DNA of 64,000 bases from Geosiphon pyriformis uo1. Its lineage: Eukaryota > Fungi > Glomeromycota. The stretch covers positions 358,912 to 422,911 of the forward strand of contig JAAOMT010000566.1 in assembly GCA_016748015.1 (NCBI GenBank). Direction: 5' to 3'. The notes beneath the pieces are model-generated. The model did not search any database and was not told the origin of the DNA. It worked only from the letters and a program-made list of their open reading frames with translations. Position numbers and translations under genes: made by a program. Of the stretch, positions 1 through 64,000 are shown piece by piece; position 1 is the first letter of the stretch, and each line of letters begins with the position of its first letter.

Positions 1-2780
1 ACTATATTATATTGATATTTTAAAAAAAAAATTACTTAAAAAAGACATTTTTTAAACAATTTTAAATAATATAGCACTATTACTAATCAATTTAATTAGT
101 TATTTAACAATTTTTAAAACATCAATCTTAATACTAACAGATTTACATTTTTAAAGTAACAATAAATTAAAAAATATATTATTATTAACAGCAAACAAAT
201 TTATATAGAGACCAATTATATTAATATTCTCAAAGCCATATTTAGTTTTCAATACAACTATTTTTATTTTAACTTACTAATAGCTTTATTAAAAAAACCT
301 ATATATATTAGAACTTTATTGATTTTAAAACTAAAAATACTGTTTAAAATAAAGTTTTTTTTTAATAAATTGTTTAAACATAATAACTAAAAAAACAACA
401 AATTTAATAATAGATTTAATTAATATAGTCAATTTAGTTAAATTAGCTTTTAAAAAAATTAATTATAAAGAAATCAAAAAATTATCAATAATTACAGAAG
501 AAAAAACAAGAATTATTAGAAATAATAATTTAGGAGAGCTTAAAAAAACAAAAGTTTTGGCATGAAATTTAGCATCTATAAAACATGATATAAATATTTT
601 AGAAATCTTGAAAAGAAAAAATAAGAATACTTTATAGTTTATAATTAAATAACCTATTTTTTAATATTTAAAACAACACTAATAATTAGAGATTTCTTAT
701 TAAATATAATACTTTCTTAATATACTAACCTTAATTATTATAACATTTAAATTAACTTGAGATCTAAATATAATTAAAACAAACTGAGAACAATGATTAA
801 AATTAAAAGAGCAAAGAATAAAACATATCTAATTATTAATCTGAAAAATTATATTATTAATCTTAAAAATAATACAACCAAAAAAAAGATTAATTAACTT
901 AGTTTTAAACTTATTATAAAACAAAATAGTCTTATTTTAATTTATTAAAAAAAAATCCTAATACTATTTTTACTCATCAGTACTGACTAATTATTTAAAA
1001 TAGACACAACAGTATCTAGTTTTTTAAAATGAACAATATTATATTGTTAAATATTAACAGACTTTAATACAAATAATTTTACTAAACTTATTAAGTGCTA
1101 TTTTAATATTAAAACAGATATACTTAAAAACACATTATATAGTACAACAGTAAGAGAAAAAAACCGGTCTTAAAACCTACCAAAAACTTGCTAATTTTAA
1201 GAGTAGTTAAACAAATAAAGCTTATAAGCTTAATCAGAAAAACAGCTTTTAAAAATTTTTAAGAAAAAAACTTCATACAGAAAAGTTTTATATTGTCTTT
1301 TAATCCTAATTTTACATTCAAAAAACCATATACAAATTGGAAAACAGTTTTAATATAAGCCAATTTAATTTTAAAAGTTGTATTAAACACCAAATAAAAG
1401 CCACTTACTTAGTAAATCTTTGATAATCAATAATAATTTTTTAAGTATCATTAATAACAGTATTAAAAACCAGAAAAAATAATAATAAATCAGTTTTTAT
1501 TTAATTAGTCCAGTTTTTAAGAACAAATAATCCAAAAAAACTGTTGTTTTGCTTTTAAAACCAGTAAAAATTTGTCAGAAAATATTATATTTAACAATAT
1601 AACCAGTAGTTAATTTTGGTTTATCTTAAATAATATCTTAAATAATATAATAGAAATTTCATATAAGATTACATTTAGAATCACAAAAAAGTTTGGTGTA
1701 ATAATAACAGAAGTAAATAACTGTTTTTACTTTTTAAAATCCTTGGCTTTTTTGTCATTTTTAAAAAATAGTACTAATAGCACCAAATATAACAGCAATA
1801 ATTAAAAAAATTAGTTTGTTAATTAATTTACTATTAAAAAATTTTAGACTTTTAATAAAAGTAAAAGCAATTTTAAAATTAATCTAAGTATATCTTTTTA
1901 AAAGAATCTTGACTAATAAAAAACCAGCTAAAAATAAGAAAGATGTTTCAATAGCCACCAAAAGCAGTCTTTTATTACTATTATTTAAGAAAAAAGCTTT
2001 TAAAACATTCTGCTTAACTATTTTTACAATAGAAAAAACTTCTTTGGTTAAAATTTTATTAGATATTTTAAAAAAAATATTAGATACAACTTTTTTATTT
2101 TTTGTTTTGATTGTAATCATAAAATTAAGAAAACAAAAAGTTTTTATAAATTTTTATAATTTATTAAACATAAATATATATAACTAAATAGTAATTAATA
2201 TTATAAGTTTTTTTATTAATTAAAACAAGATAATTTTATGAATTATATATTATTGTATTTATTTATTTTTTTATTATCAAGTTTAATAAGTACAGCCCAG
2301 TTGCTATCTAGTATACAGAATCAAGCAATATGATCTTAACTACATACAACTTACGTACTTGCTACATATAACTAGCTATTCAAGCCAGTCAAGACAATAC
2401 TATATACTTATATAAACTACAGAGTTTCTATCAACACTAGAGAAAAAAACACAAAGCAAATACTGATCAAAACTTACCCTCAAAGATTCAGAAATACCAA
2501 GCATATAGACGACCCTCAAAAACAAATCTGCTTTGGCCAGGTCTGACAAGAAAGAAACCATATTATTATTAACTACCAAACCAGCTTTCTTCAATTCTGT
2601 TCTATGTTTTACTCTGATATATTATATAGATTGGCAGTGAGACTCAACCAAACAGTGAAAAAAATTCACCAAAACTAAAATAGCTTGAATCTTATCATCA
2701 AACAAATACAAAGCTTTCTCAGTCCAATTCTTGAAAACAAACTCTTTATAGAAAACCATATATAACCTTACATCTAACAG
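1..2780 (-). mobile_element. Degenerate non-LTR (LINE-like) retrotransposon relic, probably the 5' UTR/ORF1 part; continues off the window start
   Basis: Extremely AT-rich decayed coding-like sequence. Minus-strand remnants loosely resemble the ORF1 region of the plus-strand LINE at 49.0-49.6 kb. A relatively GC-richer block at 2290-2780 may be the 5' UTR. Boundaries approximate; no intact ORF. Confidence 0.4.
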
Positions 2781-4446
2781 ACAATATTTATTAATAAAAT
2801 ATAAAACAAAGTTTTTTAGTATTTTATAATATTTTATTAATATTAATTTTAACTATTTATATAGTATTTTTACCAATTAAAATTACTTATTTAATTACAA
2901 GTTATTTAATCTAATTTTAATTAATAAATTCTATTAATACTTTTTATTATAGTTTATTAATTATATTTTAATTAACTTAATATTTTTAAATTTAAATAAT
3001 ATAATTAAATCTGTTGTTTTTATTAAATCAAACTTAAATATAATTATTATTATATAAATAATCTTATTAAATTTTGAAAAAATAAAAACTTTTCTAAAAC
3101 TATTTATACTTAAAAATAGTTTTTTAATTTTTTTAATTTTTCTTAAAACAAATTATTATTAATTATAAAAAGATTAATATTTAATACAAATAACTTTCTA
3201 ATAAAAATATTAATTTTGATTTTTTTAAAAAAAAGTATCTTAATTATTACCAATAATATTAAAATTAATAATTATTATATGTGTTTTAATTTTAAAAGTT
3301 ATAAAAACAATATTTATATAATTTATATTTATATTATTAATGTTATTAGTATTAAAACTAATTTTTTTTATTAAATAATTTTTATTTATGTTAAAACTTT
3401 TTGTTTCTAATGTATTATTAATATTAATATTACCTAAATTATTTTTTAAAACAATCATTAAATAAGAAAAAAAGCCAATTTTATTGTCATTAAACTCCAA
3501 AAAAAAAGATTTTTATCTTTTTTTAAAAAAAATATTATTAAAAAAATTAAAATTTAAGCTTTTTATATTTTTATATATATTATTATTAAAATTATTAACA
3601 GTTTTATAATTGAACATAAAACGTATAAAAATATTAAATAAAATATAAAAAATTAAAGTAAAAAAACAAACTTTTTAAAAATTTAAAATATACAAAAAAA
3701 AGAAGTTTTTTTATTTTTTATTATAAATATAATTAAAAATAAGAAAAAAAAAGTTTATATTATTTTAGTTAAAAATATAATTAAAAATACTTGTTTAAAA
3801 AAAATAAAATTTTAAATAATATATATATTTAAATATAATAAAAAATAATTATAAATTTAAATTTATTTTTAATATGTAATCAGCTATTTATATTAAATTT
3901 AATATAATTAATATTTATGTTATTGTTATTATTAAAATATGGTATAAAATTTTAAAATTTTAAAATTACAAATAATATACAATATTTAATAATTATTAAA
4001 AAAAATTTGTATAATAAACATTTTACTTGCAATGAATAAAAAGTTTTTTTTAAAAATCATAATTTTTGTATTATTAAATTTGAAAACAAAGCAATAATAA
4101 TTTAAGATTGAAACAAAAACTAATGTCTAAAATAAAAATAATGCTTCTGTTTTCAAAGATTTTTTTTAAAACCCTTTAAGATAACTAAAAAATTGCAAAA
4201 ATAAATCATTGGTGTCATAATTTCTAAGCATGGAGTTACTATTATAAACTCTGTGTCCCAAAGAAAGTTTAAAAGAATTTATTTTGCCAGCATCGAGGCA
4301 TACTAGCTGATGCTTTAAAAGCATAAGTTTTAAAAGCCATGAAATGCCACAATTAGATAAGCAACGAGGCTGATAAAAAGTCTTCTGGGAATAATTAGCC
4401 ACACTGATAGCCAATTGTATTCAACGTTTCTGATGCGGAATTTAAC

Positions 4447-4457
4447 AAAAATTTTCA
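4447..4457 (-). promoter_or_regulatory. RRPE-like element (TGAAAATTTTT) just upstream of the NOP56 ATG
   Basis: AAAAATTTTCA at 4447-4457 resembles the fungal ribosome-biogenesis RRPE motif and sits next to a Ribi gene, but a chance match is likely in AT-rich DNA. Confidence 0.25.
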
Positions 4458-4469
4458 GGAAGCCCTAGA

Positions 4470-7279
4470 ATGGTATGCAATATTTTATGAAGTCGAGGTG
4501 TTTTGTCTTCAAAGCTTTAAGATCATTATTTTGAGATCCGGTTTTGTTTTAGGTGAACTACGTTCTATTCGAAACTGCTTCAGGTTATGCCTTGTTCGAA
4601 ATTCTTCAGGTGGAAGAAATTGGAGCCAAGCTGGAATCGGTACAAGAGGCTGTAAAAGATTTGACTAAGTTTGGCAAAGGTGTCAAATTGAAATCTTTTG
4701 CACCTTTTAAAAATGCCGCTCATGCTCTCGAAAACGCGAACGACATTTCCGAAGGTATAGATAACTACCTTACACGATACTGATCAGATTTTTAAATCTC
4801 TATTTCTCACTCTTTTTGACCGCGATTGCAATTTGGTATTTTCCAGGCGTCATTAATGATTATCTGAGAGAGTTTCTTGAGCTGAACCTTCCGGCTCCCG
4901 CGAAATCCAAAAAGAAGAATCCTGTGATATTGGGTATTATTGACAAAAACCTAGCTAGTTCCATTGTTTCCCAACTTAAATATGAATGTGAAACCAGTGA
5001 ATTGGTCTTAGAGATCATCCGGGGAATCCGGTTACATGCCGATAAGCTTTTAGGACAGATGAAGGAGGGGGACTTGGAAAGAGCTCAGCTTGGTTTGGGG
5101 CATAGTTTTTCAAGGGCTAAGGTTAAATTCAACATCAATCGTTCTGATAATATGATCATACAAGCTATTTCCTTATTAGATCAATTAGACAAGGATGTTA
5201 ATACATTTGCTATGCGCGTCAGGTATTATTATCAACATCTTGACAAAATTTTGTGTCCGAATCTTCATTAAATCAACCCATTATGACTCTAACAAATTAA
5301 CTAATTCATAGGGAGTGGTATTCTTGGCACTTTCCAGAATTGGTGAAAATTGTTAACGATAATCATCAATACGCAAAGCTTGCAAAGTTCATTAAGAATA
5401 AGGCTGATCTTACTGAGGACAATCTTCAGGGCTTAGAAGACATCACAGAGGATGAAACAAAGGCGCAGCAAATATTGGAAGCAGCGCGTTCGTCCATGGG
5501 GACAGATATTTCTGACGTTGATATGCTTAACATTGAACATTTTGCTAATTGCGTTATAAATCTTGCTAATTATCGCAAGAGTTTGCTTGATTACTTACGC
5601 TCTAAAATGAGTGTTGTGGCCCCAAATTTATCTGCGCTTATTGGTGAAGTGATCGGTGCCAGGTTGATTTCACACGCGGGAAGCTTGACTAATTTATCAA
5701 AATACCCCGCCTCTACTGTTCAGATCCTTGGTGCTGAGAAAGCATTGTTCAGGTTGGTCATAACTACGAGTCTTGTATAGTTCTTAAAACGCACAATTAT
5801 AGGCTAAAACATTATTTGTTACTGAGTCATATGCATGATCTATGATTGACAGTTTACGACGAATTTGTGGCTCGAGGGATTGTTTATGTTGAACAGAAAA
5901 TCATGATTCGTCAAACTAGATAATTGCTTATGATCTAGTACAATTGCTATTTTATGCCTTGAAATTATATGTTGTTCATGATATATTTTCTCAAAACCTT
6001 AGAGCCCTAAAAACCAAAGGGAATACACCTAAATATGGATTATTATACCATTCTACTTACATTGGCCGCGCCGGAGCAAAAAATAAGGGCAGGATATCAC
6101 GGTTTCTCGCAAATAAATGTACAATTGCTTCACGTATTGACTGTTTTACAGGTGAGAAAAGGTTTCATTTTTGTATATAAATTTATATTAACACGATTCA
6201 TTTAAAGAAATATTATAATTTTCCGAGAAATTTGATTGTTTTATCATTTCCCTGATTGGTTTCTTTAATGGCACAGATTTCTCTAAATCTTTCATATGCT
6301 TATTATAGAAAAGCCGACTTCAAAATTTGGGGAAGCTCTTAAAGAGCAAGTAGAACGCCGGTTGATGTTTTTTGAAACTGGTGCCAAACCTCTCAAAAAT
6401 ATCGACGCCATGAAGAAGGTTCTAGATTCCATCGCCTCTGAAGATAAAATGGAATTAGACTCCAAACCCGTTCTACCACATATCGATCAAGATGATGAAA
6501 GCGATGAAAGCGATGAGAGTGAAGATAATGAGGATATTCAGGAAAAGGAGCCTCAAAAAGGTTTGATCATAACTAAAAAGAAAGTTTTCTGACTTTTATA
6601 AAGGCTCACCTACGATCAATTTAATTTAATTAAAAATTTGCCTGATCTGTATATATTTGGAATGGACTCAAAGCACCCTCTTCAAAAGCTTCCGAATCAT
6701 CATCAAAGAAGCGTAAAGCAACAACAAAAAAAATCGATGGAGAACCTGGTCCTAACAAAGCGCCAAAGATATTAGAATCAGAGGATATTAGCTCTAAGAA
6801 GATCACCAAATCCAAAGATTCAAGTGATAGCTCAACAGAATCTTCCGAAAGTGAAGCCTTATCAAATGTGGTAAAAACCACCAAAAAGATTCTTGATTTT
6901 CCTAAGGATAATAAAGTAAAAACCCCGAAGAAAAAAAGCACTTCAGCCCATTCAGCCAAGCAGGAAACCCCTAAAGTAATTTCCAAGAGCAAGAAAAATA
7001 AAAAGAATGGGGATGGTTTGAAAAATGAAAAATCGCAATTTGGCGAAGTCGCAGTCAAAAAGGTTAGGGGATCATAAGAATTATTCGAAGGTACCGAGAA
7101 AAACTCGCTAACTTTGATCATTTCATTAACAGATAAAAAGTGAGGAAAAACAAAAAACTATCGATGATAATGGAACCACTGAACAAACTAAGGCTTCCAA
7201 GAAAAACGCTACCAAGACTGTCGACAAAAAATTGAAAAAAGCAAAAAAATCCAAAGGCAAAGACAAAGATGATGCATAG
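4470..7279 (+). CDS. NOP56: Nucleolar protein 56 (box C/D snoRNP core). Exons 4470-4472, 4553-4754, 4847-5222, 5312-5752, 6003-6151, 6309-6560, 6674-7062, 7133-7279
   Basis: Hallmark motifs [122 protein letters not shown]. All introns are GT-AG with matching phases. ATG-only first exon; Lys-rich tail ends at TAG 7277-7279. The last two exons are less certain. Confidence 0.96.
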
Positions 7280-7989
7280 TAGGAAAACCGAAAGAGCAAT
7301 TGAGATACCGGCTGGTATTTTCGTACAATTATTTTCATGATACAAGAATTTTTCGCGTTTTTTAAATGGAGCGACAGGTGGCTAAACCTCACCAAATAAA
7401 CAACTTATCGAACCAAATGGTGTTTCATTATTTGTAATTGCAATTCAAAACTTAAATAATTTTATGATTTAGAAAATCTAATTATAAGAACATATTTAGT
7501 TGTGCCAATTACTTTAAATTATGAAATTAGGTTTTGAATAACGAACAAAATAAATTACAAAAATTATTGTTTAATACATTATAACTTGTTATTAAATATT
7601 AAATACATGTATTGTTTAAAAATATATTACCAATAATATTTTTGCTTAAATAAATAAATTAACACAAAAAAAATCAATTTTTTTAATAATTTATTATTAT
7701 TTTTTAACAGTTGCATAAATAGCTTTTAAAATTTAAAATTTATTTTATAAACAGTTTTAATAGTAATAATAATAATAATAATTTATTATATAAAAATATT
7801 TTATATATAATTATAAGTAAAACAAAAGTAAAAAAATTGATTATTTAAAAAACTTTTTTAGTAGTAAAAACAAATAAACAAATATTATAAATGTATTTTT
7901 TTAAATATTACAAATATAAAACAATTAATATTGTTTTTTTTAATTAAAGTTTTATTTAATTAATACACCAAAAGCAGTTTTAATAATAA

Positions 7990-8330
7990 TAATATTATTA
8001 TTTTTTATTTATTTATTTAATAAACAAAACTCAAATACTATTTAGTATAATACATCAAACTAAGTAATTTAAACTAAGTATAACTCATGTACCTTCTATA
8101 TATAACCAGTTATTTGAGCCAATTAAGACAATATTATATTAAAACTATAAAAAAAAATCTATTCCAAGAAAACATCTTATTTTTAATAACAATTAACATA
8201 CTACTATTCTTAACAAAACTACTTGATTATATTTACATTAGATTTAATAAAATTAGATTGATGTTTTCAAAGAATAATCAACTTAGTATAAAGTTTATTA
8301 TCAAATGAATTAATATTATATTGTTATTAA
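7990..8330 (-). mobile_element. Short 3'-end fragment of the LINE family seen at 48-55 kb
   Basis: 8094-8123 (TTCTATATATAACCAGTTATTTGAGCCAAT) is the exact reverse complement of 54949-54978, with weaker similarity in the flanks. Limits approximate. Confidence 0.6.
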
Positions 8331-10299
8331 AGATTTTTTACTTTTTTCTTAATGTTGTTAATACTGTTTTGCTGTTAATTCTGCTGTTAATAAAAGTTGG
8401 TAAACTTTTGATAAATTAATTTTTTTTTCAAAGTATCTTTTTATATTTTAAACTGTATATGTTATTGAATTTATAATAAAATAGCCAATTTTGTGTCAAT
8501 TATTTGTATATTTACTTTGCAGTAAAAGTTAATTCTTTTACAAAAAATCTTGATTGTAAACTACTTAATAATATAAAAAAAAAAAGAAAAAAAAAGAAAT
8601 AAACAAAAAAAAAAGAAATAAATTAAAGAAAAAAAAATAAAAAATGTGTTAAAAAAGCTATTTTAGATTCAAGCCTAAAAGTTATTAATAATTACTAAAA
8701 TTGATAACCAATTAATTTCAAAATATTAATATAAAAAAGTTAATTTTAAAATAACAATAATTAAAAAATTTATGTTTTTTAATATAAGTTTTATTTGAAT
8801 TAATATATATAAAAAATATATCTCAAATTATAATAAAAATTAATTCTAACTAAGATACATTTTTTCAAAAAAAGAAGTTCTTTTTTTATACAACTTATTA
8901 TAATATTATTTTATAATTTAGTACTTTTTTTTTCTAATATTTTGACAAATTAAAGATATATTTTATCGAACTACAAGTTATTTATACAAACTATAAATTA
9001 TTTTAATAAACTGTTGAATATTTTATTGAATTATTAAATATTTTAACAAATTCTGAATATTATATAATTCAACATATTATATAGTTTGATCATTATAATT
9101 TGGTTATATTTGTGTTTTATACAAATAAAATAAAAATTTAAATAATTTGATAAGATAATAAGTAATAAATTAAAACAATAATATATGCTAGTTAATTATA
9201 GGAATTATAGAAATAATTTATGCTCAAATTTTGGCTAATAATATAATCTTTTTTTTAAAACTAAGCTACATTAAAATTCAAGTATTATCTGTAATTTCCA
9301 GATAATAGTCCAAAATTATTGAAGAAATTTGGTCTAAAAATTGTTAAAATTTCAGTTCTGTAAGTTTTTTAATATATTAAATCTTTAAAAGTTGTAAAAT
9401 TGAATTTTATTGAATATTTTTACAAGTATAAATAAGTTATAAAGTCTAAAAACTGTTTTAAGTTTGTAATAAATATTTATTAGTTTAACTGTTGTCTTAA
9501 ATTAATTGTGTAGTTGTTTTTGAATAGTTTTAAGTATGAGGTTTACTGTTTTAAGTTTCAGGTTTTTTTTATAAAGTGTTTTTTTAATCTAAAAATATTT
9601 ATAAATTGAAGAGTATTTGTTGTTTTGTTTGTTGAGATACTGTTAAAGTTTTTGTTAAATTGTAGTATTTGCTAAAATGTTAATAAAAGTAAAGATTTAA
9701 TTCTTTTTTAAAGCTTATTTTAAAAGTTTTGGTAAATAAATTTTAAAATAACTTCTTGTATTTCTTTTATAAAAATAGTAATTTTATGAATTTGTAATTA
9801 AAGTTATAACAAATTCTGTTTGAATATAATTAATATGTTTTTTGGTAATATTTATGAATAATTTAAGTAGTATTTTTAAGGTTAACAAAAATTTTTAAGA
9901 TAATTGTTGAATATTTTGAAGAATAATCATAATAACTAACTAAAAAATAAAAAATAATAGATTATTTTTGATATGTAAATTTTTATATTATTTTTGGTTT
10001 TGTTTTTTTGTGTATTTTTTAATTATTTTTGTAAACTTGATTTTATTAATATAAAGATAAAATAAAATAATTTTAATGTTAAAATTTAGAAATTGTTTAA
10101 TAACAACTATTAATTCTAAGTTTTAAAGAATATTTTCAGAGTTAACCAAAAAAAATTGTGTACTAATTTGTGAAATAAAAAGTTTGGAATTGGTTTTAAA
10201 ATAGTAATACTTAAGTTTATTACTATATGCAACTTTTTTTAAAATTTTATTATCAAGTTTTAACTTATATGATCTATTTCTTAGAATTTTGTGTATATA

Positions 10300-13200
10300 A
10301 AATAGTTTGTTTTATTTATAATTGAATTTTTTACTTTATTATTTTTTAACTTTAGTTCTATAGAAAAAAAAATTATTTTTAATTTTAAATTTATTGGTAA
10401 CTAGTAGTAGTTTGTTATTATGTTATTCTTTTTGTTAAGCTTAGAAATATTTTATATAAATGGCTATAATTATTATTTTTCTTCTAATTTACTAAAAAAT
10501 ATATAAACTTTTTTTGTAGTCTTTCTTAAAAATTGTTTTTTGTAATTGGCTAAATTAAATAGAGTTCTACTGTAAAATTAATTAGTAATGTTATTATTCT
10601 GTTATAAAATCAAATTATAGTGTGTATTTTATTGTATTTTGTTTTAGTATTTTATATACTAATAACATTAATAGAATAAAAAAATCTTATTCTTGCTTAA
10701 AATTTATAAAAACTTTGGCTAAAAATTTACAAAGTATTTTGTTAAAACATTCTATAAATTCATTTGTTTGTAAATAATAGAGCAAAAATAAAAATCTTTT
10801 AACATTGAATTGTTTACAAAATATGTTTTTTGATTGAATAAAAGTTTAATTGGGCATTCATATTTATAAATAATGTTTTTATAGATAAAATTTGTGACTG
10901 ATTTTACATCTGCTTATTAAATTGCTCTTGCTTTAAACTATTTTGTTAAATAATCTACTGTAATTACAATATATTGGTTTCTTTGAGTTGTAATAAGTAG
11001 TGGTCCGATTAAATTGATATTAATTCAATCAAAAAATTGTTTAATTTTGATTGGATTTAAGAGTTTTATGAAATGTGTTTCTCTTCTTTTTTGACAACTA
11101 GCATATAATTCAACATATTATAAATATCTCTTTTTATTTAAGGCCAAAAATAGTGTTCTAATGTTCTTTGAATTGTATTATTTTTTTTAAAGTATGTTGT
11201 TAAAAGATTTGAATACATGTTATATATGAATATTTTTTTTATTTTTCTGAATTACTTTAAGTAGATTGTCTAAATTTTTGTAATTTTAGTATAAATAAGA
11301 TTATTGTATAAAAAATATTGTTTTGCTTAGTATTATAATCGATGTTTTTTACTAAAAGACCAAGTTTTTGATGTTGTAAGTGTTTTCAAATATTTTTTAA
11401 GATTATTATAGTTTTCAAAATCCATTAGTGATTGTTTTTTGTTGTTTAATTGAGTTGAATAGTGTTTATAGTTTCTAATCTTGCCTTATTTTAAAGAAAT
11501 AATCAATGTTTATATGTAATTTTTCTTGTTTGTAGTATATAATATATTTGTAATTTGCAAAGAATCTATTCTAACAGATTTGTTTGATATTTAATTTAGA
11601 ACTCTTGTTTTGTAGTTATTTATAATCCAATATTATCAGTGATAATATCGAATTTTTTGAACTTAAAATACAGGTTAAAGTAATATAAAACCCAAATTAT
11701 TGTTGCTGTTTCTAATTCAATAGCAAAGTAATTTTTCTTTGTTGGCTTTAGTGTTCTACTGACATAAGTAATTACTTGTTTATTGTCATTGTTATTTAGC
11801 TGAGATAAAATGACATCAAAAGTTATGTATAAAACATCTGTAGCTAATTGAAATCTTTTGTTAAAATCAAGATAAGTAAGAATTAAAGCTGTTGTTGGCT
11901 TTTTTTTAAGAATGTTAAAGGCTTTCTGCTGTTTCAAAGTCCATTTGTATTTAACGTTTTTATTGGTCAGATAATTAAGAAATTTGGCAATTTTAGAAAT
12001 TTTTTGATAAATTTTCGATAGTAGAATGTTAATTTTGTAAATTCTCTTAATTCAGTAGTGTTTTAAAAGATTTTTAAGTTTTTAACCACACTAATTTTTT
12101 TTGAATCAAGTTTAATTCTTTTTCTATTAAAAATATGACCAAAAAAAGCCAAGCTTGTTTTTCCAAAATAGAATTTTTTAATGTTTAATTTTAATTCTGC
12201 TTTTTGTAATTATTGGAAAACTTTTTTCAGATGAATTAAATAAGCTTTGAATAATAATAAATAAACATTAATATTATTAGGATAGATTACTATTAATTTC
12301 CAAAAAAGTCTAGCATAAACAACATCCATGAATTGTTAAAATGTTGTTGGTGCATTGCATAATTTGAAAAACATTACATTGAATTCATAATTTTTTTTTG
12401 AGTAATAAAAGTTATCTTGAGGTAATTTTTGGGATTTATGATAACTTGTTAATATTCACTTTCTAAATCTAATATTAAGAAGTATTTTAATTTTCCAAAA
12501 GTATCTAGCATGTTATAAATTTGTGATAAAAAGTAAGCATTTTCGATTGTAATACTATTTAATTAGTAATAATTAACACAAAAATGGATTTTTTTATTTT
12601 TTTTTTTATAAAAATTATTAATAAGATTTATAAATTTATTAATAATTAAAAGAGTCTATTGTTAAGTATCTGTTGTACTTTTTTTTGAATAAATTGATGG
12701 CTTTTTGGTAAGACTTAGTCTTGTTGTTATTTGAATTTTGTATTTATAGTATAAATTTGGTGTTGAACTAGATCAGTTTTTTCCAAATTATTGTTGCTTT
12801 TTGCAAATATGTTTGTATGTTCTGCAATTAATTTTTTGAATTGTTTTTGCTGTTATGATTTTAATTGTCCTATATTAATTCGAGATAACTTCTTAACAAC
12901 AATATGATAGTTTTTGGTAATAGAAGTTGAATTAAATTTCGAAAAAGAATATCCAATTATTTTTGTAAAATTTAAAACTTTCTGTGATAACTCTTGCTGA
13001 ATAATAATATTATAAATAATTTCAATTTCTAAATAGTTATCTAATATAATAAGGTAGTTGTTGAAATTAAAAATATAACATTGAATTTCTTGATTTCTTT
13101 AGACAAATAGATATTTGAAATTGAAATTCCGTATTCTTTGCAAATTTGTTCATTGGATTCAAAAATTTGTTAAGTGGTAATAAATATTAGACAGATATAT

Positions 13201-16200
13201 GCTTTACAAATTTCTTTAAAAAATAGAATGGTAATTGTTTTTGGTAATCTAAGAATCTGATAAAATTTATTTTGTATGTTGAAAGCTATATTTATTGGAA
13301 CTGTAAATTGTTCAGTTGATCAAAAATTTCGAGTTTTTTTTTTGCCAAGTTTTTCTTAATTCCTAACTAATTGCAAATCCGAAATTTTAATTAAAGGCAA
13401 ATAGATAGCTTAAACAATTTTTTTAGCATGTTTAATTTTGAATGGCTTTTTGGTTTCATTTTAAAGCATTACTGTAATGTTTTCAATATATTCTGCATCT
13501 ATAATTTTTTTTTAATATTGATTTTTTGCTTGCTAATAATGATTAAGAAGCAATTTGTACTATTATTTCTGATAAAATTTTCAAAGCAATTTTTAGATTG
13601 ATTTTTGTGAGTAATTTTGGTTTTAAAGTAAAATTTTTTTTTCCTGGATATTGAAGATTATATTTTACATTAATTTCGTGGGCTTTTTCTGGCTTGATTT
13701 TTTGTCTATTGTTAAAATATTTCAATTGTAAATTAGGCTGATTTTTGGTAAGATAGATAAAAGTGATTAAAATTTCTGTTTGTGCTTTTTGTGGTCCAAA
13801 TTCAATTTCATCTTGGTTGTTTTCAATGAATAATAGTATATTAATTACATAATATTCAAAACACTATTGGTTATTACAAAAAATAATATATTTTTTGCAA
13901 AGCTAAATGTTTATTTGTTCTAATTATTGAATTTGGATTTTTTTTGAAGAGTAGACATAACTGAAGATAAAATGGTAAATTTCAATTTTGTTTTCATAGT
14001 TAAATTTAGCTAATTTTATAATGTATTTAATATATTATGCTTTTTTTATTTAAAAAACATTTTTTTTAGTTCTTTTATTAATTAGAACTATTGTAAATTT
14101 ATAGATTATTTCAGTATTATATAGATAATAATATAGTTTATTAAAAACACTGTTATATACTGCTGTAAAAAAATGTTCTTTTTTTTACTTTTTCAGAAAT
14201 AAAAAGAGCATATTAACAGATTTGTTTCTCTTTTTATTATAATATTAATCCAATTATATTCTTTAAGTAATAATTTTTTACATATAAAACAAAGTATATT
14301 GTCTTATTTTTTATTTTATTTAGAGCTGCTAAATTGTTCTTTAAAACAAATTTTATATTTTTCTTTAAGTAAAATACAAGCTTCTATGGATAAAAATCTT
14401 TTGTTATAATCTTTGTATTTAAGTAAAATGTATATTAGTTGTTTTTTTGGTTGTAGTTTCAAATAGAGAACATACTAATTATCAGTTTGTTTATTTATTA
14501 TTGTTGATTAAAATTTTTAATTATAATATTAATTGTGATTTAAGTTAATTAAATAATTTTTGTTCTGTTTTTTCAGTCTAATTAAACCAAAAGTTGAGTG
14601 TTATATACGTTTTAATAATCTGTTTTTTTCTTCTTTTAATTCAAAAACTGGAACTTTTTTAAATTGTTTATTGAAAGTATTATAAGTAATAAGTACTTTG
14701 GTATATTGTTTTTAATATAAAATCTTTAATTCTTAGATTTTCAATATAAATTTGCATTAGTCTAAAGAAGTTAATTATTTTTAACAAGAACTTAATATTA
14801 AAATATATTTATTATAAAAACTTTGATTGGAATAATAATTTCATTAATTATGAAAAAAATTTATTAATTTTTTTTATAGAAATCTTTTTTATATTATTGA
14901 CAGTATTAATTGCTTTTTGTTTTAAAGCTGTTGTATTGCTGAATAAGAAAAATGATTTATTGGCTTCGAATTTAAATAGAAAAATGTTCGAGATATTGGC
15001 ATTGTTAGCTATTTTTGCTGATAGAATTATAGTGTTGTTGGAAAAAAAATTTTGTCATTATACTATAATTCTATTTTTTAAAAATACAGTATGATAAAAA
15101 TCCTGGTCTTTAAATATTATAAAATAGCTGGATTGTATATAAAAGTGTTTAAATAACTGTTAATTATTATTGTAAAGTACCAATTAATTATTAAAATCAA
15201 ATCTGTTATTGCTAATAAGAAAGCAATTATGTAATATAAATTAGTTAAGTTGAACCAATTTTTTTGCTAATAGTTAATAATTTTAAGTTAAAAGTAATTA
15301 AGAATACTATTGTTATGATAAGACAAATTAATAATAACTAAGTTAAGATTTTGGTAAATAGTAAGTAGATAGTAATAAATTATATAATTATTGTTGTAAT
15401 AAAGAATAATATTGACTATTCTGTCTTTGCTAATTTCTTTGCATTTTTTGTAATCATATTTTTAATGTTTGAAAATTTTATAATAATAACAATTTAATTG
15501 TTAAAATTGGTTATTATTGAATAATAATAAGTTTTTTTGGTTTTATTATTAAAATAATTAGTATTTTTATTGTTAATTAGCAAAGTATGTTTTAACTTTT
15601 TTGGTAAGTTGATTAATTTTTTCTTTTGTTGTTAAACTGGTTTTTTTAATTACAAAATTAACATGGTTGGTTTGCTTTTTCTATAGTTATTTCATAGTTC
15701 TTAGCATGTTAAATAATAGTGGCTAAATCTGTTGAAGCATATAATTAAACTTTTTTTAATAAGTTTGTCTTTGAATCTAATATAAATTAATCTAATATTT
15801 AAATATCAGAGTAGTAAACATTTGTTTTTAATTGTTGAATTCTTCTAAAAAATTTGTTAAACTTCTTAATATAAGTTATAACAGATTTAAATAGTTTTTG
15901 TTTGATATTTTGGAAATAATTTTGAAGAGTAATTAAAATATTGTTTTTAATAAACTGTTAAAAAAAACAGTGTTAAAAGTTTGCCAATTAACAAAAAAGT
16001 TGGCTAAGTTTTCAAACTATTTGTCTGTAGTTCTTTTGAAGAAATAAAAAATTGTTTGTAATATTTTTATTGTATTCTATCTATTTGTATCTTCTGTTTT
16101 GATAATTTAATCAAGCCATTCTTAAAAATTAGTCTCAAAAAAACCGGAAATTTTTGCAATATAAGCAATAATCATTTTTATTATTATTTGTGGTCTTTTT

Positions 16201-16300
16201 TTTTCTTTATTTTTTTTTTTAATATATTCAGAAATATTTTTTTTATTGGCTAATATTTCTGAATGTTTATTCTAGTTTTTTGCTAAATAATCAAAAAAAT
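10300..16300 (-). mobile_element. Degenerate Ty3/Gypsy LTR retrotransposon (RT, RNase H and integrase remnants; gag/protease presumed upstream)
   Basis: Minus-strand translations: RT YEFNVMFFKLCNAPTTF*QFMD...IYPNNINVY (~12390-12260); RNase H QKAFNILKK...FQLATD...YVSRTLKPTKKNY.AIELE...FDIITD (11937-11620); integrase FD*ININLIGPLLITT.RNQYIVITVDYLTK*FKARAI (~11035-10920). RT-RH-IN order is Gypsy. LTRs not identified; ends approximate. Confidence 0.9.
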
Positions 16301-19004
16301 TAATGTTAATATGAATTAGTTTTGGCTAGTCAATAGAACTTTTGGTAAAGTTTTCTGGTTTTAAAAATTGATTAAAAAGTCAATTAAGTAGTTATACTTA
16401 AGCAAATAAAGCTAGAAAAAATGTGATTAAAAATGACAATTTAGTACTTGTTTTTTATTCAGGTGTTTACAAGTATTTGAATATTGTTTTTGGTATGTTA
16501 GAAGTTATGTAAACTGGTCTGTTGTTTTTCTGTTTGCTTTTGTTGCTGATTTTAAATTCAGACTCAAGTTTAAGAATAAATTGTAAATTAGCAAAGTATT
16601 TTTCTTTACAAAACTTAAAAATATTGTAGTTAAGTTCTTTAAAATAAGTAATATAAGCATCTGCACTAATATTTTCTGAATTTCTATTTGAATAATAAAA
16701 AAAGTTTTAATTGTAATAGTATTATTTAATATAATTATTTTTAAGAAATTATTTTCAATTGTAAAAACAAAACATATTGTGTTTTAATATATTTTATTTA
16801 ATTACATTATAATATAAAGTTAAATTAATAATATAAAATATAATTTTTATATTTTAATAATATCTAAAAAATTATTAACTAAAAAAAATTTGTATCTTAT
16901 AATTAAACATGTTTTATTTTTTAATTATTTAATTTTAACTGTTATTAAAAACAGAATATTGTTTTTTTAAAATTAATATTTTTTTAATATTATGTTATTA
17001 AAACTGGTATTTTTTAAATATTGGGATTGTTATAAATATTAAAATTTAATTTAATTGGCTTTAAATTGTAAAACTGTTTTTTTAGTTTAAATAAAACACT
17101 TTTAAGTTAGCTGTTATGTTTAAAGTTACAAATTAATTTGTAAATTTAATTTGTTGTACTTAGATTATTATTCAGTTTGTTGTGTTTTATTTTGTAGTAT
17201 TTAACATTAAATTTGAAATTTGAATTAAATTTTTGTAATTACGAATATAAATCTTTATTTGATTAAATTAATAATACAATCTATTAGTATTTTAATAGCA
17301 CAAATTTTAAATCTAATATATATATAAAATTTAATAAAAAATATCACACTTTAAATAAGTGAGTTTTTTGAAATAATATAATTTAAATTACTTAGAAATA
17401 AAATAGATACAAAAAAATTATTTTTAAATACTTAACTCACTGTAGTTTTAATATAAATTTGATTTTAAACAATTGTAATATATATTATAAATTAATCAAT
17501 TAATAATTAATTGGTAATTTCTATTGAAGTTTATAAGAAAATAACTTATTTTTTTAATATTATTTTGTATATTTTAATAATTTATACAGTCTATTTTATA
17601 ATTTTAATTTGAATTAATTAAGTATATAACTAGCAAACTTTTAATTTCAAAAATTTATTAAAATAAATAAACCAAAATTAATTATATTAAATTTTTGTTT
17701 TATATCAAATAATTTAAATATAATAATAAATTATTAAATTATATTAAGCATTTTTGTTAATTTAAAGATTTATATTAGTACATTTAAATATTTAAAGATA
17801 TTTTGTTTCAAAAAGTTACTAGTTTTGTTTAATTTATAATTTCAAAAGTATTTAAGAATGTTTGTTTGTTATTATTTATTTATGAATACAAGAATTCAAA
17901 ATATATAAAAAATTTGATAAAATTATTTTATTTGTATATTATAAATTAAATAATAATATCTTAAGTTTTTTTTATTTCCGTTATAAATTTAACAATCATA
18001 TAAAAGATGCTAAAGAATACAACTTTATATATACTTAAAAAGAAGGTTCTTTTCATTAATATAACTTTCATTATTATTATTATTATTTAAATATTTACAG
18101 TTATATGATATTAAAATTAATTAATTATTTTTAAAAACTTATAGCCTAATTTTTTATATTTTAAAATATAAATATAAATGTTTGATTAGCATAAATCAGG
18201 TGAATGTTTATAACAAAGCTATTATAAATAAAAAATCCATGACTTTTCTCAATTATCTTTACTGTACAAACTTGAAATTATATTAAATATATGCAACTTG
18301 GACAAAACCAAAGAATTTTATTCCATCACCGTATGATGAGATTGTAAAAAGATGAATTCATCTGATTCAAGTTTTTTTGAGTAAATTGGTAAAACTAGCG
18401 TTAATTAGAAATCATGCATTTAACTTTTGCGCTCATTATCACATTAATTAAAAACTTTATAAACCAAAGATTCCATTATCCGAAGCATTCAACTTCGGAT
18501 TAACGATAGTCACCATATACATCATTTGAATATTCTTTTAGCTTAAATTATCTTACTTATTAAATTTCAAAACTTTTCTTAATTCACCTAAACAAGAACT
18601 CTTTTACTAATTTTATTTTCTCAGTAAGAAAAAAAACATTTAATTGCTCAGGAATGGTTAGATCCTTAAAAAATTTATGTTCGAAAGTATTTTCTTTAAT
18701 TTCAAATCAGCATTTATTCTTATTTTACTGATTTCATTTGGGGGGGAGATTATTTTAGAACGAAAAAGCCTAAACATTTTAGATCTGCTATTCAATACCC
18801 TAAAAGAGTTTTGTGAATCTTCTAGAACAACATATGAGAAAAACAGGTTAATTTAGCAGATATCTCAGGTGATTTATAAATTACCTTGGCCTATTGGCTT
18901 AAATACATGTACTCAAGATCACCACAAATTACTCGTAAATTGTTAATAAAAACAAAAAATTGTGTCCTACTATCTACTTAACACTAAATCTTGACTGCAA
19001 AATA

Positions 19005-19799
19005 ATGTCATCCAATACTCCAATCCAAAATCAAACATTTCCACAAAAACCAATAATTCCTGTTCTTCTTTGCGCAAATCTCAAATGTACATGGGGTGAT
19101 TGCGATTTCGAATCAAAATATTTTGAAATGATGCGTCAACACATCATCGAACATCATTTGCCCACTTTTCAACCTGTGAACGTATACCCGTGTCAATGGG
19201 CTGATTGCAAACAGTATTTTGGAACGATTGTTGAAATGGCTAAACATGTTGATGAGGTACATTTGGCACCTCCCGTTGAAAAAGATGAATTTGATCGTAA
19301 ATTTGAAGGAATATCTGTTAGAGAGGTGGGAAGAACAATTTTTTTATTTTTAGAGGAAAACATGTTTGATATTCGAATGATGAAAGATTGAAATAAAGAT
19401 ATTCTCGAAACGATTAACAGAAAGTCAAGATTTTGGATGAGGAGAATAAAAAACTTCACGACGAAATTCAAAAACTACAACGACAAAACATTGATCTCGC
19501 CACTGATCATAAAATTGCAAAAGTCAACTTTCAGCAAACCCAAGATGAGATAAATTTTGTTTGGGATATTGGTAAGATTCATCAACAGCAGAACAGAGAA
19601 ACTGATAATGCCGCTACGTTAAAGTTATTAGATAAAAGGTTCGGTGGCTCTAGATCTTTTGAAAAAATGACAAGCGGGAAACGTAATTTGCAGAATTCTT
19701 AATCTTGAATTGTTGAAATCGGGGCAAGAAGATTTTTACGTAAAATTTGAAATACCTTCAAGTGGCGCCATAACGTTTAGCCTCCCTCTAATATACTAA
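19005..19799 (+). CDS. Tandem C2H2 zinc-finger (CxWxxC type) plus coiled-coil protein. Exons 19005-19325, 19421-19638, probably 19694-19799; 3' structure uncertain
   Basis: CTWGDC-x12-HIIEHH and CQWADC-x12-HVDEVH fingers. A phase-0 GT-AG intron (19326-19420) joins to heptad-like KVKILDEENKKLHDEIQKLQRQNIDL. A 55-nt intron would continue LDKRILNLELLK; otherwise the stop is at 19702. Confidence 0.75.
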
Positions 19800-20553
19800 T
19801 CAGTCTGGGAGAATAGCGCATTTTTGGCCAATTCTGAGAATATTCAGGTTGATTTGAATGTAAATCGGTTTGTATAATTTTCAATATTTATATTACAAAT
19901 CAGGTACTTAGTTGATAATGGAGATTGAAAAAATTCTTTGGCCCTCTTAAATGGTTTCTTCTTTCATATTTGCAGGGATGTGAAAAATACAGAGGTCCCA
20001 GATTTATTCTATAAATCAATCTCAAACTATCGCATCCAAAATGGAAACATAAATTAACCTCTTATTATGTAGCTGCAGAGAAAGTTGTCATAATGAGGAA
20101 AGAAGCAATCCCTTCCGAATTTAGGTAGTTGACAACTTAATCAGTTTCCCACTCACTTGATTTTACAAAAATATTAATGCAGGTGATTTGAAGATTGGTT
20201 TCTTTTTTGTTGATTATAAGCTCCCTTTTTAATCATGCTCTAAATAATCTTGTCAAGAATAAAAAAACTGAGGGCGATGAAAAAAAACCCATACGACTAA
20301 TAAAGTGGTCAATTAATCTATGAATTTATTTCAAGGTTACAGAACTAAACTGTCGATAATTTTTACTCATTGTGCACGTATAGACGCTTGGATTTTGAAA
20401 ACCAGACATTAGAAGGAAAAATATTGTTGAAATCTTCATTTTTATCTAATGAAGGTACCAGACGAGACAAAAAATTTACAACTCTTGAAATTTTGAAATG
20501 AAAATGTTACACGAGCCCTCAAAACTGAAAACCTCCAATTCTCTGAAAAATCT

Positions 20554-21885
20554 TTATTTTGGGCATTTTCCCATCAAGTGTCCAAAGTATGGACCAAAAT
20601 GAGCCCTTTCTCCCTCAGTGGTTGTTTTAGCATTACATTGCTGAAAAAGAAAATTAGGTATTCCTATTAAAAGTCTGCTTTTTTGAAGTTTTTGCAGATG
20701 CTTGCTTACCGAGCTTTCAGTAGGAACTCCAAGAATAAGTGGGCCTTCACAAAGATATACAATTTGTTCCATTTCACTACAATCACAGTCTCCATCAATC
20801 CAAATTTCATAGGGAGTCTGAACTGTAGGACCGGGAAGCTTTGGCACAAAATCATCTGAATGCGTGATACGCCAAGATTCAAGTTTCTGCAACTTAATTA
20901 GGCTACCAATTTTTCTTGAGAATTCTAGATTTCCAATTGGTGGTTGCCCATATGTGAAAACATGGACTTTAAGATCTTTCAGTAGATGCCGAAAGCTGAG
21001 AGCTGAAAATAGTGCAAATACTGTGTGTAGAAAAAAACCCAAACATTATTTAATGTAGCATGTCAAAGATTTCTTGTTTTAGAGGTAGAGTAATAATTTT
21101 ATGAAAAATATTACCGCCACCTAAACCATGACCTGTGAATGTGATGGTGTTAAAACGTTGATAAATTTTGAGATTATTGGAGGCTGCCGTGATTAAATTT
21201 CGTAGAGCAACAACGCCACTCAAAAAAATGGTGAAATATGACTCTTCAACTTGAGCATCTGGCGCACCGTCAAAGTATGTCATGCGGTACATCATGTTTT
21301 TCCATTGTTCACGAGTTGGGACAGAGTTTCTTGATACTGTTGTCCGGTTAAAAACAAAACTTGTGCCTCGGAAATATATAATCAAATCTTTGCGAAAATG
21401 GTTTCTTTTGAGTATCTTAGCTTTAGCTTTCGTAATATATGGGAAATTAAGTTAATAAAATCGATTTATCTTTAGAGTTAAAAAAAATCTTTTGATTTAC
21501 CTAAAAATCCTGGGGTCATTTCATCTTGTAGGGTTAAACAGTATGCTAAACTAGAATAAGAGGCAAAATTTTTAAATTTATTTAGCATAACATAATCAGC
21601 AGGACCAAAAGGAACTTTCTGTCCCCTCCAATTTTGATTATAATTAATACTGATTGAATTTCTTTCTAGTTGTTTTGTGTTAGTATATCTTTTAGAAAGC
21701 TGGGATGAATTAGATAAAAGTAATGGTTCCAATAAATCTCCTTGTAATATTTTTATAGAATTTAGATTATTTTTATAAAGTTCATAAATTAATGAAAATT
21801 TTATCATAATCGTCATCATTATAATAATAATAATAATAATAATAATCATAATAATAATAATAATCAAGGATAGAAGTCTTTTCAT
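20554..21885 (-). CDS. Secreted class-3 lipase homologue with GHGLGG in place of GHSLGG. Exons 21885-21501, ~21426-21115, 21020-20710, 20640-20554
   Basis: Hydrophobic N-terminus; ASYSSLAYC; IIYFRGTS; TFTGHGLGGVFA; VFTYGQPPIGNLEF; RITHSDDFVPKLP; HFGPYFG...C. Three GT-AG introns with compatible phases; the exon 2 acceptor is one of two in-phase AGs 6 nt apart. Confidence 0.9.
21819..21864. repeat. (ATT)n microsatellite inside lipase exon 1, encoding poly-Ile
   Basis: Imperfect ATA/ATT trinucleotide run that reads IIIIIMIIIIIIIII on the minus strand. Confidence 0.9.
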
Positions 21886-22091
21886 CGTAACAATCTAAAT
21901 CTTGGGGGAGCTTCGAGAGGTACATGATAATTTTCAGCTTCTTTAATATCTGAGTTGTAAGGGAAATTAGGCATTTTTGCATATAATAAATATTTTATCA
22001 AACAAAAACAAATAATATCTCTTGATCTCCATTTCGCAAAATTATTTTTCCATCCTTATGAGATAAAAATTAGGACATTTATTTTATTACC

Positions 22092-22117
22092 ATTATTATT
22101 ATCATTATTATTATTAG

Positions 22118-22150
<33 letters not shown>
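22092..22150. repeat. Imperfect (ATT)n microsatellite
   Basis: Directly visible ATT run with occasional ATC/AGT units. Confidence 0.85.
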
Positions 22151-23379
22151 GGGAAAAATCAATCGAGTGCTGAACAAATCTGGATTATTAAGTAGGGCAT
22201 TAGGAATAATTAGATTTGCCTTGTTAAATATGATATCTACCATCCTAAAGTTAAGTTCATTTTAGGTGATTAGTAGGGTAATCTGTTCATCTTGAATATT
22301 TGCTAAACTTTCTGCCAAAAAGTAATTATAAAAAATATGTATTTATTAGGCTTTAATTCTTTTTTCATTGAGAAACTTGGAAAATAATGATTATAAAGCT
22401 CACTTAATTGATCATAGAAAATTTTCAAGAAACTTCTCGAGATCTAAATAATCTAACATTATCCTTTCTGTGTCAAAAAATTTGATCCTATTTTAGAATT
22501 CATTTAGAAAAAATTGGAATATATTACAATAACAAGTTTGACCATTTCCAAGTAAGGTATCCACTCCTCATTGACGATTTTTATTTTGTACCTCGTGCGC
22601 CATTTATTAATCAAGTATATTGTTATATCTCAAGAATGGCCACGATTTTCAAGTTTGAATTGTACATGTAAATGTATGAAATTATCAATAAAGTTGCCTA
22701 TCGATCGACCACAAGATTAAATCGGGAGGTTTCTAAATTGAAGTAAAAAATTTGCCTTTTTTAAAAAAAGTTTAATCTTGTTATTTTCTTGGTTTCAATT
22801 AAAATATGCCAAGAAATCAACAAATCGAAAAAATAACGCATTTTCTAGACTTTGCTTTTTATGGTTCAAAGTATTTTATCATATTCAGAAAATGAGCAGG
22901 ATGTTATGCAAAAATCATTGCTTATTAGAATCTGCTTAATTAAAAAAAATTTCAAATCCATTAAAAAGGATCAAAATTTTTTTTGACATATCCATAATTA
23001 AATTAGATGAAAGGTATTCTATTTTTTCCTATTTTAAGATTATATTTGTGTTTGAAGTTTTTTTTTGTTTTTTGCATAAAGTTATTCGTATTTTTAACAG
23101 CTATCCATATTTTTTAAAAAAAAACAGAAATGTGAATTATTTAAAGTGTCTATATTATTCATAGTTTTTAGATTGTATTTGAAGAATAATTCTAATTTCG
23201 AGAAATTTTCTTCTTTCCAATTAAATATAAAACAATTCATTTGTAAATTTTCACAACAGTTACACAACCTGTATCAAAATATTAAACTTATTGATTATGA
23301 GCTTTGAATTTAATAGAAACAAGATACAACTTATATTATATGAGATTTTAAAAAGATATCAAACAACCATTGGGAAAAA

Positions 23380-24100
23380 CTTTTTCTGCTGTTTCAAATC
23401 AAATCTTATTTTATAAAAAATCAGGAAATTGGAATTTCTGATGTTTTATCTTTAAAAACAATTGTGCCAACAAAATTTTCGGGCAAAAGAGATTCCAAAG
23501 CTATAAAATTAGGTTAATATATTCATAAAAACTTTATTTTTCTGCAATAAATTGCTATTAAACTAGATACAGAGAGAGTAGAAATTTCATATCGCACAAT
23601 TGGCAGACATTTAAAATCACTTGGATATATGAAAAAACCTAAAAATTACTACGCCCTTGGTCATGCAAGTTCAAAAGTAGAAACGTGTTGCAAATTTCAT
23701 CTTAATTATAGCTAGAAAAAACCTTATCTTCGGATGAACATTGATAAAAGAGAAAATGGGCAATTCGTCCAAGATCCAAAAGATCTTACAATTTTTTTGC
23801 ATGGGACGGTTTTTGTATGAAGGGAAAACCCAATTTATTTTGTTTTTGGCATGTCATGGATGCTAGGTTTTATCTTGAAATTTTCCCTAACATGTTGGAA
23901 AAGTTAATGGAATACTTGGGAAGAAGTGGCGTTCCAACAGGATAACAATTCTGAGCATATAAGTTAAATAGCGAAGGCATTTTTTGAAGTAAAAGAAAAC
24001 AAATGCTGCAAAATATAAATGATTGAAAAATGGGTGCAAATCAATTTAGTAAATTTAATGTTACACCGATCGATTTACAAAGTTATGAACTTTTTTATCC
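23380..24100 (+). mobile_element. Tc1/mariner-like transposase pseudogene
   Basis: Fragmented motifs RTIGRHLKSLGY (~23593), SDE (~23729), AWDGF..KGK (~23800), MDARFYLEI (~23857), and WR-QQDNNSEHIS (~23927-23965; compare WRFQQDNDPKHTS). Multiple frameshifts and deletions; TIRs not found. Confidence 0.75.
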
Positions 24101-27100
24101 AAGTAATATGTAAGCAATGATTTGAGCAATGGTCACCGAACCAACAACACGGCGAGTTTTTTTTGTTCTTTTACTAACTTAATATTTTTATTATAATAAT
24201 TTTATTTTATTTCTCTTTAATAAAATGTTTTTTTATTTTTTTAGTAAATTATTTTATAAGTGTTAACAAATATTGTAAAAATCAATTTAAAAGTTTATAA
24301 TTTAAATATAAAATTAACTGGTATTACAATTTACAAAAAAATATTATATTTAAGCATCTATAAAGTACTATTTTCTTATATTAGCTAAAAAATCATGATA
24401 AACAGACTTGTAGCTTATTTTTGCTGGCAAAAAATAATTAATAAGTTATAGAATTAACATTATTTGACTAAATTAAATTTGTAAACTTAAATATACTTAA
24501 AATTTTTACTGTAATAATCATATTTATATTAATATTTTTATTAGACATCTTTTTTTATTGCTGTAAACTTAAAAAAAAATTTTCATTAAATGTTTTTAAG
24601 ATAATTGTAACTGTTAATCAATAAGTTAAATAACCAATATTTAATTAAATTAAATAATTATTTGTAATTCTCATTTACATATTTAATGAAAAAAATTTAA
24701 GCATTGTAAACTAATAATTGAACTTATAAAGTAATAATAAAATAGATTAATTAATTGAAAAGTAAAATAATAATTGGTAAACTATTAAAAATAAGATATT
24801 TTAATTATAGTAATACAATAAGTTACATAAAAATAATCAAATATGGTATCCAAATAAGAGCTTTAAATAAATATAAATTTATATAATAAATCTTAATATT
24901 AACCAATTTATTAATTATCACTAAATAATTTTGATTTTTTTATATTATTTAGCTTTTTTTTGTTTTTTTAATTATAAAATAATTCATTAAAATCTGTAAA
25001 TATTTTTATTGCTAATTTTGTTATAACATAGTACAATTAATATGAAACATAAAAATATATTATTATTTTAAACAATAAATAATTTTTTATTGACTTAAGT
25101 TTATTTTAAAAACATTTTTATTAATTAAAATTTAATTTAAAAGTATTATAAAATTTGTAAAAATTCACTGAAATTCCCATTTATTTAAAAATTTATTAGT
25201 GTCTTAATAAAAAAAAGTATTAAAATACATAAAAACAAGTTATCTTTTTAAAAAATATTTTATAACAGAATAATAGTTTTAATATTTAAAAAAAATATAA
25301 TTTATTAAAACAAATTTCTTTTAACCAAACTATTATTAATAAAAAAAAATTCTTGTTAAAAATAAATAATTTTACTATTATTTAATTCTTAACTTTAAAT
25401 ATTAAGTTCAAAATAAGTAACTATTTTTATTAAAACTTTTTTTGTAAAGAAACATATATTTTTAAAAAAATATTTAAGCTAATAGCAGAAATCAAAAATA
25501 AAATTATTATTTATTATAATTTAAACTATTTATAAAAATAATACTTAAATACTAATACTTATAATTAACTTAAAATTTAGAGTTTTAATAATCTAGAAAA
25601 TAATCTTTGAACAAATTATTAATTTTTTTGCTATTTTTAAAGTTACCAAATTTTATGATTAAGAGAAAATACTGTTTATATAAAAAAACAAAAACACATT
25701 ATTAAACATCTCAAAATTTGCAATCTTTAAGAAAAACACAATTAAAAATATAAATTTTTGGAAATTTTCCTTAAAAATAATTAGCAATTCTAATAAAAAT
25801 AATTAAAAACATTATTTATTTTATTTAAAAACCTATAAAACCAATTTCCAAATCAACAATAATAAAAAACTATATAAACGAAAATTTAAAAATCTTTATA
25901 TATTCAAAATTATTCTAAAAAACTGTATATGTTTATTAAGTTTATTTTACTGTTAATCGTAAATATATAAATGTTTTTTATAATTTGATATTTGTTAACT
26001 TTTTTTTTCAAATTTCAATAAAATAAAATAAAATTAAGAAATAAATTATATTATAAATAATATATAAAATAACTATAATCTAACAATTTATTAATTGTTT
26101 AAATTATTATACAATAGCACTTTTTTCATTTTTAACAAACAGTAATTGCTATTTACAACAAAATTATCTGCAAAAATACTGGTTTGTAATCTTTTAACAT
26201 ATAAGCTAAACAAAATTTTTACTTTAAAACAATTATTTATAATAGGATTTGCTAATGTGTCTTGTGAAAATTTTTAATTTAATTACAAGCATACTATAAA
26301 TGTTATGTTTATGTATTTTTAATACTTTTTTTTAAGAACAAAGATGTTCTAATCAAAACATTTTCTTATTTTAATGGTTTTTAATTCCAATAAGCTCAAG
26401 AAAAAATGGTTGTATATATAATAAAAATTTTTCAAACAAGTTACTAATGATGTCACATATTCACTTTGTCTGGTTTTGTTGCAGTAAATCCTAAATGAAA
26501 TTCTTTATAAAAAAACATAATGGTTTGCAGCATATTAAAATGCTTACAATTAAACCATTTTAGATTTTAGAACATTCTGAAAAAAAACTTGACTTTTTAG
26601 AAAGAACTTAATACCCAGATGAAGTAAATGTTCATTGTAATCATTTTTAATAAACCCCAAATTAAACCTATTTTTAAATTAAAAATAACTGACTCTTCTT
26701 AAATGTGTCAAGTTCAAACTCTAAAGTTTGGAACTTGTGTTTATCATTTTTCATAACAGTTAAATTAGAAATTCCATTACACACAAAGAAGGTTTATTTG
26801 TCATATTGCACTTCCGAAACAATCCTGAAAGTTCAAATATTAAAAAAAATTATTTTGTTATTTAACATTGTTAGATTTTCTCGAATCGATTGATTAGAAG
26901 TGAACTTGGTTAGCTCAGCTTTATGAATTATCTTAAAGTAAAATATCGAATATTTTACTGCAACAAAAAATTCGATTAAAAATTCATTGTATCTAATATT
27001 TTTGATATATTTAAAATCGACTCAATAACTAGTCTTGCCTACCCACTCAAAGAGTTCATGATTGAGTTTTGACTTTCTTTTTAAAAAGATTATTGGCTGG

Positions 27101-27240
27101 CCTATGCGTGAAGAAATATTTGTAAAGAGCTTCTCATTTGTCAAAGTTTTAAAAAAAGATAAATTCATTTTCTTTTGATTCAAAGGTTAATCATTGATGC
27201 GTGGGTTCTAAAATTTTAACTGGCCGTGAAAATTTCTCAA

Positions 27241-28064
27241 CTATAAAAAATCTTCTTTTAAAACTCTTTCAGCTTCTCGTATGTCTCGCTCGGCCCGATT
27301 TAGGTATCTTTGCAAAACTTTGATCATGGTCTCATAGTAACGTCTCCGATAATGAGAAAGAAAATCTGATCCAATACAATCCTGTAAATAATAGCGATAA
27401 GCATGAATCAGAGTCATTAGACTGTGGAGCTTTGCCCGATGTTTCCACATGATTTTTTCTTCTGGATTCTGAAGAAGGAAATATTCCGATTCTGCATTTT
27501 CAATGTGAGGTAACCAATACAAAAAGATACCAAGGGGCCTTTCGATAAATGGAAGAAATTCCGTGAAATCCTGTCTTACACTTGAAAGATTACACTTTCT
27601 GTGTGAAAGAAAATTTGTCATTTTTTTCCCCTCCTTGACTGCAAGTAAAAGTTTCATGATAGAAGTAAACTCTTTTCAAATTTTACTTCTTACCGTATAA
27701 CGCTTTTATAAAAGCAAAACTCACAACAGCGTACATAAAATTCCCAAAATACTTTAACTGAGTCGGGGTCTTGTACGCGACAGAATTGACATCCTCGTTG
27801 TGTCATTGAAAGTTCTATATATGATTTTTCATTGAGTCCAGGGGGAATATCAAATTGAAGCAGCGGTAAAAATTGAAATCTTGACATTCTCCATATATGC
27901 TGGGTTGTGATTGACTCTTGGGAGCATAAAAATTCTCGAAATCTTCGACAAACTTGAGAAAGGGAAACCAGATCATCCGGAGTCAGATCCTTGCAAATTT
28001 CGATAAATATTTCAGGAGGAATTGCATTGACCAAAGATTTATTTAATGTATTGAATTTCTTCAT
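27241..28064 (-). CDS. F-box protein, 242 aa. Exons 28064-27694 and 27598-27241
   Basis: F-box IPPEIFIEICKDLTPDDLVSLSQVCRRFREFL, then IWRMSR and the Cys motif GCQFC...VFWEFYVRCCEFC. A 95-nt phase-2 GT-AG intron joins the two listed ORFs. Confidence 0.88.
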
Positions 28065-30537
28065 GGAAATTGTTTAGCGACAGTGCGAATTTGAAGAGAT
28101 AGGGAGAAAATCTTAAAAAGGTGAAAACCCTATACGAAATGAAAGATGAATTTTTCAGCGATGGATAAGTGTCAGACGTAAGAAAGGGTTGAAAGTGGTT
28201 GAAAGAGTGAGAAATCGGGTGGTTTATGCTTTTCTGCTCATCATTCTTTTAAATAGTGAATTTCGAATCGCGCAGTGATCAGCCCAAGAGTATTCTTGAT
28301 TGGACTCAGATTTTTTGTTGTCAGCTATGATTCTGCGATAGGCAGTATTTATGAATTTAAAAAATTAATTAATGAGCCAAATGTGATTAAGAATTATCAA
28401 TTCATTTGTCATATTCTTAAAGTTTTATACATATGATTATACTCATTATATTCTGTATATAAGTCAATATATATATTAATCCTATTGAAACAGATCATAT
28501 CTCTTAAAGCATAAACATACTACATTGTCACAAGTCTCCCTATCTTGACCCTTATTTACCTTCGCTAGAATACAATGGAATAGCATAGAACTTTAAAAAA
28601 ATCTCTTGGAAGATAAAAAGGATGACGTATTGCATCTACCAGTATTTTAACCCAGGTTTCTTTTGTTTAACAGTCTGCTATTAGGTTCTTGTAGCTAGTA
28701 CCGGGGAATAGTAACATAAAACTTCATATTGTTGTGGATGCTTTTTATCATTTTCGTGTGTTTATAGAAAAATTAAAATGCTAATAATGAATTAAGATAT
28801 ATTAAAAAAAAATATAATCAAGTTAATTATTTATTAAAAAAATTTTTTTTTGTTACATAAAAACAAATTTATAACTATAAATAAATTCATCATCATAATC
28901 AAGATAATTGATTAATATATAGACAATATCAAAACTTTTGCTGTTGAAATTTTGGTTTAAAAACAGCTCTACTGTGATTGAAAAATAGCCAATTTCCATA
29001 ACACATAAAAAATTCAAGTAATGAAATTAAAATTTTTCTAAAATAATAGAACTTATTGTTTGGATTTTTACAAATGCAAAAGTAAGTAAATAATTAATTA
29101 AGTAAAATATAATACAGTTAATAGGTGAGCTTCAAGTCTGGAAGTCAACTTTTTGATTCAGATTCTTTACTGGGAGCACTTTAAGTTCATATTGCATGAA
29201 ATAAGAAAGTTTGCCAGCTTCAGTATTAAAACCTGAGATAAAAAGCTTATTGTACTGTATTTATAAAAATTTCTAACATATTAAGAATAAATTCCTGAGT
29301 ATCTTAGAGAGCAAATTTAATATCTGAGATCTTTTTTCTTTAAAAACAGTCACCCTTCTCGTTTTTGTGTGATTGATTGAAGCCTCTTGAAATCCAAAAT
29401 AAATTAAAATTTTCAAAAAGTTTCCCAGACGCCTGACGTTGCTGCTGAAGTATATCGACTGGAGAGGGCAAATCTTTATTAAACACTTTTTAAAAGTAAA
29501 GTTCGGCTCTTCAGTTGAGAAAAACTAAAAAAAAACTACCATAGATGTGTTAGATATTGGGTATGCATTTCTATCTTCGCTCTATGTAAATTTGATTCTA
29601 ATATTTAGTCAATCTCATTTTTTTGGAATACAAGATGTGGAACAGAACATTGGGTAATTGAGATGACAAAAATGTATCCAACTCGGATCTATATGTCACC
29701 GATTTTTTCAGGAAAATAAAGTGATTGAGCGTCTATGATTAACAGAACCTGGTGGCTTGAACAAATCTTAAAAAGGTTTGAAGGATATGACAATATTGAG
29801 CATTCTCAGCTCATTATTGTACTTGGAAAGCATGGTGACTTTTGGGAAAAGTGGTAAGAGGCAGACTGTTTTAGTTGCTATTCCCTAAATATAAAAAAAA
29901 CCTTTTCTTATTATAGGCGTTAGAATTTCTAATGGAAGCATGGAAAGGAGAGCATTTGTTGTTCCAGTAATGAATATAAGCATTTAATATTATCATGGAC
30001 TTATAGAAGAGATGAAACGAGTGGCTGGCATTAGATCATGTATGGTTTTTAAGTATAAAAATTTCTTTTGGCAAGGCTCAATTATGGAAAGGGGTCAGAA
30101 CAAAATATTATAACCAGTATTTAACTCGTGGTCCCAATTCTTTTCGTTCAACCCAAGGCTATTTTTATGATCAGCATGACCATAGTAAAATTGGGATTTG
30201 TCAGTGAGGGATCAAAATAGGTCTAAATTCGTTTTGTTAGCGGTCGATCGTTATTCACTTGTTTGAAGTATAATTAAACGTAAAGCCAATATCCAAAATT
30301 TTTGGCCGTCATTTCTATTTTAAATTTTATTCTAGTTTACCATTTTAAGATATAGAGGATCACTCCTGAATAATTAAGTGCTAAAAATTTAATTAGCCGC
30401 TTGCGGTAGGAAGCTAATATTACGTGCCAATCAGATGTTAAGCAAAAGGCCGAGCACTTTATCTTCTTTTCAACCGAATAGATTTCTAAAATTGATCAGT
30501 TCGAAAAAATTATTAAATGAGAATATCATGAATACTC

Positions 30538-30544
30538 TATAAAA
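30538..30544 (+). promoter_or_regulatory. Candidate TATA box of the Opy2-repeat gene
   Basis: TATAAAA 108 nt upstream of ATG 30646, followed by a pyrimidine-rich stretch. Confidence 0.45.
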
Positions 30545-30645
30545 AGACTCATTTTTCTCCAGCTTTTTATCCTTATTCAAAAGTTCACTTTATCAAGAAC
30601 CTTTTATTCCATCACACAGCTGAAAAACGCGTAAAAAATCACGAG

Positions 30646-31473
30646 ATGGCCAAAGGAAAATTAGTTTTCAAAATTCTTCTCATATCCACTTTTCTTGCTT
30701 ATGCTTTTCTATTCACTTGCGTAGATGCGTTCCCAAAGGAAAAAAGTATGAGTTGATGTATTACTATTTTTGACAAATTTAAAAAGTTTCGAAATTTTTA
30801 CTTTTCTGATTATGTGTAAGAAAATATGCTAATTATATTTGGCATATTGTAAACATCACTATTAGGGTGCGTGAGCTGTTCTCAAACCGTTCGAGAATGC
30901 CCAGAGTGTGGTCCAGGACAGTATTGTAAGGTTATTAAAGGGGATTGTAACCATTGTTCATCGGCAACTTGTGAACGTCTAGCTGGAGATCACCCGACGA
31001 ACGATTCAGACGGTTTAATTTGTATACAACAAATTCCTCAATGTCCTACCTGTTTCCATGGTGAAGAATGTGTCAAGTCCCCGAAAACCGCTAATACCTG
31101 TCCTACTGCCACATGTCAAAAAATAAGGGGGAAACCAGGATACGATAGACCAGTTAGATATAACCAGAAAAATGAGCTTGATACTCCTACACTTGAGAAA
31201 CGTTTGATTTGTCCAGCCGTTGTACCAAAGTGTCCACCATGTGATGAAGACCAAGAGTGCGTAATTTTAAGAAAACCAGATGCTTGTCCCAAAGGAATCT
31301 GTCAGAAAAAAAACATCAAACCACCACCAGAAACTGGACCTTGCAAAATTCCTTTGAACTGCTTCTGGGCACCTAAATGTCAAAAAAATACTTGCCCGGA
31401 AGGACAGATATGCCAAGAGTTGCCACAAACATGCAAACAATGTGCTTCTACTTATTGCTCAACTCTTGCTTAA
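30646..31473 (+). CDS. Secreted Cys-rich protein with four Opy2-N-like modules and two KR sites. Exons 30646-30745 and 30866-31473
   Basis: Signal peptide MAKGKLVFKILLISTFLAYAFLFTCVDA, then FPKEKR|CVSC (the R codon spans a phase-1 GT-AG intron). Four modules with spacing like the Opy2 Cys-rich domain, e.g. CPEGQICQELPQTCKQCASTYC. LEKR precedes module 3. No transmembrane segment. Confidence 0.88.
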
Positions 31474-34400
31474 TCTGTATTTGTGTATTGGATACCAATT
31501 ATCTTCTTAAATATATCAACGATAGCATGTTCCGTTTTCAAGATATTACAATTTAGACTTAACGGACTTTTATCTATTAACGTTTTATGAGCATCTTTAT
31601 CTTAGACTACAAGGAACTTTGTATTTTCTTAGAGATTATCTGCCGGAGCTTTCAATTTAGCGTTATTAAACAAAAAATCAAGGACTTTAACATATCAATG
31701 AAAAATCTGAATTTTATAATTGATTCAATTAGATCCAATGAGTTTCTAGAAATAAATAATTTTTCAGTGATCATTTTACTAATTGCCGATGAAAAGATTT
31801 TCCTGAGGTAACTTCTGAAAATGCTGCTACCAATACCGCCAATAAAGGGTCACCTCTACACCCGTGTCTCTAGTACGAAGCAAAAAAAGCTTTTCCTATG
31901 GAGCCTTAGTCCTACAGTGACCATGCAGGGGTTAATAACAAAGAGCACGTGTCTCAATATGCTTCTTTCAGATAATTGCATCGGGTATATTGAAAACCAT
32001 TAATGGATCTGCCTCTCATATTGATCACATGCTTTCCCAACCTAGTTTTTAACAAATATTTTTCAAGATTACAAGGCCTTAATACTAACCAAATAAGTAT
32101 TTAAAACTTTCCCGATTTCTCAAAAATAGGTTTTTCTACTATTATTATTAATTTTTTTATAGTTAGAAAGGTTAGCTCTCAAATTTCAGTCAGAATGGAA
32201 GCTTTTTTCCCTTATTATTGTTCCCAAAAATAAAAGCAAGTTTTAGGCCAGGAAAATTCAACAATTTTGAACTTACTCCAAACCGTTTAATTCTCTTTTA
32301 ATCCTCGTGAGAGCATAGATATTGAAGGAGTAAAACGTAAAAAATTTGTGCTATCTATTTTTCAATTATTAATTCACAAGTTTATAAATAATTTTGCTAG
32401 TATTAGATGATTCTTGATGAGAAGCACTAAATATGTATATACAGCGCTAGCAAAATAGCTCCCGGCAAATAAAAAAATGACTAGTTTAATGTTTGAGCGA
32501 AAAGCATCAATTTTTACTGAATTGAAGAGTTTCAGCAATTTTGCAAATTTACCAAGATTTCCAAAAAAAATTTCAATATTTAATTGGGGATATTCTGTGC
32601 GTATAGCAGGAAGAATTTTCTTGTCTTTCTTACCAAATTGGTGGGAATATATTTTCTCTATAAAATTATTGAAACAGAAAACGGTTGCCATGCAACTTCA
32701 GTTTATCGTTCAGGAGCTGGTTCTTTGCGTATTAAAAGATAGGTCAAGAAATCTTCATAACCATTTATGGCATAAATGCACACATAATATTTATCAATCT
32801 TACTTTAGAGCTAAGTTTTGCAATGAATTCAGAAATGGCTTATAAAGAGTGCGCGATTAGATATTTACCAGCTCAAAAAGTATTTTAAGGTTTGGGAAAT
32901 TTTACTGCATAATATATAAAAGTTCTTTGAAAGTATTTGACAATAATTTTTTAGTTTAGAGATCAAAACAAGGAAGGTGAAAGGAGTATGCTCAATTAGA
33001 TTTTGTAAAAATAATTTACATGTATATGGAGCTTAGAAAGATTTGAGAGCTTTCGATAAGATAATTAAAATTAAGGTTGAGAAATATTCACGTACTAGAA
33101 ATGCCAAAGGATAGAGCCAACTTTATTCTGTTTACAAGGTGTGTCACCTGCCTAACAAGACATAAGTTGAATCCAGATATTTTTCCAATATGATGTAAAG
33201 CACATAAAGAGATTCTGAATTAATAAAGAGATACAGTGTGACAAAAAAAAACTAAAAAGTCTGTGATAGACATTATTCAAAGCAATTCTACTTCTGGAGT
33301 GAAAGATATCAAAAGTTAGAAAAAAAGAAAATTACAGACATATATCAAAATATAGCTCTATAAGTTTTCAGAAATTGTTTGTCTTTTGTAAATAATTGCT
33401 TCTAAGCTAGATACAAAAGAAAAAGACGTTTAAAATTATTTAAGTATATGAAAATTAGACATTTCCATAAACAATTCATTTTAATGTTATTAACTGCAAT
33501 AATATATTAAAAAATTTGAACTTATTTAATTAAATTCACATTTTCTATTTTGTATAGTGTATTTGGTATTAATATTCTGATTTCTGTTGCTAAATATCAA
33601 ACTCATTGTGTTTTATAAGTAAAAAGCAAAAATAGCAAAGTAGCATTAATTCTGGGTTTGCTAATGCTAAAGGCTTAATAAAGTTATTGTTTGTACACAA
33701 AACATTAAACTTGCAAATAATAAAATAATTTTTAATCAAATTTTTAATAAAACCTATCAGATTGAAAACAAATTCCATAAACAATTTTCTTGCAAGTGTA
33801 ATAACTTTTTTTTGTTAAATGAGCATGTTAATAACAATACAGAAACACTATTTTTTAAATAAAACAGTTAATACATTATATTAAAAATACTAGAAAATGC
33901 CAATCTACCAAAAACATTAATATGTATAAATAACTAAAAATTTATCTAAATTTCTGAATATTAAACAAAAATTGGTGAAATGTAAAATATGCAAAATATT
34001 GACATACACTAATAAGTTTGTAAAAATTTAAATTGGATTAAATAACTAGAAAATTTTAATGTTATATGTTTTAAATAAAAAAGTTATAATTTAAAACTAC
34101 ACATTTATACCTACAGCCAATACAAAGTTAAAAATTAATATAACAAGTGAATGATAATAATTCCATAATTTTGTAATACTTAAAAATTTTGATATTTAAA
34201 TATGCTAATTTCTATATTAATAATAATAAATTTATGTATTTTTCTAAAAAAAATAGTATGTTAAATTTTAAAAAATTGCAAATTAACTAAATCAAAAAAA
34301 ATAAATTTGGTTTGAACGTTTTTGGTATATACTATAAAAAATTGATTATTAATAATTAAGTTAAAAGCAAAACATAAAAAAATTGGTTTGTGTAAAAACT

Positions 34401-36112
34401 AAAATAATTAAAAAATACAATATTTTGTTAAACCACTCAAAATTTATGAATTAAAAAACTAGTATTTATAATGTTAAATATTTAAATAAAATTAAATAAG
34501 ATTCTTAAACATGTTTTATAATATGTAATTTAGTTTTGTTGAATAAATGTAGTTTTAATTGGTTTTAATAGTTAGTTACATATAAAATCCTTTATTTTAA
34601 AATATGTATATGTTTTATGTATATAAATAATAATTAAACTAAGTTCAATAAAGCATAAAATATCAAAATGTTATAAATTAAGATAACATACTAAGATGTA
34701 GTAAAAAATAGATATTATATAATGCTAAATTCAATATGTAAAATCAGTTACATAAAAATCTCATTTGTTAATTTTTCAAAAATAAAGAAATATTTTATAT
34801 TATTGACAAAAGATAACACAACTAATATAATTATTGTTAATATTGTAAAAATAATATTTTTTATAGCTTTGAGAAATCTTGTTTATATATTTTTTAAAAG
34901 GAATAATTAATCAATTCAATAATCAAATTAATAATTCAGTCGATAATTAAGTTAATAATTAGATCAATAATTAATTTTAAAAATAGGGTTGATAATCTGT
35001 ATAATTAAATATAAATAAATAGTTACTAAAAATGAAAAGATTAAACTATAACAATATTTTCTTTTTATTAATGCTAATTTTTACATAGTTAAAGCCCAAA
35101 AGATTAAGGCTAAATTGAAAGTTTCTAAAATTATAAAAAAATTAAGACTTTGCTATTTTAATATTAGTGTGTTTTTATAGAATTAAAATTCCTAGAATAC
35201 GTTTATTATGATATTGACATATTTGTTAAAGGCATATTTAAAGATATTATTTATATAAGACCAATTCATATTGTTAATAAATAAAATATATTTATATTCT
35301 TTAAAAGTTTTAAAGACATAAATTTTCAAAGCAAAACCAATTTTTTTTACTGCTTTATTAAAAAGCAAGTTGAAATTGAAAATTGTAAAATAAAAATAAA
35401 ATTAGTATTTGCAAAATTTTCAAAACTTATAAATATAAATTATTAAACTTGCAACTAAGAATTTGTTTATATAGAAACTTTTTTTAGTAAAAATATCAAA
35501 ACAATTAAGATAAATTTAACAATAAAAATTAAAGATTTTTATGTAGAAGTTTTCTATTAAGTATTGTTTTGGCTTCTAAAAAAGACTTAAGTAACAAGTT
35601 ACTATTTGTTACTTATTATAAAAAACAGAATATTAAATTAATTTGAAAAACTTTAAAAAACTTTTGCTAAGTTTTTTTAATATAGTTTTTAACTAATTAA
35701 TAAAAGAAAAAAAGATCTTAAATATTATACTTATGTTAAAGATTTAATGGCTTGAAAATTTCAATATCAACTGATAGGCTTGATTACAGGCCTAATTATG
35801 ATACTACTGGATTTAATTAGTAATTTCAAAAATGACGACTTTGTTAAGACTGCTTAGAAACATAAGAAAGTACTTCAGTTTGCTTACTCAAATTAATTTA
35901 CATAGTAAATATTGAATCATTAAAAAGTTGTAAGCAAAAGAATAACAAAAATAAAATCTTTGAGCTAATGCGTTAAGTAATATCAAATGTTTAATTTGTT
36001 TGGTTTTGTTGCAGCAAATCTCATATGACATTTTTAAATTAAATTAATTAAAAATGCTATTTTTTAATAATAAAGTATATTCTATCTGAGCCAATTATTC
36101 TACAATAATGCC

Positions 36113-36364
36113 CTAATTCAGCATACATATCTGCTTTGTGGTTTCTAAGAGCTTTTTTCTTTTCAAATAATCTGTTGTTACGTCAAAATCAAAATTTTTG
36201 TTTTCTAAAAAACTATTAATCATTGTCGTTAAAACACCCACACCACTACCAAATTTTGCTATCATTGTTGAAATTTGGGCTATCGCATTTTCAAGAGCTT
36301 TGATGCAGTCAACAGGTAACTTACTCTTTGAATTTTCTGATAGGATTTCAATTATTTTTTTCAA
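36113..36364 (-). pseudogene. Possible relic of an unidentified helical-protein gene
   Basis: 83-codon open frame with protein-like composition inside AT-rich DNA; TTG start only. Neighbouring sequence at ~36000-36030 resembles 26470-26500. Confidence 0.3.
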
Positions 36365-37261
36365 ATAAAATTTTTCATTTATTTATATTTGACTTATTAT
36401 TTTTGGCAAATTATTTTTATGTTTAATTTTTACAAAAACTTGACAAACTCTTAATATTTTGTAAAATTAACTAATTCATATTTAGAATAAATTAAACTAA
36501 ACGGTTGTAAATCAAAGGTTCGTGTGAATTAATTTTCAATTTCAGATTAATACAGATCTATTTAGAAATAAAAATGACATTGATCGAGGAAGATATCTTT
36601 GTCAAATGCTATCAAGGTATGGCTAGGATGCCACCTAAATGATTAAGAGATATTTCCACTCTGTTAACAGTTTCCGCTTTGTATAATCAGATTCAATTTT
36701 TTGGCTTATACCTCCCAGATTTTCTGTGTAAACACGCTGACTTTGAAATTCGGATGAAAAGACACAACTGAATCGACTTAACAACTCACCATTATTAAAG
36801 TTGATCTTTTGTTTGTTTGAATAGAAGCAATATTAACAATCGACTATTCTGGCCTTTTGATTTCACAGCAAGATAATTGCGAAAAGTTAAAACAAAGCTT
36901 AGTTTTAACGAATTGCTTTTACAAAAGATCTAATGCGGTTTATCTTCTCTTTATTGCGATTCAACTTAATTGATTTTGATAACTGATTTAAAACATTTTA
37001 TTATGAATTGATTGTAGGTTTCAACATGAACGTGAATTCGTATAATAATAAAATAGATGTTCTAATGCTAAGATTGATAATTCAAATTATTTACATTAAT
37101 ATGGGGAAATTCTAATATAGTGGCTTTTTAAGAGGGATTGAAAGACTAGTATATTTATCTCTGTAATTTTAATGACTCTTTAAAGTTAAATTTTCGGAAA
37201 TCAGACATTTTGTTGTTGACAACGAGATAAGTAAATGGATGCCTTGGAATATTACTCTTAC

Positions 37262-38044
37262 TTAAGCATTGAAACCTCCATTAATTGTACCAGCGGAGTT
37301 TTGACCATTTTGTTGGTTACCAATTGCATTGGAATTATATCCATTTCTACCACTATTGTCGTTGAACCCTCCGTTAATAGTACCCAGGGACCACTGGCCA
37401 TTTTGTTGATTACCAATAGCTCTCTTTACATTGAAACCACCATTAATAGTACCAGCGGAGTTTTGACCATTTTGTTGGTTACCAATTGAATTGGAATTAT
37501 ATCCATATCTACCACTATTGTCGTTGAACCCTCCGTTAATAGACCATTGGACCACTGGCCATTTTGTTGATTACCAATAGCTCTCTTTGCATTGAAACCT
37601 CCATTAATAGTACCAGCGGAGTTTTGACCATTTTGTTGGTTACCAATTGAATTGGAATTATATCCATATCTACCACTATTGTCGTTGAACCCTCCGTTAA
37701 TAAGACCATTGGACCACTGGCCATTTTGTTGATTACCAATAGCTCTCTTTACATTGAAACCTCCATTAATAGTACCCTGGGACCACTGACCATTTTGTTG
37801 GTTACCAATTGAATTGGAATTATATCCATATCTACCACTATTGTCGTTGAACCCTCCGTTAATAAAACCATTGGACCACTGGCCATTTTGTTGATTACCA
37901 ATAGCTCTCTTTACATTGAAACCTCCATTAATAGTACCCTGGGACCACTGACCATTTTGTTGGTTACCAATTGCATTGGAATTATATCCATATCTACCAC
38001 TATTGTCGTTGAACCCTCCGTTAATAAAACCATTGGACCACTGG
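37262..38044 (-). CDS. KEX2-type repeat precursor, copy L. 5' end lies in the N-gap; ~4.8 units visible; 1-bp deletion at ~37541 (pseudogene or assembly error)
   Basis: 162-bp units encoding AIGNQQNGQWSxGxINGGFNDNSGR[Y/N]GYNSN[S/A]IGNQQNGQ[WSQ/NSA]GTINGGFN[A/V]KR, with the same stop and 3' flank as copy R. The penultimate unit reads GGTCTATT where the neighbouring unit has GGTCTTATT. Confidence 0.88.
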
Positions 38045-38994
38045 NNNNNNNNNNNNNNNNNNNNNNNNNNNNNNNNNNNNNNNNNNNNNNNNNNNNNNNN
38101 NNNNNNNNNNNNNNNNNNNNNNNNNNNNNNNNNNNNNNNNNNNNNNNNNNNNNNNNNNNNNNNNNNNNNNNNNNNNNNNNNNNNNNNNNNNNNNNNNNNN
38201 NNNNNNNNNNNNNNNNNNNNNNNNNNNNNNNNNNNNNNNNNNNNNNNNNNNNNNNNNNNNNNNNNNNNNNNNNNNNNNNNNNNNNNNNNNNNNNNNNNNN
38301 NNNNNNNNNNNNNNNNNNNNNNNNNNNNNNNNNNNNNNNNNNNNNNNNNNNNNNNNNNNNNNNNNNNNNNNNNNNNNNNNNNNNNNNNNNNNNNNNNNNN
38401 NNNNNNNNNNNNNNNNNNNNNNNNNNNNNNNNNNNNNNNNNNNNNNNNNNNNNNNNNNNNNNNNNNNNNNNNNNNNNNNNNNNNNNNNNNNNNNNNNNNN
38501 NNNNNNNNNNNNNNNNNNNNNNNNNNNNNNNNNNNNNNNNNNNNNNNNNNNNNNNNNNNNNNNNNNNNNNNNNNNNNNNNNNNNNNNNNNNNNNNNNNNN
38601 NNNNNNNNNNNNNNNNNNNNNNNNNNNNNNNNNNNNNNNNNNNNNNNNNNNNNNNNNNNNNNNNNNNNNNNNNNNNNNNNNNNNNNNNNNNNNNNNNNNN
38701 NNNNNNNNNNNNNNNNNNNNNNNNNNNNNNNNNNNNNNNNNNNNNNNNNNNNNNNNNNNNNNNNNNNNNNNNNNNNNNNNNNNNNNNNNNNNNNNNNNNN
38801 NNNNNNNNNNNNNNNNNNNNNNNNNNNNNNNNNNNNNNNNNNNNNNNNNNNNNNNNNNNNNNNNNNNNNNNNNNNNNNNNNNNNNNNNNNNNNNNNNNNN
38901 NNNNNNNNNNNNNNNNNNNNNNNNNNNNNNNNNNNNNNNNNNNNNNNNNNNNNNNNNNNNNNNNNNNNNNNNNNNNNNNNNNNNNNNNNNNNNN
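38045..38994. other. Assembly gap (N run)
   Basis: Run of n characters. Confidence 1.
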
Positions 38995-39977
38995 CCGATA
39001 AATTCTGGTAAAATATGCATTTTAATTATATTTCTGCCTAATTTAACAACATGGCCTATTTAGTTAAAAAATCATACATAAGATAAGGTATAGCTATGAA
39101 TTCTTATAATTTTCTTTATGCTAGTTTCTCTTCGCTAATAAGCTTAAAATGGATTTAGCTTCTCATGTTACATTAATTGGGGAAAAAATGTCTTTGTTTT
39201 TTTTTCAAAATCGTTCACAAAGTTAAATAAACCATATATTATAAATAAAAGTATTCTAATTTCATTTATACTGTTATATTTCATATTAAATTTGCATACA
39301 AAGAATTCTTGCCTACTTAAGCACTAATTTGTTCGTAGAAAGAGATTAAACACAGCCTCTTGTGAATTGTAAATTTTTCTCATGCTATCAGATCTAATTT
39401 GAAGACTAATTTTTAAAAAAATATATTCAAGGCAATTCATTAACAGATATTAGAAAAGGGAAGTATAGAGTTTATTTTAATTAAAGAAAGATAATGGAAG
39501 GTTAAAAGATAAATCCCGCTTCTTAGGTTCGCCACAGAAGAATATTGTCATTAAATCGTCATTTGGGTTTTAAAAAAAGCAATGGCGCAATCATTCGAGT
39601 TGCAAAAAAGTTTAGGTTTCAATAAAATATTACGTTGTTCTTTTACGTGATGGTTTAAGCCGCACATTATTATTCCGATACTTTTGTTTTTTTCCAAAAG
39701 AAATATGACCTATTTAAATTTTGAAGAAGTAAATACATTAATGTTAATTTGAAGAAATCTCTATTATAGAGTATCAGAAATTAATGATTTATTCAAAGAC
39801 GAATTATTGATGTAAAGCTTTATGATCGGAAGACTGGGTCCCAATTTCAAATATAAGCCCATTCATTTTTTGGAAAAATTCAGTCGGCTGAAAAATTTTT
39901 AGATGTCAAAAACAGCTACTTACAAAAATTATTTACGTTTTAGAAACCCCTTGAATTGTTGTTTCTTTTATAACATA

Positions 39978-40120
39978 ATTTGGATAAGCCATATTTTTTT
40001 TTCATTTCTCTATGATGGCATCATGAAAGTACATATCTCAAAGCGTTTCAATGTTTCTCAATCTATCATTTGGATAAGCCATATTTTCTTTCATTCTTCT
40101 ATGATGACAGCATGAAAACC
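39978..40120 (+). repeat. Imperfect direct repeat, ~50-bp core with 90-bp period
   Basis: ATTTGGATAAGCCATATTTT.TTTCATT..CTATGATG.CA.CATGAAA starts at both 39978 and 40068. Confidence 0.8.
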
Positions 40121-41219
40121 GCATTAAAGTTTACAGCTTTTTGAAGCAAAAGTACATGTGAATATTTTTCAATCAATCATTCTATCAAGCATTAATTTGA
40201 TGGCTTAAAAGAAATCAAATAATTCCCTAATCTAAATTTAGTATTTCTTCATCGACAACCGAAAAGTCGTGGCTGGGATAATCAAAAATATCATCATAGG
40301 TGAAAAATCATTCGTGGCTAATCTGAATCAATTTCTATATTAATAATTTTGAATGATGTGATTTTACTAAATATAGTATATAGATTGTTTGAGGCATTTT
40401 AGTTCTAAATATAAATTGATTGTCCAATATTCTCGATCGCCTTATGATCCCACATAAACGCCACTGGCTAAAACATAATAGGAAACTGAAGAACTGTTTT
40501 ACTTGCAAAACAAAGATAGATATAATTAGTCTAATTTTTACCACAAAAGAAAGTCTCAATAGAGTTTTATTTTCTTTAAGCTTTTCATAGGAAATTATTG
40601 TAAGTAAGATTTCATGTAGGAGCATTATCAAATGCAATATGTTTTAGAAATATTTAAAATATCTATCCATAGATAAAAATATTATTCTATATAACCCTTC
40701 GAATATTTTTTAGTTTAATCTAATAATTGTTTCGCCAAGAAAGAATCAAATAGGCTCAAATCGATCACAGATTATTATCTATGATTTGATCATGTTTAAA
40801 TATATTGATAATTATTAAAAGTGATAGAATAACTCAGTGTTTAATGTTTCACTATCAAAATTTTGAATTAAAGATTCTCAAGTTATTAGTTTAAACAAGT
40901 TAGCTGGCTTATTAACCATCTTTTAAGGGTTCTGTCTATTGTGATGAGTAAAAACGAGCGCAACTTAAAAAAAAATCAATTTTTCAGCTCAAAGTAATTT
41001 CTAAATCATTATAAAGAGTAATAAAAACAGAAATTAATAATTTATTCTCCTTAAATCAAATTATACTCTATGTTCAAAAACTCGGAGGGTTAGAAGATGA
41101 GTGAAATAGCCACGTGATTTAAATTTTTTAGCAAAAATATGATAAATATTTTATTATTTAAAAATCGAGATAATCTGTAAAAATAGATTTCATCAAAAAA
41201 TTATCACATAATTAAAAAT

Positions 41220-42299
41220 CTAAAACGCTAACCACAAAACAACCGAAGCAAATAAAATCCCAGCTAACTTCAAACTTTCATAGATTTTTGAAATCTCAGC
41301 AACAGCAATGGAACTAAAATCGTTACTAGTATTATTGAACAAGGGATTAAATTTTACACCACATTGAGAGGTCAAATTTCCTTCAACTGGAGCCAAAGAT
41401 TGGGAGAATTCATGTCTCAAATTAGGGATGGTAAGAGGAGTCTGGGTATCCCAATCAACCCATATTTGAGTAATATCTTTGTAGTCTTCCCCGCAGAGAA
41501 TATCCTTTGGCACATTAACGACATGTTGAGTTTCATTATTTAATGATTGATAAGTTAGTTGGGCAGTTGGGGGATTGAAATCTTTTTTAAAGTCAGTCAG
41601 AAAACCGTCATGATCCTTGGGGAGATTTGATACGTAAACATTCGCTTGATTTAGTAGCTGGAGAAAGACATACTCTACAAAAAAAAAATAGTTTTGTGAG
41701 GCAAGATAGTCTAGATAGGTAAGTATAAGTAAAAAAAAATTTTATGAAAAAATGAAATAATTATTCTAACAAGTTTTTCTGTTCTTACCGTTATTATCAT
41801 TTTTGAGACAATATGCATTTCTTGTGGGGATTGAAGTATAAAATTCCAATAATATTCCTTTGAGAATTGAGCCAAAATTCTTATCCTTCGCTGACATAAT
41901 ATCTGATTTACAACCATCTTCAAGTTTTTGGACAGAAGTCGCTACGGCGTTCGAATCACAATTCTCTCCACAAAAACTATCAAATTGAGCCTGATAACTT
42001 GGATTAGCATTTGGATTAGGGTTATTTCTGATTCTATTCCTTGATAAGCATTTATTTATAGGATTAGGTGAAACTGAATAAATCGCTTTCTGACAATTGC
42101 TACAACTAGATACACCAAATTGTTTTTCGCATGACTTTGGTTTGTTGGAACCAGAAGTAAAACAAATCTTAAAATTGTCATTATAACAAAGCTCATTACT
42201 TTCGTTGAAATCTGGAGTGGCATCATTTCTTTGAATGAAAGTTGAAAGGGTTAAAAAAAAAAGTGGGATGAATATTTCCGTAATTTTAGTGATTTTCAT
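41220..42299 (-). CDS. Secreted 12-Cys protein with probable GPI-anchor signal, 321 aa. Exons 42299-41789 and 41674-41220
   Basis: Signal peptide MKITKITEIFIPLFFLTLSTFIQRNDA. A phase-1 GT-AG intron gives a continuous frame (...AYCLKNDNN-E-YVFLQLLNQ...VPKDILC...). C-terminus FSSIAVAEISKIYESLKLAGILFASVVLWLAF* has small residues, a spacer and a terminal hydrophobic tail. Confidence 0.85.
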
Positions 42300-43569
42300 G
42301 TTGAAAATTGAATTTTGAAATCAAGTAGTTTTTAAGGTCAGGGAAAAAGTTGAAATAAAAGCTTATTTATGGTCGTAAACTCATTAGAAAATCAAAAACA
42401 AATAGGAAAAAAAATTTCCTCTCATGAAAAGTGGAATTTATATTGATTCCTTTATTCTCCTGAAAAGGAATTTTTTTTGAAACAAGTAAACAATTAAAGA
42501 TTTCAAGTCTCAGCCTCCTTTATGATTCATGACCAAGCTTCATATGTTATTTTTATTTTCATTTTCAATGAGAAATCGTCATTTGGTTTTATTTTCTACT
42601 ACTAGTCAAGGCTTGGGACCATTCAATAAAAAATCTTTGGAAACCTTTGAATGATTCCTTTTGAACGAATCTTGCTTGCCTATTCTCAAAAAAGGATCTA
42701 ACTCATGATAAGGCTGCAAAATAAAGTATTACCACATGAAGATACGATCTATGACGTATCTTACTGAAATAAGATGTTTCATAACACTATAGCTTTGTGA
42801 AATCATAAACAAAACTACCTTTTCATTTGTTTTGATCTAGGACCTAAAGTTTCCATCCCAAAACCTATCTCCATCAAAAGATTTTGGGAAGAAATTCTCA
42901 AGGGATATCCTTTGATTTATTTTTCGTGAGAAAGGCTTGTAAATTTTTAATCTATTTTTAGGTATAATCAAAAGCCTGGTTGAAATTTTACAGCCTTAGT
43001 GAAACTGAGTGTTTTAGCATATCGTATAATTTTACCCTTTTATGTTATCAATACGAAGGACTTTTGCTTAATGTCGAAGAATCAGAATTGATAATAACAA
43101 AGCGCGGCAGATAAATAATTAAACCAAACAAGTTTAATAAGATTCCAACTTTTTTTCGGCTTTTTGCTTAGCAATTTCCCAAAAAAAACTGAAAGTAAAA
43201 ACATATATCTTTATTTTTTGAATAAAGCTTATTTCGACTAATAGCTTTGATTTTTCTTGGGCTTATGTCGCAATTGAAATACAATTCATGTGTTTAAGAT
43301 ATTAGAATACCAAAAGTTTACACCAAAGACTTAATAATCAACACATATGGTAACTCTCGTTATTCCAAAGTTGATTGTTCTTCAGTTTGATAGAATCATT
43401 ATTAAATATGTATCTTTGTTTTATATAACAAAAATTATAAATGTTTGCAAATTTAATATGAAATATAACAGTATAAATGAAATTAAAATACTTTTATTTA
43501 TAATATATGGTTTATTTAACTTTGTGAACGATTTTGAAAAAAAAACAAAGACATTTTTTCCCCAATTAA

Positions 43570-44151
43570 NNNNNNNNNNNNNNNNNNNNNNNNNNNNNNN
43601 NNNNNNNNNNNNNNNNNNNNNNNNNNNNNNNNNNNNNNNNNNNNNNNNNNNNNNNNNNNNNNNNNNNNNNNNNNNNNNNNNNNNNNNNNNNNNNNNNNNN
43701 NNNNNNNNNNNNNNNNNNNNNNNNNNNNNNNNNNNNNNNNNNNNNNNNNNNNNNNNNNNNNNNNNNNNNNNNNNNNNNNNNNNNNNNNNNNNNNNNNNNN
43801 NNNNNNNNNNNNNNNNNNNNNNNNNNNNNNNNNNNNNNNNNNNNNNNNNNNNNNNNNNNNNNNNNNNNNNNNNNNNNNNNNNNNNNNNNNNNNNNNNNNN
43901 NNNNNNNNNNNNNNNNNNNNNNNNNNNNNNNNNNNNNNNNNNNNNNNNNNNNNNNNNNNNNNNNNNNNNNNNNNNNNNNNNNNNNNNNNNNNNNNNNNNN
44001 NNNNNNNNNNNNNNNNNNNNNNNNNNNNNNNNNNNNNNNNNNNNNNNNNNNNNNNNNNNNNNNNNNNNNNNNNNNNNNNNNNNNNNNNNNNNNNNNNNNN
44101 NNNNNNNNNNNNNNNNNNNNNNNNNNNNNNNNNNNNNNNNNNNNNNNNNNN
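43570..44151. other. Assembly gap (N run)
   Basis: Run of n characters. Confidence 1.
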
Positions 44152-44241
44152 AAACATACCAAAGAATTACCGAAAAGGAAAATAGTCATGTTAAATTGAT
44201 TTTGTTTCAGAATCAAAACCATCATGAGAAAGAAAAAATGT

Positions 44242-44248
44242 TATAAAA
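44242..44248 (+). promoter_or_regulatory. Candidate TATA box of repeat precursor copy R
   Basis: TATAAAA 116 nt upstream of ATG 44358; a second TATAAAA at ~44323. Confidence 0.45.
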
Positions 44249-44357
44249 AGAGAAGAGGTTCGCCTGTTCAAAATCTCCTCATCCACACTCTAAAACATCA
44301 AAAAGAGTCTTTTCTATACATTTATAAAAAATCTCCAAAACACCAAGATTAATTAAA

Positions 44358-45428
44358 ATGCCTGCTAAATTTTTTATCACCCAAATTTGCACAGCTATCT
44401 TTCTCTTGTCTTCTCTTTCAGCATCTAATGCTGAACCAAATTTTTTCTCTAGCAAGAGAGCTATTGGTAATCAACAAAATGGCCATTGGTCTCAGGGTAC
44501 TATTAACGGAGGGTTTAACGACAATAGTGGTAGATATGGATATAATTCCAATTCAATCGGTAACCAACAAAATGGTCAGTGGTCCCAGGGTACTATTAAT
44601 GGAGGTTTCAACGCAAAGAGAGCTATTGGTAATCAACAAAATGGCCAGTGGTCCAATGGTTTTATTAACGGAGGGTTCAACGACAATAGTGGTAGAAATG
44701 GATATAATTCCAATTCAATTGGTAACCAACAAAATGGTCAGTGGTCCCAGGGTACTATTAATGGTGGTTTCAACGCAAAGAGAGCTATTGGTAATCAACA
44801 AAATGGCCAGTGGTCCAATGGTGTTATAAACGGAGGGTTCAACGACAATAGTGGTAGATATGGATATAATTCCAATGCAATTGGTAACCAACAAAATGGT
44901 CAAAACTCCGCTGGTACTATTAATGGTGGTTTCAATGCAAAGAGAGCTATTGGTAATCAACAAAATGGCCATTGGTCTCAGGGTACTATTAACGGAGGGT
45001 TCAACGACAATAGTGGTAGAAATGGATATAATTCCAATTCAATTGGTAACCAACAAAATGGTCAGTGGTCCCAGGGTACTATTAATGGTGGTTTCAATGC
45101 AAAGAGAGCTATTGGTAATCAACAAAATGGCCAGTGGTCCAATGGTGTTATAAACGGAGGGTTCAACGACAATAGTGGTAGATATGGATATAATTCCAAT
45201 TCAATCGGTAACCAACAAAATGGTCAAAACTCCGCTGGCACTATTAATGGTGGTTTCAATGCAAAGAGAGCTATTGGTAATCAACAAAATGGCCAGTGGT
45301 CTCAGGGTACTATTAACGGAGGGTTTAACGACAATAGTGGTAGAAATGGATATAATTCCAATGCAATTGGTAACCAACAAAATGGTCAAAACTCTGCTGG
45401 TACTATTAATGGTGGTTTCAATGCTTAA
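44358..45428 (+). CDS. KEX2-type repeat precursor, copy R: signal peptide, short pro-region, six 52-aa G/N/Q/S-rich peptides separated by KR (356 aa, intronless)
   Basis: MPAKFFITQICTAIFLLSSLSASNA-EPNFFSSKR, then 6 x 162-bp units; 34 + 5x54 + 52 = 356 aa. Every unit is preceded by KR; the last ends at the stop exactly where KR would be. AAAATG start context. Confidence 0.96.
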   Translation: MPAKFFITQICTAIFLLSSLSASNAEPNFFSSKRAIGNQQNGHWSQGTINGGFNDNSGRYGYNSNSIGNQQNGQWSQGTINGGFNAKRAIGNQQNGQWSNGFINGGFNDNSGRNGYNSNSIGNQQNGQWSQGTINGGFNAKRAIGNQQNGQWSNGVINGGFNDNSGRYGYNSNAIGNQQNGQNSAGTINGGFNAKRAIGNQQNGHWSQGTINGGFNDNSGRNGYNSNSIGNQQNGQWSQGTINGGFNAKRAIGNQQNGQWSNGVINGGFNDNSGRYGYNSNSIGNQQNGQNSAGTINGGFNAKRAIGNQQNGQWSQGTINGGFNDNSGRNGYNSNAIGNQQNGQNSAGTINGGFNA

Positions 45429-47689
45429 GTAAGAGTAATATTCCAAGGCATCCATTTGATTATCTCGTTGTCAACAACAAAATGTCCTATTTCTGAAAAT
45501 TTAACTTTAAAGAGTCATTAAAATTACAGAGATAAATATACTAGTCTTTCAATCCCTCTTAAAAAGCCACTATATTAGAATTTTCCGATATAAATGTAAA
45601 TAATTTGAATTATCAATCTTAGCATTAGAGCATCTATTTTATTATTATACGAATTCACGTTCATGTTGAAACATACAATCAATTCATAATAAAATGTTTT
45701 AAATCAGTTATCGAAATCATTCAAATTGAATTGCAATAAAGAGAAGATAAACCGCATTAGATCTTTTGTAAAAGCAATTCGTTAAAACTAAGCTTTGTTT
45801 TAACTCTTCAGAATTATCTTGCTGTGAAATCAAAAGGCCAGAATAGTCGATTGTTAATATTGCTTCTATTCAAAGAAACAAAAGATCAACTTTAATAATG
45901 GTGAGTTGTTCAGTCGATTCAGTTGTGTCTTTTCATCCGAATTTCAAAGTCAGCGTGTTTACACAGAAAATCTGGGAGGTATAAGCCAAAAAATTGAATC
46001 TGATTATACAAAGCGGAAACTGTTAACAGAGTGGAAATATCCCTTAAACATTTAGGTGGCATCCTAGCTATACCTTGATAGCATTTAACAAAGATTATCT
46101 TTATTAATCTGAAGTGCTACTCAAATTGACAATTAATTCACACCATGTGTTTGATTTACAACCGCTTAGTTTAATTTATTCTAAATAGCAACCAATTTAA
46201 TGATTAAGTTAATTAAATTAGCAACCAGAATAAAAATTAAGTTAATTAATATTATCTAAAGATAAAATGGATAATTATATAAAATAATGGTTAATATATG
46301 TAATAATCAATTAAAAATAAGATTTTAATTATAATATTATTCATGTTAAAGAAAGTAAACCTTTGCAAAATGAAACTATCTATAAGTAACGTTATCTGTA
46401 ATATGTTTTTAAATTGAAAATAAATAATCTAAAAAAGTCTAAATATATAAATTGTTTTTTTTAAGAATTTTATGTTTTTTATATAACAAGTTTTTATTAA
46501 TAAGTAGACTTTTTAAATGTTTTTCAATATTTTAAAGAACAATAGCATTATTGTTATTATGTATTTATTTATGTTAATTTTTATCAATTATTAAAGCTAT
46601 TATTACAACAAATAATTATTTAGATTATTTTTGATATTTATAATATTTCTTAAGTTTGATTCTATTAATTAATAATTTAAGTAACTAATAATTTTTAAAT
46701 TAAATAATAATTATAAACTTTTGTTTATATAATAGTAAAAAAAATAATCACTTTAAAAAATATTTTAAAAAATTAAAATTAATTAAAGCTTAATAAACTA
46801 ATAACCAAATTTGCCAAATAATTAAAAATATTTTTACAAATTGAAATAATAAACTAACAAATAACAAAGAAAATTTTAATTAAAAGGTAAATGAATGTGT
46901 ATAAATTCAATATATAAAATTAACTTTATAATTATCTTATTTGCTAATTTTTAAAAATAAAAAGATAGTTTGTATTGTTTACAAAAAATAATATAGCTAA
47001 TATAATTTTATGTCTTAATTAATGTTTTTAATGTTTAGTAATTGTTTTATTCAATAATACTTTTTAAAAACTAGCAGATACAATTTAAGAAAAAATTTTG
47101 TAATTTTTTAATCTTATATATTTAGATTGAAAGGTATAAAAAGAATTAAAGTATTAATTCTTAGATTGTTAGATTTAAAGAATAATTATAAAAATAGAAT
47201 AATTAAAATATATAATATCAATAATTAATAAATAGTTGAAATAATTATTGTTAGAAAAAAAAAATTAGAACTGAAATAATATTATTGTTCTTTTTCAAAA
47301 AAAAACTTATAAAATAAAAAATTATTAAAAAATAAACAATATTTGTCTAAAAACATTAGTTAAAACATAAAATTATTGCAGTTGTATTATCTTTGTTAAT
47401 AACTATAAACTATTTTTCAATTTCAAATTTTTTGAAAAATTAGTAACTATAATTTTAACTAATTACATTAATTAAATTACTTATTTATTTAATTTGCTTA
47501 GTTAAAAAATTTTTATTTATTTTATTGTTTTGTAATAATTATTAAAAAATAAATGATTAAAAAACTTAAATTCAAAAACAAAATATTTTACTTAAGATAA
47601 ATAATTATTTTTTTAATAAAAACATTTAAAACATGTTCAATATTTTTCACAATTATATATACAATTATTATTTTTATTTTTATTAATTA

Positions 47690-50600
47690 ATAAGTGCAGC
47701 AACTCCAAGCAAAGCTCACACTATAAACAAAATTCTACAAGTCAAGCATTACTAACTCTATCAACAATTAATCGCCCAAATAGAAAAAGCATGAACATTA
47801 ACCAAAATCAAATTATTATTAACAATCAGATCTGTTTTTTGCATTCAGCTCTTAGCTTGAAATTTGACAACTGAATGTTTATTTTATAGTATACAGTTAA
47901 ATTCCAGACAAAATTTATAATGCATAAATTAGCTTTGATCACATTCTTAAATACTAAAAGTAATTTAGAAATCTAATTTTAAAAACAATTATATAACAAA
48001 TTAAATTGTATAGAAATTTTATAAAATATTTAATAATATAAAAACAAATTAAAATAATTTTATTAAAAATTTTCAAAAATTCAAAAATATTATACAAAAT
48101 TATTATAAATTCTAAATTAATTATCTTAAATTTTACAAAATTTACATAATAAAAAATTACTAAATTAAATCACCAAAAAAGAAAACTTTTTTTTCTATGT
48201 TCTAAATTCTTTAAAGAGTATATTTTTAAAGAAAAAAAGTTTTTGTTTTTTTTTATTATTTTTTTTCAATATTTTCAACTTAATAATTTTTTTGTTATGA
48301 ACTTAAAGACTGTTTTAAGTAATAATATGTTTAAGAAAAAGATGTCCAAAGGAGCTTTTTTTCTCAAAAAAAAAGATCATTCTTAATAATATAAAATACT
48401 TAAGTAATGAAAAAAATATATTATAAATTAGGGTTTGGTCTTAATAATATGTATTTAAATATAGATAATAAATCTAATAATGGTAAAAACAATCATATCA
48501 TAAATAGTATTGATAATAAATTTTTTTTGGACTTAGTTACTGCTATTTCCAAAGCCAAAAAAATGATTATTGATATAAATTGTAGTTTTTTTTTTGGTTC
48601 TCTCAAGTTTAATATAGAAAAAAAAGTTGAACCACTTTTATATTCTCTTAATATTTCTTTGAAAAAAAAATGAATTGATTTTAAAATTGCAAAAACTCTA
48701 GTTAAAATAGTTATTAAAAAATCTTTTGCTTTGAATATTAATTTATTGGCAGTGAAAACAAATCAGCAATAGTTAAAACTTAAACTATTTGGAAAATTTT
48801 TTTAGCAATTAATAATTTTGAAAAAGTCATTATTTTTTTAAAATTTGAAGAAATTATTAGATTTATGTTTACTTCAAAAAAAAGTATAAAGAAGACTGTA
48901 TTATTGGCCAAAAAAAAATTCTTATAAACAATAATTTTAAAAGACAAAAAATGCATTCAGATTAGACTATAGTTATTAAGAAAATTTTTATAAATATGTT
49001 AAAAAAAATGATTATTGTCATAATATTCATGTTTGAATAAATTAAGTCAATCCAATTACAATTAATTAGACTATGACAGAAAACTATAATAAAGTTTGCA
49101 AAATTAGCTTAAGCAGATTAGTTAACAACAAAATGGTTATTTTTAATTAGAAAAAATTCAGTATGTATAACAAAAACTATAGAAAATTACAATATATAAA
49201 TGTTAAGAGATTATTTTAGGTTGTTTTTATTTATCTTGCCTGTAAAAACAATTATTTATAATCTTGGTATTTTATTAAAAAGAGTTAGTAAAAAAACTTG
49301 TATTATCAATTAATTGCTTAATATTGGCAATAGAGTTTGTTGTATTGTGATTGGCTTTAAATCAAAAAAAGAATTGAAGTTAATTTTTTACATAAAACCA
49401 ATTCTTGGAGATGTAAAACTTTTTTAGACAAGATTGAGTTTAGTTTGTTATAAAAAATATGAACATTTTAAACACTTTGTTTTGGAATATAATGTATTAG
49501 ATATATTTACTTCTTAGTTTTCGAGAGTTTATAAAAAATTTGCTTCAGATAATATCTACTTGCAGTTAACAAGATTATATGTTAGAAAAAGTATTTTTAT
49601 ATCTTATTTTGCTGCTTTTAGTAACAAATAATAAGCACAAATAGTCTTATTTGCTGTTTTTTTTAATGCTATTTATCTTAGTTTTGGTTTTGAATCATTT
49701 TTTTTGGTGCTCTACATGTTAATAAAAAATTTTTTGTTGTTTCAATAATGTGTTCATTGATGTTTGTTTGGTCTCTTTGGAATACTTTTTAAAGTTTTTA
49801 ATTAATCAAGTATTTAATATTATGCAAAAACTAAGCAATATAAATTTGGTATTTTTGGTGTCTACTTCTTAAACTTTTTTCTTATTTGTTTTTGTGCCAT
49901 TAAACTTAAAATTGGATTTGGACATAGTCTCAAACAACTCATTAATATTACTTTTTTTTTAGTCACAAAGGATAAGTTTTCAAATTTGAATTTGAGTAGC
50001 TTAAAGCTTTTAATTACCAAAATTGGTGGCTTAAAATTGAAGATGATTGCTTTTAAGATTTTTGTTAATTTAGTTTTGAAAAAATTGAATCAGTTGTGTT
50101 TTGGCTTAGGTTTTTTATTGCTTTTTTTATCTCAATAACTAATTTAATATGAAAATTTGCTATATGTAATATTTAAAATATTAATATTTCTACTAAGTAA
50201 AAAGATGTTATTTGTTAATATATAGATTTAAATAATATGGTTTTTATTATTATAGAAACAAAATTAAGATCTGGTATTAGACTGTAGATTGTGAATAAGT
50301 TTGATAAAATAAAAATTTTTATATTTGGTTTGAACAAAAGTTTTTTTAATACTGAAATAGTGATTATTATAAATAATTCTTTGGCTTAATATATATTAAA
50401 AGTGAAAAAAATTCTTAATTAAGTCATTTTAGTATAATTTTTGTTTAAGAGTAAATTTTTAATTATAATTTTGGGTTTGTATACTAGTGTTTTTGCTAAA
50501 ACTAGATTTGATTAAGCATTAAAAGTCAATTTTTCATTGCTAAAACAATTAATTATAGCATTTTTGTAATATTAGATAGAGATTTTAATAAGAATAATTT

Positions 50601-53600
50601 AAAAAAAAGTACAAGTTTCAAGTTTTGTTTAGATTTGAGTTTAGTTAACTTATTTAGTAGATATTGATTAATCAAGACTCTTACTTAAAGCAATTTTAAG
50701 AACATTAAGAAATTTATAGATTTTATTTTTGTAAATTAAACCTAATATTACAGTTGCTAATTATAAAATTAATACTGTATTTGATTTTTTTGATATTAAT
50801 CACAGGACTGTTTTAATTATAATTGATTTAAATAGTCTTTTAGATGTTTATTCTAATACTAATTATAGATAAACTAATAAAAATAGATGGAAGTTCAAAA
50901 TTAAGAATACTAAGATTGTTAAGTAGTTATAGTTTAAAGAATGTTTATTAAATAAATTCTTAAATAAAATAGTTGAATTCAATAATGCAAAGAATAATAA
51001 TGATTTAAATGCAATATAAAAGATTTTAAAAAAGATATTAGTCAGTTCTACTGATAAAATGTTTTTAGACTTTGGTTCAGTAATTTTAAATATTTAAGAA
51101 ACAAGCAATTATCTAAGTTTTTTAAATTAGAACTATTAATAACAAAAATTATAAAAAGTTTAAATTTGAATCAGAGTTTAGAAACTAATTGTCTTATTAG
51201 TATTTAGACTATTATTAATAAAAAAATAGTCTTTAAGATAAGCATTATAATCAATAGTAGTAAAAAGTTAAAAAAAATTCTATGTTATCTGTTAAAAGTC
51301 AAAAAAAATATTACAAATTTAAAGTTGTTAAAAATAATTTCATTAGAAAGATAATAGATAAATATATAAAAAAATTTTGTTTTAATAAAAGACAAATAAT
51401 TAGAAGTATTTTGGAATAACTATTTTAAAAAGTAATACTTGATTATTTAATAGTAAATAATCTGATTCTGAAGTCTTGTAAGGTCAAGTTTATGATTGAT
51501 GTAATTATAAAAAAATAGACAAAAAAATGTATAATACTTAGTATTTGACTTAATCAATAGTCTAATTAATATATTCTTCTGAACAATATTAATAATAGTA
51601 TATTCTTGAAAATTATGTGTAATATTAAGTTTGATAAGTTTTTGTAGTTGGTTAAAAATCTGCTTAATAAAAAACTACTGGCTTTTCTGGTATTTTTAAT
51701 GAGCTTTAAAAACATAGTAATGTGCAGATTTTAAGAGATTTGTTAGATATTTTTAATATGTATTTAGTGTCAAATACAGTTTTTATACAATAAAAAAAAG
51801 TCTGAATTTCTATGATATTAAAATTATATGATTAAAAAAAAATCTTACTAATACTAAGCCAATAACTTTAATTAAAATAGTTTATAAAATTTTGTTTAAT
51901 ATTCTTTTAAATAAGATTTTTTTAGTTTATAGTAAGTTTAATATCTTGTATGATAATAATTTTTCAATTTTGAAAGACATATTTATTCAGACTCCAATTT
52001 TTGCTGTTGGTTTTATAATTGAGAATATATTAAAAAAAACAGAAAGTTATAGTTGGTCCTTCAAAACATGTATAAAGTATACAATTCTGTTAAGTAGTAT
52101 TATTTGCAAAACAGTTTAATTAAAATTAAGATGTGTTCTTATTTTATTAGGTTTTTTAGAAGTATATATAATGATAAAATTAATTAAATAATAAACTTAC
52201 AGATAAGTATACTGTTTATAATAATCTGAATTAGAGAGAGATTTTCTTGTTACTGCTATAAAAAATCTTTTATAATAATTTGCTTTGTAAAATTAAAAGA
52301 CATAACAATTTGTTTAACTACAAATTGGATTTAAAGTTTATTATAAGAACTAATAAGTAAAATCTTAGAGGTAATAAAACATTTTTTTTGACAATTAGAA
52401 CATTTATGAACAATATAATCTGAATTAAAAATAGCATGTTTACTATTCAATATATCTTGAACATAGCTAGTAAATTTTTTTAAATCAATAATATTTTAAT
52501 TAACATAAATAAAACAGTTGCTATACTTATTAATTAAAGAATAGAAACTTTTTATTTGTTAATAAGTAAATTAGATATTTTAATAGCAAAAAAAAGTGAT
52601 TCTTATAGATACTTAAGCTTTTTTTTGTTTATGAATAGTCTTTTTAACTAAATCTTATTAAAACTTATTTGAATGTTAAATTTTTTACAAATCTGGTTTT
52701 GAGAAAGACTGTTTTGAACAAGCAATTTTTGTATCTGGTGTTTGTGGTTTTCTATTTCATAATTGGTTATAGAATGTAATTTAGTTATATATCAATAAGT
52801 ATATATAAAAAATAAGACAAAATACTGAGAAGAAAATTAAAGTTCAAGACCAATTTGCTTAAAAACTTTCCTAACAAAGCTATTTTTTATCTTAAGTTAT
52901 ATAATTTCAAGTTATTTGGGCAAATGCAAGCTAAAAATCTGCTGGCTAATTTGGTTACTTTTGTCAATTTAGGAGAATTCTTAGCAAATTATTTAAATAT
53001 AGAGCTATAAATTTATAGGCTGTTAGCTAAATACTTTAGTATTCTTCTAATTTTCTGGTCATATTGTTAATTAGTCCAATAAATTGTTTTTTAATGAATA
53101 TAATTAGCACTTTAGTGTTATGTAATTTGTTTTTAGATAATGACTTACTTAATATATTTTAAACTGGTAGTAATATTGTTATTACTAATATTTTGGGTTT
53201 AGAATGTTACATAGATGTTATAAGATTGTTAAAAAAATTTAGTATTGTTTTTGCTAACCAACTTTTGAATTATCATAACATATGCTTTACATAAAACACA
53301 TTTCACAAGTAAAAAAGACTTAATCCTAAAGGTTCTGTTTCTGATAGGTTTAGTTTGCTTGTCAAGTTTATTGAAAGAAGTGATTTGGTTAACTATAGTG
53401 CTTTGACTTTTTATCCTGCATTTGTTGGCCATCTATACAACTTTGATTTTGTTAAAAAACAATAACTAAGATATAAAGCAAATAAAATAGTTGTTTATAT
53501 GAATATTTCAGTTAAAAATTTGAATTCTGTGAATATTTATAGTAATATAGCTGCATATTTTTCAAATATTAATATGAGTATAAAAATAAAAATATATGGC

Positions 53601-55060
53601 TTGTTTTTTTTAACTTTAAGAAAACTACAGATTATTATACTTGTATTAAAATATGTTGTTTTGTCTAACTCAATAGTATTGTTTACAAATGTAAAATATT
53701 ATTAGATGTTTGTGTCTCAAATAAAAAATGTGTTAATTCTAATTTTTGTAATAAATACTGAATAGAAAAAGAATATATTTATTAGGCCATTGTGTCAAAA
53801 AACTTGTTAATTAGTTGGAATAAGATCAAAAATTACTTTGGAATTGTTGGTAATAAATATGTAAACTTTTTTGCCAATATTGCCATTATGTTTGATTTTA
53901 CAATATTTGTTTAGATACTATGTTATTTTTTTGTTATTAAAAAAAGACTTGTTTTTGAAAATGTTCATTATTTTATTAGGTATTTGTTTAAGGCTATTAG
54001 TTTTGTTAACTAAAAATTCAAATATACTAATAATGTTGTGAATATAATACTATACAGTTTTTTTAATATGTATAGGACTTTTAACATTTGATATCTTAAT
54101 AATTGTGTTCAATTTGGTTTTATTAGCTCTGTTTCTGTAATGCTTTAATTTTATTTTATAAAGATTTTGTACTATTATTTGTCTATAGTCAAGAAAAAAA
54201 GACTATATAATTTAAGTTATTCTAATGTATTATGCATTTGGCTTAAGTTGATTAAGAAATTTGATCACATATTTTTATGTATTTATGATAATTGTACTAG
54301 AAAAAACCTGATTTTGAGCATTTTTTAAGTATAGACTGATTTGCTAAATACTTGTATTGCTAATTATAAGATAATTTAATTTCTATATAAAGCAAAATTT
54401 TTTGGTTGTTTATATATATTGCTTATTAAAAGCTTTGTATTAAAGAAGTGAGCAGCTAATACAGTGTAATTGTTGGGTCTTAAATCTAATAATAGTAAAT
54501 TGATTGTTAATTTGGTTTATGGTTTGTTAAAAATTACAAATCTCCTATATGATTGCCAAATACAAGACTAAAAGCATATTATAAAAAGCATAATCTTCTG
54601 TTTCATAATAAATTAGTTGTTTTATCTATTTTAAATTATTATCTTTGTGAACTTTCAAGATAATTCAAATAATGGTATAAAATCTTCTAAAATATTATGC
54701 AATTTCGAAAACCCATCTTCATTCCATTGACCACACCAATTCTTAAGATCTTGTGTTTAAGCGGCTCCCCAGCGAATCACATGATTCCAAAGATCGACTT
54801 CTTCTATTTCCAAGTCATTTTGTCAATTTTGGTATTAAGTTAAATATATATATTTGTTTTAAATTGTGTTTTTTTTTGTTTAATATGTATTTTGGTTTTA
54901 TGTGAAACTCTTTTATAGTAAATAGTTTAAGTATATAGTATTATTTTGATTGGCTCAAATAACTGGTTATATATAGAAAAGATATGAGCCATACTTAATT
55001 TAGAATTTTCTATAATTGTATGTTTTTAGATAGTAGTTAAACTGTATTTGTAAAACTTAA
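47690..55060 (+). mobile_element. Degenerate, near full-length LINE (ORF1; ORF2 endonuclease-RT-RNase H-Zn finger; 3' UTR with A-rich end)
   Basis: Ordered decayed motifs: Cys/His-knuckle-like ORF1 (~49280-49490); endonuclease KFAxCN (~50152), ETKL (~50253), xDFN (~50578), IDFIF (~50716); RT NTKPITLI (~51850), LVLQNMYKVYNSV (~52053), TNW (~52318); RNase H WNKIKNYFGIVGNKYVN (~53815; compare W.KVKGHSG..GNE.AD); KKRLY...DHIFLC (~54190-54280). Boundaries approximate. Confidence 0.8.
54640..54825 (-). pseudogene. Fragment of a BTB-BACK(-TLDc)-type gene (BACK domain) embedded antisense in the LINE 3' region
   Basis: Minus frame from 54822 reads QNDLEIEEVDLWNHVIRWGAA*TQDLKNWCGQWNEDGFSKLHNILEDFIPLF, matching the BACK pattern DL...E..LW..VI.WG.AQ...W...F..L...L....P. 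GC is visibly higher than in the flanks. Confidence 0.7.
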
Positions 55061-58000
55061 TAAAAAAAATAAATTAAACCACTATTATTATACATATTTT
55101 TATTTTGTCAAAGTTCAATTTTCTTAAAAAAGATATTATTATTTTATTTTATTTTTAGTATTTAATTATTATATTATTTAATTATGTATTAGATAATATT
55201 ATATAATTAATTATTTTATTTTAGAATTAATTGTTAATTTAATTATTAACTTAATGTTTAATTCAATTATTAAATTAATTATTGATTTAATATTTAACTT
55301 AATTATTAATTTAGCTATTAATTTGATTATTTGTCTTTTTTATTGGCTATATAAGTAAGATTTATCAAGCTATGAAAAAGTAATAAATTATAAAATAACA
55401 ATTATTTTCTTAAAAAATAAGAAATTTGCTTTTATATTCGTTAATTAAACTAATATTGAAAATAAAAAATATTTGGAATAAAATAATAACAGTTGTGTTA
55501 TTTTTTATTCTTAAAAAAATTAACAATTTTTATTTTAATACTGATTATTAAATTTCTTAAAAATCAATTTTTTTTTGATTGAATTTTTTTTATCAAATTT
55601 TAAAAACAAGATTTTTAATTTGTTTCAATATTTTTGTAAAATTAATTGCTTAATTTGCTTAATTGATGAACTTGTTTAAAATATTTATTATTATTATAGC
55701 TTATTTAATTTACTATATATTAAACTTATTTTTTGGTATCTAAACTAAATATTTTTTTAAAAAAATATATAATAATTTTGTGTAATTTATAATTGCAAAA
55801 ATTATTAATTTAAATATTATATTAAAAATAATAACTCTAATTTACAAAAAGTGGTATTTTTTTGGAAACAAATGTATTAAAATGTTATATACAACTTTTT
55901 GTTATATGTAAAAAGTTTTTTAATAGTTTTAATAATAATTTTACAATTAAATATTGTTTAGAAATTTGATTGACTTGGTCAATTTAACATTAATTTTTTA
56001 ATAAAAAACACTAAAAAGATATTATTTGTTATTTTCAGTGATTTAGTAATAATTGATTTATTACAAACCAAAAAATGTATTATCTTTGTAAATCAAATTA
56101 ATAATTATTAATATATAAACTAAACTTTATTTGGTAAATTTGTGATAAAATTTATAAAAATTAATTATTATTAACAAGCAAATGCTATAAAAATTAAAAT
56201 AGTACATAAAATTAATGCTTTAATGTTTTTGTATTTGAACAAATATTTTAAATTGAGATTATTAAAAAATTCGATAATTAATTTAAGAGTTTTATCAATT
56301 TCAAAAGTTAAACTGTAAATAAATTATGTTAATTTCTAATACTTAAAACTTTAAAGTTATATTAAACATTTAATTATTTATTTCTCAATAAAGATTTATT
56401 TTCAAGTTTTAACTATTACAATTATCTTAAAGTATTGTTAAATTATTAAAATTTTTCAATATTTTTAATTTTTAAATTATTTTAAAACCGAACTTATTTG
56501 TTTAAAAATAATGTTAAAAAATATTGTATTTATGAAAATAGATAAAAATTTTAATTAATATTGTTTATTGTTAACTAAAAGTTTATTTGCTATATTTATT
56601 TTATTTAATAATGTTTTTTAATATCAATTAAACATAATAATTATTTTTGCAAAAACATTAATAAAATAAGAATTTTTAACAAGTAATTAAAATATTAAAA
56701 AGTTTGTAAATTGGTTTAAATAAATTTGAATATTATTTACTAAGTTAATAAAACAATTATATGAATAATGTTTTAGATAGAATATTTTTTTATATCAAAA
56801 TCATTTATAAATTGTTATATTTGTATAGTTAAAATATTTATAATAAGCATAAAAATTGTTTTTTATTGATTTTAAAATTTAATCTGAACAAAATTATAAA
56901 TATTTTTAAATGAGTTTTAAGATAAAATAAAATAGTTGCAAATTTATTGAAAATTCAAAATCAAAAAATCAATGTTTGCTAATTAATTTTATATTTTGTA
57001 GTTTTATTGGTCAAAATAAAAATAAAATAATAATAGTAGAAAATTTAATCAATTTATTAAAAGTAATAATAAATTTTACTATTAAGAATAATAACATTTA
57101 TTATAACATAAAATTGGAAATCATTAATTTTTGGTCTTAAAAGTCTATAATATGTATTGTAATTAGTATATACTTAATTTGTTATTAATTTTATTAATTT
57201 TTTATTGGTTTTGTCTGATCATCAATTGAATAAACAAATAAAAAATTATTATTAAAAAATATATTTGATAATTTAAAAGAATAAAATTTATTTATTATAA
57301 TATTATTATTTAAATTTTTATTATCAATTTTATTACATTAAAATTGAAAGGATTAATAATGAAAATACAAAATATTTGAGTTTGTATTAAAAAATTCTTA
57401 AAAACTTTATTTTAATTAAATTAATTAATAAGATAGATTAAAATTTTCTATTTTTGTTAAAAACGTTGTTTAAATGATTTAACATAAATTTTTTTTACAA
57501 ACAACTATATTTATACAAATGAAATTGCAAAGATTTGATCTAAAAAACTGTTTTTAATATAAAATTTCTTTACTAGTTAAAAACCAAATATTTAGCTTTT
57601 AATATTATACTTAACCTTTAAATTTTAATCATAATTATAACTTAATTAATTAATATTTCGAAGGTGATTAATGTTGAGAATTCTCTACTTATAAAAAAAT
57701 TTTTTATATTTTTTATTTGTTTTGTGCAAGTTTTATTCTGATTTTTATCTGCTTCAATTTTATTTGTTCAAATTTTTACATATTTCAAAAAATTAATTGT
57801 AATCTAATCCATCTTTTAATTGACTTATTTACATAGCCAACTTTATTAGTAATTCCTTTATTAATCATATATAAAAATTGCTTGCATAACACAAAAATTA
57901 GTTATATTAAAAATACTATCACTGAAATTTATTTTGGCAAAATATCCAATTAGAAAGTTCAATTTTAAATCTTTTGCGGAGATCATTTCTATTTTTATTA

Positions 58001-58155
58001 AGATCTAATGAGAAGTGTCGATTTACCGGGTCCCAGTTTTTCTAAAAATTAATTGGTCATCGGGGCTTTTATTCTTACCAGTGTAACCATCAAAAACATT
58101 TACGTTGATTTTAAATAGAAACAACAGGACTCCCACGCTATCTGTTCTGCTTAGA

Positions 58156-59745
58156 ATGTCTGTGATTTCTTTGCCAACGGAAACTCTGGTTGAAATATTT
58201 CAATATTTCCAGGATGATAATCATTCGCTCTTTTCTTGCTTAAAAGTAAACCGATTATTTGCGCGAAATAGTGTTTCCATTTTATGGAAATTCCCGTTTA
58301 AACGCTTCAAAAATGTAAAATCTCATAAGTCTGTTGTTCGAGCACTCCTTTCTTCCATGGATGATACAGAGAAACATGAACGACTTGGCAATATTTCAAA
58401 CGATTTATTGAATGACCTTCCAAAAGCTATTTTCGATTACACGACCTTTATTGCTGAACTAGACGTTGCCAATTTATCAGAAAGCGTTACCGAATGGTAT
58501 CTTGGAACACGTCAAAAAGATAAACGTGTTGATTGGCAACATGCTAATATTCAAAAAGCCGTCACTGAACTTTGTCGAACTGTTTTAATATCGTCAAACT
58601 GCCTGATTAGTCTCAAATTATCCGCTCAAACTTCCTTTGTTGTCTTGCCGCATTTCGCCAATTTCCTATATGATCGACCATTGAATTTAAAAAATTTGGA
58701 AATCTTACGAATTGAAAAACATATGTCCGGGAAATTGGAAAACGCTTTAGAAATTTTTCCTTTACTGACACGTCATTGTCAACATTTGAGCTTGCTATCA
58801 GTAATGTTCGATTTCAATTATCCCTCAATGATCGATCAAGTCGCTTCTATAATCAAAAATCAATTATACCTTCAAACAGTTCTGATTAAAAACATGGAAA
58901 CAGGCTGGGCACCACTTGTATCAGCTTTATCAACCCAACATAAATCTTTAAGGAGAATCGAATTTCATTCATGTGATTTGGATGAACTTCCAGTTAAAGA
59001 CATATCCTCATTCAATAACTTGAATACACTGGTGTTTATTAATTCTTCCAAAAATCGATCATCAAGCCAACTTTGGACGCCCCTCATGAATGCCAATATC
59101 AAAATTGAGAAACTTTTTTTCAGCTTCGACATTACCATAGGCTTTGAATTGGAAATTTCGCCCATCATTCAAAAAGCTGGAAAATATTTGCTCGATTTGG
59201 TTTTGCCTGAAAATTGTGAACCTCAAATTTTCAATTATGTTCGGTTCTCGTGTCCTAATCTGCAAAAACTTTCAGTAATTCTTGATAAACTCGATGGTGA
59301 GCGGTATAGATCAGCTCTTGGACTTTTTGCTAACTGTGGAAATCTCAAAGAATTATCATTAAACTATATCAGTGACAATAAGCAAATTCAATATTCTGAA
59401 CATTGGTGTCAACTAGCCAGAATTTTACCAGCAAGTTTGACTGGCATCAATTTTGGGATCGAAATCAACGCAAATGATTTATCTAATTTTTTCGCCAACT
59501 CAAGTTTGCCCAAATTACGAAAAATTGGGTTTTCTTGTGGTGTTCGATACGTTTCAAACCTAATACCTGCCATTATTTCTTTTGCGGAAATTAATCAATG
59601 TCAAATCGAAGTTGGGATCAAACATCGAAATTTTGATTTCTCAGATTTGCCTCAGTATTTATCGCAAAAAGCTGAAGGAAGAATCAAGCCGTTTAGTAAT
59701 ATATGGTTTGATAATTATGGCGAATACGATGTGGCTGAATTTTGA
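58156..59745 (+). CDS. F-box / RNI-like leucine-rich-repeat protein, 529 aa, single exon
   Basis: LPTETLVEIFQYF...SLFSCLKVNRLF...VSILWKFPF F-box, FDYTTFIAELD motif, and repeated LxxLxL segments (LKNLEILRI, CQHLSLLSV, CPNLQKLSV, NLKELSL). First ATG is at 58156 within the listed TTG ORF. Confidence 0.92.
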   Translation: MSVISLPTETLVEIFQYFQDDNHSLFSCLKVNRLFARNSVSILWKFPFKRFKNVKSHKSVVRALLSSMDDTEKHERLGNISNDLLNDLPKAIFDYTTFIAELDVANLSESVTEWYLGTRQKDKRVDWQHANIQKAVTELCRTVLISSNCLISLKLSAQTSFVVLPHFANFLYDRPLNLKNLEILRIEKHMSGKLENALEIFPLLTRHCQHLSLLSVMFDFNYPSMIDQVASIIKNQLYLQTVLIKNMETGWAPLVSALSTQHKSLRRIEFHSCDLDELPVKDISSFNNLNTLVFINSSKNRSSSQLWTPLMNANIKIEKLFFSFDITIGFELEISPIIQKAGKYLLDLVLPENCEPQIFNYVRFSCPNLQKLSVILDKLDGERYRSALGLFANCGNLKELSLNYISDNKQIQYSEHWCQLARILPASLTGINFGIEINANDLSNFFANSSLPKLRKIGFSCGVRYVSNLIPAIISFAEINQCQIEVGIKHRNFDFSDLPQYLSQKAEGRIKPFSNIWFDNYGEYDVAEF

Positions 59746-60691
59746 GCAATCGATAATCTAAACTTGAATTTGAAAGAAAAAGCCGAATTTCCCATAGTTA
59801 TTTAGGTTTTTGGTCTTGCGTAGTTGTGAAGATTTTTCATTTCTTAAAATCTAGTTTCTTATTTACCACACTTATTAAAACTTTGAACAATCAACCAATA
59901 GAAAATTAAGCGCAAGTGAAATTTAACCCTAATAAATTACCTCAAATTAATATTAAATATATACTATCACAATAAAGGGGCCAATTAGTTTAATGATTCC
60001 AATTTTATTAAATTTGACCAAAAAGTTAATAGAATAAAAAGAAGTTGATTTAAAATTGAAACAAAAAAGAAAAAATTGTAACAAATTTCAAAAATAGAGA
60101 TTTTGATCAAAAAGTAAAATTCATATATCACAAAATATTATAATTTATAATTTTTGTTTTAAGTTTATTCAAAAAAATTTTATTTAAATGCTTTTCTGAA
60201 TTTGGCTGCATTACTTTGTAAAAAATTTCTTAAACAAAAAGCTTTGCGATGTTATTTCAAAAAATTCATTTTCCTCTTGTTCACCTTCGAAGAGTCGTAA
60301 TTATAAAGTACCTACAGGTATTTTGAAAAAATTGAATTTTAAAATATAAATTTATAATAGCTTTTATTTTAATCTAAACATAGTTTTTATCTTTGAATTT
60401 GTTACCAGTGCTTTATGTTAAAACAATGACAGGAAAATAAGTTTTTAATAGCAAATGAAAAATTATTTCAATTCAAAAAGAATGAAGTTAAATATATATA
60501 ATTTTAAAATCAAATTTTCTTAATTTAGATAGAAAACTAATGGTGGCAACACATTTAGCAAAATTTGTCGCGTTACCAAGAAAAGACGATGCGTAAAATT
60601 ATTTTTGGTTTACCTCTGATGACGCATAACTTCCTATTTATTCCTCCGCCATCCCACTTTGATCTTTCCATCCATTTTCTTTACTTACCTA

Positions 60692-60790
60692 ATGAATTCT
60701 AGCCTCGTAAGATTAAAACGTGAAGTCGTTGAGTACTTTTGGCCCAAAGGTCACCACAATGCAACTGAAATTGCCAAAAACAAAACATAG
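60692..60790 (+). mobile_element. Possible N-terminal HTH remnant of a Tc1-like transposase
   Basis: MNSSLVRLKREVVEYFWPKGHHNATEIAK resembles the KR..I...W..G...A.EIA start of Tc1-type transposases. Only 32 codons. Confidence 0.35.
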
Positions 60791-62432
60791 GTTAAAGAAA
60801 CGCATCCGAACTTCAAATGAACTGTCCGCAATGAGCTTTTAAGGCTTGTCTATATTTCAATTCTGCTCAGACCTGTCTCCATTTAAACTACGTAAGGTCT
60901 TATTCTTCTAAAAACACTTTTTTATTATGTTCTCATGATAGACAACTTATACATGTAGCACTAATTGTAAAGCAGCGAACATGAAAATATTGATTTTTAT
61001 CTATTTGAATCATCATATTTATGATAAAATACTAAACAACTATTTGAAAATGTCGTCAGGAGATATAGACATTAGGGGGTATTTCAACAGGATAATTCCA
61101 AGAAAGACTTCTATGTTGTGTTCTACGATGAGCATTACATAGTTCAAAATTCTTCCATTGAGAATATTTGTGTTTTGAACCATAACATAGTAAAAAAAAG
61201 AAATATATTATGGCAAAAAAGCATGTTTCAGGAAGTTTTTATTGAGCTAGTGGAAAAAAGTGGCCAAACCTTCTAGAGTAGATCCTTTCTAATATTTGCA
61301 GCATGCTTTTTGGTGTTCAATATTGTTTAGATGCAGAAAAAAGCTATAATACATATTTATATTATAGAATATCAAGGTATGTTGAATAAAAAAATTTTCA
61401 AGGGTTTGTGATGAAAAATTGTGCCATACAAAAAAATTGCTCACCATTACTTTATACTAGGAGACAAAAAAATATATATTAAGAATATAAAATATTATCA
61501 AATATATATGAATCAAAAATCCCATTATAACTATTGCCTTTTCTTTTAATAAATCTCAAAGAATGAGTCAAAAACTTTCACTTAGAATTTATTTTAATTT
61601 GAAAAAGTTTTTTCAAAATTTTTTATTCACGTATTTAAAGAAATTAATTATTAAGAATTCTATCATTTAATTTTTAAGAAATAGCACTGCAATTAATTTT
61701 TAATTTCTCAAAACACCCCGCCATTATAAAAATAAGTGTCAGCAATAATTACATTTAAATACATTATACAATATGGAACAATTGCTTTTACAAAATTATG
61801 GGCATATTATGAAAACAGAAAAAAATGGCAAGATTCAACTATCTCGCCATTGAGGAATTATGAATGAGATGTAGATTAAATTTGAAATATTTTTTTTTCT
61901 TAAGAAAACATTAAAAAAACTATATTACATATTATTAAAATATCTCTTTGTTTATAATAAATCAATCAACTTTTTGCAAAATTCAATTAAAGATGACATC
62001 TCAATTAATATAATATTTAATTGCAATTACAAATTAATTACAACTTATTTGTCACATTTGTAATTTTATTTTATAAACAATTTTTTCCACAATCATATTA
62101 AGCCAAAATCATGATTAAAGCTCATTTCACTTTTTCCAATAATATTTTTATTTGCTTTATTTAAATAACTGATATTTTATTTTCATCCAACAAGACTATT
62201 TATTTTTAATTGTCAATTGATCAATTTTTGTATTTTTTTTATTCAAGAAAAATTAATAATTTAAAAAAAATTGCAAAATTAATCAAATTTTGGTTTATCA
62301 AAACTATAATTTTTTTTTGTTTATATATTTATTAAAGTAAAGTTATTTGTAATTGTTTTAATCTTATTAATTTGTGTATATATATTTTGTAATTATTTGT
62401 TGTTTCAGTCACTTTTATTAAATTTTTTAATT

Positions 62433-62433
<1 letters not shown>

Positions 62434-62469
<36 letters not shown>
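62434..62469. repeat. (ATT)n microsatellite
   Basis: About 11-12 uninterrupted ATT units. Confidence 0.9.
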
Positions 62470-62471
<2 letters not shown>

Positions 62472-62593
62472 TAAATTATCAGTACAATTATAATCAAAAA
62501 TTGCTAAAAAATCTTAAATTATATTTAATTGTTGCATAGGGAACGGGTCTGATTACCCACGGCGAAATTGAGGACGGCATTATGAAAAAATTA

Positions 62594-63305
62594 CCGTAAA
62601 CTCCCGTGAATAAGCAACACCCTACGTCATCAATTTTGGATCGATTTTTTAGGGGGGTTGCTTATTTACGAGACTTTTTGAATACTTAATGCCTATTGGT
62701 CCAATGGTTAAATTATTCACTGTGCATATATCTATTACGAATTTCAATCGCGTCGCTAATTTATTGACCATCTGGTTGAGCCATTTCATTGGTATTAGAA
62801 GCTGATATTTCGATTATTATAAATGTGATGAAATAGATACTTGTGTGAAACGCAACAACACAAAAATAATACCTTTGGATGAGGCATGATTTCGAGCAGT
62901 ATATACTGTAGCACTTGTAATGTTGATCTTAAGAAACTTGGGTTCATTGTAGCAAAAATTATAAAGTCGAGTTTCGAATTGGAAATTGGATTATGAGACT
63001 CAGAATCTTAATAAATTTCTATTTGATCAATATACTATATTAATTCCAAAGGATTTCTAATTTGTGATTACGTAACCTCTTTGTATCCTAAACATGTGAT
63101 TTGACGTATTCGTCTAATTTTTGGCACTTGTTCCCATTAAATTACTGTAGCGAAATTAATAAGAAGAATTTCGACTTAAATAAATAAATAAAAATTTATT
63201 TTGGTATATATAAAGGGGTTGCTTATTCAACTTTTCTAAGACTTTTAGACTTAAAGAGGGAGGGTTGCTTATTCACAGTGATTGCTTATTCACGGGAGTT
63301 TACGT
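62594..63305. mobile_element. MITE / non-autonomous pogo-Tc2-like DNA transposon (~712 bp)
   Basis: Perfect 23-bp TIR CGTAAACTCCCGTGAATAAGCAA (62595-62617, reverse complement at 63282-63304). Left end TA|CCGTA, right end TACGT|TA (TA target duplication, one terminal mismatch). Subterminal GGTTGCTTATT copies at ~62656, ~63217 and ~63263. No ORF. Confidence 0.88.
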
Positions 63306-63926
63306 TAAGGTTAATTAATGTAAAATTTGGATTTATTTTTTTTAATAAAACAAAAAAAAATTGCATTTTTTAATTTTATTTTATTCTGATTAGCAATAAC
63401 AAATTATTATTTTTTGGTAAATATTTGTTTTTCAAACTATTTATTTTCATTAAAAATTTATTTTTTATTTTTTAGAATTTACAAATTAAATTAATTGGTG
63501 AGAAAAAGTAAATATATAAATCTTATGTTTTACAATTTGATTTAATTTGATTAATGATAATCATAATTTTTATCTTTGAATATTATTACAATTGAAAAAA
63601 CTTTTTTTTTTATTAAATATTTGTTTTTTTAGAAATTTTTTCTGGTAATATTTTTTTTCTGCAAAATATTTTTTATACTATGGTATACACCCATTTGGAC
63701 TCATTGATAATTTTGAGGTTTACAACTAATAAAAAGACAAAACTAGCTTATTTTTTTTTAAATTATTGGAACAAGTTTTTATAAATTGTATATTTTCCAA
63801 GAAAATTATTATAATTGAATAAACTTGAGATGACTTTAAACAAATATGTAGAAAATAGCGTCAGTAATCGAACTTTGGTTAGGTTCATTACAATACCAAA
63901 ATTAATGCATGCTCCCATTGGCAACT

Positions 63927-63959
63927 TACAAACAGACAAACAAACAAGCAAACAAACAA
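63927..63959. repeat. Imperfect (ACAA)n tetranucleotide repeat
   Basis: ACAAACAGACAAACAAACAAGCAAACAAACAA is directly visible. Confidence 0.7.
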
Positions 63960-64000
63960 GGGGTTAATTAAATCGATAAAGTGGTAGTGTGAGTTTATGA

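Follow-up and report, generated by a model that had tools for sequence, protein, structure and literature searches.

Kex2-processed repeat proteins (KEPs) are, to our knowledge, widespread among the fungi with a function known for almost none of them, and Rep1 is the only KEP precedent we know of so far for self-assembling peptides. The class is defined by a signal peptide, at least three repeats, KR or RR between the repeats, and the lack of a transmembrane (TM) segment, and it is abundantly represented in large-genomed early-diverging fungi, for instance Rhizophagus irregularis (Le Marquer et al. 2019, PMC6339444). Most of the characterized or proposed KEP products are signaling peptides of the alpha-factor type, with a modal size of 9-24 aa (PMC6339444). 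Repeat proteins of the SP7-family, found in arbuscular mycorrhizal fungi, also carry a conserved [KR]R at their repeat borders and have been proposed to release peptides (Kamel et al. 2017, PMC5293756). In Ustilago maydis, the pre-pro-protein Rep1 is cut at Kex2 sites to yield 34-53-aa peptides that form a wall amyloid (PMC3133707). The current study concerns a gene of Geosiphon pyriformis, located within a 64,000-nt stretch of DNA that was analyzed as a whole (hereafter, the window), which probably encodes the precursor of a new KEP family. Much like the catalogued KEPs, this precursor exhibits a signal peptide (by inspection and hydropathy) and six near-identical repeats separated by KR, it lacks a TM segment, and the same genome encodes a kexin. 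Unlike the catalogued KEPs, its sequence is unrelated, it has no STE13 signature, and the repeat unit is itself an internal duplication. It likewise resembles the Rhizophagus SP7-family in being a secreted repeat protein with dibasic repeat borders, whereas its repeat sequence is unrelated and a link to symbiosis would be hypothetical. The precursor class is already known, and judging from the sequence it is the family within this class that appears to be new.

The gene is the longest N-free open reading frame between 43.5 and 46.5 kb of the window (Table 1). Given the 23.5% GC content of the DNA, the purifying selection, and the cDNA support described below, its 1071-nt open frame is far beyond chance. 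The initial annotation had described a signal peptide followed by six units, each preceded by KR and each consisting of a core, a linker, a second core, and Ala, and the translation agrees with it. In the predicted signal peptide, the n-region includes a Lys, residues 5-20 form the hydrophobic core (Kyte-Doolittle means over 11 residues reach 2.3), and positions -3 to -1 read S-N-A; AF2 places a helix at residues 3-17, inside this segment, and the segment is conserved across all paralogues in the alignment. The unit lengths are 54, 54, 54, 54, 54, and 52 aa, as units 1-5 terminate in KR, while unit 6 is without KR and terminates at the Ala that would end the other units after KR removal. The mature 52-mer therefore comprises a 20-aa core, an 11-aa linker (DNSGR[Y/N]GYNSN), a second 20-aa core, and the Ala. 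Tandem Repeats Finder reports a period of 162 in 6.0 copies (91% matches, score 1564) together with a super-period of 486 in 2.0 copies (94%). Further ORFs that overlap the array in a different frame or on the opposite strand (44428-44829, 44715-44972, and others) are by-products of the repeats.

Table 1. Features of the precursor gene and of its inverted twin, in positions of the window.
Feature	Position	Strand	Basis and details
Outer part of left inverted arm	36595..37541	.	Inverted-repeat search; 96% complementary to 45149-46095
Inverted twin gene copy, ~4.8 units + stop codon	37262..38044	-	Repeat and sequence comparison
TATA-like box (TATAAAAA), putative promoter element	44242..44249	+	Sequence; 32-39 nt upstream of mRNA 5' end
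Transcribed region, intron not seen	44281..45499	+	Run X1 contigs; 77-nt 5' UTR, CDS, ~71-nt 3' UTR
CDS, 356-aa precursor	44358..45428	+	ORF listing, translation; stop codon 45426-45428
Predicted signal peptide, residues 1-25	44358..44432	+	Inspection, hydropathy, AF2 helix, paralogue conservation
Propeptide EPNFFSSKR, residues 26-34, first dibasic site at its end	44433..44459	+	Translation
Six-unit array	44460..45425	+	Tandem Repeats Finder, unit split; 162 nt each, last 156 nt
Unit starts	44460, 44622, 44784, 44946, 45108, 45270	+	
Unit 1, first 20-aa core (consensus xIGNQQNGxxSxGxINGGFN)	44460..44519	+	Unit split
Unit 1, 11-aa linker DNSGRYGYNSN	44520..44552	+	Unit split, alignment
Unit 1, second 20-aa core, Ala, predicted KR cleavage site (44616-44621)	44553..44621	+	

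The composition of the mature region is equally distinctive. A recount of unit 1 returned the values originally given for it, with 12 G, 11 N, 7 Q, and 5 S accounting for 35 of its 52 residues, one D and one R (a net charge of 0 for the 52-mer), and neither Pro nor Cys. Throughout the mature region, Pro, Cys, Glu, Leu, and Met are all absent, Lys is restricted to KR, Q and N together make up 36% of the residues (up to 31 Q/N per 80 aa), and Gly makes up 22%; there is also no hydrophobic stretch by hydropathy and hence no TM segment. The lack of N-x-S/T sequons, which had also been pointed out beforehand, extends over all 356 aa, compared to 8.6 +/- 2.4 expected from the shuffled mature region. 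Since the units are copies of one another, a per-unit test is fairer and yields P(0) = 0.17, so sequon avoidance in the precursor is suggestive and not significant per independent unit. One paralogue (L004/L005) does contain a single sequon, N-N-S, which lies within the linker.

Evidence for expression comes from sequencing run X1, whose contigs all lie within 44281-45499; the depth is 0 upstream of 44235 and downstream of 45510. Ahead of the contig that begins at 44281 there is a loose end, which matches a SMART-type template-switch oligo with a terminal GGGG. The unique UTR contigs, one on the 5' side (44281-44483) and one on the 3' side (45414-45499), both exhibit 0 mismatches to this copy of the gene. 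No splice joints were reported among the run X1 contigs over the gene. Run X1 is labelled 'RNA? (probably DNA)', and we take it to be cDNA from the adaptor together with the transcript-shaped coverage. Read as such, the gene appears to be transcribed as an unspliced mRNA from 44281, because the contigs cover 44281-45499 only and a template-switch adaptor is found at 44281. This supplies the transcript upon which the initial annotation had made its reading depend.

KR occurs after the propeptide as well as after each of units 1-5, and the dibasic sites are kept in all of the paralogues, with the propeptide site being KR in the paralogues and RR in L010. The residue preceding KR varies (A, V, D, N, T, G, or E) and the KR codons vary synonymously, while KR itself is invariant. 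A kexin gene is present in the same genome (G000:C608, about 603.8-606.1 kb), and its product contains an S8 domain, a P domain (P_proprotein), a TM segment, and an acidic tail. Yeast Kex2 prefers an aliphatic residue at P4. The P4 residue at the predicted cleavage sites is Asn or Phe, which counts against Kex2 cleavage. Despite this, the proposal of a secreted Kex2-type polyprotein is supported by the signal peptide, the repeats, the invariant dibasic sites, the genomic kexin, and the expression indicated by cDNA. Presumably, the signal peptide would take the 356-aa prepro-protein into the ER and be removed, after which the genome's kexin would cleave behind each of the six KR sites in the late Golgi and a Kex1-type carboxypeptidase would trim the C-terminal KR. 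The secreted products would then be six near-identical uncharged 52-aa peptides, each ending in ...GGFNA. In this manner, the gene described here would free its core as a tethered pair, and the paralogues would free it mostly singly, as a 21-aa peptide.

A signal peptide and KR-flanked repeats are also common to the precursors of ustiloxin and phomopsin (PMC6339444), and the gene could be viewed as a RiPP precursor of the dikaritin/ust-RiPS type, the cores of which would be modified by tailoring enzymes. We consider this extremely unlikely, as a scan of ORFs of the window (those of at least 90 aa at 26-60 kb as well as three ORFs nearer its start) revealed neither UstYa (DUF3328) nor tyrosinase nor any other tailoring domain, the core is without a conserved Tyr and without an EDYxI-like motif, and at 20-52 aa it is far larger than dikaritin cores. 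A UstYa search of the organism's own genome was blank, and its control was silent too.

The initial annotation had recognized no characterized family in the sequence, and our searches concur. Using the precursor and the paralogue alignment as queries, no homologues were found among ~5.8 billion protein clusters; two scans of metagenomes contained no homologue, and neither PDB sequences nor NCBIfam produced a match. A Pfam scan at E <= 10 yielded only two unrelated sub-threshold families, with no HET-s_218-289 (PF11558) and no Curlin_rpt (PF07012). Homology to Rep1 was likewise absent at E <= 0.001 in 1.84 billion representatives and in the 5.8 billion clusters, both of which are presumed to include Rep1. 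The sole marginal phmmer match among the 1.84 billion representatives (P0001, E <= 0.001) is an animal sushi/C-type-lectin repeat protein and was rejected as a chance repeat match, and the best result of an ESM Atlas feature search (0.76) is not meaningful. The core motif strings are absent from the portions of the KEP catalogue supplements (PMC6339444) and of the literature that were searched, and within this scope the database and KEP-catalogue searches revealed no match to a characterized pheromone or RiPP family. The family is also missing from the annotation of its own genome. In exact look-ups of predicted proteins, two family members were not found, whereas a neighboring gene of the same genome was. 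The absence of homologues elsewhere is consequently weak evidence against the existence of relatives, because the family is missing even from its own genome's annotation. It has no member among the predicted proteins searched, despite being transcribed, present in multiple copies, and subject to purifying selection. As the neighboring gene was found there, a gene-calling blind spot for repeat-rich small-peptide precursors is indicated.

About eight paralogous gene copies are encoded by the same genome, and these allow several inferences to be made regarding the functional part of the peptide. In the paralogues, the double-core unit is present once only, as the first unit, and is followed by single cores flanked by KR, which would yield 21-aa peptides; in the alignment, x-K-R takes the place of the 11-aa linker in these later units. 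The 52-mer, with its two pseudo-repeats and loop, had been regarded as the functional entity. All six units of this gene do have that layout, but the paralogues keep the double unit once and then proceed with single cores. Since the paralogues would mostly free the core singly, the conserved, functional module appears to be the 20-mer core rather than the 52-mer "two-rung" unit, and this core tolerates either layout, single or tethered pair, across the paralogue alignment. The peptide sequence and the dibasic sites are under purifying selection. The two half-repeats of a unit differ with a pS of 0.50-0.86 and a pN of 0.04-0.17 (pN/pS 0.06-0.21), pN/pS is 0.39 among the six units, and dN/dS between paralogues is 0.14-0.34 at a dS of 0.56-1.0. 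The invariant core positions are the Gly/Asn turn residues together with Ile, Ile, and Phe, and the variable ones are positions 8, 9, 11, and 13.

Such a pattern is also relevant to the possibility that the peptides released from this KEP are diffusible signals, either pheromone-like or directed at a host or microbe, in which case the precursor would be processed as outlined above and the 20-aa core would be the ligand. Purifying selection is strong over nearly the whole core, its four variable positions could tune specificity, and the 21-aa peptides of the paralogues fall within the modal KEP size of 9-24 aa (PMC6339444). However, a 52-aa peptide carrying its core twice would be a large pheromone, STE13 dipeptides (X-Ala/X-Pro) are absent after KR (the units begin with AIGN, SIGN, or GIGN), the uncharged, Q/N/G-rich, and Pro-free composition is atypical of known fungal peptide ligands, and the many units distributed over about eight gene copies suggest bulk production. 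A signaling role is conceivable, but we consider it rather doubtful. Plants and insects have polyprotein precursors of Gly-rich antimicrobial peptides, which provides a precedent for Gly-rich defense or antimicrobial peptides employed against competing microbes. A role for KEP peptides in biotic interactions has been proposed as well (PMC9769878). Nonetheless, an antimicrobial function is very unlikely for these peptides, as the 52-mer has no net charge and is neither amphipathic nor cationic.

The single most likely role, which we put forward tentatively on the basis of composition and AF2 models, is that the peptides may self-associate into beta-rich extracellular or wall material in which the core serves as a strand-turn-strand rung. 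The Q/N- and Gly-rich composition, the invariant Gly/Asn, Ile, and Phe positions, and the core's tolerance of either layout speak for this role. In the AF2 models of the target (pLDDT 62, pTM 0.59) and of the paralogue L002 (best 75.6, pTM 0.73), each core forms one rung of a beta-helix, in the order strand-NG-strand-GG, and the linkers loop outward; the linker pLDDT is low, and four of the five AF2 models score only 34-55. Furthermore, AF2 is known to give unrealistic beta-solenoids for near-perfect repeats (PMC11795689). The closest structural neighbors of the model are the beta-helix proteins EtpA (Z 20.0), Vag8 (19.6), and MpAFP (18.2), and Foldseek found no significant match in the PDB. 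The neighbors obtained by structure alignment and by Atlas shape search are generic for a predicted beta-helix and carry no functional information. A complex prediction with four copies of the 52-mer scored 0.01, which speaks neither for nor against self-association.

These same models could be read as portraying an uncut or partly cut protein, namely a secreted or wall-bound beta-solenoid of ~12 rungs that would serve in adhesion, as a surface coat, or as an ice/crystal-binding-like protein, with KR located in the inter-rung turns. The whole precursor and L002 are both modeled as continuous beta-helices, and the structural neighbors include bacterial beta-helix adhesins as well as an antifreeze protein. 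Even so, this scenario is improbable given the solenoid bias of AF2 for repeats, the confinement of Lys to KR, and the conservation of a dibasic site at the end of a short propeptide before the first rung (RR in L010). In addition, the last unit stops exactly at the processed terminus, and neither a GPI signal nor a wall-anchoring tail is present.

With respect to self-association of the released peptides, Rep1 is the obvious parallel. Its repellents similarly derive from a precursor with Kex2 sites, and at 34-53 aa they are near the size of the 52-mers. The amphipathic repellents render surfaces hydrophobic; the 52-aa peptides, by contrast, are hydrophilic, Q/N/G-rich, and without detected sequence similarity to them, and an amyloid is hypothetical here; the lack of amphipathicity counts against self-assembly. 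A likeness to Sup35 (GNNQQNY) and HET-s had been suggested as well, and this extends to composition and architecture only, there being no HET-s match in Pfam at E <= 10. HET-s(218-289) and the fungal amyloid signaling motifs share with these units the two ~20-aa pseudo-repeats, the flexible loop, and the richness in Asn, Gly, and Gln. This layout is found in 6/6 units of the gene and in the first unit only of the paralogues, where it is otherwise not conserved, and HET-s-type domains are cytoplasmic, whereas the precursor here is secreted. Curli CsgA is extracellular and has strand-turn-strand repeats of ~20-23 aa, which are rich in Gly, Asn, Gln, and Ser and stacked as a beta-solenoid. In contrast to curli, the present family is eukaryotic, it has no Curlin_rpt match and no known nucleator or secretion partners, and its rungs would be freed by proteolysis rather than being covalently linked.

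A more specific version of the self-association reading would have the 20-aa core act as the rung of an extracellular cross-beta polymer (curli-like or beta-solenoid) built from the Kex2-freed peptides, which we regard as unlikely in this exact form. Golgi cleavage would then turn a soluble tandem precursor into polymer-competent monomers, with one kind of building block coming from the single-core (21-aa) genes and another from the double-core (52-aa) genes. If true, the family would represent a eukaryotic functional amyloid of prion-like composition, its multiple genes having escaped annotation pipelines. The prion-like composition of the peptides is unusually clean, and both 52 aa and 21 aa are short enough for synthesis. 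Whether a fungus exports Q/N-rich self-assembling peptides via Kex2 processing is for these reasons a directly testable question.

Finally, the window contains a second copy of the gene in inverted orientation. This twin has a 1-nt deletion near 37541-37542 and continues into an N run (38045-38994); either the copy is a pseudogene or the assembly is in error here. A further N run occupies 43570-44151. The outer part of the left inverted arm spans the 3' part of the gene together with 670 nt of its downstream flank.

The repeat array considered here is a real, expressed gene without annotation, and its product represents a family that is new in sequence but falls in a known class, the KEX2-processed repeat proteins, or KEPs. 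The anatomy proposed in the initial annotation, that of a secreted repeat precursor, was borne out by translation and by division of the product into its units. As judged by hydropathy, a signal-peptide-like N-terminus of 25 residues (Lys4, then a hydrophobic core, with S-N-A preceding the predicted cleavage point) is directly followed by a 9-residue propeptide ending in KR and then by six units, of which units 1-5 are closed by KR. In each mature 52-aa unit the linker DNSGR[Y/N]GYNSN joins two 20-aa cores and Ala closes the unit; the twelve cores of the gene share the consensus xIGNQQNGxxSxGxINGGFN. Tandem Repeats Finder returned a period of 162 nt (6.0 copies, 91% matches) as well as a super-period of 486 nt (2.0 copies, 94%), and the gene therefore arose partly via duplication of a three-unit block. 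Pro, Cys, Glu, Leu and Met are absent from the 322-residue mature region, 36% of which is Asn/Gln, and the composition previously reported for the unit proved exact on recount. The reported lack of N-x-S/T sequons was likewise confirmed (0 observed vs 8.6 expected from shuffles of the whole mature region). As a sign of avoidance it is only suggestive, because the probability of finding none in one unit is 17% and a sequon is present in one paralogue linker.

Evidence for expression comes from the one public sequencing run that contains this sequence, X1. Its contigs at the locus are confined to 44281-45499; none falls within the next 900 nt downstream, nor in the 120 nt that can be read upstream. 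The contig starting at 44281 bears an unaligned 5' extension, which we take to be a SMART-type template-switching cDNA oligo (SfiI site, terminal G run), and 44281 is therefore read as a capped mRNA 5' end. A TATAAAAA box is located 32-39 nt upstream of this position. That X1 is cDNA is our inference from its adaptor and from coverage shaped like a transcript; the run label reads "RNA? (probably DNA)". Neither of the unique contigs, 5' or 3', shows a mismatch to the target copy, while the inverted copy in the window (the twin) differs in the 3' UTR, and no splice joints were reported in the X1 contigs over the locus. Contigs cannot rank expression, and the repeat array is not bridged by any one of them. 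Coding function is further supported by the pattern of substitution: between the two cores of one unit, pS is 0.50-0.86 (near saturation) vs a pN of 0.04-0.17, and comparison of the first unit with three paralogues gives a dN/dS of 0.14-0.34 at a dS of 0.56-1.0. The GC content is 39% in the coding sequence and 23.5% in the window. An N run at 43570-44151 ends 206 nt upstream of the ATG and renders the promoter beyond 44152 unreadable.

That the protein matches no characterised family, in line with the initial annotation, held in every resource searched. No relative was found by Pfam and NCBIfam profile searches, by a PDB sequence search, by a word search of a 5.8-billion-cluster collection using both the protein and the family alignment, or by two metagenome scans. 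Exhaustive HMMER over 1.84 billion representative proteins yielded a single marginal match, an animal sushi-repeat protein, which was rejected as a chance similarity between repeats. The exact sequences of the target and of the 250-aa paralogue are missing from the protein collection, whereas a neighbouring F-box ORF of the same genome (58156-59742) is present, which suggests that the family was skipped in the annotation of its own genome and appears to have been missed by gene prediction. The same blind spot could hide the family in related genomes, so a lineage-specific status is not established.

A six-frame search of the 128-Mb genome recovered 13 matches, including the target; those beyond the genes in the table are fragments. 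The twin has its frame broken by a 1-nt deletion near 37541 and its 5' part within an N run (38045-38994). The frame change in L007/L008 could represent either a pseudogene or a homopolymer assembly error. The 242-aa paralogues, located on different contigs, are DNA-identical over 726 nt, as would follow from a segmental duplication of very recent date or from a haplotig left uncollapsed. The paralogues begin with one double unit (core, linker, core) followed by six to seven single cores, each of the latter followed by any residue and KR (x-K-R), for a predicted product of 21 aa. In the alignment, the target's 11-aa linker sits exactly where the paralogues carry x-K-R. The conserved, selected module is therefore the 20-aa core, and the 52-aa two-repeat unit is, on present sequences, seemingly peculiar to the target and its twin. 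The earlier proposal of a 52-aa, two-rung, HET-s-like functional amyloid is consequently weakened, since the paralogues mostly carry single cores.

Coordinates of the gene family and of associated features (plain numbers are window positions; C-numbers are contigs of the window's own assembly, G000)
Feature	Location	Strand	Remarks
Target gene	44358-45428	+	356 aa
Inverted twin	37262-38044	-	6.3 kb from target; V-K-R boundaries
Three-copy cluster	C549:58.7-62.5 kb		one copy frameshifted
Paralogue L007/L008	C549:58754-59847		array shifts to another frame after four units
250-aa paralogue (L002)	C549:76960
242-aa paralogue L004	C727:169198-169923
242-aa paralogue L005	C549:60936-61661
L010	C778:100820-101074		short single-unit gene, 92 aa; minimal family member
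Kexin-type proprotein convertase gene (L013, L015)	C608, about 603.8-606.1 kb
Large inverted repeat	36595-46095
Outer arms	36595-37541 + 45149-46095		96% complementary over 947 nt, reaching beyond array
Inner arms	39173-39300 + 43442-43569		98% complementary
Secreted-type Cys-rich ORF	41766-42299	-	177 aa; signal-peptide-like start; in unique centre
F-box-like ORF	27690-28064	-
F-box-like ORF	58105-59745	+
Four-Opy2-repeat ORF	30871-31473	+
Class-3 lipase fragment	20554-21042	-
18S primer-site matches	C658:1097510; C659:987052; C659:1045481

The reading of the precursor as a Kex2 polyprotein is well supported by the KEP criteria, a kexin gene and the conserved KR, which together fall short of proof of cleavage. 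The precursor exhibits every defining KEP feature (PMC6339444): besides a signal peptide it has three or more repeats, with KR or RR between them, and it lacks a membrane segment. Lys in the mature region is restricted to KR, which is fixed despite synonymous variation of its codons (AAG/AAA, AGA/AGG), while the preceding residue is free to vary (A, V, D, N, T, G, E). In the paralogue L010 the propeptide ends in RR; the rest of this gene product is a signal peptide, one double unit and, after KR, a tail of six residues (HYKYIY). The genome's kexin combines S8 catalytic and P domains with a Ser/Thr-rich stalk, a TM helix and a cytoplasmic tail that is acidic. Presumably, the precursor would be cleaved at KR, and carboxypeptidase trimming would leave units ending in Ala; the last unit has no KR, and its stop codon directly follows Ala, where trimmed units would end. 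No X-Ala or X-Pro dipeptides follow KR, and a Ste13 step is therefore not expected.

Single-sequence AlphaFold2 rendered the target precursor as a beta-helix-like stack (mean pLDDT 62, pTM 0.59; other four models 34-54), in which each core runs through a strand, an N-G turn, a second strand and a G-G turn, with loops of low confidence for the linkers. For the 250-aa paralogue, the best model reached 75.6 (pTM 0.73) and the remainder about 50. Foldseek gave nothing significant; the neighbours returned by a structural search independent of Foldseek were beta-helix proteins (EtpA, Vag8, an antifreeze protein and pertactin), at Z 16-20. AlphaFold2 is documented to yield implausible beta-solenoids when given near-perfect repeats (PMC11795689). 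All that we draw from these models is that the core is compatible with a rung made of strand, turn and strand. An uncleaved beta-solenoid surface protein, which such a stack would resemble, is unlikely beside the conserved KR sites. For released peptides, self-assembly is a tentative proposal, based upon their composition, the conservation pattern, indifference to single or paired release and the Rep1 precedent. The composition is prion-like: uncharged, rich in Gly and free of Pro, with as many as 31 Q/N in 80 aa. The fixed core positions are turn-type Gly/Asn plus three or four hydrophobic residues, and cores are predicted to be released singly or as tethered pairs, depending on the gene. Rep1 is cleaved by Kex2 into peptides of 34-53 aa, and these make amyloid in the wall (PMC3133707). 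The same secreted, processed peptides might instead serve as a diffusible signal, a slightly more doubtful option. An antimicrobial role is improbable, as is a RiPP role, with tailoring-enzyme domains not found in the ORFs scanned nearby. The source is likely, but not certainly, an arbuscular-mycorrhizal fungus, and any part in a "symbiosis matrix", as suggested within the self-assembly proposal, is therefore speculation.

The target lies in one arm of the large inverted repeat, such that it and the twin are transcribed in divergent directions with a unique centre between them. The Cys-rich ORF within this centre has no Pfam match. The genome as a whole is AT-rich, and the Opy2-domain ORF and the architecture of the kexin mark it as fungal. 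Elsewhere in the genome, the 18S sites match a glomeromycete primer with one mismatch. They are few, dispersed and not tandem, the C659 pair being oppositely oriented and separated by 58 kb. Full-length 18S rRNA genes were confirmed at two loci (L016, L017), and the third locus, on C659, is a primer-site match only. With Rfam scores of 1818 and 1602 bits, the two confirmed copies suggest heterogeneous rDNA.
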